Shown here: piece by piece, positions 1-64,000 of the stretch
How positions within the stretch are numbered: position 1 is the stretch's first letter
Layout of the letters: the number at the start of each line of letters is the position of its first letter
From: Chamaesiphon sp.
GTDB lineage: Bacteria; Cyanobacteriota; Cyanobacteriia; Cyanobacteriales; Chamaesiphonaceae
Direction of reading: 5' to 3'
NCBI GenBank assembly: GCA_965246715.1
Contig: CBDFFH010000021.1
Location: 32,001-96,000 of the forward strand
DNA length: 64,000 nucleotides
Notes under the pieces: generated by a model
Database searches by the model: none
What the model was told of the DNA's origin: nothing
Seen by the model: only the letters and a program-made list of their open reading frames with translations
Program-made: the position numbers and the translations under genes

Positions 1-696
1 TGTAATCGATGTTTGACCAGCTTCCGAGCTAGTGTTACTACTAACTCCTAAATTAACGGTCGGTAAGCTCGGAGCGATAGAGTTAGCTGATAGAGAGAAG
101 TCATCGATCGCCAATCCGTCATCAGCACCTGTAGCATTAAAGTCTGTCCACCGTAAATATACGGTAGCGCCACTTACAATATTCAGACTGTCGATCGTGC
201 CATTAATTGCCGTCCGATTGGCAGTAATATTGCCATCGAGCAGACCGACAGTACCAGTAGAATTCGGCGCATTGAAGTCCAGCGCATTGAAGTCGATCCA
301 CGTTCCGGTACTCACAGACGTAGCATCTAAACTGTATTGAAAGTCCAGCCGATCCGTTCGCCCGGATGCACCCAATCGCCACTGTTCTCCGGTGTAAGCG
401 ATTGCTAGCGCAGAGATCGTCCCGCCTGTATTATTGGTAAAACTCGCGCCGATCGTCGGCAGCAGACTGCCACTCTGCAATCCGCCAAAAGCTCGATCTG
501 TCGCTCCAGCCGCCCCAAAACTATAAGTATCTCCAGCATTCGAGCTGCCAGTACCTGCGGTATATGTGGTATTGGTATTAGTTCCTGTTTCGCTAAACTC
601 CCAGCCAACAGGGACAGTGGAGCTAGTACCAGAATTTACTAATGCATTGAAATCTTGAGTATATGGACTAGTACTCGTCAAACTTATAGCTGCCAT
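1..696 (-). CDS. 5' part of a large secreted/surface protein (N-terminal domain as seen in ExeM/NucH-type extracellular nucleases and Calx-beta proteins); runs off the window
   Basis: Manual translation from ATG at 696: MAAISLTSTSPYTQDFNALVNSGTSS...GDTYSFG...YTGEQWRLG...RWTDFNATGADDGLAIDDFSLSANSIAPSLPTVNLGVS, open to position 1. Not in the ORF track because no stop falls inside the window. Confidence 0.7.
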   Translation of the reverse strand, partial: MAAISLTSTSPYTQDFNALVNSGTSSTVPVGWEFSETGTNTNTTYTAGTGSSNAGDTYSFGAAGATDRAFGGLQSGSLLPTIGASFTNNTGGTISALAIAYTGEQWRLGASGRTDRLDFQYSLDATSVSTGTWIDFNALDFNAPNSTGTVGLLDGNITANRTAINGTIDSLNIVSGATVYLRWTDFNATGADDGLAIDDFSLSANSIAPSLPTVNLGVSSNTSSEAGQTSIT

Positions 697-1338
697 GTTT
701 CTCTCTGATGATATTTGGGTAGATGATTGATGTTCTGTCGGTCTTCTACTCACCACGAGTGCCGATTGCCGCGATCGTGTCAGCGCTAGCTCTAAACTAA
801 TTGAAACTACAAGCTCTCAAATATTAATAAAATCTAACTTCGACTTATCTGCGAATATATTAAAAATCCTTTTCCAATCTAAAAAATATTAATATTTTCA
901 TCACAGCGCGATCGACAACGATCGTCAGGATCTAACTTTACTCAGCATCGATACATTGACGATAACAATCGACATCTATTTGAAGTTGCTAGATTCCACC
1001 ACCGAGAATAAACTATTTGGGTTAAATTTAGGATAACTTAAGGATAAGAATTAAGATTAAATGCCTGAAGAGAGTTTGGTTTTAAAGCCGATCGCCAAGG
1101 TGACAGCTATTTAGCTGGATTTTACGATCGACAAAGATTGGTTTTGTTGACACCTACAACGATTGCTAGGTTATAATTGCGGTAAATTTCACGCTCGAAT
1201 TTATAGTCGATCGACAGATACTATAATAATTTTGATAGTTCGATCTCATGACGTTCGGTAATATTATTGATATCTAAGCTGTGGTTACCTCCTGTCGGTC
1301 GATCGGTATTTACCCCCTAATTCTCACGGTATTACAAG

Positions 1339-1938
1339 ATGAAAAAGATCGCCCCTTTCTTACCAACGATAGCTTTATCGACAGCAACTATCGCGGTGAT
1401 GACGTTAGTAGCTACATCGGCCCAAGCAATAAATTTAGTTACCAATGGTAACTTTGAAACTGGTAATATCTCTGGCTGGATGCTGAGTACTAATGATAAT
1501 ATCTTTGTTAGTGATGGCGATAATGGTACGAAAACAGCATTTTTAGGTACTACATCGATCGAATCTTTGTCCCAAACTCTAGCGACATTTGCAGGAACGA
1601 TTTATCAAATCAAATACGATCTCTTGAGTGGGGGTGGCATACCCAATTCTTTTGAAGCTAGAGTCAACAATACTATTTTATTTGGTCAAGCTAATATTGC
1701 AGCCACGACGACCTTCTTTACCCCATATAGCTTTACTTATACTGGTACTGGCACGGACAAACTCGAATTTAGATTTTTGGACGCAGGAACTTATTTCCAA
1801 TTAGATAATGTCCAGTTTAATGGATTGGCGGCTGCGACCGCAGTTCCCGAACCGATGATGACGATTGGGACGCTAATTGGTGGCTCGGTAGTGTTGCGAC
1901 TGAGAAAGAAACTCCGATCTCAGCACACATCAAAATAA
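1339..1938 (+). CDS. PEP-CTERM sorting domain protein with a carbohydrate-binding-like domain
   Basis: Signal peptide ending AQA, NLVTNGNFETG motif, C-terminal VPEP + hydrophobic helix + RLRKKLR. Confidence 0.85.
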   Translation: MKKIAPFLPTIALSTATIAVMTLVATSAQAINLVTNGNFETGNISGWMLSTNDNIFVSDGDNGTKTAFLGTTSIESLSQTLATFAGTIYQIKYDLLSGGGIPNSFEARVNNTILFGQANIAATTTFFTPYSFTYTGTGTDKLEFRFLDAGTYFQLDNVQFNGLAAATAVPEPMMTIGTLIGGSVVLRLRKKLRSQHTSK

Positions 1939-1991
1939 ATTTATGCGAGAGATTACCGTTAGCTTGTCATCGGGCGCTCTGTTATAACAAT

Positions 1992-2927
1992 TTATTTTTG
2001 AGTAGCTTTGAGCATGTGATAAGTAATCAGTAGTTGCGTGAGCGCGAGTGGATAGCTTTGGAGCGTTTCGCCAGTCGTCCCCGTGATTTTACCTAAATTG
2101 GAGTCGATTTCCAGATCGGTGAGGTGGTGTAGCTCCGGTAAGTCCGCACAAATCATTTTCGCCAGCCCTCGAACGCTATCGCGGGTAGCATGAGAATCCA
2201 CTTCCAACACATCAACGGGTTTACCCATATCCCGGTCGAGATTTAACCGAATGGTTGGCTGCTCATGGCTGCTGTCTCGGTCTAAAATCTGACTCAGATC
2301 TGGATGTGAAATAGTCGGTCTGAGTAACAACTTGACATTCAAATGCGCGGTAGTTTCCTCAGCCTCACTGACAGGTGGATAAAACCCGACAACTAAATCC
2401 GCCCATTGGCGCTGCGGACGAATAAACTCTTCTGAATCTGGCTCGCGCTTTTGGAGTTCGGCTAAAACTTGAGCCTCAGTGTAGCCACGCTTGAGCGTAT
2501 CGCGCTTAATTTTCCAGCCCTGGCGGAGCGTTTCGGGTGGAGCTAGATACACTTTGACATCATAGCAATCGCGCAGCCCTCGTGTTGAATAACCCAGCAA
2601 TCCCTCCACAATCAAAAATTTATTGGGTTTGACATATTGTGGCGGATCGAAAGTACCCGTATGGTGATTGTAAATCGGCTTGAGAATCGATTGCCCTGTG
2701 CGGAGCAACGCCAAATGTTGCTGCATGATATCGAGGTGATTGCAGTCAGGATGTAAGGCAGTAATCCCAATTTCTGCACGTTGCATTCGATCGTAACGAT
2801 GATAATCATCCGTACCGATAACTGTAATATTCTCTTTACCTAAAATTTGCGCGATGCCACTAGTCAGTGTTGTTTTACCTGCGCCGCTATCGCCGACGAT
2901 GCCGAGAATGATGGGACGATTATTCAT
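1992..2927 (-). CDS. Phosphoribulokinase/uridine kinase family protein (non-canonical PRK paralog)
   Basis: GDSGAGKTT P-loop, DDYHRYDR, KPIYNHHTG, VEGLL, KIKRD, FIRPQRQWAD motifs. Confidence 0.85.
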   Translation of the reverse strand: MNNRPIILGIVGDSGAGKTTLTSGIAQILGKENITVIGTDDYHRYDRMQRAEIGITALHPDCNHLDIMQQHLALLRTGQSILKPIYNHHTGTFDPPQYVKPNKFLIVEGLLGYSTRGLRDCYDVKVYLAPPETLRQGWKIKRDTLKRGYTEAQVLAELQKREPDSEEFIRPQRQWADLVVGFYPPVSEAEETTAHLNVKLLLRPTISHPDLSQILDRDSSHEQPTIRLNLDRDMGKPVDVLEVDSHATRDSVRGLAKMICADLPELHHLTDLEIDSNLGKITGTTGETLQSYPLALTQLLITYHMLKATQK

Positions 2928-2963
2928 TAACTTAAATCTCCTGCAAGGGCTGAGAGGTCATTC

Positions 2964-2988
2964 GATTGTGGATTGTGGATTGTGGATT
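2964..2988. repeat. Heptamer tandem repeat (GATTGTG)n, STRR-like
   Basis: gattgtggattgtggattgtggatt. Confidence 0.8.
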
Positions 2989-3127
2989 ACGGAAAAGCTT
3001 TTCTATCCCCCAACCCCCCTGATTCCCGTCCAAATGAGCGGCTCTGAACCTGTTATCTTTGGTTAAACTATTTAAGCCAGATCGCTGACTGTGACAATCG
3101 ATCGACTGTGATAGTCTGAGCATACAG

Positions 3128-4657
3128 ATGTTCCGGTACCGTGTCGTGTCGATCGACTCTAAATATACCTATCGAGTTGGCGAAATACCTGCAAATCCAT
3201 TATTGGCGAACTCACAGCCAGACTTTACCAAGATTTATCAATTGTTAGCAGTTGCCGAATCTCAGGTAAGTTATCGAGTCGAGCCAGTTCCCGCTGGTTC
3301 GCCACAATTGCCAGCAAATTTACAACTGCGATCGTATCAACAGCTAGCCGTCACCAATTGGTTTCAAAATCAAGGTCGGGGCACGCTCAAAATGGCTACT
3401 GGCAGCGGTAAAACCATCACCGCACTAGCGATCGCCACCCAACTATACCAACAAATCGGACTACAAGTACTCATCATCGTCTGTCCGTTCCGTCACCTCG
3501 TCACCCAGTGGGGTAGAGAGTGCGAAAAATTTCATCTTCAGCCGATTCTCGCCTGTGAAAGCATCCATAGATGGCAGAGTCAATTTTCCCATCAACTTGC
3601 CAAAATCAATACTCGCCAACAAGCATTTCTGACCGTTATTACCACCAACGAAACCCTAATTACTCCAGGCTTTCAGTCGCAACTCAAATACTTACCCGAT
3701 CGCACTCTCATTATCGGCGATGAAGTTCACAACCTCGGTGCGAAAAAACGCGAGTCCAGTCTCCCGCGCAATGTGGGCTTGCGACTCGCCCTCTCAGCCA
3801 CTCCCGAACGCCACTATGACGATGTGGGCACCCAAAACATCTTCGACTACTTCGGCGACATCCTCCAGCCCGAATTTACCCTCAAAGATGCGATCGAGCA
3901 AGGTGCCCTCGTCCACTATCTTTATTACCCTATCCTCATCGAACTCACCGAAAGCGAGACCGAAGAATATCTTAAACTCTCCCGCGCGATCGCCCGCAAA
4001 CTCCTCTACCAATCCAAAGATCGCGCAACTAGCTACGATGAATTCGACACTCCCGATCTCACGCCCCTATTGATGCAGCGTGCCAGACTGATCGGTGCAG
4101 CAGCCAACAAGCTGGTAGCACTCAAAAAGTTGATGCGCGATCGACTCGACACCAGCCACACCCTATTCTACTGTGGTGATGGCAGTAGCGACAGCACCCA
4201 ACAACTGGCCGCAGTCACTCATCTATTAGGAAACGAACTCGGTTATCGCGTCAACACCTACACCGCATCTACATCTCTTCCTGACAGAGAACAACTCCGC
4301 CAGCAATTTGAATCTGGTGCTCTTCAGGGACTAGTCGCCATCCGCTGTTTAGATGAAGGCATCGACATTCCCGCCATCAAACACGCCATCATCCTCGCTA
4401 GCAGCACCAACCCGCGCCAATTCATCCAACGCCGAGGTCGCATCCTTCGACCAGATGTTGGTAAGGATCGTGCTACGCTATACGATATGGTCGTTCTACC
4501 CCCGCAGCTCGATCGAGATACGCTGGCGATCGAGCGTAATTTACTCAAAAAAGAACTCCTCCGCCTGATTGAATTCGCCGATCTCGCTGACAACGCCGCC
4601 ACCGCAAGAACCCAACTCCTCACCCTTCAGAAACGCTATGGGTTATTAGATTTGTGA
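3128..4657 (+). CDS. SF2 DEAD/DEAH-like helicase (ResIII type; resembles the cyanobacterial family annotated 'DNA phosphorothioation system restriction enzyme'); start uncertain
   Basis: LRSYQ, MATGSGKT, GDEVH, LSATP, CLDEGIDIP, QRRGRILR motifs. Confidence 0.85.
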   Translation: MFRYRVVSIDSKYTYRVGEIPANPLLANSQPDFTKIYQLLAVAESQVSYRVEPVPAGSPQLPANLQLRSYQQLAVTNWFQNQGRGTLKMATGSGKTITALAIATQLYQQIGLQVLIIVCPFRHLVTQWGRECEKFHLQPILACESIHRWQSQFSHQLAKINTRQQAFLTVITTNETLITPGFQSQLKYLPDRTLIIGDEVHNLGAKKRESSLPRNVGLRLALSATPERHYDDVGTQNIFDYFGDILQPEFTLKDAIEQGALVHYLYYPILIELTESETEEYLKLSRAIARKLLYQSKDRATSYDEFDTPDLTPLLMQRARLIGAAANKLVALKKLMRDRLDTSHTLFYCGDGSSDSTQQLAAVTHLLGNELGYRVNTYTASTSLPDREQLRQQFESGALQGLVAIRCLDEGIDIPAIKHAIILASSTNPRQFIQRRGRILRPDVGKDRATLYDMVVLPPQLDRDTLAIERNLLKKELLRLIEFADLADNAATARTQLLTLQKRYGLLDL

Positions 4658-4677
4658 CAATCAATTCTAGGAGGTAA

Positions 4678-4710
4678 GAACCCCGACTTCTTGGAAGAAG
4701 TCGGGGTTCT
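4678..4710. repeat. REP-like hairpin, probable bidirectional terminator between convergent genes
   Basis: (A)GAACCCCGACTTCTT-GG-AAGAAGTCGGGGTTCT perfect inverted repeat. Confidence 0.75.
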
Positions 4711-4719
4711 GGCGAAGTT

Positions 4720-5637
4720 CTAAGGGATTTTGCGAGCGATCGATCTTTTCATAAATCGATCGATTATCTCTAAATTTTCTGGCTTTCTAAAATTATTGTT
4801 GTAATTCCAATGTCCGGCATTTGCAACTATTACTAACTGTTTATGGGGATTGGTAGTAGCTGCGTAGAGCGATCGACTCATGGTAAATGGGATGTGGCGA
4901 TCGGCAGTGCCATGAATATATAGAACTGGTAGTTTTAACGATTTGACTTTAGCGATCGAGTCAAATTTTTGGGTTAACAATAACCGCACGGGTAAGAGTT
5001 TAGACCACGGTGATGTTGCTACCATCGCCGACATGGAAGTAAAGCTACTTTGGACGATGACACTAGCCGATTCAGGATGACGGGTGGCAAGATCGATCGC
5101 GATCGCACCACCCAAAGAATAACCATAAATAACAATGCGATCGGGTGATATTTTGCGGGTTTTAACGAGATAATTCCAAGCGATTTCGGCATCGGCATAG
5201 AGTTGGTGTTCGGAGGGAAATTTACCACTACTTTTGCCATATCCCCGATAGTCAACTAACAAAACATCATAACCTAATCCCTTGAGCGTCCGGGCAGGGT
5301 CGATATTCTTCCCGATATTCTGATTGTATCCATGCAAATATAGAATCGTACCTTTAGATTTTGGTTGCGGCAAGCTCGTTTCACCCGTCGCTGAGAGCCA
5401 CCACCCAAATAATTTATCGTTATTTTTGCCAGTTTTATCGACTGGTATCCACACATCGCGATAGTCGAGATCGCGATCGGCTGGTGTAGTTGCAATCTTC
5501 AGTTCTGGCTTATAAATCAGTCGCTCTTGATATAAATACAATCCCAAACAGGCCAACAGATATGTCAGCACTGGCCATCTACCCCACCGATACAGCCAGA
5601 TAGTTCGATCGCGGAACGAGATTTTGCTGCTTTGCAC
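4720..5637 (-). CDS. Alpha/beta hydrolase (ABHD/Bem46-like) with N-terminal membrane anchor
   Basis: YLHG, DYRGYG, GYSLGG nucleophile elbow, IHGTAD, AGH. Confidence 0.85.
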   Translation of the reverse strand: MQSSKISFRDRTIWLYRWGRWPVLTYLLACLGLYLYQERLIYKPELKIATTPADRDLDYRDVWIPVDKTGKNNDKLFGWWLSATGETSLPQPKSKGTILYLHGYNQNIGKNIDPARTLKGLGYDVLLVDYRGYGKSSGKFPSEHQLYADAEIAWNYLVKTRKISPDRIVIYGYSLGGAIAIDLATRHPESASVIVQSSFTSMSAMVATSPWSKLLPVRLLLTQKFDSIAKVKSLKLPVLYIHGTADRHIPFTMSRSLYAATTNPHKQLVIVANAGHWNYNNNFRKPENLEIIDRFMKRSIARKIP

Positions 5638-5701
5638 GAATCGATTGATATACTAACTACTTGTAATCCTAGTATATATATTACGCGATTGTATAAAAAA
5701 A

Positions 5702-6463
5702 TTAGCGATGCTGTTGCGAAGCTCGATCGAGTGCGCCGCGAAATTGACTTAAAATACCACGTAATAAAGCGACTTCGTTTGGGGAAAGTTGGCTGCGATT
5801 GTATAAGCGCCGAATTTTTTCCATCCGATGCGCGGCTGTATGCGGAAATAAATAGCCAATCTCTAAGAGTAAAGTTTCTAATTGTTGATAGTAACCTTCG
5901 ACTTGCTCTACAGGTGCAATATCTAACTGTGGTGGTATTTGAGACGATCGAGCGATCGTTTCTATTTCATTACTACTCGCGCACATTTGCAATTCATAGG
6001 CGCAGACTCCTACCGCCTGAGCTAAATTTAGCGAACTATATTCCGATCCAACTGGAATGCGGATATAACGTTGAGCGTAATTTAATTCAGCATTAGTCAA
6101 ACCACTATCTTCGCGCCCGAAGAGTAATGCTGTCGGTTGGCTGCTTTCTAACAGCCACGGTAATGCTTGGCGGGGTGTTTCTAACTGGGTGGGAATGGCG
6201 CGATCTCTGGCAGTAGTCGCAATTACGCGCGTACAGCCTTGTAAGGCTGTCGTTAAATCAGAGACGATTTCGGCTGTTTCGAGCAGATCGATCGCGTGTA
6301 CGGCCATCCGCGTGGCTTCCTCGCCAAATACTTCACACTGCGGATTGACAATAACTAATCGCGTCAATCCCATATTCTTCATCACCCGCGCGATCGACCC
6401 AATATTGAGGGCACCCGCAGGCTCCACCAGAATAATCCGGATATGATTTAAATAGGTGCTCAC
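5702..6463 (-). CDS. trmJ: SPOUT RNA methyltransferase, TrmJ/TrmH family
   Basis: [29 protein letters not shown]. Confidence 0.85.
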
Positions 6464-6489
6464 TGTTTACCGTTTACTATTCGCGAATT

Positions 6490-6645
6490 ATGCCCCGCCA
6501 CCGATCGAAATCTGATTTACCGACTAAAGTTTGTGCCGTTTGTCAGCGACCTTTTACCTGGCGGAAGAAATGGGAAGATTGTTGGGATGATGTGAAATAT
6601 TGCTCCGATCGCTGTCGCAATCGGAAGTCTGAGGCGAAGGAGTAG
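6490..6645 (+). CDS. DUF2256-type small Cys-rich protein (51 aa), missed by the ORF track
   Basis: Manual translation [51 protein letters not shown]. Confidence 0.85.
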
Positions 6646-6668
6646 GAGAAGTGGGAAGCGTAGATCTT

Positions 6669-6754
6669 ACCCACCCCGCCCGTTCGGGCACCCCTCCTCG
6701 GAGGGAAATTCACTAGCCACTAGTCACTAGCCACTAGCCACTATCCCCTATCCC
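6669..6754. repeat. GC-rich dispersed repeat (6669-6710) followed by CACTAGC/CCCCTAT heptamer repeats
   Basis: acccaccccgcccgttcgggcacccctcctcggagggaaatt; an inverted, interrupted copy lies at 9408-9550. Confidence 0.75.
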
Positions 6755-7447
6755 CTAAAACCCAGGTTGATGGCGAATGAGGTTGAGAAATTCTTCTCTA
6801 GTGCGGTGATCTTCTTGGAAGGCTCCTAGCATCGCGCTCGTTACCGTCCAAGCGCCAGGTTTTTGCACGCCACGCATGACCATGCACATGTGGCTGGCTT
6901 CCATTACTACCGCAACGCCTCTAGGTTCGAGGACTTCTTGGAGGGCTTCGGCGATTTGGCGCGTCAGTCGTTCTTGGACTTGCATCCGGCGCGAGTACAT
7001 ATCGACGATTCGAGCTAGTTTGCTCAAGCCGACAACTTTTTGGTTGGGGATGTACGCAACGTGCGCTCTACCCATGAATGGGAGCATGTGGTGTTCGCAC
7101 ATGCTAAAGAAGTTGATATCGCGCACCAATACCATTTCATTGTGCCCTTCGTCAAAAATGGCACCATTAACGATCTCTTCCAACGATTGATTGTAGCCGC
7201 TGGTGAGAAAGCGCATCGATTCGGCGACCCGTTTGGGAGTTTTGAGCAATCCTTCCCGATCGGGATCTTCGCCTACTCCCAAGATAATCTGGCGAACTGA
7301 GGACATCATATCCTCTAGACTGACTTCTTCAGGATCGTGAATTTTTACGGGTGCGCCATCATGGGTATTGCGATCGGGTCGAGGATCGATCTTCATCGGG
7401 CGGTCTCCAGCAGCAGAATTACTACTTTGGGATGGGGAAATTGTCAT
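6755..7447 (-). CDS. folE: GTP cyclohydrolase I
   Basis: [45 protein letters not shown]. Confidence 0.97.
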
Positions 7448-7559
7448 TTTTTGTCTTAAATTTTAAATAGATGTTGGAAGTAAAAGAGGGATGAGGCGAT
7501 CGGGATTAGGGGATAACTAGGAAGTCTGCTCTAATCCCAACCCCTCTAATCCCTAATCC

Positions 7560-8291
7560 CTAAAATGCACCGCCACTAGGCATGATGGTAATCTCTTCGA
7601 CAACGGCACCAGCAGGGGCTAAAACAGCATACAGGATGCCTTCAGCGACCATTTCTGGAGTTAGCATTGCCGATCGATCGAAGTCGGCTTGCACGGTGTC
7701 TGTATCCCACAGTGGCGTATTTACCGAGCCTGGACAAATAGCCGTAACGCGAATGCCATTGGCTCTTTCCTCGCCTGCAACTGCTTGAGTGAGTGCCATC
7801 AAGCCAAATTTACTCACAGAGTATACTCCCCAGTTGGGAAATACCTGTTTGGCCGCGATCGAAGAAACGTTGACGATCGTTCCTGAGTGCCGTTGGCGCA
7901 TATGGGGCAAAACTCCCTGAATGCACTGAAATACGCTGGTTAAATTCAAATCGATCGATCGCTGCCAATCCGCTAGTGGCGTATCGCTGATGGTATTGGT
8001 ATATGCCATCCCTGCATTATTCACGAGAATATCTAAATTGTCGCAGTCTGCGGCGATCGCCGCAATTTCTGAAGAGACTCGATCGATTTTAGCCAGATCC
8101 AGTGGATAAACTTTAGCCTTGACACCGACAGCTGCTGCTGCAACGGCAACTGCTGCTAATTTAGCTTCAGAACGACCCACCAGTGCTAGGTCGATCCCTG
8201 CATTGGCAAAAGCTAATGCGGTGGCTTTGCCAATGCCACTGCTAGCTCCGGTAATTAATGCCGTTCGATTAAGGTTTGCGATCGAATTCAT
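7560..8291 (-). CDS. SDR family oxidoreductase
   Basis: TGASSGIG, NNAG, YSVSK; position between accA and folE is the usual cyanobacterial arrangement. Confidence 0.9.
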   Translation of the reverse strand: MNSIANLNRTALITGASSGIGKATALAFANAGIDLALVGRSEAKLAAVAVAAAAVGVKAKVYPLDLAKIDRVSSEIAAIAADCDNLDILVNNAGMAYTNTISDTPLADWQRSIDLNLTSVFQCIQGVLPHMRQRHSGTIVNVSSIAAKQVFPNWGVYSVSKFGLMALTQAVAGEERANGIRVTAICPGSVNTPLWDTDTVQADFDRSAMLTPEMVAEGILYAVLAPAGAVVEEITIMPSGGAF

Positions 8292-8376
8292 CTAGTCCAG
8301 GGAATATGCCCCAATGCGAGCAATTTGTAAATATTTGTTACGGATTTATCATAACACTGATTTGAACTGCTAGTAA

Positions 8377-9351
8377 TTATTCATTAAACACACCCATCTG
8401 GCGGAATTTATCATATCGTAGCGATCTTAGTTCCGTTGGCTTGAGTAGTTGCAAGGCTTGAATATTCTTCAAAATTGCTTCCTTCAACACATCTGCTGCC
8501 TTAACGGGATCGGCATGGGCGGCACCGAGTGGTTCGGGCAATATTTGGTCGAGAATGCCGAGATTTTTTAAATCCTTAGCAGTAATTTTTAATACTTCTG
8601 CGGCTTGAGGAGCCTTACCGGCATCTTTCCACAGAATCGAAGCGCAAGCTTCGGGACTAGCAACATAATAAACTGCGTGCTCGAACATCATCAACCTGTC
8701 ACCTACACCAATCCCTAATGCACCACCAGATCCACCTTCGCCGATAACCGTACAAATAATCGGCACATCGAGTCGAAACATCTCGCGCAGATTATATGCG
8801 ATCGCTTCACCCTGACCTAATTCTTCTGCTTCTAGTCCCGCCCAAGCCCCCGGCGTATCGATAAATGTAATAATTGGCATTCCAAAACGATTGGCGTGTT
8901 CCATCAACCGCATTGCCTTGCGATACCCGCCTGGAGCAGCCATGCCAAAATTGCGGGCGACGTTATCTTTAGTATCCCGCCCTTTTTGATGCCCCAGCAA
9001 TACTACTGGAATTCCAGCTAATTTACCCACACCACCAACTAGAGCCGGATCGTCTTTGCCGCGTCTGTCCCCATGCAATTCGATCCATTCATCACAGATT
9101 GCCTGAATGTAGTCGAGCGTACTGGGACGACGAGGATGACGGGCAAGTTGGAGCTGTTGCGCTGGGGTGAGAGTGCTAAATATTTCATCACGAAGTTGCA
9201 CGTATTTTGTCTCCAACTGTCCGATCTGACTGGAGATATCGACGCTGCTTTCTTCTGCAAGTTCGCGAATTTTATCAATTCGTTCTTGCAATTCCGCCAA
9301 CGGCTTTTCAAATTCGAGTAAAAAGGGCTTTTTTTCCGTGGGAGCAGGCAT
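8377..9351 (-). CDS. accA: Acetyl-CoA carboxylase carboxyltransferase alpha subunit
   Basis: [32 protein letters not shown]. Confidence 0.97.
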
Positions 9352-9407
9352 CTAATAAATTATGAATGATGAATTATAAATTATGAATTCACTCCCCCTC
9401 TCTCGCT

Positions 9408-9550
9408 AAATTCCCATCCTTGGAGCGAAAAGTGCAGTCTTGGGGTTTCCCCAAGTGAAGCACCTTTTCAAGACAGCGATGCGCGCTCGTCGGGTTTCCC
9501 GACGTAAAAAGCGCATCAAGACAGGGGTGCCCGACAGGGCGGGGTGGGTT
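9408..9550. mobile_element. Dispersed repeat interrupted by two tandem ~50-bp AGCGA...TCAAGAC hairpin elements (9424-9474, 9475-9522)
   Basis: Removing 9424-9522 leaves a close match to the reverse complement of 6669-6710; a third copy of the insert lies inverted at 62120-62170. Confidence 0.8.
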
Positions 9551-9601
9551 CCGAATTAGGGATTCCGGTTTAGAGATGGGTTCCAAAATTAGGGCTAGAT
9601 T

Positions 9602-10633
9602 CTAGCCCCCAACAAAAGACAGCAACGGACGAAAGCCATGCTTGACAGAGGCTTGACCGATTTGATCCATCTTCTCGATCGTAATCTGATTGCGACCCCA
9701 CGAGAAGTTAGTATGCCATTTTTCGAATTCTAAAAGCATCGCCTCGGCAAAACAAGCAAATAGTTGGCGGCCGGGAATATCCATCGCCACGATATTCATG
9801 ATTTTCCAGTCGATGTCGAGCGAATGCTCGACGATGCCACCGTTCATCACGTAAACTCCTGGTGATTGAATTTTTGTTCCCAGATTTTTAGGATAACCGC
9901 CATCGATTAACAGACAAGGTTGTTTGAGTTTGGTGGCATCGATTTCCACCCCTTTGGGCATACTTGCCACCCACACGACGATATCCGCTTGGGGCAATGC
10001 TTCCTCCATCGATAGAATTTTGCCGCGTCCTAGCTCGGATTGGAGCTGTTGAAGCCGCTCTTGATTGCGCGCGACCAAAAGTAAGTCAGTGAGATCTGTG
10101 CGCGCGTCCAGCCAGCGACAGACAGCACTACCGATATCGCCAGTCGCACCGACAACCGCAACAGTAGCTTTGCTCAAGTCGATCCCAAGTTTGGCAGCGC
10201 CATCTTCTACCTGCCGACAAATAATGTAGGCTGTATGCGTATTTCCGGTGGTAAATTTGTCAAAATCTAATTCGATATTCCGCACTTGCTTATTTTGATG
10301 GAGATCGAATTCTTCAAAGATAATCGACGAAAATCCACCTAGCGCGGTAATATTAATGCCTTGCTTTTGAGCGTGAGCCATCGCATTGAGAATCTTGCGG
10401 ATGGCAGCTTTAATTCGCCGCGTCGCCAACATCTCTGGCAAAAAACACGATTCGACATAGTAGCCTTCGATCTGTTGTCCGGTGACACTCGTGACCTTAA
10501 TATGGTCTACTGTCTGTGGTGGGGCACTGCACCAAAAGTCCAGCCCTTGGTCGGCGTATTCGGGAAAGCCTAAGTCTTTTGCGACGGCTTGGGCGTGTTC
10601 TAAACTGGTAAGGTGACCGATAAGACCAAACAT
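9602..10633 (-). CDS. aar: Long-chain acyl-ACP reductase (alkane biosynthesis)
   Basis: [56 protein letters not shown]. Confidence 0.97.
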
Positions 10634-10882
10634 GAAGATATTGCCAGTGGTGCCTGTCGAGCAGGGATGGGGGAATGAGATGATAGAAAGACTCGATCGT
10701 TCTCTTTACACAATAGTACAAAATTGGAACGAGGGATCGGTTATTGGTTATTGCCTACACCGATCGGATTATCCTGATAATCTCTAGAATATTACTCGTG
10801 AGAGTATTTTTACAAATTTTCTTGGATTGTCATCCGCTGGATCGATGCTGGCCTTAACCCCTAATTCCTAACCCTTAACTCC

Positions 10883-11776
10883 ATGATTCGGCTGCGTCAG
10901 ATTAATTGGACTCCTTATTCTCCCTATTTGTTTCTCGCGCCTGCATTGTTATTGCTGGGATTGACGGTATTTTTGCCAGCAGTGCAGGCTTTCTATCTGA
11001 GCTTTACCAATTACGATCCGATCGCGGGGACGGCAAATTGGCAAGGATTGACAAATTTCGATCGATTGTTAAAAGATGAAATCTTTTGGCAGACAATTAG
11101 AAATACGGTGGTGTATCTTTGTGGTGTCGTACCAGTGTTGGTATTTGCACCACTATTGCTGGCAATTGCCGTTAACCAGAAATTAACCGGGATGAGCTTC
11201 TTTCGAGCGGCTTATTATGTCCCAGTGATTATTTCGATGGTAGTGGCGGGGATTGCCTGGAAGTTTATCTATGCGGAGAATGGTTTGCTCGATCGGCTTT
11301 TGCAAGTTGTTGGCATTTCCGGATTACCCTGGCTAACGAGTCCGAGCTTGGCATTATTTAGTGTGATGTTGGTGACGATTTGGAAGGGATTGGGTTATTA
11401 CATGACAATTTATTTAGCAGGGTTGCAATCGATTCCGGCCGATCTTTATGAAGCTGCGGCGATCGATGGTTCGGATAGTTTTACCAAACATTGGGATATT
11501 ACGATTCCGTTGATGCGTCCTTATATGTTATTGGTCGCGGTAATTTCGGCGATCGCGGCCACCAAAATATTTGAAGAAGTCTATGTCATGACCCAAGGTG
11601 GGCCGAGAAACAGTTCTAAAACAGTCGTTTATTATCTCTACCAGCAAGGTTTTGGTTCGACCGATCCCGATTTGAGTTATGCTTGTACGATCGGATTGGT
11701 ATTGTTTCTCATCATTTTCATTCTCTCGCTCATCAATCTCAAACTTTCTCAAACCAACGTTAATATTCCTAAGTAG
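10883..11776 (+). CDS. Carbohydrate ABC transporter permease
   Basis: Multiple TM helices, EAA loop LYEAAAIDG, MTQGGP. Confidence 0.9.
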   Translation: MIRLRQINWTPYSPYLFLAPALLLLGLTVFLPAVQAFYLSFTNYDPIAGTANWQGLTNFDRLLKDEIFWQTIRNTVVYLCGVVPVLVFAPLLLAIAVNQKLTGMSFFRAAYYVPVIISMVVAGIAWKFIYAENGLLDRLLQVVGISGLPWLTSPSLALFSVMLVTIWKGLGYYMTIYLAGLQSIPADLYEAAAIDGSDSFTKHWDITIPLMRPYMLLVAVISAIAATKIFEEVYVMTQGGPRNSSKTVVYYLYQQGFGSTDPDLSYACTIGLVLFLIIFILSLINLKLSQTNVNIPK

Positions 11777-11804
11777 CTCTTTGTAATTCTCCGATTTAAA
11801 AGCA

Positions 11805-12482
11805 ATGGCAACTGTTGTCGATGTCCGTGAATGTGCTCTTTATGATTGTGGAATCATCGATTATCAAACTGCTTGGATCTGGCAAAAATCTCTGCAACAA
11901 GCCCGAATTGACGACCCGAGTATCGCCGATGCATTAGTCATCCTCGAACATCCACCTGTTTATACGCTCGGTACTGGAGCTAGTTTGGAATTTCTCAAAT
12001 TCGACCATCAACAAGCTGAATATGAATTATATCGCGTCGAACGTGGTGGCGAAGTAACCTATCATTGTCCCGGTCAAATTATCGGTTATCCAATTCTCAA
12101 TCTACGTTATTACCGCCAAGACTTACACTGGTATTTACGCCAACTAGAAGAGGTAATTATTCGAGTTTTAGCGTTAAATAACTTAACCGGAAACCGCATC
12201 GATGGCTTAACTGGTGTATGGGTAGACGGTCGCAAAATTGCAGCGATCGGGATTAAAGTTACTAAGTGGGTGAGTATGCATGGTTTTGCACTTAATGTAA
12301 ATCCAGATCTGAGTGGATTCGAGCGGATCGTGCCCTGTGGTATCCGAGATCGAGCTGTTACGAGTATGGCTGAGTTTATTCCAAATATCCACACAGATCT
12401 AGTACGATCGCAGATCGCTCTAGCATTTGCTGAAGTATTTCAGGTAAACCTAACACGGGTCGATGAAAAGATCGCTAGTTAA
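11805..12482 (+). CDS. lipB: Lipoyl(octanoyl) transferase
   Basis: [34 protein letters not shown]. Confidence 0.95.
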
Positions 12483-12548
12483 AATTGTATTCTAGCTTTT
12501 TCGATTATCCCTGCGACCACTAAACGAGCGAGCGAGCGTACTAAATGA

Positions 12549-12701
12549 TTAACCTAAGTTCGGGAGAAGAGGAGCCTGGAGACTGAATATCTTAGTCCGC
12601 GAAGGCGGACTTCGGACTACTAGCACCGATTTCAATCGAGTGCGGTACTTGAACGAAGTAAATATCCTTAACCCGTTGACGTAAGGAGAAACTCACGTTA
12701 A
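12549..12701. mobile_element. MITE-like element (TTAACnTnAGTTCGGG...CCCGAACTCACGTTAA family) carrying an AGTCCGCGAAGGCGGACT hairpin
   Basis: 3' half nearly identical to 56810-56880; the right end has an extra 14 nt (12676-12689). Confidence 0.7.
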
Positions 12702-13412
12702 CTAGACAATACTTGCTTCTAAAGCGACGACATCAGGAATCAAGAGAATATCGTGGTTGCGAGCGATCAGTCCTGATGCTTCCATTTTGGTAAGCACCCG
12801 CGTTACGGTTTCTCTTGCCAAGCCGCTCATACTACTAAGTTCGCGGTGAGGAAGGTTGGGAATCTCAACACCTTTACCCACAGTTTTTCCCTGTCCTTCT
12901 ACCAAAAATAATAAGGTATCGGCAACGCGCGAAGCACTATTTGATTCGCGTAATCGTAAGCGACGATTGACTTGGCGTAGTCGGCGCGCCATCAGTTGTG
13001 CGAGGCGCATTCCAGCTAGTGGCTCGACTTTGAGTAGCCGGACGAAATCTTCAGCGGGAATATTCACAATCGTCGCAGGTGTCAAACTCAGGACATCCGT
13101 AGAACGTGGCGCTTGTTCTAATGCTGCCATCTCACCGACGATCTCACCTCTCCCGACGATATTTAGGGTGATTTCTCGTCCTTCAGCATTATAAGTCCGA
13201 ATTTTGAGCCAGCCACTGAGGACAAAATAGACCGAACCGCCCCAATCGTTTTCTAGTAAGATCGTCTGATTGGCAGGGTGATTGCGAATTGCCGCATGGA
13301 CGAGTGCTGGAGCGACAGCAGATTCTGGTAATTCACTCAGAAAAGGTACTGAAGCCATTGCTTCTCGGACAGATAAATTTTGGGTTTGAACGTTGCTGTG
13401 TCTATTTTCCAT
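12702..13412 (-). CDS. Crp/Fnr family transcriptional regulator
   Basis: cNMP domain GEMAAL...PRSTDV; HTH LSSMSGLARETVTRVL. Confidence 0.9.
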   Translation of the reverse strand: MENRHSNVQTQNLSVREAMASVPFLSELPESAVAPALVHAAIRNHPANQTILLENDWGGSVYFVLSGWLKIRTYNAEGREITLNIVGRGEIVGEMAALEQAPRSTDVLSLTPATIVNIPAEDFVRLLKVEPLAGMRLAQLMARRLRQVNRRLRLRESNSASRVADTLLFLVEGQGKTVGKGVEIPNLPHRELSSMSGLARETVTRVLTKMEASGLIARNHDILLIPDVVALEASIV

Positions 13413-13805
13413 GCTATCGACTCAATACTCTAAAGGTGAATAAGCTAGTCAGTGCGGCGATCTTCATCCGCAACCGTTGGCGTTCGTGTTTGTGATGCGT
13501 TGCGTTTCTTCGTAGCATTCGCTTTGCCTGTGGCAGCACGGCACGAAAATTATCGTTCCTTGCGATCGCATAGATGTTGTCGCTAAACTCGCTTATGGGT
13601 ATCGATCGTGTCATCTACTAAAAGAGTGTTAGTCCGCTAACGTATCCTTCATCTGTCGATCGATAGCTGTAGTTTCAGTCAATGATGACTTAATTATTAT
13701 GCCCGCAAATAGCCGATTCCCACCACTTGAGATTGTGAATTTACCTAACTAACCACACTTTCGCAACCGCTCGTTTTACCGTCTTTAGCTCGCGCTCTGA
13801 AAAAT

Positions 13806-14330
13806 ATGAACTTACCCAATTGGATTACACTTTCGCGCCTACTCGGATTACCGATCGTGGTTTATTGCATGTATGGCGATAGCACAAACGAGCGCTGGAT
13901 TGGTTTCGGAGTTTTTTTAGTTGCTGCTGCGACCGATTGGTTGGATGGCTATCTCGCACGCAAGTTAGATCTGGTTACCGATCTCGGCAAATTTCTCGAT
14001 CCGTTAGTAGATAAGTTACTCGTGCTAATCCCACTACTAGTCGCGATCGATCTGCATCTAGTTCCGGCTGTGGGTGTATGTTTGATTCTAACTCGCGAAC
14101 TGACGATTGCAGGTTGGCGCGTCGGCAAATCGCAAATTAGCGGGGCAAATATCTGGGGTAAGCTGAAAACGATCGGTCAAATCGTCGCAATTGCCATCCT
14201 AATCGCGCCATTATCGCTAGCAAATTGGCATCAATATGGCTTAATCGCTTTTTGGATCGCTGTCGCGCTGACCCTAATATCTGGTTTAATTTATCTACTC
14301 CCTACGCGCACAGAGTCTGTCAATCATTAA
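13806..14330 (+). CDS. pgsA: CDP-diacylglycerol--glycerol-3-phosphate 3-phosphatidyltransferase
   Basis: MNLPNWIT, TDWLDGYLAR...GKFLDPLVDK. Confidence 0.93.
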   Translation: MNLPNWITLSRLLGLPIVVYCMYGDSTNERWIGFGVFLVAAATDWLDGYLARKLDLVTDLGKFLDPLVDKLLVLIPLLVAIDLHLVPAVGVCLILTRELTIAGWRVGKSQISGANIWGKLKTIGQIVAIAILIAPLSLANWHQYGLIAFWIAVALTLISGLIYLLPTRTESVNH

Positions 14331-14563
14331 TCGCTCGTTGTCGGCACAACGCCCGATTTTTTACGTGACTAAAATAAATTCAGTCAATTTGCTAGTCGTG
14401 AAATACTATATCGATCTAATCTTTTTTGACAGCAACGACAACCGCTAATTCACTGAAAAATCCATTTGACACATTACTATATATTACGAGATATCAACCT
14501 AACTCAAAGTTGCCAATGATAATAATAATGTCTTTAGTTCTATTTTTAAAAATGTAGCTGAGC

Positions 14564-15367
14564 ATGAATTTAACAAAGCGTTGTATTGCAGAATTTTTTG
14601 GAACATTTTGGCTAGTTGTCGGTGGCTGTGGCAGTGCGGTACTTGCAGCAGCTTATTCGGAGATTAATACTCAAGGAAGCTCGAATACTCAAGCAGCCGC
14701 CACCGCTTCTTTAGGAATCGGTACTCTAGGCGTATCGATCGCGTTCGGTTTGACTGTATTGACAATGGCATACGCGATCGGACATATCTCAGGTTGTCAC
14801 CTCAATCCGGCCGTCTCCTTCGGTTTATGGGCTGGTAAAAGATTTCCAGCATCAGATTTACTGCCTTATGTTCTCGCACAAGTCGGGGGTGCGATCCTGG
14901 CGGCACTGTTAATCTACCTAGTGGCGACGGGCAAGACTGGATACGCATTAACTGGCAGTGGCCCGCTAGCGACAAATGGGTTTGGCGACCACTCACCCCA
15001 ACGCTATAGCTTATTTGCCTGCTTCCTCACTGAAGTCGTGATGACATTTATGTTCCTCATGGTTATCTTAGGTGCTACCGATCGTAGAGCACCTCAAGGT
15101 TTTGCACCAATCGCCATCGGTTTGATGCTAACACTGATTCATCTAATAAGTATTCCGGTTACCAATACCTCGGTCAATCCGGCTAGGAGTACTGGCCCTG
15201 CCTTAATCGTTGGATTATTTGGTAGAACCGAATTATTCGGTCAGGTGTGGCTATTTTGGGTAGCGCCAATTCTCGGTGCGATCGCGGCAGGATTTTTCTA
15301 CAACACGATCTTTGAAGCTGCTCCAGCCGATCTCAAGGCTGAATGCGAACTCAGCGGTAACTTGTAA
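14564..15367 (+). CDS. aqpZ: Aquaporin Z
   Basis: [25 protein letters not shown]. Confidence 0.93.
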
Positions 15368-15411
15368 GTCCTAATTTTTTCACACTGGTAAATTAGGTGG
15401 CTGAGTAAACT

Positions 15412-18186
15412 TTACTCAGCCATTTTTATTGCATGGTGACAGACAAATACTTCCGCCGCCGCTCGATCGACGATTTTTCCATCTAAAGTCGCGATCGTTA
15501 GTGCGTCCAATATTTGGCGGTATTGCGGCCCCGGCTTGTAGCCCAATTGACGCAGGTCGTCACCTGTTAATGGCGGTTGAATGTTCGTCCAAACAGTCAA
15601 ATATCGCCAAACTTGGCGGCGAACGATCGAATTGTGGCGACAGCGTACGGCAATTAAAATTAGGGTCGCTCGATCGTACTGTTTTAGCAAGCCAACTACT
15701 TGACTGGGACGCTCGAATGTAGGCACTAGTTCGATTACCGACGACTCAGCAGCAGCTAAATTTTGTAGCCTTGTAATACTGTCGGCTGGAAGTTGGAGAT
15801 TTTTGGCTACTTGTGGGCGATATGCTGGTGCTAGTGCAGCCAAGAGCGCTTCCAACCGCAGTTGCCAGTGGACGATGTGCTGGTGAGGATCGAATCTACG
15901 CAAACACCGTTCTAGCAAGCGTAATTGCTGCAATAAGTCTCGATCTAGTTTGAGCGTGGCATGAATACATTGCAACGCACCTAAATTATCGAGCAACTCT
16001 AGAGCTGGTTGCCAATAGGCAGCTTGGAGCAAGTGTTTTAATTCGGTTTTGAGCCGAGTTTGGAGTGCGGGGGTTTTCTGATTTTCTTGGACGGTTCGAT
16101 CGTAAACGCCACTAGTTATCGCATACCGAATATATGCTTCGGTTTGCAGCTCGAGCTGAAAGCCCAACCTTATTGCAAATCGCACGCCGCGATAAATGCG
16201 GGTCGGATCTTCAATAAAACTATTGGGATGCAAAACGCGAATCTGTTTGGTTTGTAAATCTTCTAAGCCGCCAAAAAAATCGAGAAGTGTCGCTGAGTTA
16301 TTCCCTATCATGGATCGATCTGGTGTCAACCTCAGCGCCAGCGCATTGATCGTAAAATCTCGACGATACAAGTCTTGGCGAATCGAACTCGATTCCACTT
16401 CGGGATTTGCGGCTGGGTAAGGATAAAATTCAGTTCTTGCGGTGGCAATATCGACCCACAACGAGTCAAATTCCGGATCTTTGTGCCAGAGCAATGCCGC
16501 CGTTTGAAATGCCCCATGGACATCTAATCTTGCGGCTGGGTAAAGTTGTTGGAGCGCAGTTGCCAGTTCCACCCCTGCCCCAACATCTGCAGCTCGATCG
16601 AAACCATCGACTACCAAATCGATATCTTTAATTAATAAATTATCCCGATCCGCTGCTAATAATAAATCCCGCACGGCACCGCCCACTAAATAGAGCTGCC
16701 AACCACGCTGTGCGGCAGCTCGTGCGGCTTGCCGTAGTAGCGACCACAATTTTGGTGCGAGTTTGGCTTCTAGTTGTTGCAGATTCAAATTACTCACAGC
16801 TGCACTTGATTGCGGAGGATTGCCCGGCGCTGTACTTTGGCTGCGCTGCTGATGTAATTCTCGCAACACATCCGTGCGCGTCACGATGCCGACTAATCGA
16901 TCTTCTGCTAATACTGGCAACCTGCCAAGATCGTAAGTTACCATTGTCGCCTCAATTTGGGACAGTGGGGTATCAGGGGTAATTGTTTTCACACTAGTTG
17001 TCATATAACCTGTAACAGGTGCATGACTGAAACCATGATGCAAGGCAATGTCTAAATCTCGACGTGAAATGATGCCGATTAAATTGTCTCGTTCGTCGAC
17101 GACCGGTAAACCGGAGTGACCATAACGTAATAGAATCCGTTGTGCATCGGCAATCGTAATGTTCGGGCGAATCGTGCGGATGGGGGTAGACATCACATCC
17201 CGAGCGCTCAGCGGCTGGGGCAGGGCAGTTTGGATCCGCTCTAGCAATTGGCGGAGAATCTCGCCCGAGTCTACTCCACGCATATTTACAGATGCGGCTC
17301 GTGCATGACCGCCACCACCTAATGGCTGGAATAAGTCATGGAGATCGACACTAGGAATTTGCGATCGACCCACGATTGTCAATCTAAGTTCGCCTTCACT
17401 CGTGGGATATTCATGAAATAACAATAAAGCATCGATCTCCATGAGCGATCGAATCTGTGTCGCCAAACTCGATAAACCCGGTACGAATCGATCGGTTTTT
17501 AGCTTTACCCAAGCAATGGTCTCGCCGCGAATAGATACAGACTCAATGGCTGCTAGTGCCGTCTGCAACAACTGCTGTAACTGGGGCGATAATCCTGGAG
17601 CGATATAATCACTAATAACTGATAAATTGGCACCTTGCTGCATCAGCCATCCTAGTGCGAGCGCATCCCGCGCGGTGCTCATTTCAAAAGTTAACGAGCC
17701 AGTATCGACATGGATACCCAAAGCCATCACAGTTGCTTCAGCAGTGGTTAGAACGATCTGTGCCTGTTGTAATTTCTCGACGATGATGGTCGTGCTAGCG
17801 CCGACAGGTTCGATCGATACCTGTGTTGCGGGAATATCCGTGGTTTGGTGATGGTGGTCGTAAACGACAATTGCCGCTAAATCGGCTAAATCCAACCATT
17901 CCGCCGCCTTTCCCAATCGATCGCGCTGTTGGGTATCAACGATGTGCAGCGATCGAATTTGAGCTGGATTTACCGCCCGTCGTTCGATCGTGCGATACTC
18001 ATCCCGATAAAGAGCCAAGAAATCCTGAACCGTTGGGTGTGCGCCACCAGGCAAGACGATTTTGCTCCCTGGTAACAGCAGTGTTAGTCCTACTGCCGCT
18101 CCAAGTGTGTCAAAATCTGCTGTAGTGTGGCACAGAATTAAATCCATCATCGCTCGCCCAGGTAAATCGAGCGCCGTCTCAGTCAA
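15412..18186 (-). CDS. DHH/DHHA1-CBS-nucleotidyltransferase (A-adding tRNA nucleotidyltransferase); true start may be ATG 18150/18147
   Basis: YDHH, GGGGHARAAS, two CBS repeats, VGGAVRD, DIDLVV, DLYRRDFTINA, EDPTRI. Confidence 0.9.
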   Translation of the reverse strand: MTETALDLPGRAMMDLILCHTTADFDTLGAAVGLTLLLPGSKIVLPGGAHPTVQDFLALYRDEYRTIERRAVNPAQIRSLHIVDTQQRDRLGKAAEWLDLADLAAIVVYDHHHQTTDIPATQVSIEPVGASTTIIVEKLQQAQIVLTTAEATVMALGIHVDTGSLTFEMSTARDALALGWLMQQGANLSVISDYIAPGLSPQLQQLLQTALAAIESVSIRGETIAWVKLKTDRFVPGLSSLATQIRSLMEIDALLLFHEYPTSEGELRLTIVGRSQIPSVDLHDLFQPLGGGGHARAASVNMRGVDSGEILRQLLERIQTALPQPLSARDVMSTPIRTIRPNITIADAQRILLRYGHSGLPVVDERDNLIGIISRRDLDIALHHGFSHAPVTGYMTTSVKTITPDTPLSQIEATMVTYDLGRLPVLAEDRLVGIVTRTDVLRELHQQRSQSTAPGNPPQSSAAVSNLNLQQLEAKLAPKLWSLLRQAARAAAQRGWQLYLVGGAVRDLLLAADRDNLLIKDIDLVVDGFDRAADVGAGVELATALQQLYPAARLDVHGAFQTAALLWHKDPEFDSLWVDIATARTEFYPYPAANPEVESSSIRQDLYRRDFTINALALRLTPDRSMIGNNSATLLDFFGGLEDLQTKQIRVLHPNSFIEDPTRIYRGVRFAIRLGFQLELQTEAYIRYAITSGVYDRTVQENQKTPALQTRLKTELKHLLQAAYWQPALELLDNLGALQCIHATLKLDRDLLQQLRLLERCLRRFDPHQHIVHWQLRLEALLAALAPAYRPQVAKNLQLPADSITRLQNLAAAESSVIELVPTFERPSQVVGLLKQYDRATLILIAVRCRHNSIVRRQVWRYLTVWTNIQPPLTGDDLRQLGYKPGPQYRQILDALTIATLDGKIVDRAAAEVFVCHHAIKMAE

Positions 18187-18189
18187 TAG

Positions 18190-18330
18190 CTAACGACTGG
18201 TGCGTTTGTCTAGATCGCGGCGTTGTCGATCGCGCCAACCAGATACAGTTAGATAGATTACCCCCAAGGTGACAATGATGAGTAAGCCAAATGCAGTACC
18301 GCCCAAAATTCGAATCAGTGAAGTGTCCAT
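18190..18330 (-). CDS. Small single-TM protein (46 aa), missed by the ORF track
   Basis: Manual translation MDTSLIRILGGTAFGLLIIVTLGVIYLTVSGWRDRQRRDLDKRTSR*. Confidence 0.65.
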   Translation of the reverse strand: MDTSLIRILGGTAFGLLIIVTLGVIYLTVSGWRDRQRRDLDKRTSR

Positions 18331-18498
18331 CGATCGCTAAAAAGATTATCTAGTTAATTGTACCAAATCCGATTTGGCCTTTCCTACAAAATCTCTCACC
18401 ATCACTGGCAGGCGCTCGCGGAATAAGGTGACATCACCTTTATGGAAATGAGTAAATCTTCAATGTAGTTATTATTACTCAACGAGCGAATCAAACAG

Positions 18499-18927
18499 AT
18501 GAAAAATATTCGGAACATGTTAATGGGCTTAGCCATATTGCCGCTAACTATTGGCTATTGTGGGGGGGATGCGCAAGCTTCTCAAGTTGCCAGTCAGTGG
18601 TATTTTGGTAAGTGGAATTGCTCGATCGATGGTAGACCTGCAAAAATGCAGTGGCTGGTAGTAGATGATTCCCAAACTTCTTGTAGTGGTGAGGTTTGCA
18701 GCAGTTCGTCTGGTGTTAAGGTAGTCGGCAGATTTAGCGATAATGGCAGTGCATGGGTGCCTCTATCCAAACGTTATTTGCAGGGTAATGAGTTTGGGAT
18801 GCGTTATCTAGGCAAAGAACAAGATAATTGGATGTTGCGTTACAATCCTAAATCTAAAGTTGCTGATGGTTGGACGACATGGAGAGGTAATCGTTATCCG
18901 TTACAATGTACTCTCCAAAGTAAATGA
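18499..18927 (+). CDS. Secreted Cys/Trp-rich hypothetical protein (DUF6006-like)
   Basis: Signal peptide ending AQA; WNCSIDGRPAKMQW...GWTTWRGNRYPLQC. Confidence 0.7.
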   Translation: MKNIRNMLMGLAILPLTIGYCGGDAQASQVASQWYFGKWNCSIDGRPAKMQWLVVDDSQTSCSGEVCSSSSGVKVVGRFSDNGSAWVPLSKRYLQGNEFGMRYLGKEQDNWMLRYNPKSKVADGWTTWRGNRYPLQCTLQSK

Positions 18928-19181
18928 CGATCGAATGAATCAATCTTAGATAAATTCAGAACCACTTTGGTTGTTGTTGGCAAATGACGAGCGATGATTT
19001 TTTGGATGGATTCCCAACCTTGAATAAAGATCGAGCGCGTGTATTTGCTAGAGACTACACAGACAGGGGTATTTTAGATCGGGTTGAGATATGCCGATCG
19101 AGCGTAGTCCTCCATCCTCCCTTACACTAGAAAAAGTAGATTAAAATAGATCTCTCGATCGATTACTGTTAATTTCTCCTT

Positions 19182-20573
19182 ATGTTCGACCAATTAGCCG
19201 AAAGTTTAGAATCAGCCTGGGTAAAACTGCGCGGAAAAGACAAAATTAAGTCTTCCAACATTCAAGATGCCCTGAAGGAAGTCCGACGCGCGCTGCTTTC
19301 GGCTGATGTAAACGTCCAAGTGGTTACAAATTTCATCAAGGAGGTCGAAATTAAAGCACAAGGGGCAAATGTGCTGTCGGGAGTCCGCCCCGAACAACAA
19401 TTTATCAAAATTGTCTACGACGAATTGGCCAAAACGATGGGGGAAACCAATAGTCCCCTAGCTGAAGCAGCCGAAAAACCTACTGTAATCTTGATGGCAG
19501 GCTTACAAGGGGCGGGGAAAACAACCGCTACCGCCAAGCTCGCATTGCATCTACGGAAAGAAAATCGTACCACCCTGATGGTGGCAACTGACGTATATCG
19601 TCCAGCTGCGATCGATCAGCTCATCACGCTAGGCCAGCAAATCGACGTACCAGTCTTCGATATGGGTACCGATGCAAATCCCGTCGAAATCGCCCGTCAA
19701 GGTATCGCCAAGGCGCGGGAACTAGGTGTAGATGTAGTAATCGTCGATACTGCCGGACGCTTGCAGATCGACGATCGGATGATGACCGAATTAGCCGATG
19801 TCAAAGCAGCAATTGGGCCGCATGAAGTCCTGCTGGTAGTGGATTCGGCGATCGGGCAAGAAGCCGCGAATGTTACGATGACATTTAACGATCGGATCGG
19901 CATTACTGGGGCGATTCTCACGAAATTAGATGGTGATACGCGTGGTGGTGCCGCGCTCTCGGTGCGCGCGATTTCGGGTAAACCGATTAAATTCGTCGGT
20001 GTCGGTGAAAAAGTTGAGGCACTCCAACCATTTTATCCAGAACGGATGGCATCGCGGATTTTAGGCATGGGTGACGTACTCACTCTTGTGGAGAAAGCGC
20101 AAGAGGAAATCGACATCGCTGATGCCGCTAAATTAACCGAGAAAATCCTCGAAGCCAAATTTGACTTCAATGACTTCATCAAACAGATGCGGTTGTTAAA
20201 AAATATGGGTTCGCTCGGCGGTTTGCTGAAAATGATTCCAGGCATGGGGAAAATGTCCGATAGTCAGTTGAAGCAGGGTGAAGACAAACTCAAACAGGCT
20301 GAAGCGATGATTCAGTCGATGACAAAGGAAGAACGCGCAAATCCCGAATTGTTATCGAGTACACCCAGCCGCCGCCGCCGGATTGCTAAAGGGTGCGGTT
20401 TTCCAGAAAAAGATGTGAATAATCTGATTGCCGAATTTACGCGGATGCGGAGCATGATGCAACAGATGAGTATGGGCAATTTCCCTGGGATGGGTGGCGG
20501 CGGACGAGGTGGACAGCAGCAAGGTGCACCAGCGAAAGTTAAAAAGAAGAAGAAAGGTTTCGGCACTCTCTAA
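19182..20573 (+). CDS. ffh: Signal recognition particle protein
   Basis: GLQGAGKTT, DTAGRLQ, TKLDGDTRGGAALS, RILGMGD, Met-rich M domain. Confidence 0.97.
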   Translation: MFDQLAESLESAWVKLRGKDKIKSSNIQDALKEVRRALLSADVNVQVVTNFIKEVEIKAQGANVLSGVRPEQQFIKIVYDELAKTMGETNSPLAEAAEKPTVILMAGLQGAGKTTATAKLALHLRKENRTTLMVATDVYRPAAIDQLITLGQQIDVPVFDMGTDANPVEIARQGIAKARELGVDVVIVDTAGRLQIDDRMMTELADVKAAIGPHEVLLVVDSAIGQEAANVTMTFNDRIGITGAILTKLDGDTRGGAALSVRAISGKPIKFVGVGEKVEALQPFYPERMASRILGMGDVLTLVEKAQEEIDIADAAKLTEKILEAKFDFNDFIKQMRLLKNMGSLGGLLKMIPGMGKMSDSQLKQGEDKLKQAEAMIQSMTKEERANPELLSSTPSRRRRIAKGCGFPEKDVNNLIAEFTRMRSMMQQMSMGNFPGMGGGGRGGQQQGAPAKVKKKKKGFGTL

Positions 20574-20707
20574 GTCAATTTTCTGCCGATATTTATTTAA
20601 CATCAGTCTCCAATGGGGCGCGCCGCAGGAAGGATGATAGAAACAGTTAGAGGGGGCTTAGTTCTAATCAGCGGCGAAAAAGCTGGAACCATCTCACCGA
20701 CTCTAGT

Positions 20708-20879
20708 TTAACATGAGTTCGGGTTAAGAAAAACAGAGCAAATTGTTTTCCAGGACGATTCCTGGCTTATTGGGTTGATTGCTTATTGCCCTCAACCTAC
20801 ACAGAATGTTAACAAAGCAGTTAACGGCAGAGTGATGTCGGGAGTGCTCGATCTGAGAAATATTCGGCGTTGCTGAATT
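20708..20879. repeat. Degenerate MITE remnants: a TTAACATGAGTTCGGGTTAAG end (20708-20728) and a solo GGCGTTGCTGAATT end (20866-20879)
   Basis: Match the ends of the elements at 56860-56880 (inverted) and 35460 respectively. Confidence 0.55.
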
Positions 20880-20894
20880 TTTATCGTAGATCTA

Positions 20895-22925
20895 TCATCG
20901 CATTACTCTAGTAGCATTCCCGATCGCCAGTAAAGCCACCCCTACATCAGCAAATACCGCCTCCCACATCGTAGCAAAACCAAAGATCCCAAATACGATA
21001 ACTATCCCCTTAACTGCCAAAGCCAAGACAATATTCTGCCAGACAATTTGTCGAGTTTTATGACTTATTTGAATAACTTCAGCTAACTTTGCAGGTGAAT
21101 CATTCATGATTACTACATCAGCAGTTTCGATCGCGGCATCGCTACCCAGTCCCCCCATCGCCACGCCGACATCCGCACGGGCAATCATCGGTGCATCGTT
21201 AATCCCATCACCAACGACCATCACTCGATGTTTACCGCCAGCATGGGCGATAATCTCTTCTAATGCAGATAGTTTGTTTTCAGGGAGTAATTCGGCTTGA
21301 TAGTCATCCAAACCTAACTCCTGACTGATTTCGGCAGCAACAGCTTGACAATCTCCAGTCAACATCACTGTGCGGATAATGCCTAATTTCTTGAGGTTAG
21401 CAATTGCCACCAGTGCATCTGGCTTAAGTTCGTCGGCAATTTTGAGATAACCTGCATACTTACCATCGACAGCTACGTAGACGACTGTGCCGTTAACTTT
21501 GGGTATTTGGTGATTACTTCGTTCTTTAGCTAAAAATCGATCGTTCCCAGCAATAATAACTCGTCCGTCGATCTTGGCACGAACGCCATATCCAGCCAGT
21601 TCCTGATAATCTGCGACTATAGATCGATCGATTTTCTGTCCGTAAGCTTGTTGAATCGAAATCGCGATCGGATGTTGAGATTGTGATTCGACTTGGGCGG
21701 CTAATTCTAATAATTCCTCGCGGGAAAACCCATTAACAGGGAAAATATCGGTAACTTTAAATACTCCGTGAGTTAACGTCCCAGTCTTATCGAATACGAC
21801 TGTTTTAACCTGAGTGAGCGTATCAAGATAAGTGGAACCTTTAATTAAAATTCCGCGTTTAGCCGCACCACCAATTCCACCAAAGTATCCCAAGGGAATA
21901 CTAATTACCAGCCCACAGGGACAGGAAATTACCAATAAGATTAAAGCGCGATAAACCCAATCAAAGCGATCGGCTCCAGCAACAAAGAATGGCGGGATTA
22001 TCGCGATTGCGAGTGAGAGAAAAACAACAATCGGGGTATAGGTTCTAGCAAAAGTTGTAATAAATTTTTGCGTTGCGGCTTTCTTCTGACTGGCATTTTC
22101 GACTAGTTCTAAAATTCGCGAAATCGATGATTGTGCGAAGATCTTGCTGACTCTAACTGTTAACGCGCCAGCTTGATTGATGGTACCAGCTAAAACCATT
22201 TTTCCAGGTGAGATCGATCGCGGTATCGACTCTCCCGTCAAAGCTGATGTATCGATATAAGAATTGCCCTCGATTACTTCGCCATCTAGTGGGACTTTTT
22301 CCCCTGGCTTAATTAGGATTAGATCGCCAACATTAACTCGATCGGGAGCCACAGTTACAAGTTCGTTACCACTAATGAGATTAGCTCGATCGGGTCTGAT
22401 TTCTAGTAGCGATCGAATCGATCGCCGCGAATTATTAACAGCATAATCTTGACACAATTCACCAACACGGTAGAATAACATGACCCCTACTGCTTCAGGC
22501 AACTGATGGATCGCTAATGCACCGAGTGTCGCGATCGTCATCAAAAAAGTTTCATCAAAAAAGCTACCACGAATGATATTTCGTCCCGCACTCGTTAATA
22601 CTTGCCAACCACTGAGAAGATAAGCAGAAATAAAGATTGAATACTCGCCAATACCCTGGAAATTTTGCTGTAATGGTTGCTGCCAAATCATGCCAATAGC
22701 AAGCAATCCACTGACAATCCCAATTAATAATAATTCGCGCTGAAAATCGAACTCATCCTCTCCATGACTGTGCCCTTCATGGTCGTCATGACTGTGACTA
22801 TGTTGGTGTTGGTGCTCATCATGTCCATCGTGACCTTGTTGATGGTCATCATGACTACTATGCTGCCGATCGTCTTCACGGTCGTCGTCACAACTACAGC
22901 ATGAATTGCGATCTTTTGGCATCAC
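20895..22925 (-). CDS. Heavy-metal P1B-type ATPase (Zn/Cd, ZntA/CadA-like) with a Cys/His-rich N-terminus
   Basis: TGES, SCPC, DKTGTLT, HP, GDGINDAP, AVFADVG; N-terminal CCSC and poly-His tract. Confidence 0.93.
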   Translation of the reverse strand: MMPKDRNSCCSCDDDREDDRQHSSHDDHQQGHDGHDEHQHQHSHSHDDHEGHSHGEDEFDFQRELLLIGIVSGLLAIGMIWQQPLQQNFQGIGEYSIFISAYLLSGWQVLTSAGRNIIRGSFFDETFLMTIATLGALAIHQLPEAVGVMLFYRVGELCQDYAVNNSRRSIRSLLEIRPDRANLISGNELVTVAPDRVNVGDLILIKPGEKVPLDGEVIEGNSYIDTSALTGESIPRSISPGKMVLAGTINQAGALTVRVSKIFAQSSISRILELVENASQKKAATQKFITTFARTYTPIVVFLSLAIAIIPPFFVAGADRFDWVYRALILLVISCPCGLVISIPLGYFGGIGGAAKRGILIKGSTYLDTLTQVKTVVFDKTGTLTHGVFKVTDIFPVNGFSREELLELAAQVESQSQHPIAISIQQAYGQKIDRSIVADYQELAGYGVRAKIDGRVIIAGNDRFLAKERSNHQIPKVNGTVVYVAVDGKYAGYLKIADELKPDALVAIANLKKLGIIRTVMLTGDCQAVAAEISQELGLDDYQAELLPENKLSALEEIIAHAGGKHRVMVVGDGINDAPMIARADVGVAMGGLGSDAAIETADVVIMNDSPAKLAEVIQISHKTRQIVWQNIVLALAVKGIVIVFGIFGFATMWEAVFADVGVALLAIGNATRVMR

Positions 22926-23039
22926 TTCGATATTATTAACTTCGACTACATTCTAACTCCAAACAATGATTTTCTGGTGCGACCTCAACCAAGCTGCAAT
23001 TTAAATTATTGGCTCGATCCGCTCCATTTTTAGATGTTA

Positions 23040-23054
23040 CGATAATCATTATCA
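23040..23054. promoter_or_regulatory. Zur/Fur-type 7-1-7 box upstream of the P1B ATPase
   Basis: CGATAATCATTATCA, 1 mismatch to TGATAATNATTATCA, about 115 bp upstream of the start. Confidence 0.65.
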
Positions 23055-23077
23055 AAACTCGATCGATATTGTCGGTT

Positions 23078-23743
23078 TTATACTAGTCCAGCAATTAAAT
23101 TAATACTCATCGCCACGATCGCGGTATTAAAGTAAAAAGCTAAAATTCCGTGGAGCGTACACAACTTTCTAAACTTGCGGGAATTGATATCCACATCTGC
23201 GACTTGAGCTGTCATCCCGAGTACGAAGGAAAAGTACATAAAATCCCAGTAGTCTGGATTGTCTTCAGTCGGAAATGCCAAGCTAGCAGGAGCATCTGGA
23301 TGTAAAATCAGTGCCACATAATAATCGTGGGCATAGTGGAGCGCAAACATCGTATGCACGAGCAGCCACGAGCAGACTACGGTTAATGTTGCCAAGCCAA
23401 CATGCAAAGTGAGTAATTGCGGCCCCAGATTCTCGGTATCTTTAAGCATATACACAATTGCAAGTAAACTCACACTACTACCGAGCGTGCCACCCAAGAG
23501 AATTCGCCACCGACTCTCATTATTCATCTCTGCTCGTCGGCGCATGATGTGATGATCTGCTTGATTCATCATCACCACTGCTAAACCCATAAACACGATC
23601 GCGCCAACATCCCAACAAATAATCCCCCGTAAGGGTAATCGCCAACCATGAGGTAATAATAGTGCGACTAGTAGTGCAATGCCGATCGCGATCCATAGTC
23701 GGTAGCGCGGATCGTAATGATATTGTCGTTTCAAGTAATTCAT
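23078..23743 (-). CDS. DUF1345 family membrane protein
   Basis: FALHYAHDYY, PDYWDFMYFSFVLGMTAQVADV. Confidence 0.88.
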   Translation of the reverse strand: MNYLKRQYHYDPRYRLWIAIGIALLVALLLPHGWRLPLRGIICWDVGAIVFMGLAVVMMNQADHHIMRRRAEMNNESRWRILLGGTLGSSVSLLAIVYMLKDTENLGPQLLTLHVGLATLTVVCSWLLVHTMFALHYAHDYYVALILHPDAPASLAFPTEDNPDYWDFMYFSFVLGMTAQVADVDINSRKFRKLCTLHGILAFYFNTAIVAMSINLIAGLV

Positions 23744-23897
23744 ACCGAGTTAGAACTGAGGCGATCGCCGACAAGCCGATTTTGTTAACTTGGTTTGTCT
23801 GAGTTCGATTAGCATAACTAGTTTTCATCACTCTACAAACCCCATATTGGGAGATTTTTGGCGATTTCTAAAATGCTATTACGGTAAAATGTAGCAG

Positions 23898-24830
23898 TTA
23901 GATCCGGCGTGGTACCTCATATGTCATCAGATCGTAAGCCATGCGCGTCTTAGGGAAAATTGCCCTAGCCGACTGTAATAAATCCTCTAACTCGATCGCA
24001 TTTCCTGGCGCATAGCGGGGACTAAAGTGAGTGAGGATTAATTCTTTGACTCCCGCACCTAAAGCCACTTGTGCCGCCATTGTCGAAGTAGAATGCAGCC
24101 GATCGAAGGCCATCTCCGCATCTTCATGTGCAAAGGTAGATTCGTGAATCAACAGATCCGCATCTCGAGCTAACTCGACAGAGTTGTCGCAATAAACCGT
24201 ATCGGTACAATACACAAATTTCCGGCCGATTTCATCTTCACCACACAAATCCCGACCGTTAATCACTCGACCATCGGCTAATGTTACCGTCTCACCATTT
24301 TTTAACTTGCCGTAAATCGGCCCTGAAGGTATCCCTAATTCTTTGGCCTGCTCTAGATTAAATCTGCCAGTTCGATCGGCTTCAGCGACGCGATAGCCAT
24401 AGGCTGGAACCTTATGCTTGAGCGGAATACAAGTAACTGTAAAACCTTCTTCCTGATAAACTATTCCTGGCTCGATCGTATGTACCTTAATGGGATAATT
24501 AAAATGAGTATAGGAATATTTTTGACAAGCGCGGAGATATTCACTCAATCCGCTCGGGCCATAGATATCGATCCGATCGGGACTACCTGCCATCCCATAA
24601 GTAGCCAACAAACCCATCAAGCCAAAGATATGATCGCCGTGCAGGTGCGTGACAAAGATGCGGCGGATCTGACTGATTTTCACGTCACAGCGCAATAACT
24701 GATGCTGCGTGGCTTCACCGCAATCGAATAACCACACTTCCGCCCGTTGGGGGAGATTGAGTGCGATACTAGAAACATTGCGTGCCCTGGTGGGGACACC
24801 AGAAGAGGTACCAAGGAAGGTAATTTGCAC
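23898..24830 (-). CDS. rnz: Ribonuclease Z (start re-assigned to GTG 24830)
   Basis: QITFLGTSSGVPT, THLHGDH, HEST, HST, THFSPRY; the ORF-track N-terminal extension runs through heptamer repeats. Confidence 0.95.
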   Translation of the reverse strand: MQITFLGTSSGVPTRARNVSSIALNLPQRAEVWLFDCGEATQHQLLRCDVKISQIRRIFVTHLHGDHIFGLMGLLATYGMAGSPDRIDIYGPSGLSEYLRACQKYSYTHFNYPIKVHTIEPGIVYQEEGFTVTCIPLKHKVPAYGYRVAEADRTGRFNLEQAKELGIPSGPIYGKLKNGETVTLADGRVINGRDLCGEDEIGRKFVYCTDTVYCDNSVELARDADLLIHESTFAHEDAEMAFDRLHSTSTMAAQVALGAGVKELILTHFSPRYAPGNAIELEDLLQSARAIFPKTRMAYDLMTYEVPRRI

Positions 24831-25036
24831 GGTGCTCGATCTTTGTGATGGGTGATACTCAATTATAAGGGATAGGGGATAGGGGATAGGGGATTGAGGC
24901 TGGGTGGACGGTGAACGATCGATCGGATTTGTAAAAGCAGGTTGATGCAAATAACTATCGATTCCTCCCGATAATTTCCCAACAACATCTGCCATCAGCA
25001 AAAATATTTTAAATAGATAACCGATCGTCAAGCGTC

Positions 25037-26392
25037 ATGAGCGAACATACAATTAGTCCGGCTGTAATTACTGGAATTATTCCCGACTCGATCGCGGCAG
25101 AAGTTGGATTTTCTCCTGGCGATCGCTTGGTAAAAATTAACGGTCAACGACCGCGCGATCTGATCGATTATCAATTTTTGTGTGCGGATGAAGTTCTAGA
25201 TTTAGAAGTCTTAGACGATCGCGGCAAGTCCCACCGGATGGAGATCGAGAAGGACTACGATGAGGATTTGGGCTTAGAATTTGAGTCGGCTTTATTCGAT
25301 GGCTTGATTCAGTGCAATAATAAATGTCCATTTTGCTTTATCGATCAGCAACCGCCCGGTAAACGCGAATCTTTATATCTAAAAGATGATGATTATCGGT
25401 TGAGTTTTTTATACGGTAGCTATCTGACTTTAACTAATTTAAGTACTAAAGAATGGGAGCGGATCGCTCAAATGCGGCTGTCGCCACTATATGTGTCCGT
25501 CCATGCCACCGAACCGGAAATTCGATCGCAATTACTCAAAAATAATCGCGCGGGACAAATCCTCGACCAGTTGCGCTGGTTCCAATCGCATCGCCTGGAA
25601 ATCCACGCCCAGGTGGTCTTGTGCCCTGGCATTAACGATGGTGAGCATCTCGATCGCACCTTACGGGATTTAGCAAGTTTCCATCACGGCGAAGTCCCCA
25701 CCGTCGCTTCCGTCGCTGTCGTCCCCGTCGGCTTGACGCGGTTTCGTCCCAATCTAACCGAGTTAACTCCAGTAACTCCGACAACTGCTGGAATGGTTAT
25801 CGATCGGGTTGAGGCGTTACAACACGAATTTCAGCAGCAACTCGGCTCGACCTTCGCATGGTTGGCCGACGAATGGTATTTGATTGCCGGTCGAGAATTA
25901 CCGCCGAGCGTATATTATGAAGATTATCCCCAATTGGGGAATGGGGTCGGATCGATTCGCCGCTTCCTAGATGAATTTTCTGAAGAAATCGAGGCATGGG
26001 AAGTTACCAAAATTACTCCGCCACACAAGTGTACTTGGGTCGTTGGGAATGCCGTCGAAAATGCGTTTCAACCTATTGTGCGCCGATTGAATGAGATTTC
26101 AGGTCTCACAGTCAACTTAGTGGCTATTGCCAGTCAGTACTGGGGACAGCAGATGACCGTTACTGGTCTACTAACCGGACAAGATTTAATCAAAGAGCTA
26201 CCAGGACGCGATTTAGGCGATCGCATCCTCATCCCCAGTGTAATGCTCAAACATGATGAAGCCAAATTTCTAGATGATGTGACGATCGAAGAGGTGTCCG
26301 CCACATTACAGATTCCGTTGATTCCTGTCAGTGGAATTCCGGACTTTTTGGATAAGTTAGGCGAAAATATGGGGATGCTAACTAGAGAATAA
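25037..26392 (+). CDS. PDZ + radical SAM-like + DUF512 protein (TIGR03279-like)
   Basis: N-terminal PDZ-like region, CNNKCPFCFIDQ, DDDYRLSFLYG, YPQLGNGVG, VTGLLTG. Confidence 0.88.
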   Translation: MSEHTISPAVITGIIPDSIAAEVGFSPGDRLVKINGQRPRDLIDYQFLCADEVLDLEVLDDRGKSHRMEIEKDYDEDLGLEFESALFDGLIQCNNKCPFCFIDQQPPGKRESLYLKDDDYRLSFLYGSYLTLTNLSTKEWERIAQMRLSPLYVSVHATEPEIRSQLLKNNRAGQILDQLRWFQSHRLEIHAQVVLCPGINDGEHLDRTLRDLASFHHGEVPTVASVAVVPVGLTRFRPNLTELTPVTPTTAGMVIDRVEALQHEFQQQLGSTFAWLADEWYLIAGRELPPSVYYEDYPQLGNGVGSIRRFLDEFSEEIEAWEVTKITPPHKCTWVVGNAVENAFQPIVRRLNEISGLTVNLVAIASQYWGQQMTVTGLLTGQDLIKELPGRDLGDRILIPSVMLKHDEAKFLDDVTIEEVSATLQIPLIPVSGIPDFLDKLGENMGMLTRE

Positions 26393-26707
26393 TCGCAATC
26401 GTTTAAGAGTAGCATGGTGGTGTGGAGCGTGCGGAGCGATTCAGATTTTGAGAACCACAACTCAGGTGAGGAATGTTCGATCGAGCCATTGGCATCGAGA
26501 CTGCCGCCAACGGCTTAGATTCGGAACATGCACCTCTATCGATCCAGTCAAGTAGAACAATCATTAATATCTAAAAGTGTTACAAACCATCTCAATATGC
26601 TAACTCCAAGCGCATTAATTCACATAATAGATCAGCAGATCGCCAGTCTCCGTGGCCCTAAAACTGTTAAAGAGCGCATCCATACCAATCTAGAAAGTTA
26701 CACAGCC

Positions 26708-28330
26708 ATGAGATTTCAATCAATATGCACGATCGTCGCACTCGGCTTGACTGGAGTGGCCAACATTAAAGCAGCAGGGGCAACATCGATCGATTTGGCA
26801 GATAATTATCAAAGCTCGAACTTTTTTGTCGATCGGCAATTGAAGACACAGGGGATCGACCTGGGTGAGACTAAAAATCGCGGGTTGGGACTCATCAGTA
26901 GTAAGCCGACAGTCGCGCAAACTACACCAGCTAACCCAGCTCCACCAGCTAACTCTAACCCATCTACACCACCCGCATCATCTGCGCCAACGGTAACACC
27001 GACAACAACCGCACCAACTGCGACACCAGATCCTGGCAATAGCAGAGGTAAAATTCAAAATAATCTCAATCTGCCAAAAACGGGTACCGAAGTTCAGATT
27101 GTCACCAATCGCGCATTAACGCTACAAGAGGCTGTAAACATTGCTTTTCGGACTAATCGTGATGTCCAAGCCGCTCGCTTGACAGTCAATCGAAGTCAAG
27201 CAGCAGTGCGAGAAGCGCAAGCCGCTCAAGCAATCCAAGTAGGATTGACCGGAACCCTGGCAAATTCTGGTAATCCACTAATCGTCGGTACTTCTGCGCC
27301 AGGGATAAATACCAACTCTACAGATATCAATGCCAGACTTCAAGCCACATACAATCTGCTCAACGCTGGTCGAGACGTGAGTAATGTCCGTGCTGCCGAA
27401 TTCCAGGTAAATTTCGATCGATTGGATCTTCTGCGCGTCGAACAAGCGACTAGGACTAGCGTAGTAACTGCATACTACGATTTACAGGCGGCGGATTCAG
27501 CAGTCGTCATCAACCAAGCTGCTGTCAGAGATGCTACGCGCAGTTTGAGCGATGCTCAACTTCAAGAACGCGCGGGTGTCGGTACCAGATTTGACATCCT
27601 CCGCACTCAAGTACAACTTGCCACTGCCAACCAAGACCTGACCAATTCTCAAGGTCAACAACGCATCGCTCGCCGCAGAATCGCTCAGCTCCTCAGTGTC
27701 GATCAAAGTACTGAATTTACCGCTGCCGATCCCGTTCGAGAGTTAGGGACTTGGGGTTTGTCCCTCGAAGATAGTGTGGTCTTGGCATTTAAAAATCGAC
27801 CCGAAGCCAAGCAACAATTAGTCCGTCGCAATATCAGCGAACAACAACAGATTGTCGCTGCCTCTGGTGATGCGGCTCAGGTGAGTCTGTTTACGAACTA
27901 CAATATCGGCAAAAGTATCAGCACCTCAGCATCCGCCCAAGATAGTTATAGCCTGGGCGCACAATTGAGTTGGAACTTCTTCGATGGTGGGGCATCTGGC
28001 GCGCGCAGCACGCAGCAGCAGGTCAGCCAAGAAATCTTTGAGAATCAGTTTACATCAACTCGCAATCAAATTCGCTTTGAAGTCGAACAATCCTTCAACA
28101 ATCTCGGTACCAATCAACGAAATATCATTACTTCGAGTCAAGCGCTCAGGCAAGCTGAAGAAAGTCTCAAATTGGCGCGGTTGCGCTTTCAGGCTGGGGT
28201 CGGCACTCAAACCGACGTGATCCAAGCGCAAACCGATCTCGCTCGCGCTCGTGGCAACCGGATTACCGCGATCGTCAATTACAATCGATCGCTATCGAGT
28301 TTGCGCATTGCTACCATCACTGGAGATTAG
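26708..28330 (+). CDS. TolC family outer-membrane efflux protein (start likely ATG 26708)
   Basis: Signal peptide MRFQSICTIVALGL, Pro/Thr linker, two OEP repeats (AGVGTRFD, AGVGTQTDV). Confidence 0.9.
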   Translation: MRFQSICTIVALGLTGVANIKAAGATSIDLADNYQSSNFFVDRQLKTQGIDLGETKNRGLGLISSKPTVAQTTPANPAPPANSNPSTPPASSAPTVTPTTTAPTATPDPGNSRGKIQNNLNLPKTGTEVQIVTNRALTLQEAVNIAFRTNRDVQAARLTVNRSQAAVREAQAAQAIQVGLTGTLANSGNPLIVGTSAPGINTNSTDINARLQATYNLLNAGRDVSNVRAAEFQVNFDRLDLLRVEQATRTSVVTAYYDLQAADSAVVINQAAVRDATRSLSDAQLQERAGVGTRFDILRTQVQLATANQDLTNSQGQQRIARRRIAQLLSVDQSTEFTAADPVRELGTWGLSLEDSVVLAFKNRPEAKQQLVRRNISEQQQIVAASGDAAQVSLFTNYNIGKSISTSASAQDSYSLGAQLSWNFFDGGASGARSTQQQVSQEIFENQFTSTRNQIRFEVEQSFNNLGTNQRNIITSSQALRQAEESLKLARLRFQAGVGTQTDVIQAQTDLARARGNRITAIVNYNRSLSSLRIATITGD

Positions 28331-28471
28331 TCCGAACAGATCGAGCGAGTTGGCGTAGCTGCTTACACAAGCATTCTAAGCGAATTTGCATCGGCATGTT
28401 TACCAATGTGAATCGATCGCGATGAGTAGATTAGACCGTTAGGATTTAGGCAAGAGGTCTATTGGCATTGC

Positions 28472-29548
28472 CTAAATGTCCGCGATCGAAGAAAGCGCGG
28501 GGCTAGCTGTTCGCGTCGGAACTAGTGCTGAAGTATGACGGCTCACCGGACTGAGATAGGGGGACAATGCTAAGGGGTGTTGGGGATCTTGCAGTAAGGT
28601 GCGATCGCATCCCGCAAACAACTCTTGAGGGGTTTGAGCCTGACGCATCTGATGCAGAAATAACCCATCTGGATCGATGTGTTGCGCCACATAGTTTAAA
28701 AACATTTTCATATACCCTACCCGCGCCCGTTCTGGTACCGCAACGGGATTTTGCCATAGCTTATCGATATAAACTCTGACTTCGCCAAAGGTGGGAATCG
28801 AGATCGATTTTCCCAGCTGAGCTTGCCGAATTTGCCGAAAAATCCAGGGATTACCGATCGCCCACCGACCTACCATCACCCCAGCCGCCTTAGTTTGCCG
28901 TAAAACCTCGATCGCTTGAGTAGCAGACTGCACATTTCCATTAGCTAAAACGGGACAATTTGCTTCAGTTACAGCTTTACCAATTAGCTGATAATCTACC
29001 GCCCCACGATACATCTCCTTGACAGTGCGCCCATGTAAACTCACTAAGTCGATCTGATGACGATCGACCAGCTTTAGGATGTTGTCAAGGTCGCTATTAT
29101 GCTCGAAACCCAGCCGCATCTTGACAGTTAATGGTAAATCGACTGCTTGACGCAATGCGCCCAAAATTCGATCGACCCGATCTGGATCTCGCAGCAAACC
29201 ACCACCGACATTTTTGCGATAGACTCGAGGTGCTGGGCAACCTAAATTCAGGTCGATACCCGCAATATTGTAATTGCTCAACTCACGAGCGGTACTTACT
29301 AGCGCTGCAATATCTTCACCAATTAGCTGAGCAAAAACTGGGCGACCCGTATCGTTTTCAGTAATAGAAGACAGGATTTGTTTGTCTAGCCGCGAAGTTT
29401 CATGTACCCGAAAGAATTCTGTAAAAAAGTAGTCCGGCGCTCCATACTCAGCCACAACTTTCATGAACCACTGATTGGTAATATCCTGCATGGGGGCGAG
29501 GGCAGTCAGGGGGAGTTGGGGATTTTGAGCAGGCGGTAGGGGTGGCAT
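28472..29548 (-). CDS. tRNA-dihydrouridine synthase family protein
   Basis: ALAPM, DLNLGCP, VKMRLG, LHGRT, ANGNV, VMVGR. Confidence 0.9.
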   Translation of the reverse strand: MPPLPPAQNPQLPLTALAPMQDITNQWFMKVVAEYGAPDYFFTEFFRVHETSRLDKQILSSITENDTGRPVFAQLIGEDIAALVSTARELSNYNIAGIDLNLGCPAPRVYRKNVGGGLLRDPDRVDRILGALRQAVDLPLTVKMRLGFEHNSDLDNILKLVDRHQIDLVSLHGRTVKEMYRGAVDYQLIGKAVTEANCPVLANGNVQSATQAIEVLRQTKAAGVMVGRWAIGNPWIFRQIRQAQLGKSISIPTFGEVRVYIDKLWQNPVAVPERARVGYMKMFLNYVAQHIDPDGLFLHQMRQAQTPQELFAGCDRTLLQDPQHPLALSPYLSPVSRHTSALVPTRTASPALSSIADI

Positions 29549-29772
29549 GGAAATTAGGCACAGATGGATTTTGACTTCTATATCGGTGCGACTCTACAGT
29601 TTTCTTATAACTTTTCAGTACATCGCGAATCTTTAGTTTAACAAGATCGGCGATCTTAGTCGATCGATTGATTATTTAACTCCAGATCTAATTTATCAGC
29701 CAGATTTATTTCTAAAATGAGCATTATCGATCGCAAGTTGTAGAGCTTCATATATTGCGATCGATCGCAAAA

Positions 29773-31563
29773 CTACCAACCCAAGGCTCTAGCACTTTGA
29801 TAAAAGATAAAACTAGCCAGCCAAGCCAATCCGATCGACCAAGCAACAGATATTAGCGTAAACCTCCAACTTTTTGATTCGCTTTTTAAGACTGCTACCG
29901 TCGAAAGACAGGGTGTATATAGTAATGTAAATAGCATGAAACTATATGCCTGAACCCAATCGATTTGGGTGGCGATCGCGTGACTCAAACCGTCACCTTC
30001 AGCATGATAAATTACGGCCAGTCCACCCAAGACAATTTCCTTGGCGACAAAGCCAAAAATCAAGGCTACTGCCAATTGTGGATTGATACCGATCGGCTGT
30101 AAAAAGGGTTGAGTCGCCGTACCGATGATACCTGATAATGTTTGGGCACTAGCCGAGGGTACGTTGGTAGGGAAATTATTGAGAAACCAAATTGCAATTA
30201 CGCCGAAGATAATAAACCGTCGCGACCAAAAGATAAAATGTTTGACCTCGCGCCACGAGCGCAACCAAATTTGTTTGATGGTTGGAAACCGATAAGGTGG
30301 TAGCTCTAACACGAATGGTTCTTTACTCGCAAATTTTCCCTTAAATAAAGCTGCGGTCAAAATCATCGCTGCAAAGCTGAGTAAGTAAAGACTAAAGATG
30401 ACTACAGGCGCGACTTGGGGCGCAAATAAGGCCGTCGACATGAAAATAAATACATTCAACCGTGCCGAACACAGGGAAAATGGAATTACCATCATCGACA
30501 GTAATCGTAGCCCTGGCGAACGCATTACCCGCGTGCCCATAATAGCGGGGACATTGCAACCAAACCCCATCAGTGACATCACAAACGATCGCCCATCTAA
30601 TCCCAATCGTTCCATAAAGGCATCCATCAAAAATGCCGATCGTGATAAATAGCCACTATCTTCGACAATTGCCATGCAGAAGAAGAAGAGAATAATTACT
30701 GGCACAAATGCAGTAACGGTACTAATCCCTTGATACAATCCGTCGATTAAAAAAGCCTTGAGAAATGGGTATACATTTGCCAGCACCGGCTCCAGGGCTG
30801 CTGTTTTAAACCAATCAAAGATATTACCCAGTAATTTCTGAACTGGTGTACCGATCGCATAGACGACCTGGAACATGGCAAACATGACACCGAAGAAAAT
30901 CGGCAAACCAAAGACTGGGTGGAGTAAAACTCGATCGATTCGCGTAGTCAGGTTATCTTGCGATCGCTCGCGGACTTCGATCGTTTCCTGGAATAATGTC
31001 CCTAATTGGGTTGCCATCTGGCTGTCTGACAAAAATCGATCTTTCAATTCACCCACACGCACTGGCTCTGGATGCTGCTGGAGCGTCTGAGCGATCGTCG
31101 ATACTGCGAGTTCGTAGCCATTGCCATACTTAGCACTGAGCGCCACCACCGGCATCCCTAGCCGTTCTGACAATCCGGCTAGATCCATCGATACCCCAAA
31201 CTTGGGAGCCTCATCAGCCATATTCAGCAATAACACTGCTGGTAAATTGAGGTATTTAATTTGCAGTGCCAAACTCAACTGGCGATCGAGTTGGGTAGAG
31301 TTGAGAATAATTAGTACTAAATTTAGCGGAGTTTCTGCTAAAAACTCGCATACCACTGCCTCATCAGCAGAAAATCCCCGCAAATCATAAATCCCAGGTA
31401 AGTCAACGACCTCCGCTACTTCATTCCCTAGTTTTACTTTGGCAACCATCAGATCGACGGTAATACCCGGCCAGTTACCGATGCTGGCATGGGCACCTGT
31501 AAAGCGATTAAAAAATGTGGACTTACCCGTATTGGGCATTCCTAGTAGTGCGATCCGTTTCAA
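29773..31563 (-). CDS. feoB: Ferrous iron transporter B
   Basis: GMPNTGKS, NWPGITVD, DLPG, NMAD, EDSGYLSR, GFGCNVPA, YTPC. Confidence 0.95.
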   Translation of the reverse strand: MKRIALLGMPNTGKSTFFNRFTGAHASIGNWPGITVDLMVAKVKLGNEVAEVVDLPGIYDLRGFSADEAVVCEFLAETPLNLVLIILNSTQLDRQLSLALQIKYLNLPAVLLLNMADEAPKFGVSMDLAGLSERLGMPVVALSAKYGNGYELAVSTIAQTLQQHPEPVRVGELKDRFLSDSQMATQLGTLFQETIEVRERSQDNLTTRIDRVLLHPVFGLPIFFGVMFAMFQVVYAIGTPVQKLLGNIFDWFKTAALEPVLANVYPFLKAFLIDGLYQGISTVTAFVPVIILFFFCMAIVEDSGYLSRSAFLMDAFMERLGLDGRSFVMSLMGFGCNVPAIMGTRVMRSPGLRLLSMMVIPFSLCSARLNVFIFMSTALFAPQVAPVVIFSLYLLSFAAMILTAALFKGKFASKEPFVLELPPYRFPTIKQIWLRSWREVKHFIFWSRRFIIFGVIAIWFLNNFPTNVPSASAQTLSGIIGTATQPFLQPIGINPQLAVALIFGFVAKEIVLGGLAVIYHAEGDGLSHAIATQIDWVQAYSFMLFTLLYTPCLSTVAVLKSESKSWRFTLISVAWSIGLAWLASFIFYQSARALGW

Positions 31564-31569
31564 AATTTT

Positions 31570-31815
31570 TTAGACTCCTGGAATAACAGCCATGATTCTT
31601 ACAGCCCGCGCTTCCCGACGACGGAGCATGACTTCAGTAGTCCCAATCCGAACGTGTAATGGCCCCGACAACCAGCCCCGTCGGATCATCTCAATTTGCC
31701 GACCATACCGAAAACCCAGTGCGTGTAGGCGCTGGTGCAATCCCGGTTCGTTTTCGAGTGAGGCAATAGTGGCAGTTTCCCCGGTCTCCAAGGAGTCGAG
31801 ATTTTGCGTAGGCAT
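31570..31815 (-). CDS. feoA: Ferrous iron transport protein A (start likely ATG 31815)
   Basis: RLHALGF...GPLHVRIG..MLRRREA; immediately upstream of feoB. Confidence 0.9.
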   Translation of the reverse strand: MPTQNLDSLETGETATIASLENEPGLHQRLHALGFRYGRQIEMIRRGWLSGPLHVRIGTTEVMLRRREARAVRIMAVIPGV

Positions 31816-31835
31816 ATAAATGGCTGGAGCTTTAA

Positions 31836-31850
31836 TGACTATTATTATCA
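31836..31850. promoter_or_regulatory. Putative Fur box upstream of feoAB
   Basis: Minus strand TGATAATAATAGTCA, 2 mismatches to TGATAATNATTATCA, about 20 bp from the feoA start. Confidence 0.65.
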
Positions 31851-31993
31851 ACTCTATTGCAAGTAAATGTCAATTTATTAGGAAAAATGGATAGAGTTTA
31901 GCTATAATATTTATAGATCTTGCCAAACTCCTGCGATTTGCCCGATCGAATATCAATTATTACCCTGTAACAATCCCAATCCCTTTTCCCTCA

Positions 31994-33208
31994 CTAATTT
32001 AGCTCGTTACCTCGATCGATCATCGCTACCTGTTCGATCGGGCCATCGAGCACCAATCGCTCGGCAATCCCCCCCACGCGCACCCCATAAACAGCACTGC
32101 CGTTACTATAGATAATCTTTCCATCCATCCCGACATCAAACGCTAAAACTCCTTGCCCGATAACTTTTGGTTCTTGGTGCAGGCGTTGCTCGATCAATTC
32201 CCAGGAACGGGGCACCAGTGCCGGCGAATCAGCATCCCCAAATCGTCGATTGCGATCGGCTTCCATCCCAACGTCTACCCATCGTCCCAATAACAACATT
32301 TGACGATTGTTCGACCGTTGTACTGGGGCTGTTGCCAGCAAAGATTTACCTGTATAACGGCGGGTAAAGAAGTTGAGCCACCCAAACAATGCGGCAATTA
32401 AGCGGACGGGAACGAACAGCATCTCTTTAAGCGTGTGCGATAAGCGTACGCGCTGACGCAAGGGACGGTAGGGACGGCGAATATAATACAAAGTACCGTC
32501 TGCCGACATTTGGGGGCTGAGGAGGTCATATTTGGGGTCGCTAGCGAGCGTAATAACTTCCTGTTTATCGAAATCCAATTGTTCGATCGTCGAATGCTCT
32601 TGTTCGATAATATAACCACCGCGATCGCGACTGATGCCAGCCGACTGAAACACGATCGCTTTGCGAGATCCAGGAATCCATTTAGGCGCGAGATCGATCG
32701 CATCGCCTTCGGTTACTTCTTGAAGGTGGACGGCATCTACAGACATCATGGCAATATTTGCCAAGCCATCTTTGCGTACTACCGCACAGGCAATTAATTT
32801 ATGCTCTGGATGAAAATCGACGCGATCGACTTTAAAATCAGCACTGTGAAATAATCTTTTTTCTTTGGGTTGTTGACGCTCGTTCGCCGAGATCGCTAAT
32901 TGCTCTAATGTAAAGATGCCACCAATTTCGCCAGCTTCGAGCGTATAGATCAATCGATCGGCACTAGTCGGACAAACGCCTTGCACCGCAATCAGCACGC
33001 TCGATTCGGATGGAGACGTATCGCCAGACATTCCCGATGGCATAAAATTTGCCATCGTATTCTTTTGCTTCCAACTATTGCGTCGCTGCGTCTGCCATAC
33101 TCGTTGCTGTGCTGCTTGTCCAAACTCACTAGCGATGGCTCGGACGTTTGCCTGACCCAATTTGAGGTAGAGTCTACCTCCAGATAAGTATGCGAAATTA
33201 AAGCTCAT
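31994..33208 (-). CDS. Hypothetical protein, possibly a TolB-like beta-propeller with one hydrophobic segment
   Basis: 404-aa ORF; repeats such as DLAPKWIPG and DLLSPQMSADGTLYY; hydrophobic LFVPVRLIAALFGWLNFF. Confidence 0.6.
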   Translation of the reverse strand: MSFNFAYLSGGRLYLKLGQANVRAIASEFGQAAQQRVWQTQRRNSWKQKNTMANFMPSGMSGDTSPSESSVLIAVQGVCPTSADRLIYTLEAGEIGGIFTLEQLAISANERQQPKEKRLFHSADFKVDRVDFHPEHKLIACAVVRKDGLANIAMMSVDAVHLQEVTEGDAIDLAPKWIPGSRKAIVFQSAGISRDRGGYIIEQEHSTIEQLDFDKQEVITLASDPKYDLLSPQMSADGTLYYIRRPYRPLRQRVRLSHTLKEMLFVPVRLIAALFGWLNFFTRRYTGKSLLATAPVQRSNNRQMLLLGRWVDVGMEADRNRRFGDADSPALVPRSWELIEQRLHQEPKVIGQGVLAFDVGMDGKIIYSNGSAVYGVRVGGIAERLVLDGPIEQVAMIDRGNELN

Positions 33209-33459
33209 TGGACGGTTTTCGTTTAAGCGTTAGCTACGGGGCGATTTAGGGGCGGTAGGAGTACCTTCTATACTGTTCCCCAACAGCCGTCTAGAGATCG
33301 CATGTGGATAAAAGTTTCTCAAAGAAAATTGCGATTGTCCCTGATGTATGGGAAGTTGGCATAAAGAGACACATAAGTTATGACTACCCCAAGATCCCCT
33401 GACTTACGTCTGTAGGTAATTGATGTTTTTGTAATATATTTTGTTGTCAAAAGGATTTA

Positions 33460-34125
33460 TCAACTTACTGTATTTCTGGAAATTGACTTCCACCCTTTCT
33501 TCTCGATAACATCTTCTATCTCAGATTCCAAAGCTACAAAAGCAGGTAAAACTCGCAAAGAGCTAAAATCATCAATTAGTTCGGCAACACGATGTACACG
33601 TTCATGTACGGAAAACTTCCTAATTCTTCCTGCTGGAAGCTCACTAGCTTGGCGGAGAAGATTGTGTAAAACTTTTTTAGGATCGGGTTCACAATCTATT
33701 TGTTTGAGAATTGGTAATTGTAGATTAATTTTTCCATTGGGATTGGATGCAGCTTTACGCAAAGCAATAGTGTCAAACAGAAGCCATGCTTCTGTCATGT
33801 GAACTGGTACAACACAAACTGTTGGTACGGAAATGACATAACTAAGTTGAGAAAGGGTTGTCCGGATCTCATTGATACGAATCTCATGAGACTCTTTCTC
33901 AGCATCACGATGGATGAATAAAAGATCGCAAGGATATAATTCCAAGCTCAATTCAATTTCTTTTGCTAATGTATCTCTTTTCGATCTATTTATACCACGA
34001 AGATCTGCCTACTGATTTTGGATAGCACAATCACTAAGATGATTTCTCAATAGCCAGTCAATTATCGGAATCAGTGCTCTATCTGAGCTACCATCAGAGC
34101 GCAATGTGTAACGAAGTTCTCTCAT
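33460..34125 (-). pseudogene. TOPRIM-like (DUF4276-like) partner of the ABC-type ATPase, with an in-frame TAG at codon 39
   Basis: MRELRYTLRSDGSSDRALIPIIDWLLRNHLSDCAIQNQ*ADLRG...LFIHRDAE...VPVHMTEAWLL; stop at 34009-34011, same frame on both sides. Confidence 0.8.
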
Positions 34126-34127
34126 AA

Positions 34128-35812
34128 TCAACTGACCGAGAAGCCAGGAATTAATAGTTGCAGATCTTTTCTGTCAACAACTCGATGTTTTTTGACTTTT
34201 GCAGGTTTTGACTCTCGATCGTCTGGGTCGTCATCGTTATATTCAGATTCCAAATCTTGATTAGGAACAGGATTGAGATATGCAAGCAGTTTGCCTCTAG
34301 AGATTACATTTGTATTGTTAGATTCTGGATCTTTAGTTTGTCGCCAAGTATCAGGTAGGTATCCAAAACAAACCCGTTTAAATCTTTTCCCATAACTCAC
34401 TGTTTCCTTCAATTCAGCTACTAACAGACTGTCATCAGGTATTTGTAAAACAACTGCTGGGGAATGCGTATTTATAATCACCTGTCTTAAAGGATTATCA
34501 AGTCCAATTTCCTCACTTGTATCAGCAGCAATATCTTGAAGAAGTTGAAGGATTTTTGGAATTCGCTCTGGATGAATTCCATTTTCTGGTTCTTCAAGAC
34601 ATAAAAGACCTTGTGCTTCTGGGTCTAATGCAAGAACTGCTAGTGCCAAAAAGCGCATAGTTCCATCTGAAAGTGCTTTAGCTGGATGTGATGTTCCGTC
34701 TCTACTTGTCACCATCAACGTAAGAAGCTCGCGCCGATTATCTCGATCGACCCATACTTTATCTACATCATCAATCAATGTTGCTAATCGGTTGGCAATC
34801 TCATAATAAATTGGGTTATCTACGTCATTGTCTGATTGTCCATTTTTGTATCTTTCTAGTCTCGCCAAGTGATAGAGAGTTGCAGCCAAGTGAGAGCCAT
34901 CTGTTTCTAATTTAGTAGGGGCAGTGAATTCATCAGGTTGCCTCAAGGAAGACGGCTCTAGTTGAAGCAATCGCCAGGATTGCATTTCTCTGCGAGCCAT
35001 TAAAGCTGTTGGGCTTTCAGCAGCATTAGTAACAGATAAAACTGTACGAGGAAGATTAATTGCAGATCTTGTGAGGGGTCTACCACTACTTCCACCATCC
35101 TGATGAAGTTTGATTACCCTACCTGTGCCTTCACCTTCTGTAGAAATAAAGAAAGGTACTCTTCGCTCGCCTTGTACTGCGGTCTTCCTCCAAGTTTTTG
35201 CAGCGTGAGGAAACAATAAATGTTTAGCTGCATCTTTCAAATTAATGTGAACCAATTCCTCTTTGAGAATTTCCAATACTCCCAAGGAACGAAGACTATC
35301 ATCAGCACGGTAAGTAAGGTCAACAGAATACCGCAAAAAAGTGATACTTGACTTTGCCTTTTGACCTAGATCGTCAATGCCCTCTCGGGATACAATCATT
35401 TCTGCTTCAAAAGATATTGTATCAGCGTAAGTATCACCTACTCTATGAAATAGACTTCTGGCGTTGCTGAATTAATGTATGAAACGCACAAACAATTTTT
35501 GTAGGGGTAATGCCTCGTGCTTACCCCGCATCGATTCAGGGTACCCACAAGGAGCACCCCTACAAAAAATCATACCCATATTCAGCAACGCCGAAATAGA
35601 CTTCTTATATCACCTGTTTTTCCTTCTTCATCTCGAACAGATAGGGCAGCCTCAACTAAAGGTAAACTAGCTAACGCACTGAGGAACCTAATTGCATCAA
35701 ATAGATTAGATTTACCTACCCCATTTGCACCAGCGATGCAGGTGAATGTTCCAAATCGAACATCTACATCCACAAGATTTTTAAAGCCAGAAATTTTTAA
35801 TCTAGTTAACAT
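34128..35812 (-). pseudogene. AAA_21/ABC-type (AbiEii/OLD-like) ATPase disrupted by a MITE
   Basis: Walker A GANGVGKS in the 5' fragment; LSDGT, LEEPENGIHP, NTHSP in the 3' fragment; removing the insert and one TSD restores ...DIRSLF-HRVGDTYADTISFEAEMIVSRE... Confidence 0.9.
35460..35592. mobile_element. 133-bp MITE with GGCGTTGCTGAA terminal inverted repeats, a 13-bp target duplication and an internal GTAGGGG...CCCCTAC REP
   Basis: GAAATAGACTTCT repeated at 35447-35459 and 35593-35605. Confidence 0.92.
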
Positions 35813-35889
35813 TGTAAGTCTTTACAAAATCTTAATTGGGGATAGGGAGCATTTTGGTATCAAAAGCACTCTCCAATGAAATATCTAAC

Positions 35890-37500
35890 TTATGCAGGTT
35901 GCTTCATCGATGCTTCGGCTTCTTCCATCTTGGTTTGAGCCGCATACAAGCGATTCAATGCGTTGATATAAGCCTGCGCCGAAGCGACGATAATATCTGT
36001 ATTTGCTGCATAACCAGAGTAAGTTCGATCGTTATACTTCAAGCGAATCGTTACTTCTCCGATCGCGTCGATTCCCGCTGTTACCGATTGTACCGAAAAT
36101 TCAATCAATTGATTTGGTACATCAACAACGCGATTGATTGCCTTGTAGATTGCATCTACAGGGCCAGTCCCGATCGCGGCATCGGTCAACTCTTCCCCAC
36201 CTGGCATCCCGATTGTCACAGTTGCTGTAGGTTGAGCGGGGTCGCCGCAGGAAACCTGAACTCGTTGTAACGTAAAGATTTCGGGAGCTTGTTTGATTTC
36301 ATCGTTAACGATCGCTTCTAAATCTCGATCGGTAATTTCTTTCTTCTTATCAGCAACATCTTTAAATCGCAAGAAGGCTTTATTCAAGTCATTCTCGGAT
36401 AAATCCATCCCCAATTCTACCAAGCGGGTACGGAAGGCATTGCGACCAGATAATTTACCTAAGACGATCGAATTATCTGTCAAGCCGATCGATTGTGCGT
36501 CCATGATTTCATAGGTCAGCTTGTTTTTTAACACGCCATCCTGATGGATTCCCGACTCATGTGCGAAGGCATTGGCACCGACGATCGCTTTATTAGGTTG
36601 AACCAGCATCCCAGTTAGGCTCGAAACCAAGCGAGAAGTCTTATAAATTTGGCGCGTATCGACTTGGGTTAGCGGCTCGATCGAATCTACCGGACGACCT
36701 AAAAATGGGTTGAAGTACTGACGGCGGACATGTAGAGCCATCACTAATTCTTCTAATGAAGCATTGCCAGCGCGTTCGCCGATGCCATTGATCGTACATT
36801 CCAATTGCCGCGCGCCATATTTGACTGCTTCTAAAAAGTTAGCCACAGCCAATCCCAGATCGTCGTGTCCATGAACGGAAATAATCGCTCGATCGATATT
36901 TGGGACGTTTGCTTTAATCCCTTTAATTAACGCACCAAATTCCGATGGTGTTGTATAACCCACCGTATCGGGAATATTCACCGTCGTTGCACCATTGGCG
37001 ATCGCGCGTTCTAATACTTCATACAAAAAATCTGGATCGCTCCGTCCGGCATCTTCCGGCGAAAACTCCACATCATCGACGAAAGTTTTCGCATAAGCGA
37101 CCATCTCACCAGCAATTTGCAAGACTTCTTTACGCGTCTTTTTTAGTTTGTATTCTAAATGAATATCCGATGTAGCGATAAAGGTATGAATCCGGTGTTT
37201 GGCAGCAGGTTTTAAGGCTTCGGCGGCTGCTTTGATATCTTTTTCGCTCGCGCGTGCCAATCCGCAAATAATCGGGCCAGAAGGTTTGCCTACTTTATCG
37301 GCGATCTGTTGGACTGCATCGAAATCGCCACGACTGGAGTAGGGAAAACCAGCTTCGATCACATCTACACCCAATCGCGCTAATTGTCTGGCGATCGTCA
37401 GTTTTTCATCAACATTTAACGTCGCACCTGGAGATTGTTCGCCATCGCGTAAGGTGGTATCGAAAATAATTACGCGGTCGTTATTTACTGAATCGCTCAT
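35890..37500 (-). CDS. leuA: 2-isopropylmalate synthase
   Basis: [45 protein letters not shown]. Confidence 0.97.
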
Positions 37501-37817
37501 GATCTGGTTCCTAGTTTAACTATTAAAACTTTGCTGTTGAGTCGCGCGTGAGTTTTTCGGTGACAAACGTTGAATTCTCAAGGATTTCAATCGATCGCCA
37601 CCTATTTAAGCATGAGGGACTGCAATAAACTCACAGATTTAATCGTTAATAGTTGCCAAAACACCTTGCTTTCCTCCAAGCTATGGAATCTCCTTATTCA
37701 ATTTTATCACAAAGATCGCGGTAACGAGCGAGCCTGGATCTAGCCAGAATCTTTCAGACGCGATCGCGAGCGGCATTGCTGCATCGACCGACTGTTCCAT
37801 CCCAATGGCCTATAAAA

Positions 37818-38141
37818 ATGAAAAAATATTACAAATTGAGTTCAACCGATTTTCAATTCGCTACAGATGAAGAATCTCTTGCATATCTTCAGGAGATCGT
37901 GGAGTCTATGGTGCAGCTTTTTAGTGTGAAACCTGAAAACTGTATCGAGTGCATTAATCAAGCATGGTCACATATGCCAATGGTTGGTGATGATTTAGTA
38001 TACCGAGAGTCTCCAAATTACTGGGCAAACCATTTTATGTTTGGCCGGGATTCCTATTGGTGGGTTCAGAATCGCGAACGTCTTGAACCGCTGCAACCAC
38101 TACCTTATTGGTCTGACAAAATTGGTGATGACAAAGATTGA
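37818..38141 (+). CDS. Hypothetical protein (107 aa, acidic/aromatic)
   Basis: ATG 37818 MKKYYKLSS...YRESPNYWAN...SYWW; no recognised motif. Confidence 0.6.
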   Translation: MKKYYKLSSTDFQFATDEESLAYLQEIVESMVQLFSVKPENCIECINQAWSHMPMVGDDLVYRESPNYWANHFMFGRDSYWWVQNRERLEPLQPLPYWSDKIGDDKD

Positions 38142-38211
38142 AGCCGGAGCAGTTGAACTTTTGATGATATGATAACCAACACTCAATAATTCAAGTAGTG
38201 TATTCGTTTTC

Positions 38212-38589
38212 ATGCCGACAAATGATTCTGAACTGCAAGCTCAAGCTAGAAGAATTCTGGATGCGATCGCTTTCATGCCCTTTGAGCAATGCCAATCTCT
38301 GAGCCGTGGATTTGAAAGCATTCCCGCTCGTCCTGGCATATATGCAGTTAGACATAGAACGGATGGACTGCTTTATATTGGTAAAACTAAAAGTTTGCGA
38401 GGACGCTTCAGTGGTGGTCATAAAGCTTTTTTGTGGGCATGGCTCGATAAATATAACGATGAAGACGTGCGGATTGCGGTACAACTCATTTCACACTGGG
38501 AAAATCCTGCGCTACTATTGGAATTAGAATCGATTGTCCTAAGAGCGACAGAGCCACCATACAACGTTCAAATTCCAGCAGAGATGTAA
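38212..38589 (+). CDS. GIY-YIG nuclease family protein
   Basis: PGIYAV...LLYIGKTKSLRGRF...LE...PPYN. Confidence 0.85.
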   Translation: MPTNDSELQAQARRILDAIAFMPFEQCQSLSRGFESIPARPGIYAVRHRTDGLLYIGKTKSLRGRFSGGHKAFLWAWLDKYNDEDVRIAVQLISHWENPALLLELESIVLRATEPPYNVQIPAEM

Positions 38590-38593
38590 AGTT

Positions 38594-38800
38594 ATGCAAA
38601 CCCAACTTCACGAACAACTCTCTCGCTCTGATACTGAAGTCATTCTGTTACATTTGCCCGAACGGATTCGTACCGCTCTGATCGCTCGTGCGACCGAAAT
38701 TGACTACCCGATCGAAGCAGTTGTTGAGATGGCGATCGCTAGTTTTCTCGATACTGATGCTTTGGGTTTTGCTGATTGTAAACCGGGGCGTGGACAGTAA
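38594..38800 (+). CDS. Small hypothetical protein, RHH/CopG-like
   Basis: ILLHLPERIRTALIARATEIDYPIEAVVEMAIASFLD fits a strand-helix-helix pattern; 4 bp after the GIY-YIG stop. Confidence 0.65.
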   Translation: MQTQLHEQLSRSDTEVILLHLPERIRTALIARATEIDYPIEAVVEMAIASFLDTDALGFADCKPGRGQ

Positions 38801-39121
38801 AATTTTAGGCGATCGGTAGGACTGGCTTGAGTATAAAAATATTTCGATCGATAGCGATCTACATCCGGTTTACCTCACCAGATCGATCGCCATCGCTAAA
38901 AAATTAGATATTTCTATAACGAATCGACTTTTTCAATCCGATCGCGAATATCGTTGAGATCGATATACCGATCGGTGACATTTCGCAGCTCTCTGGCAAT
39001 CGTGCCTTCCATCGAGATAACGGTAATGTGGGTATTTTTCGATCGCAGTAACTCGATCGACTATGTGAATTCATATGTAAATAGTTAGTTTGGGAAATAT
39101 CGATCGCGCATTATTCATTAA

Positions 39122-39155
39122 AAATACCTGGGAGCCAACACTCCCAGGTATTTTA
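39122..39155. terminator. Intrinsic terminator downstream of lexA (bidirectional)
   Basis: AAAATACCTGGGAG-ccaaca-CTCCCAGGTATTTT. Confidence 0.7.
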
Positions 39156-39220
39156 ATTTTCGAGATAGAGATACCGATCGCTTTCTAGCCACTAGTCACT
39201 AGTCACTAGCCACTCTCATG

Positions 39221-39835
39221 CTACCTTTTCGTTGACATATAACCGCGCCAAACACCAACTAATACACCTTGTAATCGAACGCGATCGGCTTGAGCTTCGA
39301 TCGGTTTGTACTGGGGGTTGGCTGGTTGCAGAGTAATCGTCTCACCTTGACGATGATAATGTTTGAGCGTGGTGCCTTGCCCTTCCACTTGTGCGGCAAC
39401 GATCGTTCCGTTTTTGACCTCAGCGGAGTTCTTAACGGGCTGCATGATAGCCATATCGCCTTCAACGATCGAATCTCCAATCATGCTATCGCCCATCACT
39501 TGGAGGGCAAAATAATCGGACTGGTGAAAAAATGGCGCTAAATCTAATTTATCCAGCGTGTCGGTAAACGGTTCGACTAATCCACCTGCGGCAATCGTCC
39601 CAAAAATTGGTACGCCACTAGCTGCATATTTGAGGATTTTAATCGTCCGCGCTTTGCCTTCCGCCCATTCAATAAACCCTTTATTTCGCAGATGTTCCAA
39701 TCGACTTTGGATCGGTGCGGGCGATTTGAGGTTCATTGCTTGCATCATCTGCCGGATCGATGGCGCGTGTTGATTGTCACGGATATAGTCTACAAGCCAA
39801 TCATAGAGTTCCTGTTGGGCTTTAGTTAGTTCCAT
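39221..39835 (-). CDS. lexA: LexA repressor
   Basis: PSIRQMM...SPAPIQSRL, IAAG cleavage site, GDSM, TLK. Confidence 0.95.
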   Translation of the reverse strand: MELTKAQQELYDWLVDYIRDNQHAPSIRQMMQAMNLKSPAPIQSRLEHLRNKGFIEWAEGKARTIKILKYAASGVPIFGTIAAGGLVEPFTDTLDKLDLAPFFHQSDYFALQVMGDSMIGDSIVEGDMAIMQPVKNSAEVKNGTIVAAQVEGQGTTLKHYHRQGETITLQPANPQYKPIEAQADRVRLQGVLVGVWRGYMSTKR

Positions 39836-39978
39836 AAATCAATTTTCTAGAAGTCAATATATATCTACTATAGGTCTGTCGTACTATTTTAGTCCAGTAT
39901 TTTTTAGTATTTATTTTCTAATCGTTGGTTAAGAATGGTTGGTAAAAAATTAGCTAACCAAGCCTCATTCACAATCGA

Positions 39979-40043
39979 TCTTTGCAGAAATTAAGGGGTA
40001 GGGGCAACTCATGAGTTATCCCTACCCTTAATTTCTGCAACGC
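39979..40043. mobile_element. Minimal MITE of the GCGTTGCWGAA family with a GTAGGGG/CCCTAC REP core and a 10-12 bp flanking duplication
   Basis: TTGCAGAAATTAAGGG...CCCTTAATTTCTGCAA; TCACAATCGATC at 39969-39980 and 40044-40055. Confidence 0.7.
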
Positions 40044-40105
40044 TCACAATCGATCGGGTGTTGCGATTGAATATCGGTAGTGCTAAGGATTAGAGCGAGT
40101 TAAGA

Positions 40106-40954
40106 CTATTCCGGAGCCACTTCCCCGCTAAACACCAACTCAGCAGGGCCAGTCATGTAGACACGATTATCTTCCTGAGACCATTCAATTTGGAGACAAC
40201 CACCCGGCAATTCTACCGTACAGCGGCGATCGCACTTATCGGTCAATACTCCAGCAACTACCGTCGCACAAGCACCAGTCCCGCAGGCTAAAGTAATGCC
40301 AGCACCGCGCTCCCAGACACGCATTCTCACGTAATCAGGACGAATGACTTGAACGAATTCGGTATTAATCCGCTGGGGGAAAACTGAATGATGCTCGAAT
40401 TTTGGCCCCAAAGTTTCCAGGGGAATTGCCTGTGCATCATCCACAAATGTGATGCAGTGCGGATTGCCCATATTCACACAAGTAACTGTCCATGCTCTAC
40501 CATCGACTTCGATCGATCGATCGATTATTTTATCATCTGCTTTACCGAGCGTTGTCGGGATTGCGGCAGCAGTCAAGCGGGGTTCGCCCATATCCACCTG
40601 TACCTGTCCTTCGGGCAGGACTTCGGGTACCATTATTCCGCCGAGCGTATGAATTTGATAGGTAACGGCGAGATCGGTTTTCCCTTCCAAATCGGCGATA
40701 AATTTTGCCATGCACCGAATCCCATTGCCGCACATTTCTGGCTCGGAACCATCCGAGTTGAAAATCCGCATCGTGTAGTCGCTACCATTTTGCCCTGGCA
40801 ATACGAAGATCACCCCATCAGCCCCGATCCCAAAATGGCGATCGCACCAGATAATTGCCTCTTCAGGCTCGATTACCGGAGTATCGCTGCTACGATTATC
40901 GATCAGGATAAAATCGTTGCCTAAGCCTTGATATTTGCTAAATGGGATGGTCAT
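40106..40954 (-). CDS. dapF: Diaminopimelate epimerase (start re-assigned to ATG 40954)
   Basis: [36 protein letters not shown]. Confidence 0.96.
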
Positions 40955-40998
40955 TCGATTTTGGATTTTGGGGGTTGGATTTTGGATCGACGGCAACA

Positions 40999-41166
40999 TC
41001 AGCCAAATTGTTGTTTGGCTTGTTCGTAAATCTCCATAGTAATTTCGGTAACGCCGCGTTCTTGGGCGAACTTTTCGATCTTTTTTCGTGCCGCAGGACG
41101 CACAAAGAAGGGAATCTCCTTGAGCTTTGCTTCTGCTTCGGTCGTCCAAGCGACGTTAACACTCAT
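40999..41166 (-). CDS. Stand-alone PCP_red (protochlorophyllide reductase C-terminal-like) domain protein, 55 aa, missed by the ORF track
   Basis: Manual translation [55 protein letters not shown]. Confidence 0.85.
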
Positions 41167-41223
41167 GGGTGTAGTGGAGTAAAGGGATCTGGACTAAATG
41201 CGTAATCGATCGCCAGTAACCGC

Positions 41224-41508
41224 TTACAATGTGTTGCGGCGATTATCGAGATTTGGCAATGGCGCGCGATCGGAAGATGGCAAATATAATTGTTTGGATT
41301 TGCGATCTGCTGCGGATTCAGCTTGCTGAATGCACCACCAACGATAGCCGATCGCGGCACCAGAAGTCAAAAATCCCAAGATCGTCAATGTGCCGATCGC
41401 ATTTACGCCACCGAGAACGGCATCGACGGCACCGACGATGATGATAAAGCTGGAGATTGGTTCTTTACGGTAAAGTCTTTTCAAGAAGGTAGGAAAGATC
41501 GCGTTCAT
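41224..41508 (-). CDS. Small two-TM hypothetical protein
   Basis: LYRKEPISSFIIIVGAVDAVLGG...; two hydrophobic stretches. Confidence 0.7.
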   Translation of the reverse strand: MNAIFPTFLKRLYRKEPISSFIIIVGAVDAVLGGVNAIGTLTILGFLTSGAAIGYRWWCIQQAESAADRKSKQLYLPSSDRAPLPNLDNRRNTL

Positions 41509-42060
41509 TTAGTGGTGGTTTCGCTAGGATCTCGATCGTGCGGCTTCGAGGCGCAATCGATCTATTCCTATTCTACAATCTCAGTCTAGGGGGTCGGTCG
41601 ATTAGCACGAACGATTGGGGCAATATACGTAGATCGGTCACTACTACTGTGCCCAAATTTGGACATTGAATCTCAATCTACGCGCGGACGCGGCCAGCTC
41701 TAGCCTAATGGATCGACAATCCCAGCCAAGCAAGAGGGTTTTGATCTGTAAAATATTCGATCGCCAGCAGTGATGCAAAGCCAATCATGGCTGCACGACC
41801 ATTTAATTTCTCGGCAAAGCGGTTGAACCCAAATCTGGTGACGACTAATTTGGGTTGGACGGTAGGCTGTGGTGTAACCATGATTGAGAGTATTGCGATT
41901 TGTAAACTCAGCTATTTTCTATTCTACGGCTGTTTGGTACGATCGGCTAGCGATCGACCGATCGAGCCAGCTGTTGCTAAGCTCTGCCCATAAATTCATA
42001 GATCCAATACTATCAGCGGTTAGAAACCGTTGAGAGGGTGTCTTAAAAGCGTAGATCTAA

Positions 42061-42323
42061 ATCCCCCCAACCCCCTTAAAAAGAGCAGGGTGGTTTCATA
42101 CACCGAAAGAAAAATCGCTCAGTCCACTGCAGTGGACTTTTGCTCTTAGCCCGAAATTCATTTCAGGGCGGTTGAAGACTGAGCACCAAGGTTCTTGCAT
42201 TTTTATTTTCTTGTATGAAACCACCCTGCCAACCCCCTTAAAAAGGGGGAGAAAGAGTCAAAGTCCCCCTTTTTAAGGGGGATTTAGGGGGATTGACATT
42301 GGGTTAGGTAGCAACTTAGGTTA
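42061..42323. mobile_element. Nested repeat: CCCCCTTAAAAAGGGGG-type REP interrupted by a 145-bp TIR element (42085-42229), followed by a TAGGTAGCAACTTAGGTTA end
   Basis: Perfect 18-bp TIR GCAGGGTGGTTTCATACA/TGTATGAAACCACCCTGC; CAACCCCCTTAAAAAG repeated at 42068-42083 and 42230-42245. Confidence 0.85.
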
Positions 42324-42890
42324 GATAGCTGTTAAACTTTCTCGGACTTCCATCAAAGCAAAACCTAATAGATTTAACCCTGCCCATCTGCATGGATTTT
42401 TAGCATCGGGATTGTCTGCGGCGATGCCAATGCCCCAAATCCGATCGTCGGGACTAGCTTCGACGAGAACTCGATTTTTAGTATTCAATAGAAATTCTTT
42501 AAATGGTTCGTTTTGTGAGAATTTAGCGAGATTGCCTTGCACCACGATCTCGAAGCGATGTTCTTCCCAAACTTTTTGGTCGAATCCTTTTACACCTCTA
42601 CCGATCTGTTTGGTATCTTTAGGATGTTTTGCTTTGAGAATACTTTGTTCGGCATCGCGATCGTTAAATAATCTGGCTTTAGATGCCATCATATAGTGTT
42701 CGGCAGTGGGGTAACTGATGCCATCGATCGTAAATTTCGAGCCAACCCACTGACTAAAACAACTTTTTGTAACCGAACCATCTTTACTGGGTTGATGTCC
42801 CCAAAATAGCAGGTATTCGGCTTTATTTCCCGCATCGAGATAATCGACTAAACTCTGTCTGTCCCTAATTTTTTCTACACTCATACTCAC
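42321..42890 (-). CDS. NADAR (YbiA-like) family protein
   Basis: FWGH, CFSQW, PTAEHYMMASKA, KFSQN, LVEASPDDRIWGIG, GLNLLG. Confidence 0.92.
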   Translation of the reverse strand: MSMSVEKIRDRQSLVDYLDAGNKAEYLLFWGHQPSKDGSVTKSCFSQWVGSKFTIDGISYPTAEHYMMASKARLFNDRDAEQSILKAKHPKDTKQIGRGVKGFDQKVWEEHRFEIVVQGNLAKFSQNEPFKEFLLNTKNRVLVEASPDDRIWGIGIAADNPDAKNPCRWAGLNLLGFALMEVRESLTAI

Positions 42891-42946
42891 TCAACCATTT
42901 AGATTGAGACATTCTAGCAGAACATCCCAATCTATTTTAAACCAAT

Positions 42947-44356
42947 CTAGAGTTGTTCGATTTCAGAGACTAATTTACCAACGACATCTTTGGCACTGCC
43001 AAACAGCATCCTCGTGTTATCGAGATAAAATAGCTCGTTGTCCACGCCAGCAAACCCAGTACTCATACCACGTTTGATCACGATCGTGTGTTTGGCTCGA
43101 TCGACATTGAGAATTGGCATCCCAAAAATCGGACTATTGCTATCGCTGCGCGCCGCTGGATTTACGACATCATTTGCCCCGATGACTAGCGCCACATCCA
43201 CTCGATCGAATTGCGAATTGATATCATCCATATCATAGAGCTGTGGATAGGGGACATTTGCCTCCGCCAATAACACGTTCATATGCCCCGGCATCCGCCC
43301 AGCAACGGGGTGAATTGCATATTTGACATCGACCCCCATCCCATCCAATCGATCGGCTAATTCCCGCACTGAGTGCTGCGCCTGCGCCACTGCCATTCCA
43401 TAACCAGGGACGATCACAACCGATCGAGCATAGCCCAACATCATCGCCGATTCTTCTGCGTCGATGCTACGTGCCGTACGGTCTCCCATCGATGCACCCG
43501 CGCCGCCACCGCCAGCTTTCGCCCCACCGAAGGCACCGAATAATACGCTAGCCAGCGAGCGATTCATCCCCTTACACATGATTTGGGTGAGGATGATTCC
43601 CGATGCACCGACTAAAGCCCCGGCGATAATCAAGATATTATTCATCAACACAAAGCCGGCGGCGGCGGCGGCGATGCCAGAAAAAGAGTTGAGCAGCGAG
43701 ACGACTACTGGCATATCCGCACCACCGATCGGCAGCACGAATAATATACCTAAAATTAGGGAAATTGCTGTCAATGCCAGAAATACAATTTCATCTTTTG
43801 GCTCGGTGAGAAAATACGCACTACCAACAATAAAGCTAGCAAATAACGCGATATTAATCGGCTGTTGGAGCGGAAAGGTAATTGGCGAACCCGACATCAA
43901 CTCTTGTAATTTAGCAAACGCAATCAAACTACCAGTTAGCGTAATCCCACCGATGAGAATACTTAGGATTAACGTAATTCGACTATCGATCGACGGTACT
44001 TCTACAGCTGGTTGCACCCGCAGAAACTCGGCGACAGCAATCAGTGTCGAAGCACCACCACCCAAGCCATTGAGCAAGCCTACCATCTGCGGCATGGCAG
44101 TCATTTCGACTTTATAGGCACCGACTGCGCCGATAATCGAACCGATCGCAATCCCGAGAAAAATCATCTGATAATTAACTACTGCGGCATCGAGTAATGT
44201 CCCGATTACCGCGATTAACATGCCTACCGCCGCGATCGTATTTCCTTTGCGCGCCGTCGCTGGCGAGCCGAGATATTTCAATCCGATAAAGAACAAGGCG
44301 GTAGCAACTAAATAACTTAGTTGAATCCCCGTCGGGATAAATTCAGTGATGTTCAT
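42947..44356 (-). CDS. pntB: NAD(P) transhydrogenase beta subunit
   Basis: GGADMPVV, VPGYGMAVAQAQ, HPVAGRMPGHMNV, GANDVVNP. Confidence 0.97.
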   Translation of the reverse strand: MNITEFIPTGIQLSYLVATALFFIGLKYLGSPATARKGNTIAAVGMLIAVIGTLLDAAVVNYQMIFLGIAIGSIIGAVGAYKVEMTAMPQMVGLLNGLGGGASTLIAVAEFLRVQPAVEVPSIDSRITLILSILIGGITLTGSLIAFAKLQELMSGSPITFPLQQPINIALFASFIVGSAYFLTEPKDEIVFLALTAISLILGILFVLPIGGADMPVVVSLLNSFSGIAAAAAGFVLMNNILIIAGALVGASGIILTQIMCKGMNRSLASVLFGAFGGAKAGGGGAGASMGDRTARSIDAEESAMMLGYARSVVIVPGYGMAVAQAQHSVRELADRLDGMGVDVKYAIHPVAGRMPGHMNVLLAEANVPYPQLYDMDDINSQFDRVDVALVIGANDVVNPAARSDSNSPIFGMPILNVDRAKHTIVIKRGMSTGFAGVDNELFYLDNTRMLFGSAKDVVGKLVSEIEQL

Positions 44357-44387
44357 TTGTTAGGAAATAGGGATAGATTTTTGCAAA

Positions 44388-44494
44388 TAAGTAGGTCAAT
44401 GTAAATATTCATAACATCATAAAGGCCTGAAAATTAGATGGTGGGCATTGCCCACCCTACACATTGTTTTGTATTTAATTACTGACGTTAATTA
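44388..44494. repeat. Degenerate inverted-repeat element with a GGTGGGCATTGCCCACCCTAC REP core (44440-44460)
   Basis: The REP hairpin is clear; the outer ends pair only weakly. Confidence 0.55.
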
Positions 44495-44558
44495 ATAACA
44501 AATTGAGAACGAAACCCGCTCTCTCCGCTAGAACATAATTGCAACTTATTTGCAAATA

Positions 44559-44861
44559 TTAAGTTATTTTTGATTCTTTCTTTTTGAACATTTGCAACAT
44601 GCGATCGGTGACGAGAAACCCACCGACGACATTAATTGTTGCCAACACGATTGCAATGACACCGAGGATCGTAATCAAATTACCATCGCGGCTAGTGCCG
44701 CCAGCAACTAATAACGCCCCGATTACGGCAATCCCCGAAATCGCATTAGAACCCGACATTAGGGGAGTGTGGAGTGTGGGGGGAACTTTGTTGATTACTT
44801 CGGCTCCTGCGAGTGTAGCGAGCAAGAAAATAAATAGAGCGGCAATTAGGGTGGAAGTCAT
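44559..44861 (-). CDS. pntA: NAD(P) transhydrogenase alpha subunit, membrane part
   Basis: KVPPTLHTPLMSGSNAISG, NVVGGFLVTDRML. Confidence 0.95.
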   Translation of the reverse strand: MTSTLIAALFIFLLATLAGAEVINKVPPTLHTPLMSGSNAISGIAVIGALLVAGGTSRDGNLITILGVIAIVLATINVVGGFLVTDRMLQMFKKKESKIT

Positions 44862-44958
44862 TCGATTTTGGATTTTGGATTTTGGATTAAAACTCTGTCA
44901 TCAATCCTCAATAGCAACCGATCTTGTAAGGGTGCCGATTGGGGGTGCCATTCTTTAC

Positions 44959-45139
44959 TAACCCAAGTTGCTACCTATTTCTTGCCTGCGACTGAAGTCG
45001 CGGCTAATGTTGCAAAGTCCGCCTTCTCGGACTGAATTTCTTAGTCCGCGAAGGCGGACTTTGCACTCCGTTCGCGAAGCGTCTGCCTTGCAGATACGGC
45101 GGTTTTAACCGCTGGAGTTGTAGGTAGCAACTTGGATTA
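44959..45139. mobile_element. MITE-like element with TAACCCAAGTTGCTACCTA TIRs carrying an inverted REP doublet
   Basis: 19-bp TIRs with 1 mismatch; same family at 62055-62262, solo end at 42305-42323. Confidence 0.85.
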
Positions 45140-45177
45140 ACTAAGAGCACTAACAAATATATCCGGCGGCAAATAAA

Positions 45178-46332
45178 TTACCCAACAGCCGAGGGTTGAG
45201 TGGTGCTATTCACGAAATTACGGACGCGTTCGTTACAAATCTCACCTTGATAAGTCACACAGGTACTCGCAACGATATCGTCAGCAAAATCTAAATTTAG
45301 TGCTCCGTCTTTGAGCAAAAGTAACAATAAAGTACTGATATTTTTTGCGTACAATTGACTTGCATGAATGGGCACGGTTGCAGGGAGATTTATCGTCCCG
45401 ACGATCGTCACTTGATGCCGATCGATCGATTTACCCGCTTCGGTATAGGCACAATTTCCACCCTGCTCTGCGGCCAAATCGACGATGACCGAGCCGGGAC
45501 GCATCTGCGACACCATTTCTGCCGTTACTAACTGGGGCGCTGTCTTCCCGGGCACCTGTGCCGTCGTAATCACCACATCTGCCGTGCTCACGTGTTGGGC
45601 GATCGTTTTTTGGGTTAATTCCGTCGCTGATTGGGATACTTCCTTCGCGTAGCCATTTTCACCCACGGTATCCTCAGTTAAGGGCACCTCGACAAACTTC
45701 GCCCCCAAGCTTTGAACTTCTTCTTTCACCGCTGGACGAATATCAAACGCTTCGACAATTGCCCCCAATCGTCTCGCTGTCGCGATCGCTTGTAAGCCAG
45801 CTACCCCAACCCCAATGACAAATACCTTTGCTGGCGCGATCGTGCCTGCTGCTGTGGTTAACATCGGAAAGTACTTTGGCAACGTCGCCGCCGCCAATAA
45901 CACCGCCTTGTAGCCTGCGATCGAAGCTTGGGATGAGAGTGCATCCATACTTTGAGCGCGCGTGCTGCGCGGAATTAATTCCATTGCCAAACTTGTGATG
46001 CCTTGTCGAGCGAGCTGAGCGATTAATTGCTCGTTGGCGAGGGGTGTCAGGCAACTAATCAACACGGCACCCGATCGCAATTTACCAGCTTCTTCGAGAG
46101 TTGGCACGCCAACTTTCAAAACAATATCGGCTTCGCGCCACAGCTTGTCGGTGTCGTCGCTCACCTGTGCCCCTGCTTGGATATAAGCCTCATCACTCCA
46201 AAAAGACTTTTCTCCAGCCCCCGTTTCGATCCAAATTTCCAAGCCCTGTTTGACTAACCGCGCTACAACATCAGGGATCAGCGCGACCCGCTGTTCGCTA
46301 CGAGCGATCTCTTTAACAACTACAATTTTCAT
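45178..46332 (-). CDS. pntA: NAD(P) transhydrogenase alpha subunit, soluble NAD-binding part
   Basis: RAQSMDALSSQA, TAAGT, GVGVAGLQA, DLAAEQGGNC. Confidence 0.95.
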   Translation of the reverse strand: MKIVVVKEIARSEQRVALIPDVVARLVKQGLEIWIETGAGEKSFWSDEAYIQAGAQVSDDTDKLWREADIVLKVGVPTLEEAGKLRSGAVLISCLTPLANEQLIAQLARQGITSLAMELIPRSTRAQSMDALSSQASIAGYKAVLLAAATLPKYFPMLTTAAGTIAPAKVFVIGVGVAGLQAIATARRLGAIVEAFDIRPAVKEEVQSLGAKFVEVPLTEDTVGENGYAKEVSQSATELTQKTIAQHVSTADVVITTAQVPGKTAPQLVTAEMVSQMRPGSVIVDLAAEQGGNCAYTEAGKSIDRHQVTIVGTINLPATVPIHASQLYAKNISTLLLLLLKDGALNLDFADDIVASTCVTYQGEICNERVRNFVNSTTQPSAVG

Positions 46333-47044
46333 GCCAAACTCCGTAAAGTATCGTGGTGGAAAAGATTGGGACTGACAGTAAAGATTTCATCCAAATCTTA
46401 AGAATGAAGTCGAGCTGGTAGATATCGCTACATGTTCTTTAGACCGAAATACTACCGATTGCCGATCGAGGATGTCGCTCTGATGAATTGTCTTCTCCTC
46501 TGCAAAAATGTCAAGATTCCCATAAATTGTGCCGTACGTAACAGAAGTTAGTTTGATTTACTTCTTTAATTAGGTGCGAGTTTTTATTCGCTAATAGAAA
46601 TTTAAGATTTGAATTTAAGATTCCTGACAAAGCTAGCAACTACAGATTGCTAGTTTGAGTCGCAATCTTCGCATTCTGACGAGCGATGGAAGAAATGCTT
46701 GCCAACACTACTAGACGCAAAATTTTTGGGCGATCGCTCGATAAATCGGGATATTAGCATAGTCAATCCTGAAGATCGGCTAAATTGCGGAATAATTTAC
46801 ATAGTTGCTGTCGTTGGCATAGCCTACCGGAGGTAATTGCCCGCGAACATCCCTGACCGATGGGCTAGATCGATTAAGATTAAGTCACACGCAGCGATCG
46901 CTGCTACTAATCATCGCAGTCTGACCTCTAAATTAGTCTAATTTCATCCTGAAATTGATAAATATTGGTCAATTAATCTTAAATTAATAGTAAATTTAAG
47001 TAACGGATTATTAATGCGTGGGACTTTAAAGAGAGGAGTTAAAG

Positions 47045-47575
47045 ATGTCTAACAGTCAGATCGCTCGCAAATTATTACCATTTCTAGCCATCACCAGTTA
47101 TCTGGTAGCAGCTATTCCTACCTTAGTCAGAGCAGACAGCTTACCTGGATTTACACTCTTTAGTGGTGTCGATCCGGCCAACCAACTCAGCTATAGGTTA
47201 GATTCTGGCAATCGGAGCGTTTCCGATCGCTATCGATTAAGAATTCCTGGCTCAAAAATTAATTCACTCGGTGCTGCCCAAATTCAGATCGTCTACCCTG
47301 ACTACTACAAAGGGAAGTTTGACGACCAAAAAGTTGAGGTATTCGTTGATGACAAATTGATTCCCCTGCAATCTACCACATGGAATCGCGAACAGCGGAC
47401 GCTCGAAATCAACCTCGCGCAACAACTCAAGACGAAGAGCGAGATCGAAGTCGTACTCAGTAACGTCCAAAATCCTGATGGAATTGGGACATTTTATTTC
47501 GATTGCTTAGTAAAAAGTAGTGTTGACTTTCCGATCGCGCGTAAAATCGGCACTTGGATTCTGAGTATCGATTAG
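47045..47575 (+). CDS. DUF2808 family secreted protein
   Basis: Signal peptide, LPGFTLFSG, DRYRLRIP, VQNP...IGTWILSI; RBS GAGGAG upstream. Confidence 0.8.
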   Translation: MSNSQIARKLLPFLAITSYLVAAIPTLVRADSLPGFTLFSGVDPANQLSYRLDSGNRSVSDRYRLRIPGSKINSLGAAQIQIVYPDYYKGKFDDQKVEVFVDDKLIPLQSTTWNREQRTLEINLAQQLKTKSEIEVVLSNVQNPDGIGTFYFDCLVKSSVDFPIARKIGTWILSID

Positions 47576-47617
47576 ACAAAACTTACCTCAGGTAAAATTC
47601 AGTACTCGCGATCCAGC

Positions 47618-47652
47618 AATGGCGCAGACAGTCCATGTCTGCGCCATTTTTT
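47618..47652 (+). terminator. Intrinsic terminator
   Basis: AATGGCGCAGACA-gtcca-TGTCTGCGCCATT + TTTT. Confidence 0.75.
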
Positions 47653-48037
47653 CATGCTCAGTCATCCTCACCCGCGCCACCGTCACGAGCGAATTTCCAA
47701 ATCATTCCGGTTTTAACCAATCTGCACTTGTAAAAGAAACCAGGTGAGTATTGACGGATCTGTCTCGAAAGGTGGGAATGCTAGGGGTAACGGTACATGC
47801 CAATCGCTGAATCCGCTGACTGCGGCGATATCGGCGATCTGCCTGAGCGAACACCGAGCGAACGATTTAGAAGCGTGTACTCTGCTGACACACATTAGAT
47901 CCTGACTTACGTTACTGCAAAAATTTGACTGCGAGCTAAATCTAGCTACTTTAGCCAGCTTGTAAGTCTTTATCTGGCAGTAGTAAGTGCTAATTTTTTA
48001 AAACTTAAATCTTGTTGAGTACATTTGAGAACAGTCT

Positions 48038-49315
48038 ATGCCCCTTAAATCTTTATCTAAATCAGCAGAGTACGATGAATCCACCCCCGAGTTGGATCTT
48101 AATGGCATAGAGATGGATGAGGAGAGCTTGCGTGTCTCGCTCCCCGAATTATTTGAATCGGATGAAGCTGATTTGGATAGTACGGCGGTTCCGGCTGCGG
48201 CGAAGAACATCTACTATAGCAAGGATTTAGTTCGGTTATATCTCCAAGAAATCGGGAAAGTCCGTCTCCTGCTGCGAGATGAAGAAATTTCCGAAGCTCA
48301 AGTCGTGCGGCGGTATGTCCAACTACTCGAATTGCGGACGGAAGCCGCAGAGCAAGCCAAATCCGATGCCAGCGAAGATCTCTCCATTTTGCAATATGTC
48401 GAAGCGATCGAAATACACGATCGATTGACAGCACAATTAGGGCATCGTCCTTCGCTCGAACGCTGGGCGAAGACCGTCGGCATCTCGCTAGCCGAACTCA
48501 AGCCCAGACTCGCTACTGGCAAGCAACGCTGGGCAGAATTAGCCCAGGTAACTGTGGCCGAACTCGATGCCATTCAGTTGGCGGGTACTCGTGCCAAGGA
48601 GCACATGATCAAGGCTAATCTCCGCCTCGTCGTCTCTGTTGCCAAAAAATATCAAAATCGCGGCTTGGAACTGTTAGATTTAATCCAAGAAGGGACGATG
48701 GGTTTGGAACGAGCGGTCGATAAATTCGATCCGACCAAAGGTTATCGGTTTAGCACCTATGCTTACTGGTGGATTCGGCAAGGGATTACCCGCGCGATTG
48801 CCACTCAAAGTCGGAATATTCGTCTCCCCGTCCACATTACCGAAAAACTCAATAAGATCAAAAAAGTCCAACGCGAGCTGAGTTTGCAAACTGGTAGACC
48901 GCCAAAATTGGAGGATGTCGCCAAGGCACTAGATATGACGTTGCCGCAACTCCAAGAAGTCTTGATGCGCGTACCCCGATCGGTATCATTGGATGTGAAA
49001 GTGGGTAAGGATCGGGATACAGAATTAGGCGATTTGCTCGAAGCCGAAGAAGCTTCGCCCGAGCAACTATTGATGCGCGAGTCGCTTCAGGGCGAACTGG
49101 TGCAATTACTGGCCGATTTGACCGATCGAGAACGCGAGGTGATCTGCCTACGCTTCGGGTTAGGCTACAATCACGCTCACTCGTTGGCAGATATCGGACG
49201 AGTACTCGAACTCTCCCGCGAACGCGTTCGCCAGATCGAATCGAAAGCCTTACAAAAGCTCCGCCAACCAAAACGCCGCAACCGCGTCCGGGATTACTTA
49301 GAATCAATGAATTAA
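48038..49315 (+). CDS. sigC: Group 2 sigma-70 factor, SigC-like
   Basis: DLVRLYLQEIG, ANLRLVVSVAKKY, DLIQEG, FSTYAYWWIRQ, RERVRQIE; cyanobacterial insert RPSLERWA. Confidence 0.8.
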   Translation: MPLKSLSKSAEYDESTPELDLNGIEMDEESLRVSLPELFESDEADLDSTAVPAAAKNIYYSKDLVRLYLQEIGKVRLLLRDEEISEAQVVRRYVQLLELRTEAAEQAKSDASEDLSILQYVEAIEIHDRLTAQLGHRPSLERWAKTVGISLAELKPRLATGKQRWAELAQVTVAELDAIQLAGTRAKEHMIKANLRLVVSVAKKYQNRGLELLDLIQEGTMGLERAVDKFDPTKGYRFSTYAYWWIRQGITRAIATQSRNIRLPVHITEKLNKIKKVQRELSLQTGRPPKLEDVAKALDMTLPQLQEVLMRVPRSVSLDVKVGKDRDTELGDLLEAEEASPEQLLMRESLQGELVQLLADLTDREREVICLRFGLGYNHAHSLADIGRVLELSRERVRQIESKALQKLRQPKRRNRVRDYLESMN

Positions 49316-49328
49316 GCTAGATCTACGC

Positions 49329-49431
49329 CAGTACTTCTCGATTAAGAACTGCTAGCGACTGAAGTCGCTGCTAGTGAAGCCTAGTCCGCGTAGGCGGACT
49401 AACTAGTTTTTAGATTAACCGAGAAGTATTG
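49329..49431. mobile_element. 103-bp MITE-like element with CAGTACTTCTCGATTAA/TTAACCGAGAAGTATTG TIRs, REP cargo and a ~10-bp flanking duplication
   Basis: AGATCTACGC (49319-49328) versus AGATCTACCC (49432-49441); internal AGTCCGCGTAGGCGGACT. Confidence 0.75.
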
Positions 49432-49635
49432 AGATCTACCCCTCCATACCAGTTGAATTTTCATAATGAGAATTGCTGTAATAACAGTCGATCGCGATCG
49501 GATCGTGTTGGATGATGCAATATGCTGCATTAGCGAGTTTGTTGGTAAGAAGTTCGATTGATAGTAAGATCGAGCTGGATCGAAACAATCAGATATAACT
49601 CCTCATTCATAATTCCGCGTAGCGGTAGACATTTC

Positions 49636-51045
49636 ATGAAGCGTCGCCAATTTCTGCAATATAGCACTCTCGCCGCAGCAGGTTTGACCTTTGCCGCTTG
49701 TACCAGTCAAGGGAGTAAACATTTTACCCAGCCGCCAGCCAACTTTGGCAAATTAGAAAAGACCGATCTGACGATCGGAATCGTTTCTGGTTTGGATTGT
49801 CTGCCGTTGGTGATTGCCAAAGAAAAAGGGATGTTCAAAAAATATGGCTTGAACGTCAATCTAGTCAAACAACCAACCTGGGACAAAACCCAATCCGAGC
49901 TACATGCTGGCAAGCTAGATGCAACGCAGAGCCTATTTGCCATGCCGCTATGGGAATATTTCGATAATAGTAAAGGTCGAAAATCGGCAGATTCAGAGGA
50001 TGATTCGACTCGCAGCAGACGACGCAGACGACGCGATTCAGATACTAATAAAAATAAAGATGGTGCGGTTACGGTTGCATTGATGGGTTTGAATCTCAAT
50101 GGTAATAGTATCAGCCTGAATGAAGCAGCTTGGAAATCCGGACTCCGACCGCTGCAAGCTTATAATAGTGTCCAAGAATTCAAGGATGGCTATAACAAAT
50201 TTTTCCGAGAAATGAAGCAAATACCCGGATTTGCAATCCCACATCCAGCGGCAATGGCCAATTATACTACCAGATATTGGTTGGGGACGATGGGAATCGA
50301 TGCCGAGCGAGATCTAAAATTTCAGGTGATGACTCCCGATGCAATTATCGCTGGGTTAGATAGTGGCAAAGTTATCGGTTACGCCAATGACGAACTCTTC
50401 AATCAACAAACAATCGCTAATAAAAAAGCATTTACTGCTTATCTCGATCGCGATATCTGGCACGGACACCCCGAAAAAATTCTCGCCACGCTCGATACTT
50501 GGCTCAAAGATAATCCCAATACTGCTAGAGCGATGATGGCAGCAGTCTTAGAATCTTGTCAATTTTGCGAGAACGAACAAAATGTTGCCACACTCGCACC
50601 GATTTTAGGTAAGTCTGAGTATACTGACGCTGGTACTAATAAAGATTGGCAAAAAATTCTTGCTGGTAGTTATAACTATGGTGGCTTCGATAAAAAACCG
50701 CAAGTCGTCCAAGTTCCTGATTTTCAAATCTTTCACTTTCAATCGACTAATTATCTCCAGCAACCCAATCACGCCAATTTCCTCTGGCATTCGCATGCTG
50801 TCTGGGTGCTGACGCAGATGGTACGATGGAATCAGCAAGGTTTGGGCAGTTATCCCAAGAATGCGAATGAAGCGATCGATAAACTCTATCCCACGACGGC
50901 TTATGCTGATGTTGCCAAAGCTTTTTGGTTGAATATGCCCAAGGGACAACTTAAAATCGAACAACCAGAGATGTTTATCGATCGCATTGCTTTCGATCCG
51001 AATAAACCGCTAGAGTATCTTAATGGTTTTGAATTACGGGCTTGA
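49636..51045 (+). CDS. CmpA/NrtA-family ABC substrate-binding lipoprotein (Tat signal), orphan
   Basis: MKRRQFL...FAAC; PLVIAKEKGMFKKYGL, LNLNGN, RYWL, IWHGHPEK, WVLTQMVRW, FDPNKP. Confidence 0.88.
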   Translation: MKRRQFLQYSTLAAAGLTFAACTSQGSKHFTQPPANFGKLEKTDLTIGIVSGLDCLPLVIAKEKGMFKKYGLNVNLVKQPTWDKTQSELHAGKLDATQSLFAMPLWEYFDNSKGRKSADSEDDSTRSRRRRRRDSDTNKNKDGAVTVALMGLNLNGNSISLNEAAWKSGLRPLQAYNSVQEFKDGYNKFFREMKQIPGFAIPHPAAMANYTTRYWLGTMGIDAERDLKFQVMTPDAIIAGLDSGKVIGYANDELFNQQTIANKKAFTAYLDRDIWHGHPEKILATLDTWLKDNPNTARAMMAAVLESCQFCENEQNVATLAPILGKSEYTDAGTNKDWQKILAGSYNYGGFDKKPQVVQVPDFQIFHFQSTNYLQQPNHANFLWHSHAVWVLTQMVRWNQQGLGSYPKNANEAIDKLYPTTAYADVAKAFWLNMPKGQLKIEQPEMFIDRIAFDPNKPLEYLNGFELRA

Positions 51046-51080
51046 TTCAGAAAAATTAAGGGGTTTGATCGACTGATATT

Positions 51081-51108
51081 TGGCAGCGCGCTATGTTGCG
51101 CGCTGCCA
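51081..51108. terminator. Hairpin between convergent genes
   Basis: TGGCAGCGCGC-tatgtt-GCGCGCTGCCA. Confidence 0.6.
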
Positions 51109-51160
51109 TTCTTTCTAGATCGCCGCGATCGTTTACGAGCGATCGACAATCATAAAAACA

Positions 51161-51748
51161 TTAGACGATCGATTCATCACTATTAAAGGTAATTCCTTCA
51201 AATACTCGATCGATTGGAAAGGTCAAATTAATACTTTCTAGCTCGATGGCATCTCCAGCCACATAATTACTAATTCCCCATCGATCGCGATCGTTCTTGT
51301 GATAAAGATCGATCTCAATTTTATTAGCATTAACTAACACATAATCTCGTAGATTACTAGAGCGTCGATAGAGTCTAAATTTTCCGCCTCTGTCATAGGC
51401 TTCGGTGCTGGGAGATAAAACTTCGATAATCAGGCAAGGGTAGCTGATAAACTTAGTCGCAGCGCGATCGAGTTCATTACAAGTAACACTAACATCGGGA
51501 TAAACATAGTCATTAGATTCCTGAATCCCTACTTTGACATCAGAAGTTAGCACCCGATATCCTCCACCATGCAGATGACTCCCTAGCAGGATGATAAGAT
51601 TTGCCGCAATCTGTCCGTGATTGACGGTTCCTCCTGTCATCGCATAGACTTCGCCATCGAGATATTCATGACGCAACTCTTGTTGCTCCTCCCAGGCAAA
51701 ATATTCATTGGGTGTAAATCTTGGAGAATTTTGGTATGCAGCAACCAT
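51161..51748 (-). CDS. Uma2 family (DUF820) putative endonuclease
   Basis: RHEYLDGEVYAMTGG, YPDVSV, IEVLSPST, DRGGKF. Confidence 0.92.
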   Translation of the reverse strand: MVAAYQNSPRFTPNEYFAWEEQQELRHEYLDGEVYAMTGGTVNHGQIAANLIILLGSHLHGGGYRVLTSDVKVGIQESNDYVYPDVSVTCNELDRAATKFISYPCLIIEVLSPSTEAYDRGGKFRLYRRSSNLRDYVLVNANKIEIDLYHKNDRDRWGISNYVAGDAIELESINLTFPIDRVFEGITFNSDESIV

Positions 51749-51763
51749 TAGTTATTATCTTGT

Positions 51764-53977
51764 TTAGAGTTTTAATTTAGCTCGAACTAATTTGATTTCT
51801 TCATAACTATAACTATCGCCTAGATGCTCTTTAATTGGGGTGAGTCTTTCGGCTCCGACAGTATTAATGGCTTGCGCGATCGCGTTTTGCCGTTCGAGCG
51901 AGATAATGCGATCGAGATTAATTTCATAGCCACATTCGATCGTTTTAATTAGATGATCGAGAATTGTCGACTCGCGCATACTCCGCTCGATCGCAATTTC
52001 GGCGATATTCAAACCTCGTTGGTAAAAATCTAGGGTTTGTAACTGGCTAGAGGAGACATCGCTTTTGGTAGGTGTATGCGCGACTAATGGCGGAGTCGGT
52101 TCGGTTTCCGTGAGGATTGGCAAGCCAGATTCGCTTCTAAATGCTCTGATTTCGGCGGTGAACATTTCACCATATTGAGCGAGTTTGCGTGCGCCTACGC
52201 CGGAAATTTGGGCGAATTGGGCGAGGGTTTGGGGTTGTTGTTGTGCCATCAAGCGCAGGCTGGAATCGGCGAAGATGACGTAGGGGGGAACTTTGTTTGC
52301 GTCAGCATATTGTTTGCGGAGTTTTTGGAGGCGGTTGTATAAGGATTGAATTTCATCAGAGTTGGTACCGATCTCCATCCTTTCTGCTTTGGCTATCGTC
52401 GGTGTAATCGCGATTTCAACTTTGCGTTCGCCTTTGAGAATTTCCCAGCTCGAGGGGTTAAGCGTCAAAACTGAATAACCATCGCTAGTTTCATCGACTA
52501 AGCCTTGATGGAGCAGGGATCTACCCAACATGCGCCATTCATCTTGAGTGCGATCTTTGCCGATTCCATAAGTGGATAGTGTATCGTGTCCGTTCTTCAA
52601 AACTCGATCGGCTTTAGAGCCGCGCAAGACATCGATGGTATAATTCAAGCCAAAATTACGCCCCTGTTTGCTAAATCGCGCAACGCAGGATAATAATTTT
52701 TGAGATTCGATCGTCCAGTCAGAAATCGGTCGAGGATACTTACAGTTATCGCAATTATCGCAGTTGCCAGGAAAACTCTCACCAAAGTAACCTAATTGAA
52801 TGATGCGCCGACATTCGCTGGCTTCGGCATAATTAATCACACGGCGCAATTGTTGGGTAGCAATTCGCTGTTCTTCTGCTAATGCTTCGCCAGTTTCACG
52901 ATCGATTTTTTGCGCAATCAAATACTCGATCGTTTTAATATCACCCATCCCAAAATACAGTGTACAGTGAGCGGATTCGCCATCGCGCCCAGCGCGCCCC
53001 GATTCTTGATAATATCCTTCGATATTTCGAGGTAGATCGTAATGAATTACGGATCGCACGTCGGGTTTATTAATTCCCATCCCAAAGGCAACTGTCGCGA
53101 TCATCCACTGGACATCATCACGGATAAAACTAGTTTGATTATTAGTTCTGGTTTCGCTGTCTAATCCCGCATGATAAGGTAAAGCCTTGATACCATCTTG
53201 CAATAGCTTATGTGTCAGCTCATCAACCTTCTTCCGACTCAAACAATAGATAATTCCTGCACCATCGGTCTTTTTTACTTGCGCGAGTAATTCGCGATAG
53301 GGAGTAGTGGTCTTGCGCCGGACTTCGTAATATAAATTCGGGCGATTGAAGCTAGCAACGTGAATATCTGGGTCGCGTAGATCGAGCTGCTTGATGATAT
53401 CCTGGCGAACGCGATCTGTTGCTGTTGCCGTCAATCCTAGGAATGGAACCTTGGGAAAATACTCGCGTAATTGAGATAATTTGCGATAGTCAGGACGAAA
53501 ATCGTGACCCCATTCCGATACACAATGTGCTTCGTCGATCGCAAAGCAAGCAATGCCAACTTCTTGATGCAGATCTACTAAAAAGTTGGTAATAAACTCC
53601 TGATTCAAGCGTTCGGGTGCAACATATAATAATTTGATCTCACCGTTGTAAATCGCTGCTGCCCGATCGCGTCTTTCTTCAGTACTAATACTACTATTTA
53701 AAAAGGTGGCTGCAATTCCATTGTCCGCCAACTGTTGCACCTGATCTTGCATCAATGCGATCAATGGAGATACAACAATCGTCACACCTTGTTTGAGTAA
53801 TGCTGGCAACTGAAAACAGAGCGATTTACCGCCCCCAGTTGGCATGATTACCAACAGATCTTTATTTGCTAAAGCAGTAGTAATAATTTCTCGCTGTCCC
53901 GATCGAAACTCATCATACCCAAAATAATGCTTTAATGCCTGTTCTAGGGTTTCAAATTGGGTAGAGCCAGCAAGCAT
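51764..53977 (-). CDS. recQ: DNA helicase RecQ
   Basis: PTGGGKS, DEAHCVSEWGHDFRP, Zn-binding Cys cluster, RQC, HRDC, C-terminal HTH. Confidence 0.96.
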   Translation of the reverse strand: MLAGSTQFETLEQALKHYFGYDEFRSGQREIITTALANKDLLVIMPTGGGKSLCFQLPALLKQGVTIVVSPLIALMQDQVQQLADNGIAATFLNSSISTEERRDRAAAIYNGEIKLLYVAPERLNQEFITNFLVDLHQEVGIACFAIDEAHCVSEWGHDFRPDYRKLSQLREYFPKVPFLGLTATATDRVRQDIIKQLDLRDPDIHVASFNRPNLYYEVRRKTTTPYRELLAQVKKTDGAGIIYCLSRKKVDELTHKLLQDGIKALPYHAGLDSETRTNNQTSFIRDDVQWMIATVAFGMGINKPDVRSVIHYDLPRNIEGYYQESGRAGRDGESAHCTLYFGMGDIKTIEYLIAQKIDRETGEALAEEQRIATQQLRRVINYAEASECRRIIQLGYFGESFPGNCDNCDNCKYPRPISDWTIESQKLLSCVARFSKQGRNFGLNYTIDVLRGSKADRVLKNGHDTLSTYGIGKDRTQDEWRMLGRSLLHQGLVDETSDGYSVLTLNPSSWEILKGERKVEIAITPTIAKAERMEIGTNSDEIQSLYNRLQKLRKQYADANKVPPYVIFADSSLRLMAQQQPQTLAQFAQISGVGARKLAQYGEMFTAEIRAFRSESGLPILTETEPTPPLVAHTPTKSDVSSSQLQTLDFYQRGLNIAEIAIERSMRESTILDHLIKTIECGYEINLDRIISLERQNAIAQAINTVGAERLTPIKEHLGDSYSYEEIKLVRAKLKL

Positions 53978-54376
53978 AAGGGTTGGGAGTTGGGAGTTGG
54001 GAGTTGGGAAAGAGAATACTCAAATTAGTATGTCAAAGAGTATACAGTACGTGGTTCAAAAATACTAGCGATCGATCGAGCTAAACCAATTTTAGCGACT
54101 TTTCAGCCAGGAGTGTCGGCGATGTCTCAACTACATACTTGATATATATTCTAATCGATTTACCGTACTGCTCTGGCTAGTTTGGTTCTGGTGCTTGAAC
54201 TGTGCTTACGTATTCGCAAGATTCGATCGCTACTAAATAGGTCTACATTTTACGGGATATTTAGCAATGCTTGTCAGATGCAAATGAATTGGGAGTTAAT
54301 TTAACTACAAAGGTAAACAAATAACTTTTCCTCCTTTATGGTGCTCTCAGACAACCCTCCTCCAAACAATAATTTT

Positions 54377-55053
54377 GTGAAGACATCCATCGCATCGCAG
54401 TTAATACTTGCCTCGCTACTCTTACTTCCCTATCCCTAGTAGGTGTGGCAAATTCAGCCCAAGCTGCGACGGTACAGTTTACAGAGTTGGCATCCTTTCA
54501 AGCTAATACAACCGGACTAACAACTATCGACTTTGAAGGATTAGCGGCTGGTGCTTTTCCGCAAAATTACCCTAATCCTGCTGGATTAACTACGAGTGGA
54601 GTTAAGTTTACCGCTTCAAACAACCGCCTATTTGTCGCCAACCCAGCAGCAGGTCCTAATTATAATTGGGGTTCTGGTGCAGTTTTAGCTACCGATATAA
54701 GTGGCCTAATCACTGTAATCCTGCCATCTGGTGTTACGGCTGTGGGTAGCGATATCATGAGCATTTCTCCTTATGCAGCTCCTTTTTCCATCACTCTATC
54801 AACAGGTGAGACATTTAATCAAAGTTCACTTAATTATCCCAATCGTCAGTTTGTGGGTTTTACTTCCGATACTGCTATTACTTCGATGTTATTTCAGGCT
54901 AGTAGCTTGAGCCAGAATTTAGATAACTTCAGATTTGGCACTGCTGCTAATGTGTCTACATCTGTCCCCGAACCTTTTACCGTTATCGGTACATTAGTTG
55001 GCGGTACCGTAGCACTACGGATGAGAAAGAAACTCAAATCGGCTCACAAGTAG
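54377..55053 (+). pseudogene. PEP-CTERM protein with an apparent 1-nt frameshift in the signal peptide (or a sequencing error)
   Basis: C-terminal VPEPFTVIGTLVGG..RMRKK; the signal-like DIHRIAVNTCLATLTSLSLVGVANSAQA is in frame but the GTG at 54377 is out of frame by one base. Confidence 0.6.
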
Positions 55054-55086
55054 CAAATAATTTGTAGGATCTCGCACATCGTGTTT

Positions 55087-55119
55087 AGGGTAGGGGTAAT
55101 TCATGAATTACCCCTACCC
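55087..55119. repeat. REP hairpin GGGTAGGGGTAATTCATGAATTACCCCTACCC
   Basis: Perfect palindrome; same family as the core of 39979-40043. Confidence 0.8.
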
Positions 55120-55175
55120 GATCTTTATTGCTAAAATAGTGCTAAATAATGCTAATAAATTCAGGATACTAACAA

Positions 55176-55514
55176 ATGACAGTGGAAGAGATAGACTTAA
55201 TTTTACAGAAGATTGTCGTTTCTCAACGGGAATTTCAAGAGGAAGTTCGGACGATCGTTCGCTCCAACGATCGCACTATTCAGGCGATACTAGACCAAAC
55301 GGCAACAGATCGGTTAAAAAGGGATGAAGAAAGATCGGAGCACGAACGCAGAATCCAACTACTTGAAGCTAATAACCAAATTCTCGCCAACACCCAACAA
55401 GGAGTTGCCGCATTGCTAGGATCTATCGATGAAGACCGTCCTACGATTTTACGCAAGCTCAGCACGATCGAGCAAAAGACCGATTCTATCCTCGATCGAT
55501 TATCTCCAAATTAG
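55176..55514 (+). CDS. Hypothetical coiled-coil protein
   Basis: 112-aa heptad-rich ORF. Confidence 0.65.
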   Translation: MTVEEIDLILQKIVVSQREFQEEVRTIVRSNDRTIQAILDQTATDRLKRDEERSEHERRIQLLEANNQILANTQQGVAALLGSIDEDRPTILRKLSTIEQKTDSILDRLSPN

Positions 55515-55522
55515 TATTTTTA

Positions 55523-55753
55523 TTAGTGCGAATGATACAAAAAATCATCCGCCTCAATCCCTGTCTGTTTTAGGATCTGGCGGAGAGTGCCTTCAGGCAT
55601 ATCCCCATTATGATTGGGGACGGTAGTATACTTACCTGTACTGTCATTAAACCAGATTTCATGGCTGCCAGAAGCTTGCCTGTCTAGTGCATATCCATAA
55701 ACTCGCAACACCTTGGCTACTTCCCGGTACCTGAAACCCGATAACCTACCCAT
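55523..55753 (-). CDS. hicA: HicA family toxin
   Basis: YGYALDRQASGSHEIW...TTVPNHNGDMPEGTLRQILKQ. Confidence 0.9.
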   Translation of the reverse strand: MGRLSGFRYREVAKVLRVYGYALDRQASGSHEIWFNDSTGKYTTVPNHNGDMPEGTLRQILKQTGIEADDFLYHSH

Positions 55754-55758
55754 CCCGT

Positions 55759-55992
55759 CTATTTACTTAGTACTAGAGGGCAATCAAATTCATCAGCTAA
55801 CATTGGGAAACATTCTATTTGCTGATTGCGTTCTGCCATTGCTGCCAGGATTTGCTTAGCAACATCTTCAGCGATTTTCAGTGTTTCCGAGAGACTTGGT
55901 GCTTGAGCGATCAATCCGGGCAATGCATCTGAAGTTGCTAAATAGTAGCCTTCAGGTAGTTTCTCGATATGAACGTTAATGAGTCTTTCCAC
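55759..55992 (-). CDS. hicB: Short HicB-family antitoxin (start likely GTG 55992)
   Basis: IEKLPEGYYLATSDALPGLIAQA.SLSETL; 5 bp upstream of hicA. Confidence 0.8.
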   Translation of the reverse strand: MERLINVHIEKLPEGYYLATSDALPGLIAQAPSLSETLKIAEDVAKQILAAMAERNQQIECFPMLADEFDCPLVLSK

Positions 55993-56151
55993 TGAATTAT
56001 CGTCGTACAATTTTAAGATTTCGGTAAAATTATTTAAAAGCAGGCTAGTTATCGCCATGAAATCGATTCAGTACTAGTTTAATTATCTCATACCTACTCA
56101 GCTAGTGCTAGTTGCCAAATCCGATCTTAAGTTTAAATTCAGTAACTTAGC

Positions 56152-56628
56152 TTACAAATTGCCGTACTTAGTATCAGATCTCGATCTCCGATCGGTTTGT
56201 ACTGAAGAAGTTGCTGTCAGTGAAGATAATTCCGCCAGCAAGGTTTCTTGTTCGCGTGCGAGCGCCTGTAATCGATCGACGATGCGCTCGATTCGCTCTG
56301 GGGTAGTTGTTTTAGTTAGCTGCCCTGCACTGGGATTATTATGCCCAAATATCCGCGAGATCGATCCCCAGATGAGTCCAAATATCGGCTGAAGCAGTCT
56401 AAATGGAGTTTTGAGGAGAAATAACCACATCTGCTCGATGCCCCGACCGATCGCTTTAATCAGTCCCCACAGGGAGAATATTGCCAATAGCAGCAGGAGT
56501 AAACTGGGAATTGGATGCGATAGCGCCCAAGCGAGATATGGATGTTGCCCCAACCATTGGCTAACATAGTTAGCAATTGCCTGTTCGATCGCTGCCGAAA
56601 TGTCCATAACTAGGTTAGCGGTTTGCAA
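56152..56628 (-). CDS. Hypothetical membrane protein with a C-terminal coiled coil
   Basis: WLGQHP...HP + hydrophobic helix; C-terminal heptads. Confidence 0.65.
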   Translation of the reverse strand: MQTANLVMDISAAIEQAIANYVSQWLGQHPYLAWALSHPIPSLLLLLLAIFSLWGLIKAIGRGIEQMWLFLLKTPFRLLQPIFGLIWGSISRIFGHNNPSAGQLTKTTTPERIERIVDRLQALAREQETLLAELSSLTATSSVQTDRRSRSDTKYGNL

Positions 56629-56770
56629 GAATATCCACTCTGATTCAATTGTCGATCCATATCTTCTACTTTACCAATCCAAATTTTCATGAGGGCAATA
56701 TCAATCGATCGCATATTTCCGCTCTCATTACCCAAGCTTATATTCTGGCAGCCTTCATGGTCGCAAACTT

Positions 56771-56880
56771 GGTGCTAATAGTGCAAAGTCCGCCTTCGCG
56801 GACTTTGCACTATTAGCACCGATTTCAATCGAGTGCGGTGCTTGAACGAAGCAAATATCCTTAACCCGAACTCACGTTAA
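56771..56880. repeat. REP/MITE fragment: perfect 23-bp-stem palindrome followed by a CCCGAACTCACGTTAA end
   Basis: GGTGCTAATAGTGCAAAGTCCGC-CTTC-GCGGACTTTGCACTATTAGCACC; 3' part shared with 12549-12701. Confidence 0.8.
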
Positions 56881-56939
56881 TTAAAGATATTACAATAATT
56901 TGGCAAACTAATTAAACTCGATCGAATCCAGCTTAAATC

Positions 56940-57248
56940 ATGTACAAATTTTTAGCCTCAGTCAGCGGAGCGATCTGCTTATTTTCAGCCTTTGTCGTCG
57001 CAGCGGCACCCTCAGAGCAAAAGCCTCAAAGCTTTGCCCAATGGTGTCTCCAGAGAAACTCTGTACCTGCAGATAGTAGACATACGATCGATGTTTTACT
57101 AACAAAAGCTGGTACCAACAATTAACAATAAAATCGTCGATGTCAAACCACTAGCGGGGTTAAGTAACTTGAATAATCTCTGGCTTCAGACTTAACCCAA
57201 CTGCGATCGCATCTGCCTCAGCTTAGTAACCCGATCGTTACTTCAGTA
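56940..57248 (+). pseudogene. Internally deleted secreted leucine-rich-repeat (internalin-like) gene
   Basis: Signal peptide + SFAQWC...TIDVLL cap, a stop, then one LRR unit NNKIVDVKPLAGLSNLNNLWL. Confidence 0.75.
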
Positions 57249-57299
57249 AAAACCGATCGGCAGAACGATCGATCGTCGAGCGGATCCAATGCTCAAACC

Positions 57300-58598
57300 C
57301 TAAACATTCGGATTGGCACCCAGGCTCTCGCTATCGAGGTTAAATAGTACCTGCAGGGTTTGGACTGCTTTTTTTCTTGCCTTTGTATCTTGCTGAGCGC
57401 GTAATTGAATCATCGGATCGTGAAGAATTTTGTTGATAATTCCTTTTGTTAGTGCCTCGATCGCTTCTTGGTGGCGTTCGCCAAACTCCGATCCGAGTCT
57501 CGATAGGGCTTTTTCTAGCTCTTGGATGCGAATTTTCTCCATTTTATCGCGGAGACAACCGATCGTAGGCACAGTATCGAGAAATCTCCACCAACTATTG
57601 AAATTCTCGACTTCTTCCGCGAGGATGCCTTCGGCTTCTTGAGCCATTTTGCGGCGGCTTTCTTGATTTTGGGCGACGACGGCTTTGAGATCGTCGACAT
57701 TGAAGGCTTGAATATTTGCCAGGGTATTGGCATCGCTATCGACATTCCGAGGCACGGAAATATCAAAAATCATTAACGCTCGATCGGGATCTAAGACTGC
57801 TTCTAATTTAGCCGCATTTAACAATGGTTCGGTGGCGGAAGTACTAGTGAAGACGATCGTCGAAGTCGAGATCTTCGCCATCATATCCTCGATCGGGTGG
57901 ATTTGCAGCTCGATCGCGGTAAACATCAGCTTGAGATCTTCGGCACGTTTGGCGGAGCGATTTAAAATCGTGACATCCTTTGCCCCTTTGGAAATCAAAT
58001 GCTGCACCAGCAGGCGGGACATTTTACCCGCACCGAGAATCGCAATCCGATGCTCGCTAAAGTCTTTGACTTTCATGTGCGCCAATTCTACTGCTGCCGA
58101 GCTAATCGAGACGGCTCCTGTGCCGATACTCGTCTCGGTACGCACTCGTTTGCCAGCAGTCAGCGCTTGCTTGAAGAGGCGATTGAGGATCGGCCCCATA
58201 CCTTGGTACTGTTGACCGATTTTATGTGTTTGTTTGACTTGGGCGAGGATTTGGCCTTCGCCTAATACCAGACTATCCAAGCCGCCAGCTACCCGCATCA
58301 GATGCATCACGGCATCTTCATGGAGGAGGATAAATAAATGTTGTTTGAGATCGGCAAGTGAGAGTTTACCAAACTCTGCTAGAAATTGGATCGCTTCTTG
58401 CACGCCTCGATCGGCTGTCGGGGTGACGATATAGATTTCTAAGCGATTGCAAGTGCTCAGAATAGTGGCTTCTTGGATGTGGTGCCGATCGCACAGGTTT
58501 TGAATCGCTGCTTCCATCTGCGTATCTGGTACGCTGAGTTTTTCTCTGATGTCCACAGGTGCGGTTTTATGACTCAAACCGATGACAGCAATATTCAT
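57300..58598 (-). CDS. hemA: Glutamyl-tRNA reductase
   Basis: [39 protein letters not shown]. Confidence 0.97.
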
Positions 58599-58912
58599 AT
58601 TCGCTCCACGTCCAAAAAGATAAGTATTTTAAAATTTTGTTATTTAAGTTACGGACATTCGGGAACGATCGAAGCATGATGTATGCTATCGGTCTCACGC
58701 TCGATAATCCGAATTGGTTATTGTATATAATCGTTGTCTATCTTGCTGCAATCTTGGCGTGTTGTAAACGTTTTGTCACGGTTCTTCATTCTCGAGAATA
58801 GGGGAGCGGGAGCGGGCAGAAAAACGCTGGGCTGTTCAGGTAACTTTGACGCTTCATCTCCCAGTATCTTCTATTCTATTCCCTAATTCCGCTCCCCTAA
58901 ACGCTATTGTAC

Positions 58913-59950
58913 CTAGTGCAAGCTAATCGTGCCGCCTTTGCCATTCATGTGAATAGTGTCTACAAACCGAGCGGTTTTGGACTGACTGGAGATGACCAGA
59001 GTGTGAGTACGTGCGCCACCTTTGAAGAAGCGAACGCCATCCATGATGTTACCAGAGGTGATTCCAGTTCCAGCAAACAGGACGTTTTGACCGCAAGCTA
59101 GTTCTTCAGCAGTATAAACTTTATCGGGATCGGTGATGCCCATGCTCTTGAGCCGATCGATGTTGGCTTCCTTGCTTTCGCCGATCAAGCCAGTTTTGAC
59201 GACCGCAGGATCGTAAATGAGTTGACCTTGGAAGTGAGCATCCATACAACGCAGAGCTGCTGCGGAGATTACGCCTTCAGGTGCTGCACCGATACCCATC
59301 AGGGCATGAATGCCTGTTCCAGCAAAGCCACAGTTGATCGCGGCACCAACGTCACCATCGCTGATCAGTGCAACCCGCGCACCTGCTGCCCGAATTTCGG
59401 CAATCAGATCGTTATGGCGTTCGCGTTTCATCACGACGACGACTAATTCTTCGATCGAGCGATCGAGACACTGAGATAAAATTTTCAGGTTTTCAGTAGC
59501 AGATTTATTAATATCTACTTTACCTTTGGCAGCTGGAGGTGCGGCTAATTTCTTCATGTAGAAGTCAGGCGCTGCAAACAAACCACCTTTCTCGGAGATC
59601 GCGAGTACGGCCATCGAGCCAGGTTGTCCGTATGCGCAGAGGTTGGTACCTTCGCAAGGATCGACTGCGATATCGATTTCGAGCAATTCATCGATGGTAC
59701 ACAATTCAGCAGCGTTAGGTTGAGAACAAATCCCTACTTCTTCGCCGATGTACAACATCGGTGCGTCGTCGCGCTCGCCTTCACCGATCACGATCCGTCC
59801 GCGCATGTGGATTTTGTTCATCCGTTCGCGCATTGCTTCAACCGCAACCCGATCGGCTTCATTTTTGTCCCCCTTACCCATCAATCGTGCAGACGCGATC
59901 GCCGCTTGCTCGACTACTTCTATAATTTCTAAACCTAAACTATTTTCCAC
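58913..59950 (-). CDS. glpX: Class II fructose-1,6/sedoheptulose-1,7-bisphosphatase
   Basis: [40 protein letters not shown]. Confidence 0.96.
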
Positions 59951-60625
59951 AGCTATTCGCTCCCAAAGGGCTTTATTTATAGGGATTTCAGTCTACAAGT
60001 CTACCAGAGCGTGGGGACACCCGTACATTTATCTATCGTTTTGTCTCGCGATCGAGCTGTCCGAACTTGCTGACGACACGCCTTGAATTCACTATTTTTA
60101 AGCGAATCGACTCAACCAGATCGAGACCAAATTATGCTAATGTTACACCAATTTTATAAATCCCCCACTCGCAGATCTCGATCCGGCAGTAGATCCCTTG
60201 CTCCAGCTAGTATGCGATCGAGTCGATAATTCGATGTTAGAGGATTGGGATCGCCACTATGTTGCGATCTCCATTCTGTTGGTGTGCGAATCGCTCGATC
60301 TGTGTACTCCGCAAATTGCTGATTTTTTGATTTCAGCCGCTAACTCTGACGAAATAGCAATCTCAGAATTGTTCGATGGCTGCCTAAGAGCGGAAAAAGG
60401 TTAATCGATCGCTCACCAATCGCAGGCGATCGATCGACAAATATCGCCTATGTTCCGTAGGATTACTCAGGGAAAAACAATCTCGGTTTGGTAGGTTCTC
60501 AAATATCGGTGAATTTGCGGCTGTGAGATCGATACGCGATCGCCGTGAATAAATGTATATAAGTAAAAACCATGTAAGTATAGTACTTACTTTTAATCTA
60601 TCACCATTTATCGACCCCACATCTC

Positions 60626-62053
60626 ATGGCAAACCCCACCGATCGAGAGCAAGAATTATTAGAACTGGTCAACCGGATTAGAACGGCACCACAAGCGGAA
60701 TTGGCGCTGCTCCTCAATGCTTCAGCTGCAGATGCGAAGATTATCAGCAGTGCTTTAGCCGACTATGGTGTCAAGCTAGAAACGCTCAAAACGCAGTGGC
60801 AAGCTCTGCAAGCTGTCGCACCAGTGGCTTGGTCTAGCGAACTCAATATTGCCGCTGCCGCACATAATGGCGAAATGATTGCAGCGGACGTGCAAGCTCA
60901 TCAAGTCACTGGTGAAAAAACGTTCGGCGAGCGGCTCAAAGCAGCTAACTATACCTTTACGATCGCGCGCGAAAATCTCTATGCCTATGCTAGCTCGGTC
61001 TTCGAGGCGGAAGCAGCACTCGCGATCGATTGGGGGAATGGGGTCGATGGCATCCAAACTCCAGCCGAACATCGGGAATTTCTGCTGGCTGGCGATGTCC
61101 GGGAAGTCGGGATCGCCATCACCCCACAACCCAATACCACCAGGCAACTCGGGCCGTTAGTTGTGACTCAAGATTTTGGTAATCGGGAGGCATTGAAGGG
61201 AAAAGCGTATCTACTGGGTGTCGCTTTTGAAGATAAAAATGGCGATACTTGGTATGAAGCAGGCGAAGGACTCAATGATGTCCAACTAAAAATTACTGGC
61301 ATCAATGGAACTAACTTCACTAAAACGATCGCTCCTGGCGCGGCTGGCGGCTATCAGGAACTGCTCGATCCCGGACGCTATCAAGTTGACTTTCTCCGCA
61401 ATGGTAATACTGTCGGTCGGCGTGTGAGGACGATCGATGCTAATGCAGCTAATATCAAAGTGGATCTAGTCTTACCCGTTAGTAATCTCAATAGTCTGCA
61501 GAATGCTGCAACTGCGGGTAGCAATGCACTCGATTTTCGTACCGATAATACCCAAGCTCAACCCGATTTAACGGGGAAGAAATTGGCGCTGAGCTTTAGC
61601 AATGTCTCCGCCGATGCTACCTATCACAATTATGGTGGGATCTATCGCGTACAGGATGATGTGGGAACTGTCATCGATCCGACAACTGGAGCGTCTTACA
61701 AGCCTGGAGATACTGGCTACATCGCTGCCGCATTACGCCGTGCTAATCTGGAAAATAGCGGTCAAGTCCAACTCGACAATCAAAATACCAGTAATCCGGC
61801 TAAATTTACCGTCGATGGTGGATATCGGTATGGAATGTTTGTGGTTGCAGATGGGACGATCGATCGCGCACTCACCACGACAGATCCAGCCAAGGCACCA
61901 CATGTCTACTTTAACTATCTAGCGGCGAATACCGATGGCAAGCAACACTTCCAGTCAGTGGGAAATAATTCGTTTGCAGTTGAAGATACCTTTAATCTCA
62001 CGAATAACGACTATAACGATCTGATTTTTACGGTTAATGCGAAAGTTGTTTAG
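60626..62053 (+). CDS. CAP/SCP domain protein with a C-terminal DUF4114-like domain
   Basis: EQELLELVNRIR, AAAAHN, EN, HRE.LL, EVGI, TQDFG; C-terminal ANTDGKQHF...FAVED...DYNDLIF. Confidence 0.8.
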   Translation: MANPTDREQELLELVNRIRTAPQAELALLLNASAADAKIISSALADYGVKLETLKTQWQALQAVAPVAWSSELNIAAAAHNGEMIAADVQAHQVTGEKTFGERLKAANYTFTIARENLYAYASSVFEAEAALAIDWGNGVDGIQTPAEHREFLLAGDVREVGIAITPQPNTTRQLGPLVVTQDFGNREALKGKAYLLGVAFEDKNGDTWYEAGEGLNDVQLKITGINGTNFTKTIAPGAAGGYQELLDPGRYQVDFLRNGNTVGRRVRTIDANAANIKVDLVLPVSNLNSLQNAATAGSNALDFRTDNTQAQPDLTGKKLALSFSNVSADATYHNYGGIYRVQDDVGTVIDPTTGASYKPGDTGYIAAALRRANLENSGQVQLDNQNTSNPAKFTVDGGYRYGMFVVADGTIDRALTTTDPAKAPHVYFNYLAANTDGKQHFQSVGNNSFAVEDTFNLTNNDYNDLIFTVNAKVV

Positions 62054-62054
62054 T

Positions 62055-62262
62055 TAACCCAAGTTGCTACCCATAACCTAAGCGGTTAGAAACCGCTGCT
62101 CGGAATACAAAGTCCGCCTGTCTTGAAAAGGTGCTCTACTTGGGGAAACCCCAAGACCGCACGTTTCGCTTCGCGGACTGAATATCTTAGTCCGCGAAGG
62201 CGGACTTCGCATCATTAGCCACGATTTCAATCGTAGGCGTTTCTGGGTAGAAACTTGGGTTA
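62055..62262. mobile_element. MITE-like TAACCCAAGTTGCTACC element with a REP doublet and a nested 51-bp insert (62120-62170)
   Basis: TIRs 62055-62073 and 62244-62262; same family as 44959-45139. Confidence 0.85.
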
Positions 62263-62323
62263 GTTAGGGGAAAGGGGATCGTAAATAGGGGATAGTGGAT
62301 AGAGGGAATTATTCACGATCTTT

Positions 62324-63325
62324 ATGTTGATTCGGGATCTGGGCGAACAGGGATTATTAAAATTAATTCAGCCTTATTGTCTGCCAAATACGATCGGGGA
62401 TGATGGCGCGATCGTGCGGGCATCTCCGGATCTCGAACTGGTGGTAACTACCGATGTATTGGTGGATGGGGTGCATTTTAGCGATCGCACGACTACTGCC
62501 TATGATGTCGGTTGGCGCTCGGTGGCTGCTAACTTATCAGATCTAGCAGCAATGGGGGCACGACCGCTGGGGATTACGGTGGGCTTGAGTTTGCCTCCCG
62601 AGTTACCTGTTGCGTGGTTGGAGCAGCTTTATGCGGGGATGCAGGCTTGTCTGCTGCGCTATGGGACAGGGATTATCGGTGGGGATTTGACTCGATCGAG
62701 TGTCACTACAGTAGCAATTACGGCTGTGGGTGAAGTTAAATCCGATCGCGCGATCCGTCGCAGTACCGCACAAGTAGGGGATGCGATCGTCATTACGGGT
62801 TATCATGGCAATTCTCATGGTGGCTTGCAATTGTTACTCCAACCCAAATTAGGGCAGCAGTTAACTCCAAGAGAGCGCGAAATTTTAATTACAGCGCATC
62901 AGCGTCCCCACCCAAGGCTGGATGTTTTGCCGATTCTCGATGAGTTAGTCCCAGCGTCTAACCAAGTATTTGCAGTTGCGGGGATGGATAGTAGCGATGG
63001 ATTGGCGGATGCGATCGTCCAGATTTGTCGATCGAGTGGGGTCGGTGCGAGATTGGATCGATCGGCGATTCCCTTATCATCATCGCTCACTCGATTATTT
63101 CCAGATACGGCACTAGCGTCAGCTCTAGATGGTGGCGAGGACTTCGAGCTAGTTTTGTGTTTGCCAGAATTCCAGGCTGCTCTGCTGGTCGATAAGCTCG
63201 ATCCCGGAGCCGCAATTATTGGCACAATTACTCGAGCGCTAGAAATTTTAGTAGTAGATCCTGACGATCGATTTCCACCGATCGATCTCGATTTACGCTC
63301 GGGATTTCAACATTTTTCTAATTGA
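62324..63325 (+). CDS. thiL: Thiamine-monophosphate kinase
   Basis: IGDDGA, TTDVLVDGVHF, NLSDLAAMG, GGD, MDSSDGL, GGEDFEL. Confidence 0.95.
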   Translation: MLIRDLGEQGLLKLIQPYCLPNTIGDDGAIVRASPDLELVVTTDVLVDGVHFSDRTTTAYDVGWRSVAANLSDLAAMGARPLGITVGLSLPPELPVAWLEQLYAGMQACLLRYGTGIIGGDLTRSSVTTVAITAVGEVKSDRAIRRSTAQVGDAIVITGYHGNSHGGLQLLLQPKLGQQLTPREREILITAHQRPHPRLDVLPILDELVPASNQVFAVAGMDSSDGLADAIVQICRSSGVGARLDRSAIPLSSSLTRLFPDTALASALDGGEDFELVLCLPEFQAALLVDKLDPGAAIIGTITRALEILVVDPDDRFPPIDLDLRSGFQHFSN

Positions 63326-63480
63326 TGTTCGGGTTTTAGCCGTTACTCGATCGACTAAAGTAAGCCTTCCGCTGATGTCGCGATCCCCGATCCCGCCAAA
63401 TGACTGACTTAGATTCGGTCATGTGAGCGATAAGCAAAATCGATTACATGGGTTACAACAGAGGCATGTTTACTTCGTAA

Positions 63481-63726
63481 ATGGTGCGACCGATCGTTAT
63501 GACTAACCTCGTCAAGATGCTCGATGCTTTAGATACTGCGCTCTCTGTTGAAGAGGAATTAGCGATTCAAATGCCGCTGTTCGATTTATTTACAGCCGAT
63601 CGCACCGATTCAGAACCTAATTCGCTCGTCCAAAAATGCGATGAAATCTTAGCAAGTCTGTCGTCTTCAACGAACATTGAAGACGACAGACTCAATACTC
63701 AACTAGCCATCGGCGGTGAAATTTAA
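63481..63726 (+). CDS. Small acidic hypothetical protein
   Basis: 81-aa ORF (ATG 63499 is an alternative start) followed by a hairpin near 63774-63793. Confidence 0.45.
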   Translation: MVRPIVMTNLVKMLDALDTALSVEEELAIQMPLFDLFTADRTDSEPNSLVQKCDEILASLSSSTNIEDDRLNTQLAIGGEI

Positions 63727-64000
63727 CAATTGATTGAGATTTAGATGCCGATCGATCGTTTCAATCGTGATGAATGAGCGGGGTTCGCTCATTAAAGTCA
63801 TTGGTAAGTGTGTCGGCACAAATATTGACAACATCAAATTGCTTGAGATTCACAGATGATTACAGCATAGTTCAAGAACTTGTAGTTATTCGATTGTAAA
63901 GCCAGAAGCTATTAAATTTCTAGAGTGATAATAAATTTCGAGAAATAAAGCCCCTAATCATTAGTGAGCAAGGGCTAAGGGCTTTAGGATGTGATAAGGC

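Follow-up and report, generated by a model that had tools for sequence, protein, structure and literature searches.

R1, a gene-less 47-51 nt hairpin element of Chamaesiphon that inserts precisely and may move as folded single-stranded DNA

Three R1 copies in a 64-kb window of Chamaesiphon DNA

The window analysed here is a 64-kb stretch of a Chamaesiphon genome (G000) that contains three copies of a small hairpin element, R1. Copy A (positions 9425-9475, plus strand; A-type, 51 nt) and copy B (9476-9523, plus strand; 48 nt) are arranged head-to-tail with CAAGACA|GCG at their junction. Copy C (62119-62169, minus strand; A-type, 51 nt) lies in the loop of a GTCCGCGAA|GGCGGAC hairpin. These bounds come from a covariance model, which scores the three copies at 45.3 bits (E 4.5e-10), 62.2 bits (E 1.1e-14) and 46.7 bits, respectively, and which gives no further R1 match in the 64 kb with its filters off. 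The copies are thus where a sequence-only reading of this DNA had placed them. That reading took the unit to be AGCGA...TCAAGAC; the unit is instead GCG...CAAGACA, with bounds that are unambiguous in sites of the CGATTT|CAATCG type.

Copy A consists of GCG, an outer stem AAAAGTGC/GCACCTTTT, an inner stem CTTGGGG-TTT-CCCCAAG and CAAGACA. Direct reading shows 4 differences between A and C over 51 positions, in agreement with the 47/51 identity claimed before. A and B have their tails, loop tip and fold in common and differ in their stems, and this earlier description is borne out both by the sequences and by the predicted folds. As single-stranded DNA, copy A folds at -11.8 kcal/mol (z -4.1) and copy B at -14.8 kcal/mol (z -3.8), with none of 200 shuffles as good in either case; copy C folds at -10.2 kcal/mol (z -2.6), and 3 of 200 shuffles are as good.

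Together, A and B split a GC-rich repeat (host 6), the left half of which occupies 9408-9424 and the right half 9524-9549 (both plus strand). The two halves are contiguous in the closest relative, G011. The empty form of this repeat, expected near 6669-6710, was read directly at 6669-6711 on the minus strand, with the insertion point between 6695 and 6694, and a joined-flank search of the genome gave up to 30 gapless empty matches for the host-6 site. Copy C splits a different repeat, as had been claimed: a 204-nt MITE-like repeat (62057-62260, no strand assigned) with inverted ends ACCCAAGTTGCTACCC / GGGTAGAAACTTGGGT and TAGTTA on each side. This repeat is wholly missing at the G011 ortholog, and TAGTTA is its duplication. 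Copy C reached the locus as part of the 204-nt inverted-end repeat. Two other host repeats are present in the window in empty form. The joined-flank match for host 2 (GGGTACCCACAA|GGAGCACCCC) at 35526-35575 (C21:67526-67575, plus strand) is identical in 50/50 bases to the joined flanks of T-type copies at other genomic loci, and that for host 3 (CGATTT|CAATCG) at 56801-56850 (C21:88801-88850, plus strand) equals the joined flanks of filled copies, again in 50/50 bases.

Contigs of public runs were also aligned to positions 9000-10000. Three joints stop at 9523, the right edge of copy B, and in run X3 an empty host-6 left half is joined to 9523; these are metagenome contigs of 88% likeness and do not serve as main evidence.

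R1 is a large family of covarying hairpins

The R1 element seen in the window is real, and its family is far larger than the three window copies. The unit begins at its 5′ end with GCG and one variable base, followed by an outer stem, an asymmetric internal loop and a 7-bp inner stem with the tip GG-TTY-CC; after the hairpin come one variable base and the 3′ tail CAAGACA. A strict search of the genome with the two tails gave 68 matches, about two thirds of which clearly form one hairpin family. A catalogue was then built from sequences with GCG, a closing hairpin and CAAGAC. It comprised 102 rows, of which 3 were discarded as chance, leaving 99 copies. R1 is 47-51 nt long in 93 of these, and the final A of CAAGACA is kept in 96. 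The distinct sequences (57 of at most 53 nt, 56 of at most 52 nt) form 23 clusters at less than 90% likeness, hence at least 23 subfamilies, among which the stems vary and the pairing stays while the tails and the loop tip are invariant.

The stem changes are compensatory, as the sequence-only reading had proposed for a structure-defined element. In an alignment of 25 representatives, 10 of 11 predicted stem pairs show Watson-Crick changes on both sides. The paired cells amount to 93.5%, compared to 63.8% in shuffles, and the double-change cells to 83, compared to 28; as the aligned copies were picked with a fold filter, the percentage paired is inflated whereas the double-change count is not. 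The covariation score is 0.781 versus 0.24 for shuffled alignments, none of 500 shuffles reaches 0.781, and slid controls stay at or below 0.155. Building a covariance model from the copies and scanning with it, as had been suggested, therefore gave significant covariation together with many further copies.

Both strands of R1 fold well, and its bottom strand starts with TGTCTTG. The element has no coding capacity and no inverted terminal repeats. A permissive Rfam scan of positions 9000-10000 returned two sub-threshold matches only (DicF, 21.9 versus 48 bits; mgtE, 9.9 versus 200 bits), and a literature search with three A-type sequence strings gave no match.

R1 inserts exactly, in one orientation and without target duplication

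The inserted block is exactly GCG...CAAGACA, its orientation is specific and the target is not duplicated. When GATTT[GCG...CAAGACA]CAATCG is set against GATTT|CAATCG, both bounds are fixed, and no base has been duplicated or lost. The earlier claim that R1 lacks terminal inverted repeats and a long duplication agrees with both the ends of the unit and the empty-site comparisons.

By their flanks, 94 copies were grouped into 34 site classes. Position -1 is A in 29 classes and T in 5, and never G or C. Position +1 is G in 22 classes, A in 6, T in 3 and C in 3. The junction A|G is the commonest (21/34 classes); others include T|C, T|A and A|T, some of them with unambiguous bounds. An AG core, as postulated before, is therefore a strong preference, and a common AG crossover core is not required. 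Likewise, the statement that each copy starts with AG and is followed by AG holds for the window copies but not genome-wide: A precedes GCG in 64 of the 102 catalogue rows and follows CAAGAC in 97.

In host 3, 5 different subfamilies share a single site and orientation, as do 5 in host 6, and 11 T-type copies occupy one fixed site of host 2. One and the same subfamily occurs across unrelated hosts, heptamer arrays and other subfamilies, and identical A-type copies occur in at least 10 unrelated site classes. R1 also enters R1, either within the 3′ arm (xxxA|GCGCA) or within the tail (CA|AGACA), and forms head-to-tail tandems. For 15 of the 34 classes the target is within a predicted hairpin loop, as against 259 of 1020 control positions, a modest enrichment.

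Empty sites and recent activity of R1

Empty sites were sought among paralogs by joining 25 nt of the left flank to 25 nt of the right flank and searching the genome with the product. Gapless empty paralogous sites were obtained for 84 of the 99 copies, and several match at 50/50 bases. One "empty" site (C25) keeps one extra A, so that in some cases the 3′ A may be part of the target. Orthologous sites were then compared in G011, where the site of A and B is exactly empty: ATTCCCCTCCTTGG|AGGGGTGCCCGACAGGG. A strict orthology filter, requiring both flanks to be aligned over at least 140 nt at 90% identity or more, was applied to 1.2 Mb of the G011 chromosome. It left 9 sites: G000 alone is filled at 5, G011 alone at 2, and both genomes at 2. 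R1 is therefore polymorphic at 7 of 9 sites although the flanks are 91-100% identical. One additional site shared by the two genomes fails the filter.

The direction of change is best seen in a cobN-like (CobN/Mg-chelatase) gene. Only G000 is filled, with a 48-nt in-frame copy inside a small GC-rich repeat. The host repeat is present and empty in G011, G018, G013 and G031, while G010 lacks the host repeat as well. Since four relatives carry the empty host repeat and only G000 the filled one, the change is an insertion. R1 copies within genes are found in both orientations, sense in cobN and PNKP and antisense in mutS2, and constitute lineage-specific in-frame insertions in conserved genes (CobN-like chelatase, MutS2, PNKP). 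The spacer that holds A and B was also examined in loci from 10 relatives, some of them one-sided, and R1 copies were present only in G016. They are on the opposite strand, nested within another copy, which indicates an independent event.

The R1 family has thus been active within the recent history of the genus. Tabulating filled versus empty sites, a check put forward with the sequence-only reading, supports its view of R1 as a mobile element through both the paralogous empties and the orthologous ones in relatives. Its view of R1 as non-autonomous is in line with the absence of coding capacity and of any longer version with the same ends in the genome. R1 is very probably mobile and non-autonomous.

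R1 has proliferated in a single genus

The covariance model gives at least 135 R1 matches in G000 among the best 150 of 1219 candidates scored. All 18 Chamaesiphon genomes searched carry R1, with at least 26-149 matches each among the best 150 candidates per genome. By comparison, a single weak match was obtained in 1 of 12 further genera of the order, and 2 of 150 other cyanobacterial genomes, drawn evenly from 79 other genera, have one copy each. On reading, these last two copies are convincing: one lies between petC and petA, and the other resembles the A-type but has a compensated stem of its own. Public contigs contain exact A-type cores in at least 100 stretches, and nearly all among the matches listed carry the name Chamaesiphon sp. 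The R1 family has therefore proliferated in one genus only.

Search for the driving enzyme

An enzyme linked to R1 was sought in several ways. A longer, autonomous version was defined as GCG and an outer arm located up to 6 kb upstream of the other arm and CAAGAC. This gave 27 matches in the genome, none of them autonomous: 26 look like chance, and in the remaining one an IS4-like insertion sequence has split a Z-type copy. The genes between R1 copies 0.3-4 kb apart (6 pairs) are ordinary housekeeping genes as judged by sequence. An autonomous partner of the kind that had been suggested, in the form of a longer element with the R1 ends, is thus absent from G000.

Six loci of G000 encode a Y1 domain. 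No R1 copy was found within about 1.5 kb of them at E ≤ 1, and the weakest-scoring matches there reach at most 8.6 bits. L006 is a REP-associated tyrosine transposase (RAYT; 180 bits) with its own flanking GTAG hairpins, present in 51 copies. With a score of 77, L003 stays below the cut-off of 80; it is flanked by inverted GTAGGGGCGGGTTTATGC. L002 is IS200-like, and the hairpin on its flanks is the most abundant one in the genome. Each RAYT-like gene has its own, different GTAG-tagged flanking repeats. No canonical IS200 transposase was found in G000, the best Y1 matches being of another subclass. The L002 type is present in 15 of 18 genomes of the genus and also in 7 of 12 other genera that are without the R1 family. 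Y1-domain genes are present in 26 of 27 Chamaesiphon genomes, including 15 of 15 of good quality; this near-universality is compatible with a Y1 driver and is not telling. As linked partners of R1 the Y1 genes were rejected, there being neither adjacency nor a telling distribution. The enzyme acting in trans that the sequence-only reading had postulated, of the HUH or a recombinase-like type, has accordingly no linked candidate in this genome. A search for the IS91 Y2 family gave 0 matches; its control also matched nowhere.

G000 has two small GIY-YIG genes, L229 and the truncated L230, with no R1 copy nearby. The L229 type has no intact copy in G011, G010, G013 and G018 and is present in other genera. 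With no R1 copies nearby, and being patchy within the genus and present outside it, these genes were rejected as the driver.

A proposed single-strand DNA route for R1 and its alternatives

R1 is inserted into other repeats, into other R1 copies and into genes without target duplication. The exact, duplication-free and orientation-specific insertion of a hairpin is best fitted by a single-strand cut-and-join reaction of the HUH/Y1 type. We therefore predict that these gene-less, precisely inserted 47-51 nt hairpins are moved as folded single-stranded DNA by an HUH/Y1-like enzyme in trans, a prediction whose chances we put at about even. The sequence-only reading had allowed for movement as single-stranded DNA or RNA. 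Of the 275 pair cells, only 5 hold one-sided (G-T type) changes; the loop is inverted (GGAAACC or GGGAACC) in 8 of 94 copies; and one copy is a perfect-hairpin variant in which one arm has been rewritten from the other, with a second such copy recognized on reading. From the scarcity of G-T pairs, the inverted loops and the arm-corrected hairpin we infer events on DNA hairpins, not RNA, which leans towards the DNA half of that claim. A hairpin intermediate at the DNA level is thus probable, and a trans-acting single-strand DNA enzyme in the broader sense has an even or slightly better prospect.

On a circle or in a tandem, the invariant CAAGACA and GCG at the foot of the hairpin would form one contiguous site, CAAGACA|GCG. 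The putative enzyme would read this site together with the fold, and would cut the element junction and the target alike between A and G. The ends might then be joined as by enzymes of the IS200/IS605 type, and the exposed loops of other hairpins would be favoured targets. The element junction and the commonest targets both read A|G. However, several features speak against an HUH/Y1-type enzyme as the driver. The left flanks have no common 4-5 nt target, only position -1 being constrained; R1 has one hairpin and not one per end; and known Y1 transposases would not be expected to prefer G at +1. The assignment of the driver to this enzyme type is therefore tentative, and we consider it rather doubtful.

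The enzyme could instead be another single-strand nuclease, Ssn-like GIY-YIG or similar, that nicks beside the hairpin, with R1 spreading by repair copying (homing or gene conversion). The TGTCTT of the R1 bottom strand fits the HGTCWY head of the Ssn-related motif, HGTCWYN(0-2)YYVSBRHN(0-5)WNVSBRGN(0-2)RNCYNB, and a C follows directly after the hairpin as in the NTS, in the portion of the source available (PMC11893778). The remainder of the pattern does not fit, copy B failing by eye at the first stem letters of its bottom strand, and the two-tiered R1 hairpin of about 40 nt contrasts with one of about 20 nt in the same excerpts. CGTC-tagged repeats, with TGTC variants, resemble R1 in having no linked transposase but are mostly head-to-head dimers, as far as the available parts of two reports describe them (PMC3733652, PMC11893778). 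The 11 T-type copies at one host-2 site form the pattern that gene conversion would give. On the other hand, identical A-type copies sit in unrelated site classes, and the P-type copy in cobN has no donor combining host 6 and P-type in G000; homology-driven copying alone therefore cannot explain moves between hosts. As the GIY-YIG genes of G000 neither adjoin R1 nor follow its distribution, we regard this route as unlikely. Still less probable, to the point of being a marginal option, is hitch-hiking on an RNA-guided recombinase of the IS110 family (IS621-like), of which G000 has 8 full copies of two types (NCBIfam, 242 bits). The end TCAAGACAGTAT-CT is found in both types, in the version of G011 and in a relative from another genus; the 9-mer TCAAGACAG is common to these ends and to the R1 3′ tail, and both IS110 elements and R1 enter the same GTAG hairpin repeats. 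However, TCAAGACAG is followed by CG or GG in R1 versus TAT-CT in the insertion sequence, so that R1 lacks the CT core flanked by donor arms and the remainder of the IS110 donor site, and an 8-9-mer common to several insertion-sequence ends could be chance. Moreover, the IS110 elements use one target, CCC-CT-ACC of the GTAG repeats, and R1 uses many, and a 50-bp double-stranded circle is an implausible donor. Within the genus only 5 of 18 genomes yielded the recombinase, which assemblies may miss, and it is also present in a genus without R1.

Other explanations dispense with a DNA enzyme devoted to R1. Template switching of a stalled polymerase between hairpins, guided by 1-2 nt of microhomology (A and G), would account for the A at -1 and the G at +1, which are the last and first letters of the unit, for the frequent location of targets in hairpin loops, and for the arm-corrected and loop-inverted variants, which are hairpin-templated DNA events. 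It does not account for bounds that are identical in all copies and are set in invariant tails, 3-4 and 7-8 nt away from the stem, nor for T|C sites, which offer no microhomology. Tails and a loop tip that are invariant across at least 23 subfamilies point instead to recognition by a protein, and the proliferation is confined to one genus; we hold such switching to be quite improbable. If R1 were a passive passenger in larger repeats, the "empty" sites would be precise deletions. Copy C did come inside a larger inverted-end repeat, and the 11 T-type copies have one host context. However, four independent exact deletions would be needed at cobN, where four relatives are empty and only G000 is filled; the same subfamily sits in unrelated hosts, heptamer arrays and other subfamilies; and 7 of 9 orthologous sites differ between genomes with nearly identical flanks. 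Chances of this kind are very slim, and no better are those of movement through an RNA copy and reverse transcription. Although both strands of R1 fold well, pairs of the G-U type are almost absent, all copies are full length with no 5′ truncation or tailing, genes carry R1 in both orientations, and no Rfam family matches.

Comparison with known small mobile elements

In its behaviour R1 has its closest parallel in the small dispersed repeats (SDRs). Elhai et al. in 2008 (Genome Res 18:1484) reportedly described SDR4, SDR5 and SDR6 of Nostocaceae as gene-less repeats of 21-27 nt. Their hairpins are said to be kept by compensatory changes, without direct repeats at the insertion and with the mechanism unknown, and SDRs are reported to be nested in other repeats and heptamer arrays and occasionally to lie inside genes. 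R1 is likewise very small and gene-less, with a compensated hairpin, no direct repeats, nesting in repeats and heptamer arrays, and occasional presence in genes. It differs in its length, about twice that reported for SDRs, in its two-tier stem and in its fixed GCG and CAAGACA tails. According to one report, SDR-like repeats were not found outside Nostocaceae (PMC5861425). R1, in contrast, belongs to a unicellular genus outside that family and is absent, by model search, from 148 of 150 other cyanobacterial genomes. The best reading is that R1, whose behaviour matches that of SDRs, would be an SDR/REP-like non-autonomous element moving as single-stranded DNA.

How very small non-coding repeats move has been an open question since the 2008 SDR report. 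R1 offers a handle on it through its exact bounds and simple target rule, and its many subfamilies separate the features read as sequence (tails and loop tip) from those read as shape. In addition, two nearly identical genomes differ at most of the sites that can be compared. These features make the mechanism testable in a culturable genus. More speculative than any part of the preferred reading is the suggestion that R1 represents a new class of "nano-transposon" of about 50 nt, active in Chamaesiphon and consisting of a hairpin and the 10-nt CAAGACA|GCG, moved by a new single-strand DNA cut-and-join enzyme to A|G in an exposed loop. If it were true, this enzyme would explain the movement of SDR-like micro-elements in many phyla.

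REP and REPIN sequences have a conserved single-stranded tag beside a variable hairpin, occur in hundreds of copies and are thought to move as single-stranded DNA with RAYT (Y1 HUH) transposases, according to the accessible parts of three reports (PMC3116915, PMC6006769, PMC3733652). R1 shares with them, as there described, the conserved tag and variable hairpin, and RAYT genes are present in G000. However, the 5′ foot of the R1 hairpin carries no GT[AG]G tag, the tails being GCG and CAAGACA; the hairpin is longer and two-tiered and the tandems are head-to-tail, compared to the inverted pairs of REPINs in those excerpts. R1 also flanks no RAYT gene, and the RAYTs of this genome have their own GTAG repeats.

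Ends defined by hairpins, and strand- and orientation-specific insertion 3′ of a short target without duplication, characterize the IS200/IS605 family, gene-less derivatives included. R1 resembles these elements in being hairpin-defined and orientation-specific, in lacking terminal inverted repeats and target duplication, and in inserting 3′ of a short target. It differs from them in that it has one hairpin, a target of only A or T in place of a conserved 4-5 nt left-flank target, and no transposase between its ends (the family is reviewed in PMC6006769, available in part). The absence of both terminal inverted repeats and target-site duplication sets R1 apart from MITEs. Integron attC sites have conserved paired R′′/R′ boxes (RYYYAAC / GTTRRRY). 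In R1, by contrast, the outer stems are free to vary, and it is the unpaired tails that hold the conserved letters.

Yeast and fungal mitochondrial GC clusters and double-hairpin elements are small structured repeats with an unknown driver. Rickettsia palindromic elements make in-frame insertions in genes, as stated in the available part of PMC3733652. With these R1 shares a tolerated in-frame entry into coding sequence and the formation of tandem arrays, whereas the sequences and hosts are unrelated and the R1 insertions are dated within one genus by orthologous empty sites. Elements of the R1 type thus reshape proteins and not spacers alone.

Element copies within genes and their host repeats

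Three element copies lie in frame within real genes. In the genome under study (G000), these are a 48-nt copy at aa 697-714 of the CobN/Mg-chelatase gene (locus L204, G000:C52:109471-113532), a 48-nt antisense copy at aa 435-451 of the MutS2 gene (L203, G000:C29:31638-34265) and a 51-nt copy at aa 239-256 of the PNKP kinase-phosphatase-ligase gene (L202, G000:C19:36637-39366). All three are nested in a host 6 repeat that is itself part of the coding sequence, and the Pfam domains on either side of each copy are intact. The host 6 repeat is GC-rich, about 45 nt long and of the form CCCCTCC..GGAGGGGTGCCCGA..GGGCGGGGTGGGT. It is found at window 9408-9424 and 9524-9549, where it is split by the tandem copies A and B, at window 6669-6711 in its empty form, and at L204:2080-2200. 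Within cobN, the repeat is present in five genomes and missing in G010, of the same genus. The host 6 repeat behaves as a small insert in its own right.

Adjoining the empty repeat, window 6712-6750 consists of tandem heptamers (CACTAGC, then CCCTAT-type). The element also targets heptamer arrays at other places in this genome (GGATTTT, GGGAATA). A MITE-like repeat of 204 nt occupies window 62057-62260. Its inverted ends are 16 nt long and it has a TAGTTA duplication; the orthologous site of the closest relative, G011, is without it. GCGGACT hairpins together with a CGATTT|CAATCG palindrome make up this repeat, and the element favours both as insertion targets.

Variant, split and distant copies

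The loop is inverted in 8 of 94 element copies (AAA for TTT, GAA for TTC). Two A-type copies form perfect long hairpins (G000:C22:141664-141713, minus strand; G000:C39, plus-strand offset 21153-21205): in one, the 3′ arm has been rewritten to complement the 5′ arm, and in the other the 5′ arm to complement the 3′ arm. A Z-type copy (G000:C9:142579-144121) has its loop interrupted by an IS4-like insertion sequence with a 458-aa open frame. In G016, also of the genus, the spacer orthologous to the window A+B site contains an A-type copy (L041:2290-2470) whose hairpin is split by two inverted copies from other subfamilies, nested like Russian dolls.

Two other cyanobacterial genera each carry a single well-formed copy, without proliferation (L232:3479-3529, plus strand; L233, about 3555-3605, minus strand). 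The first of these copies has petC and petA as its neighbours on either side, and the second resembles the A-type but has a compensated outer stem of its own.

Other mobile and nuclease genes

The small GIY-YIG nuclease gene at window 38212-38589 (plus strand, 125 aa) is flanked by no element copies. It is patchy within the genus and also occurs in other genera; a truncated paralog adjoins a transposase on contig C36.

IS621-like elements of the IS110 family are present as eight full copies of two types (L212, G000:C22:92839-96285; also L213-L215 and L217). Their ends are CT|TGTATC (left) and TTGACnnTCAAGACAGTAT|CT (right), and they insert at CCC-CT-ACC within GTAG hairpin repeats. Joining of the right and left ends in a circle would create a promoter-like pair, TTGACT-N17-TATCCT.

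Three REPtron-like arrangements, each with different repeats, were observed (L006, L005, L003, L002). A RAYT gene, of which a second copy has an in-frame TGA, is flanked on both sides by GTAGGGTGGGCAnTGCCCAC hairpins (51 copies). A RAYT-like gene is enclosed by inverted GTAGGGGCGGGTTTATGC, and an IS200-like Y1 gene by GTCCGCGAAGGCGGAC-type hairpins (135 copies).
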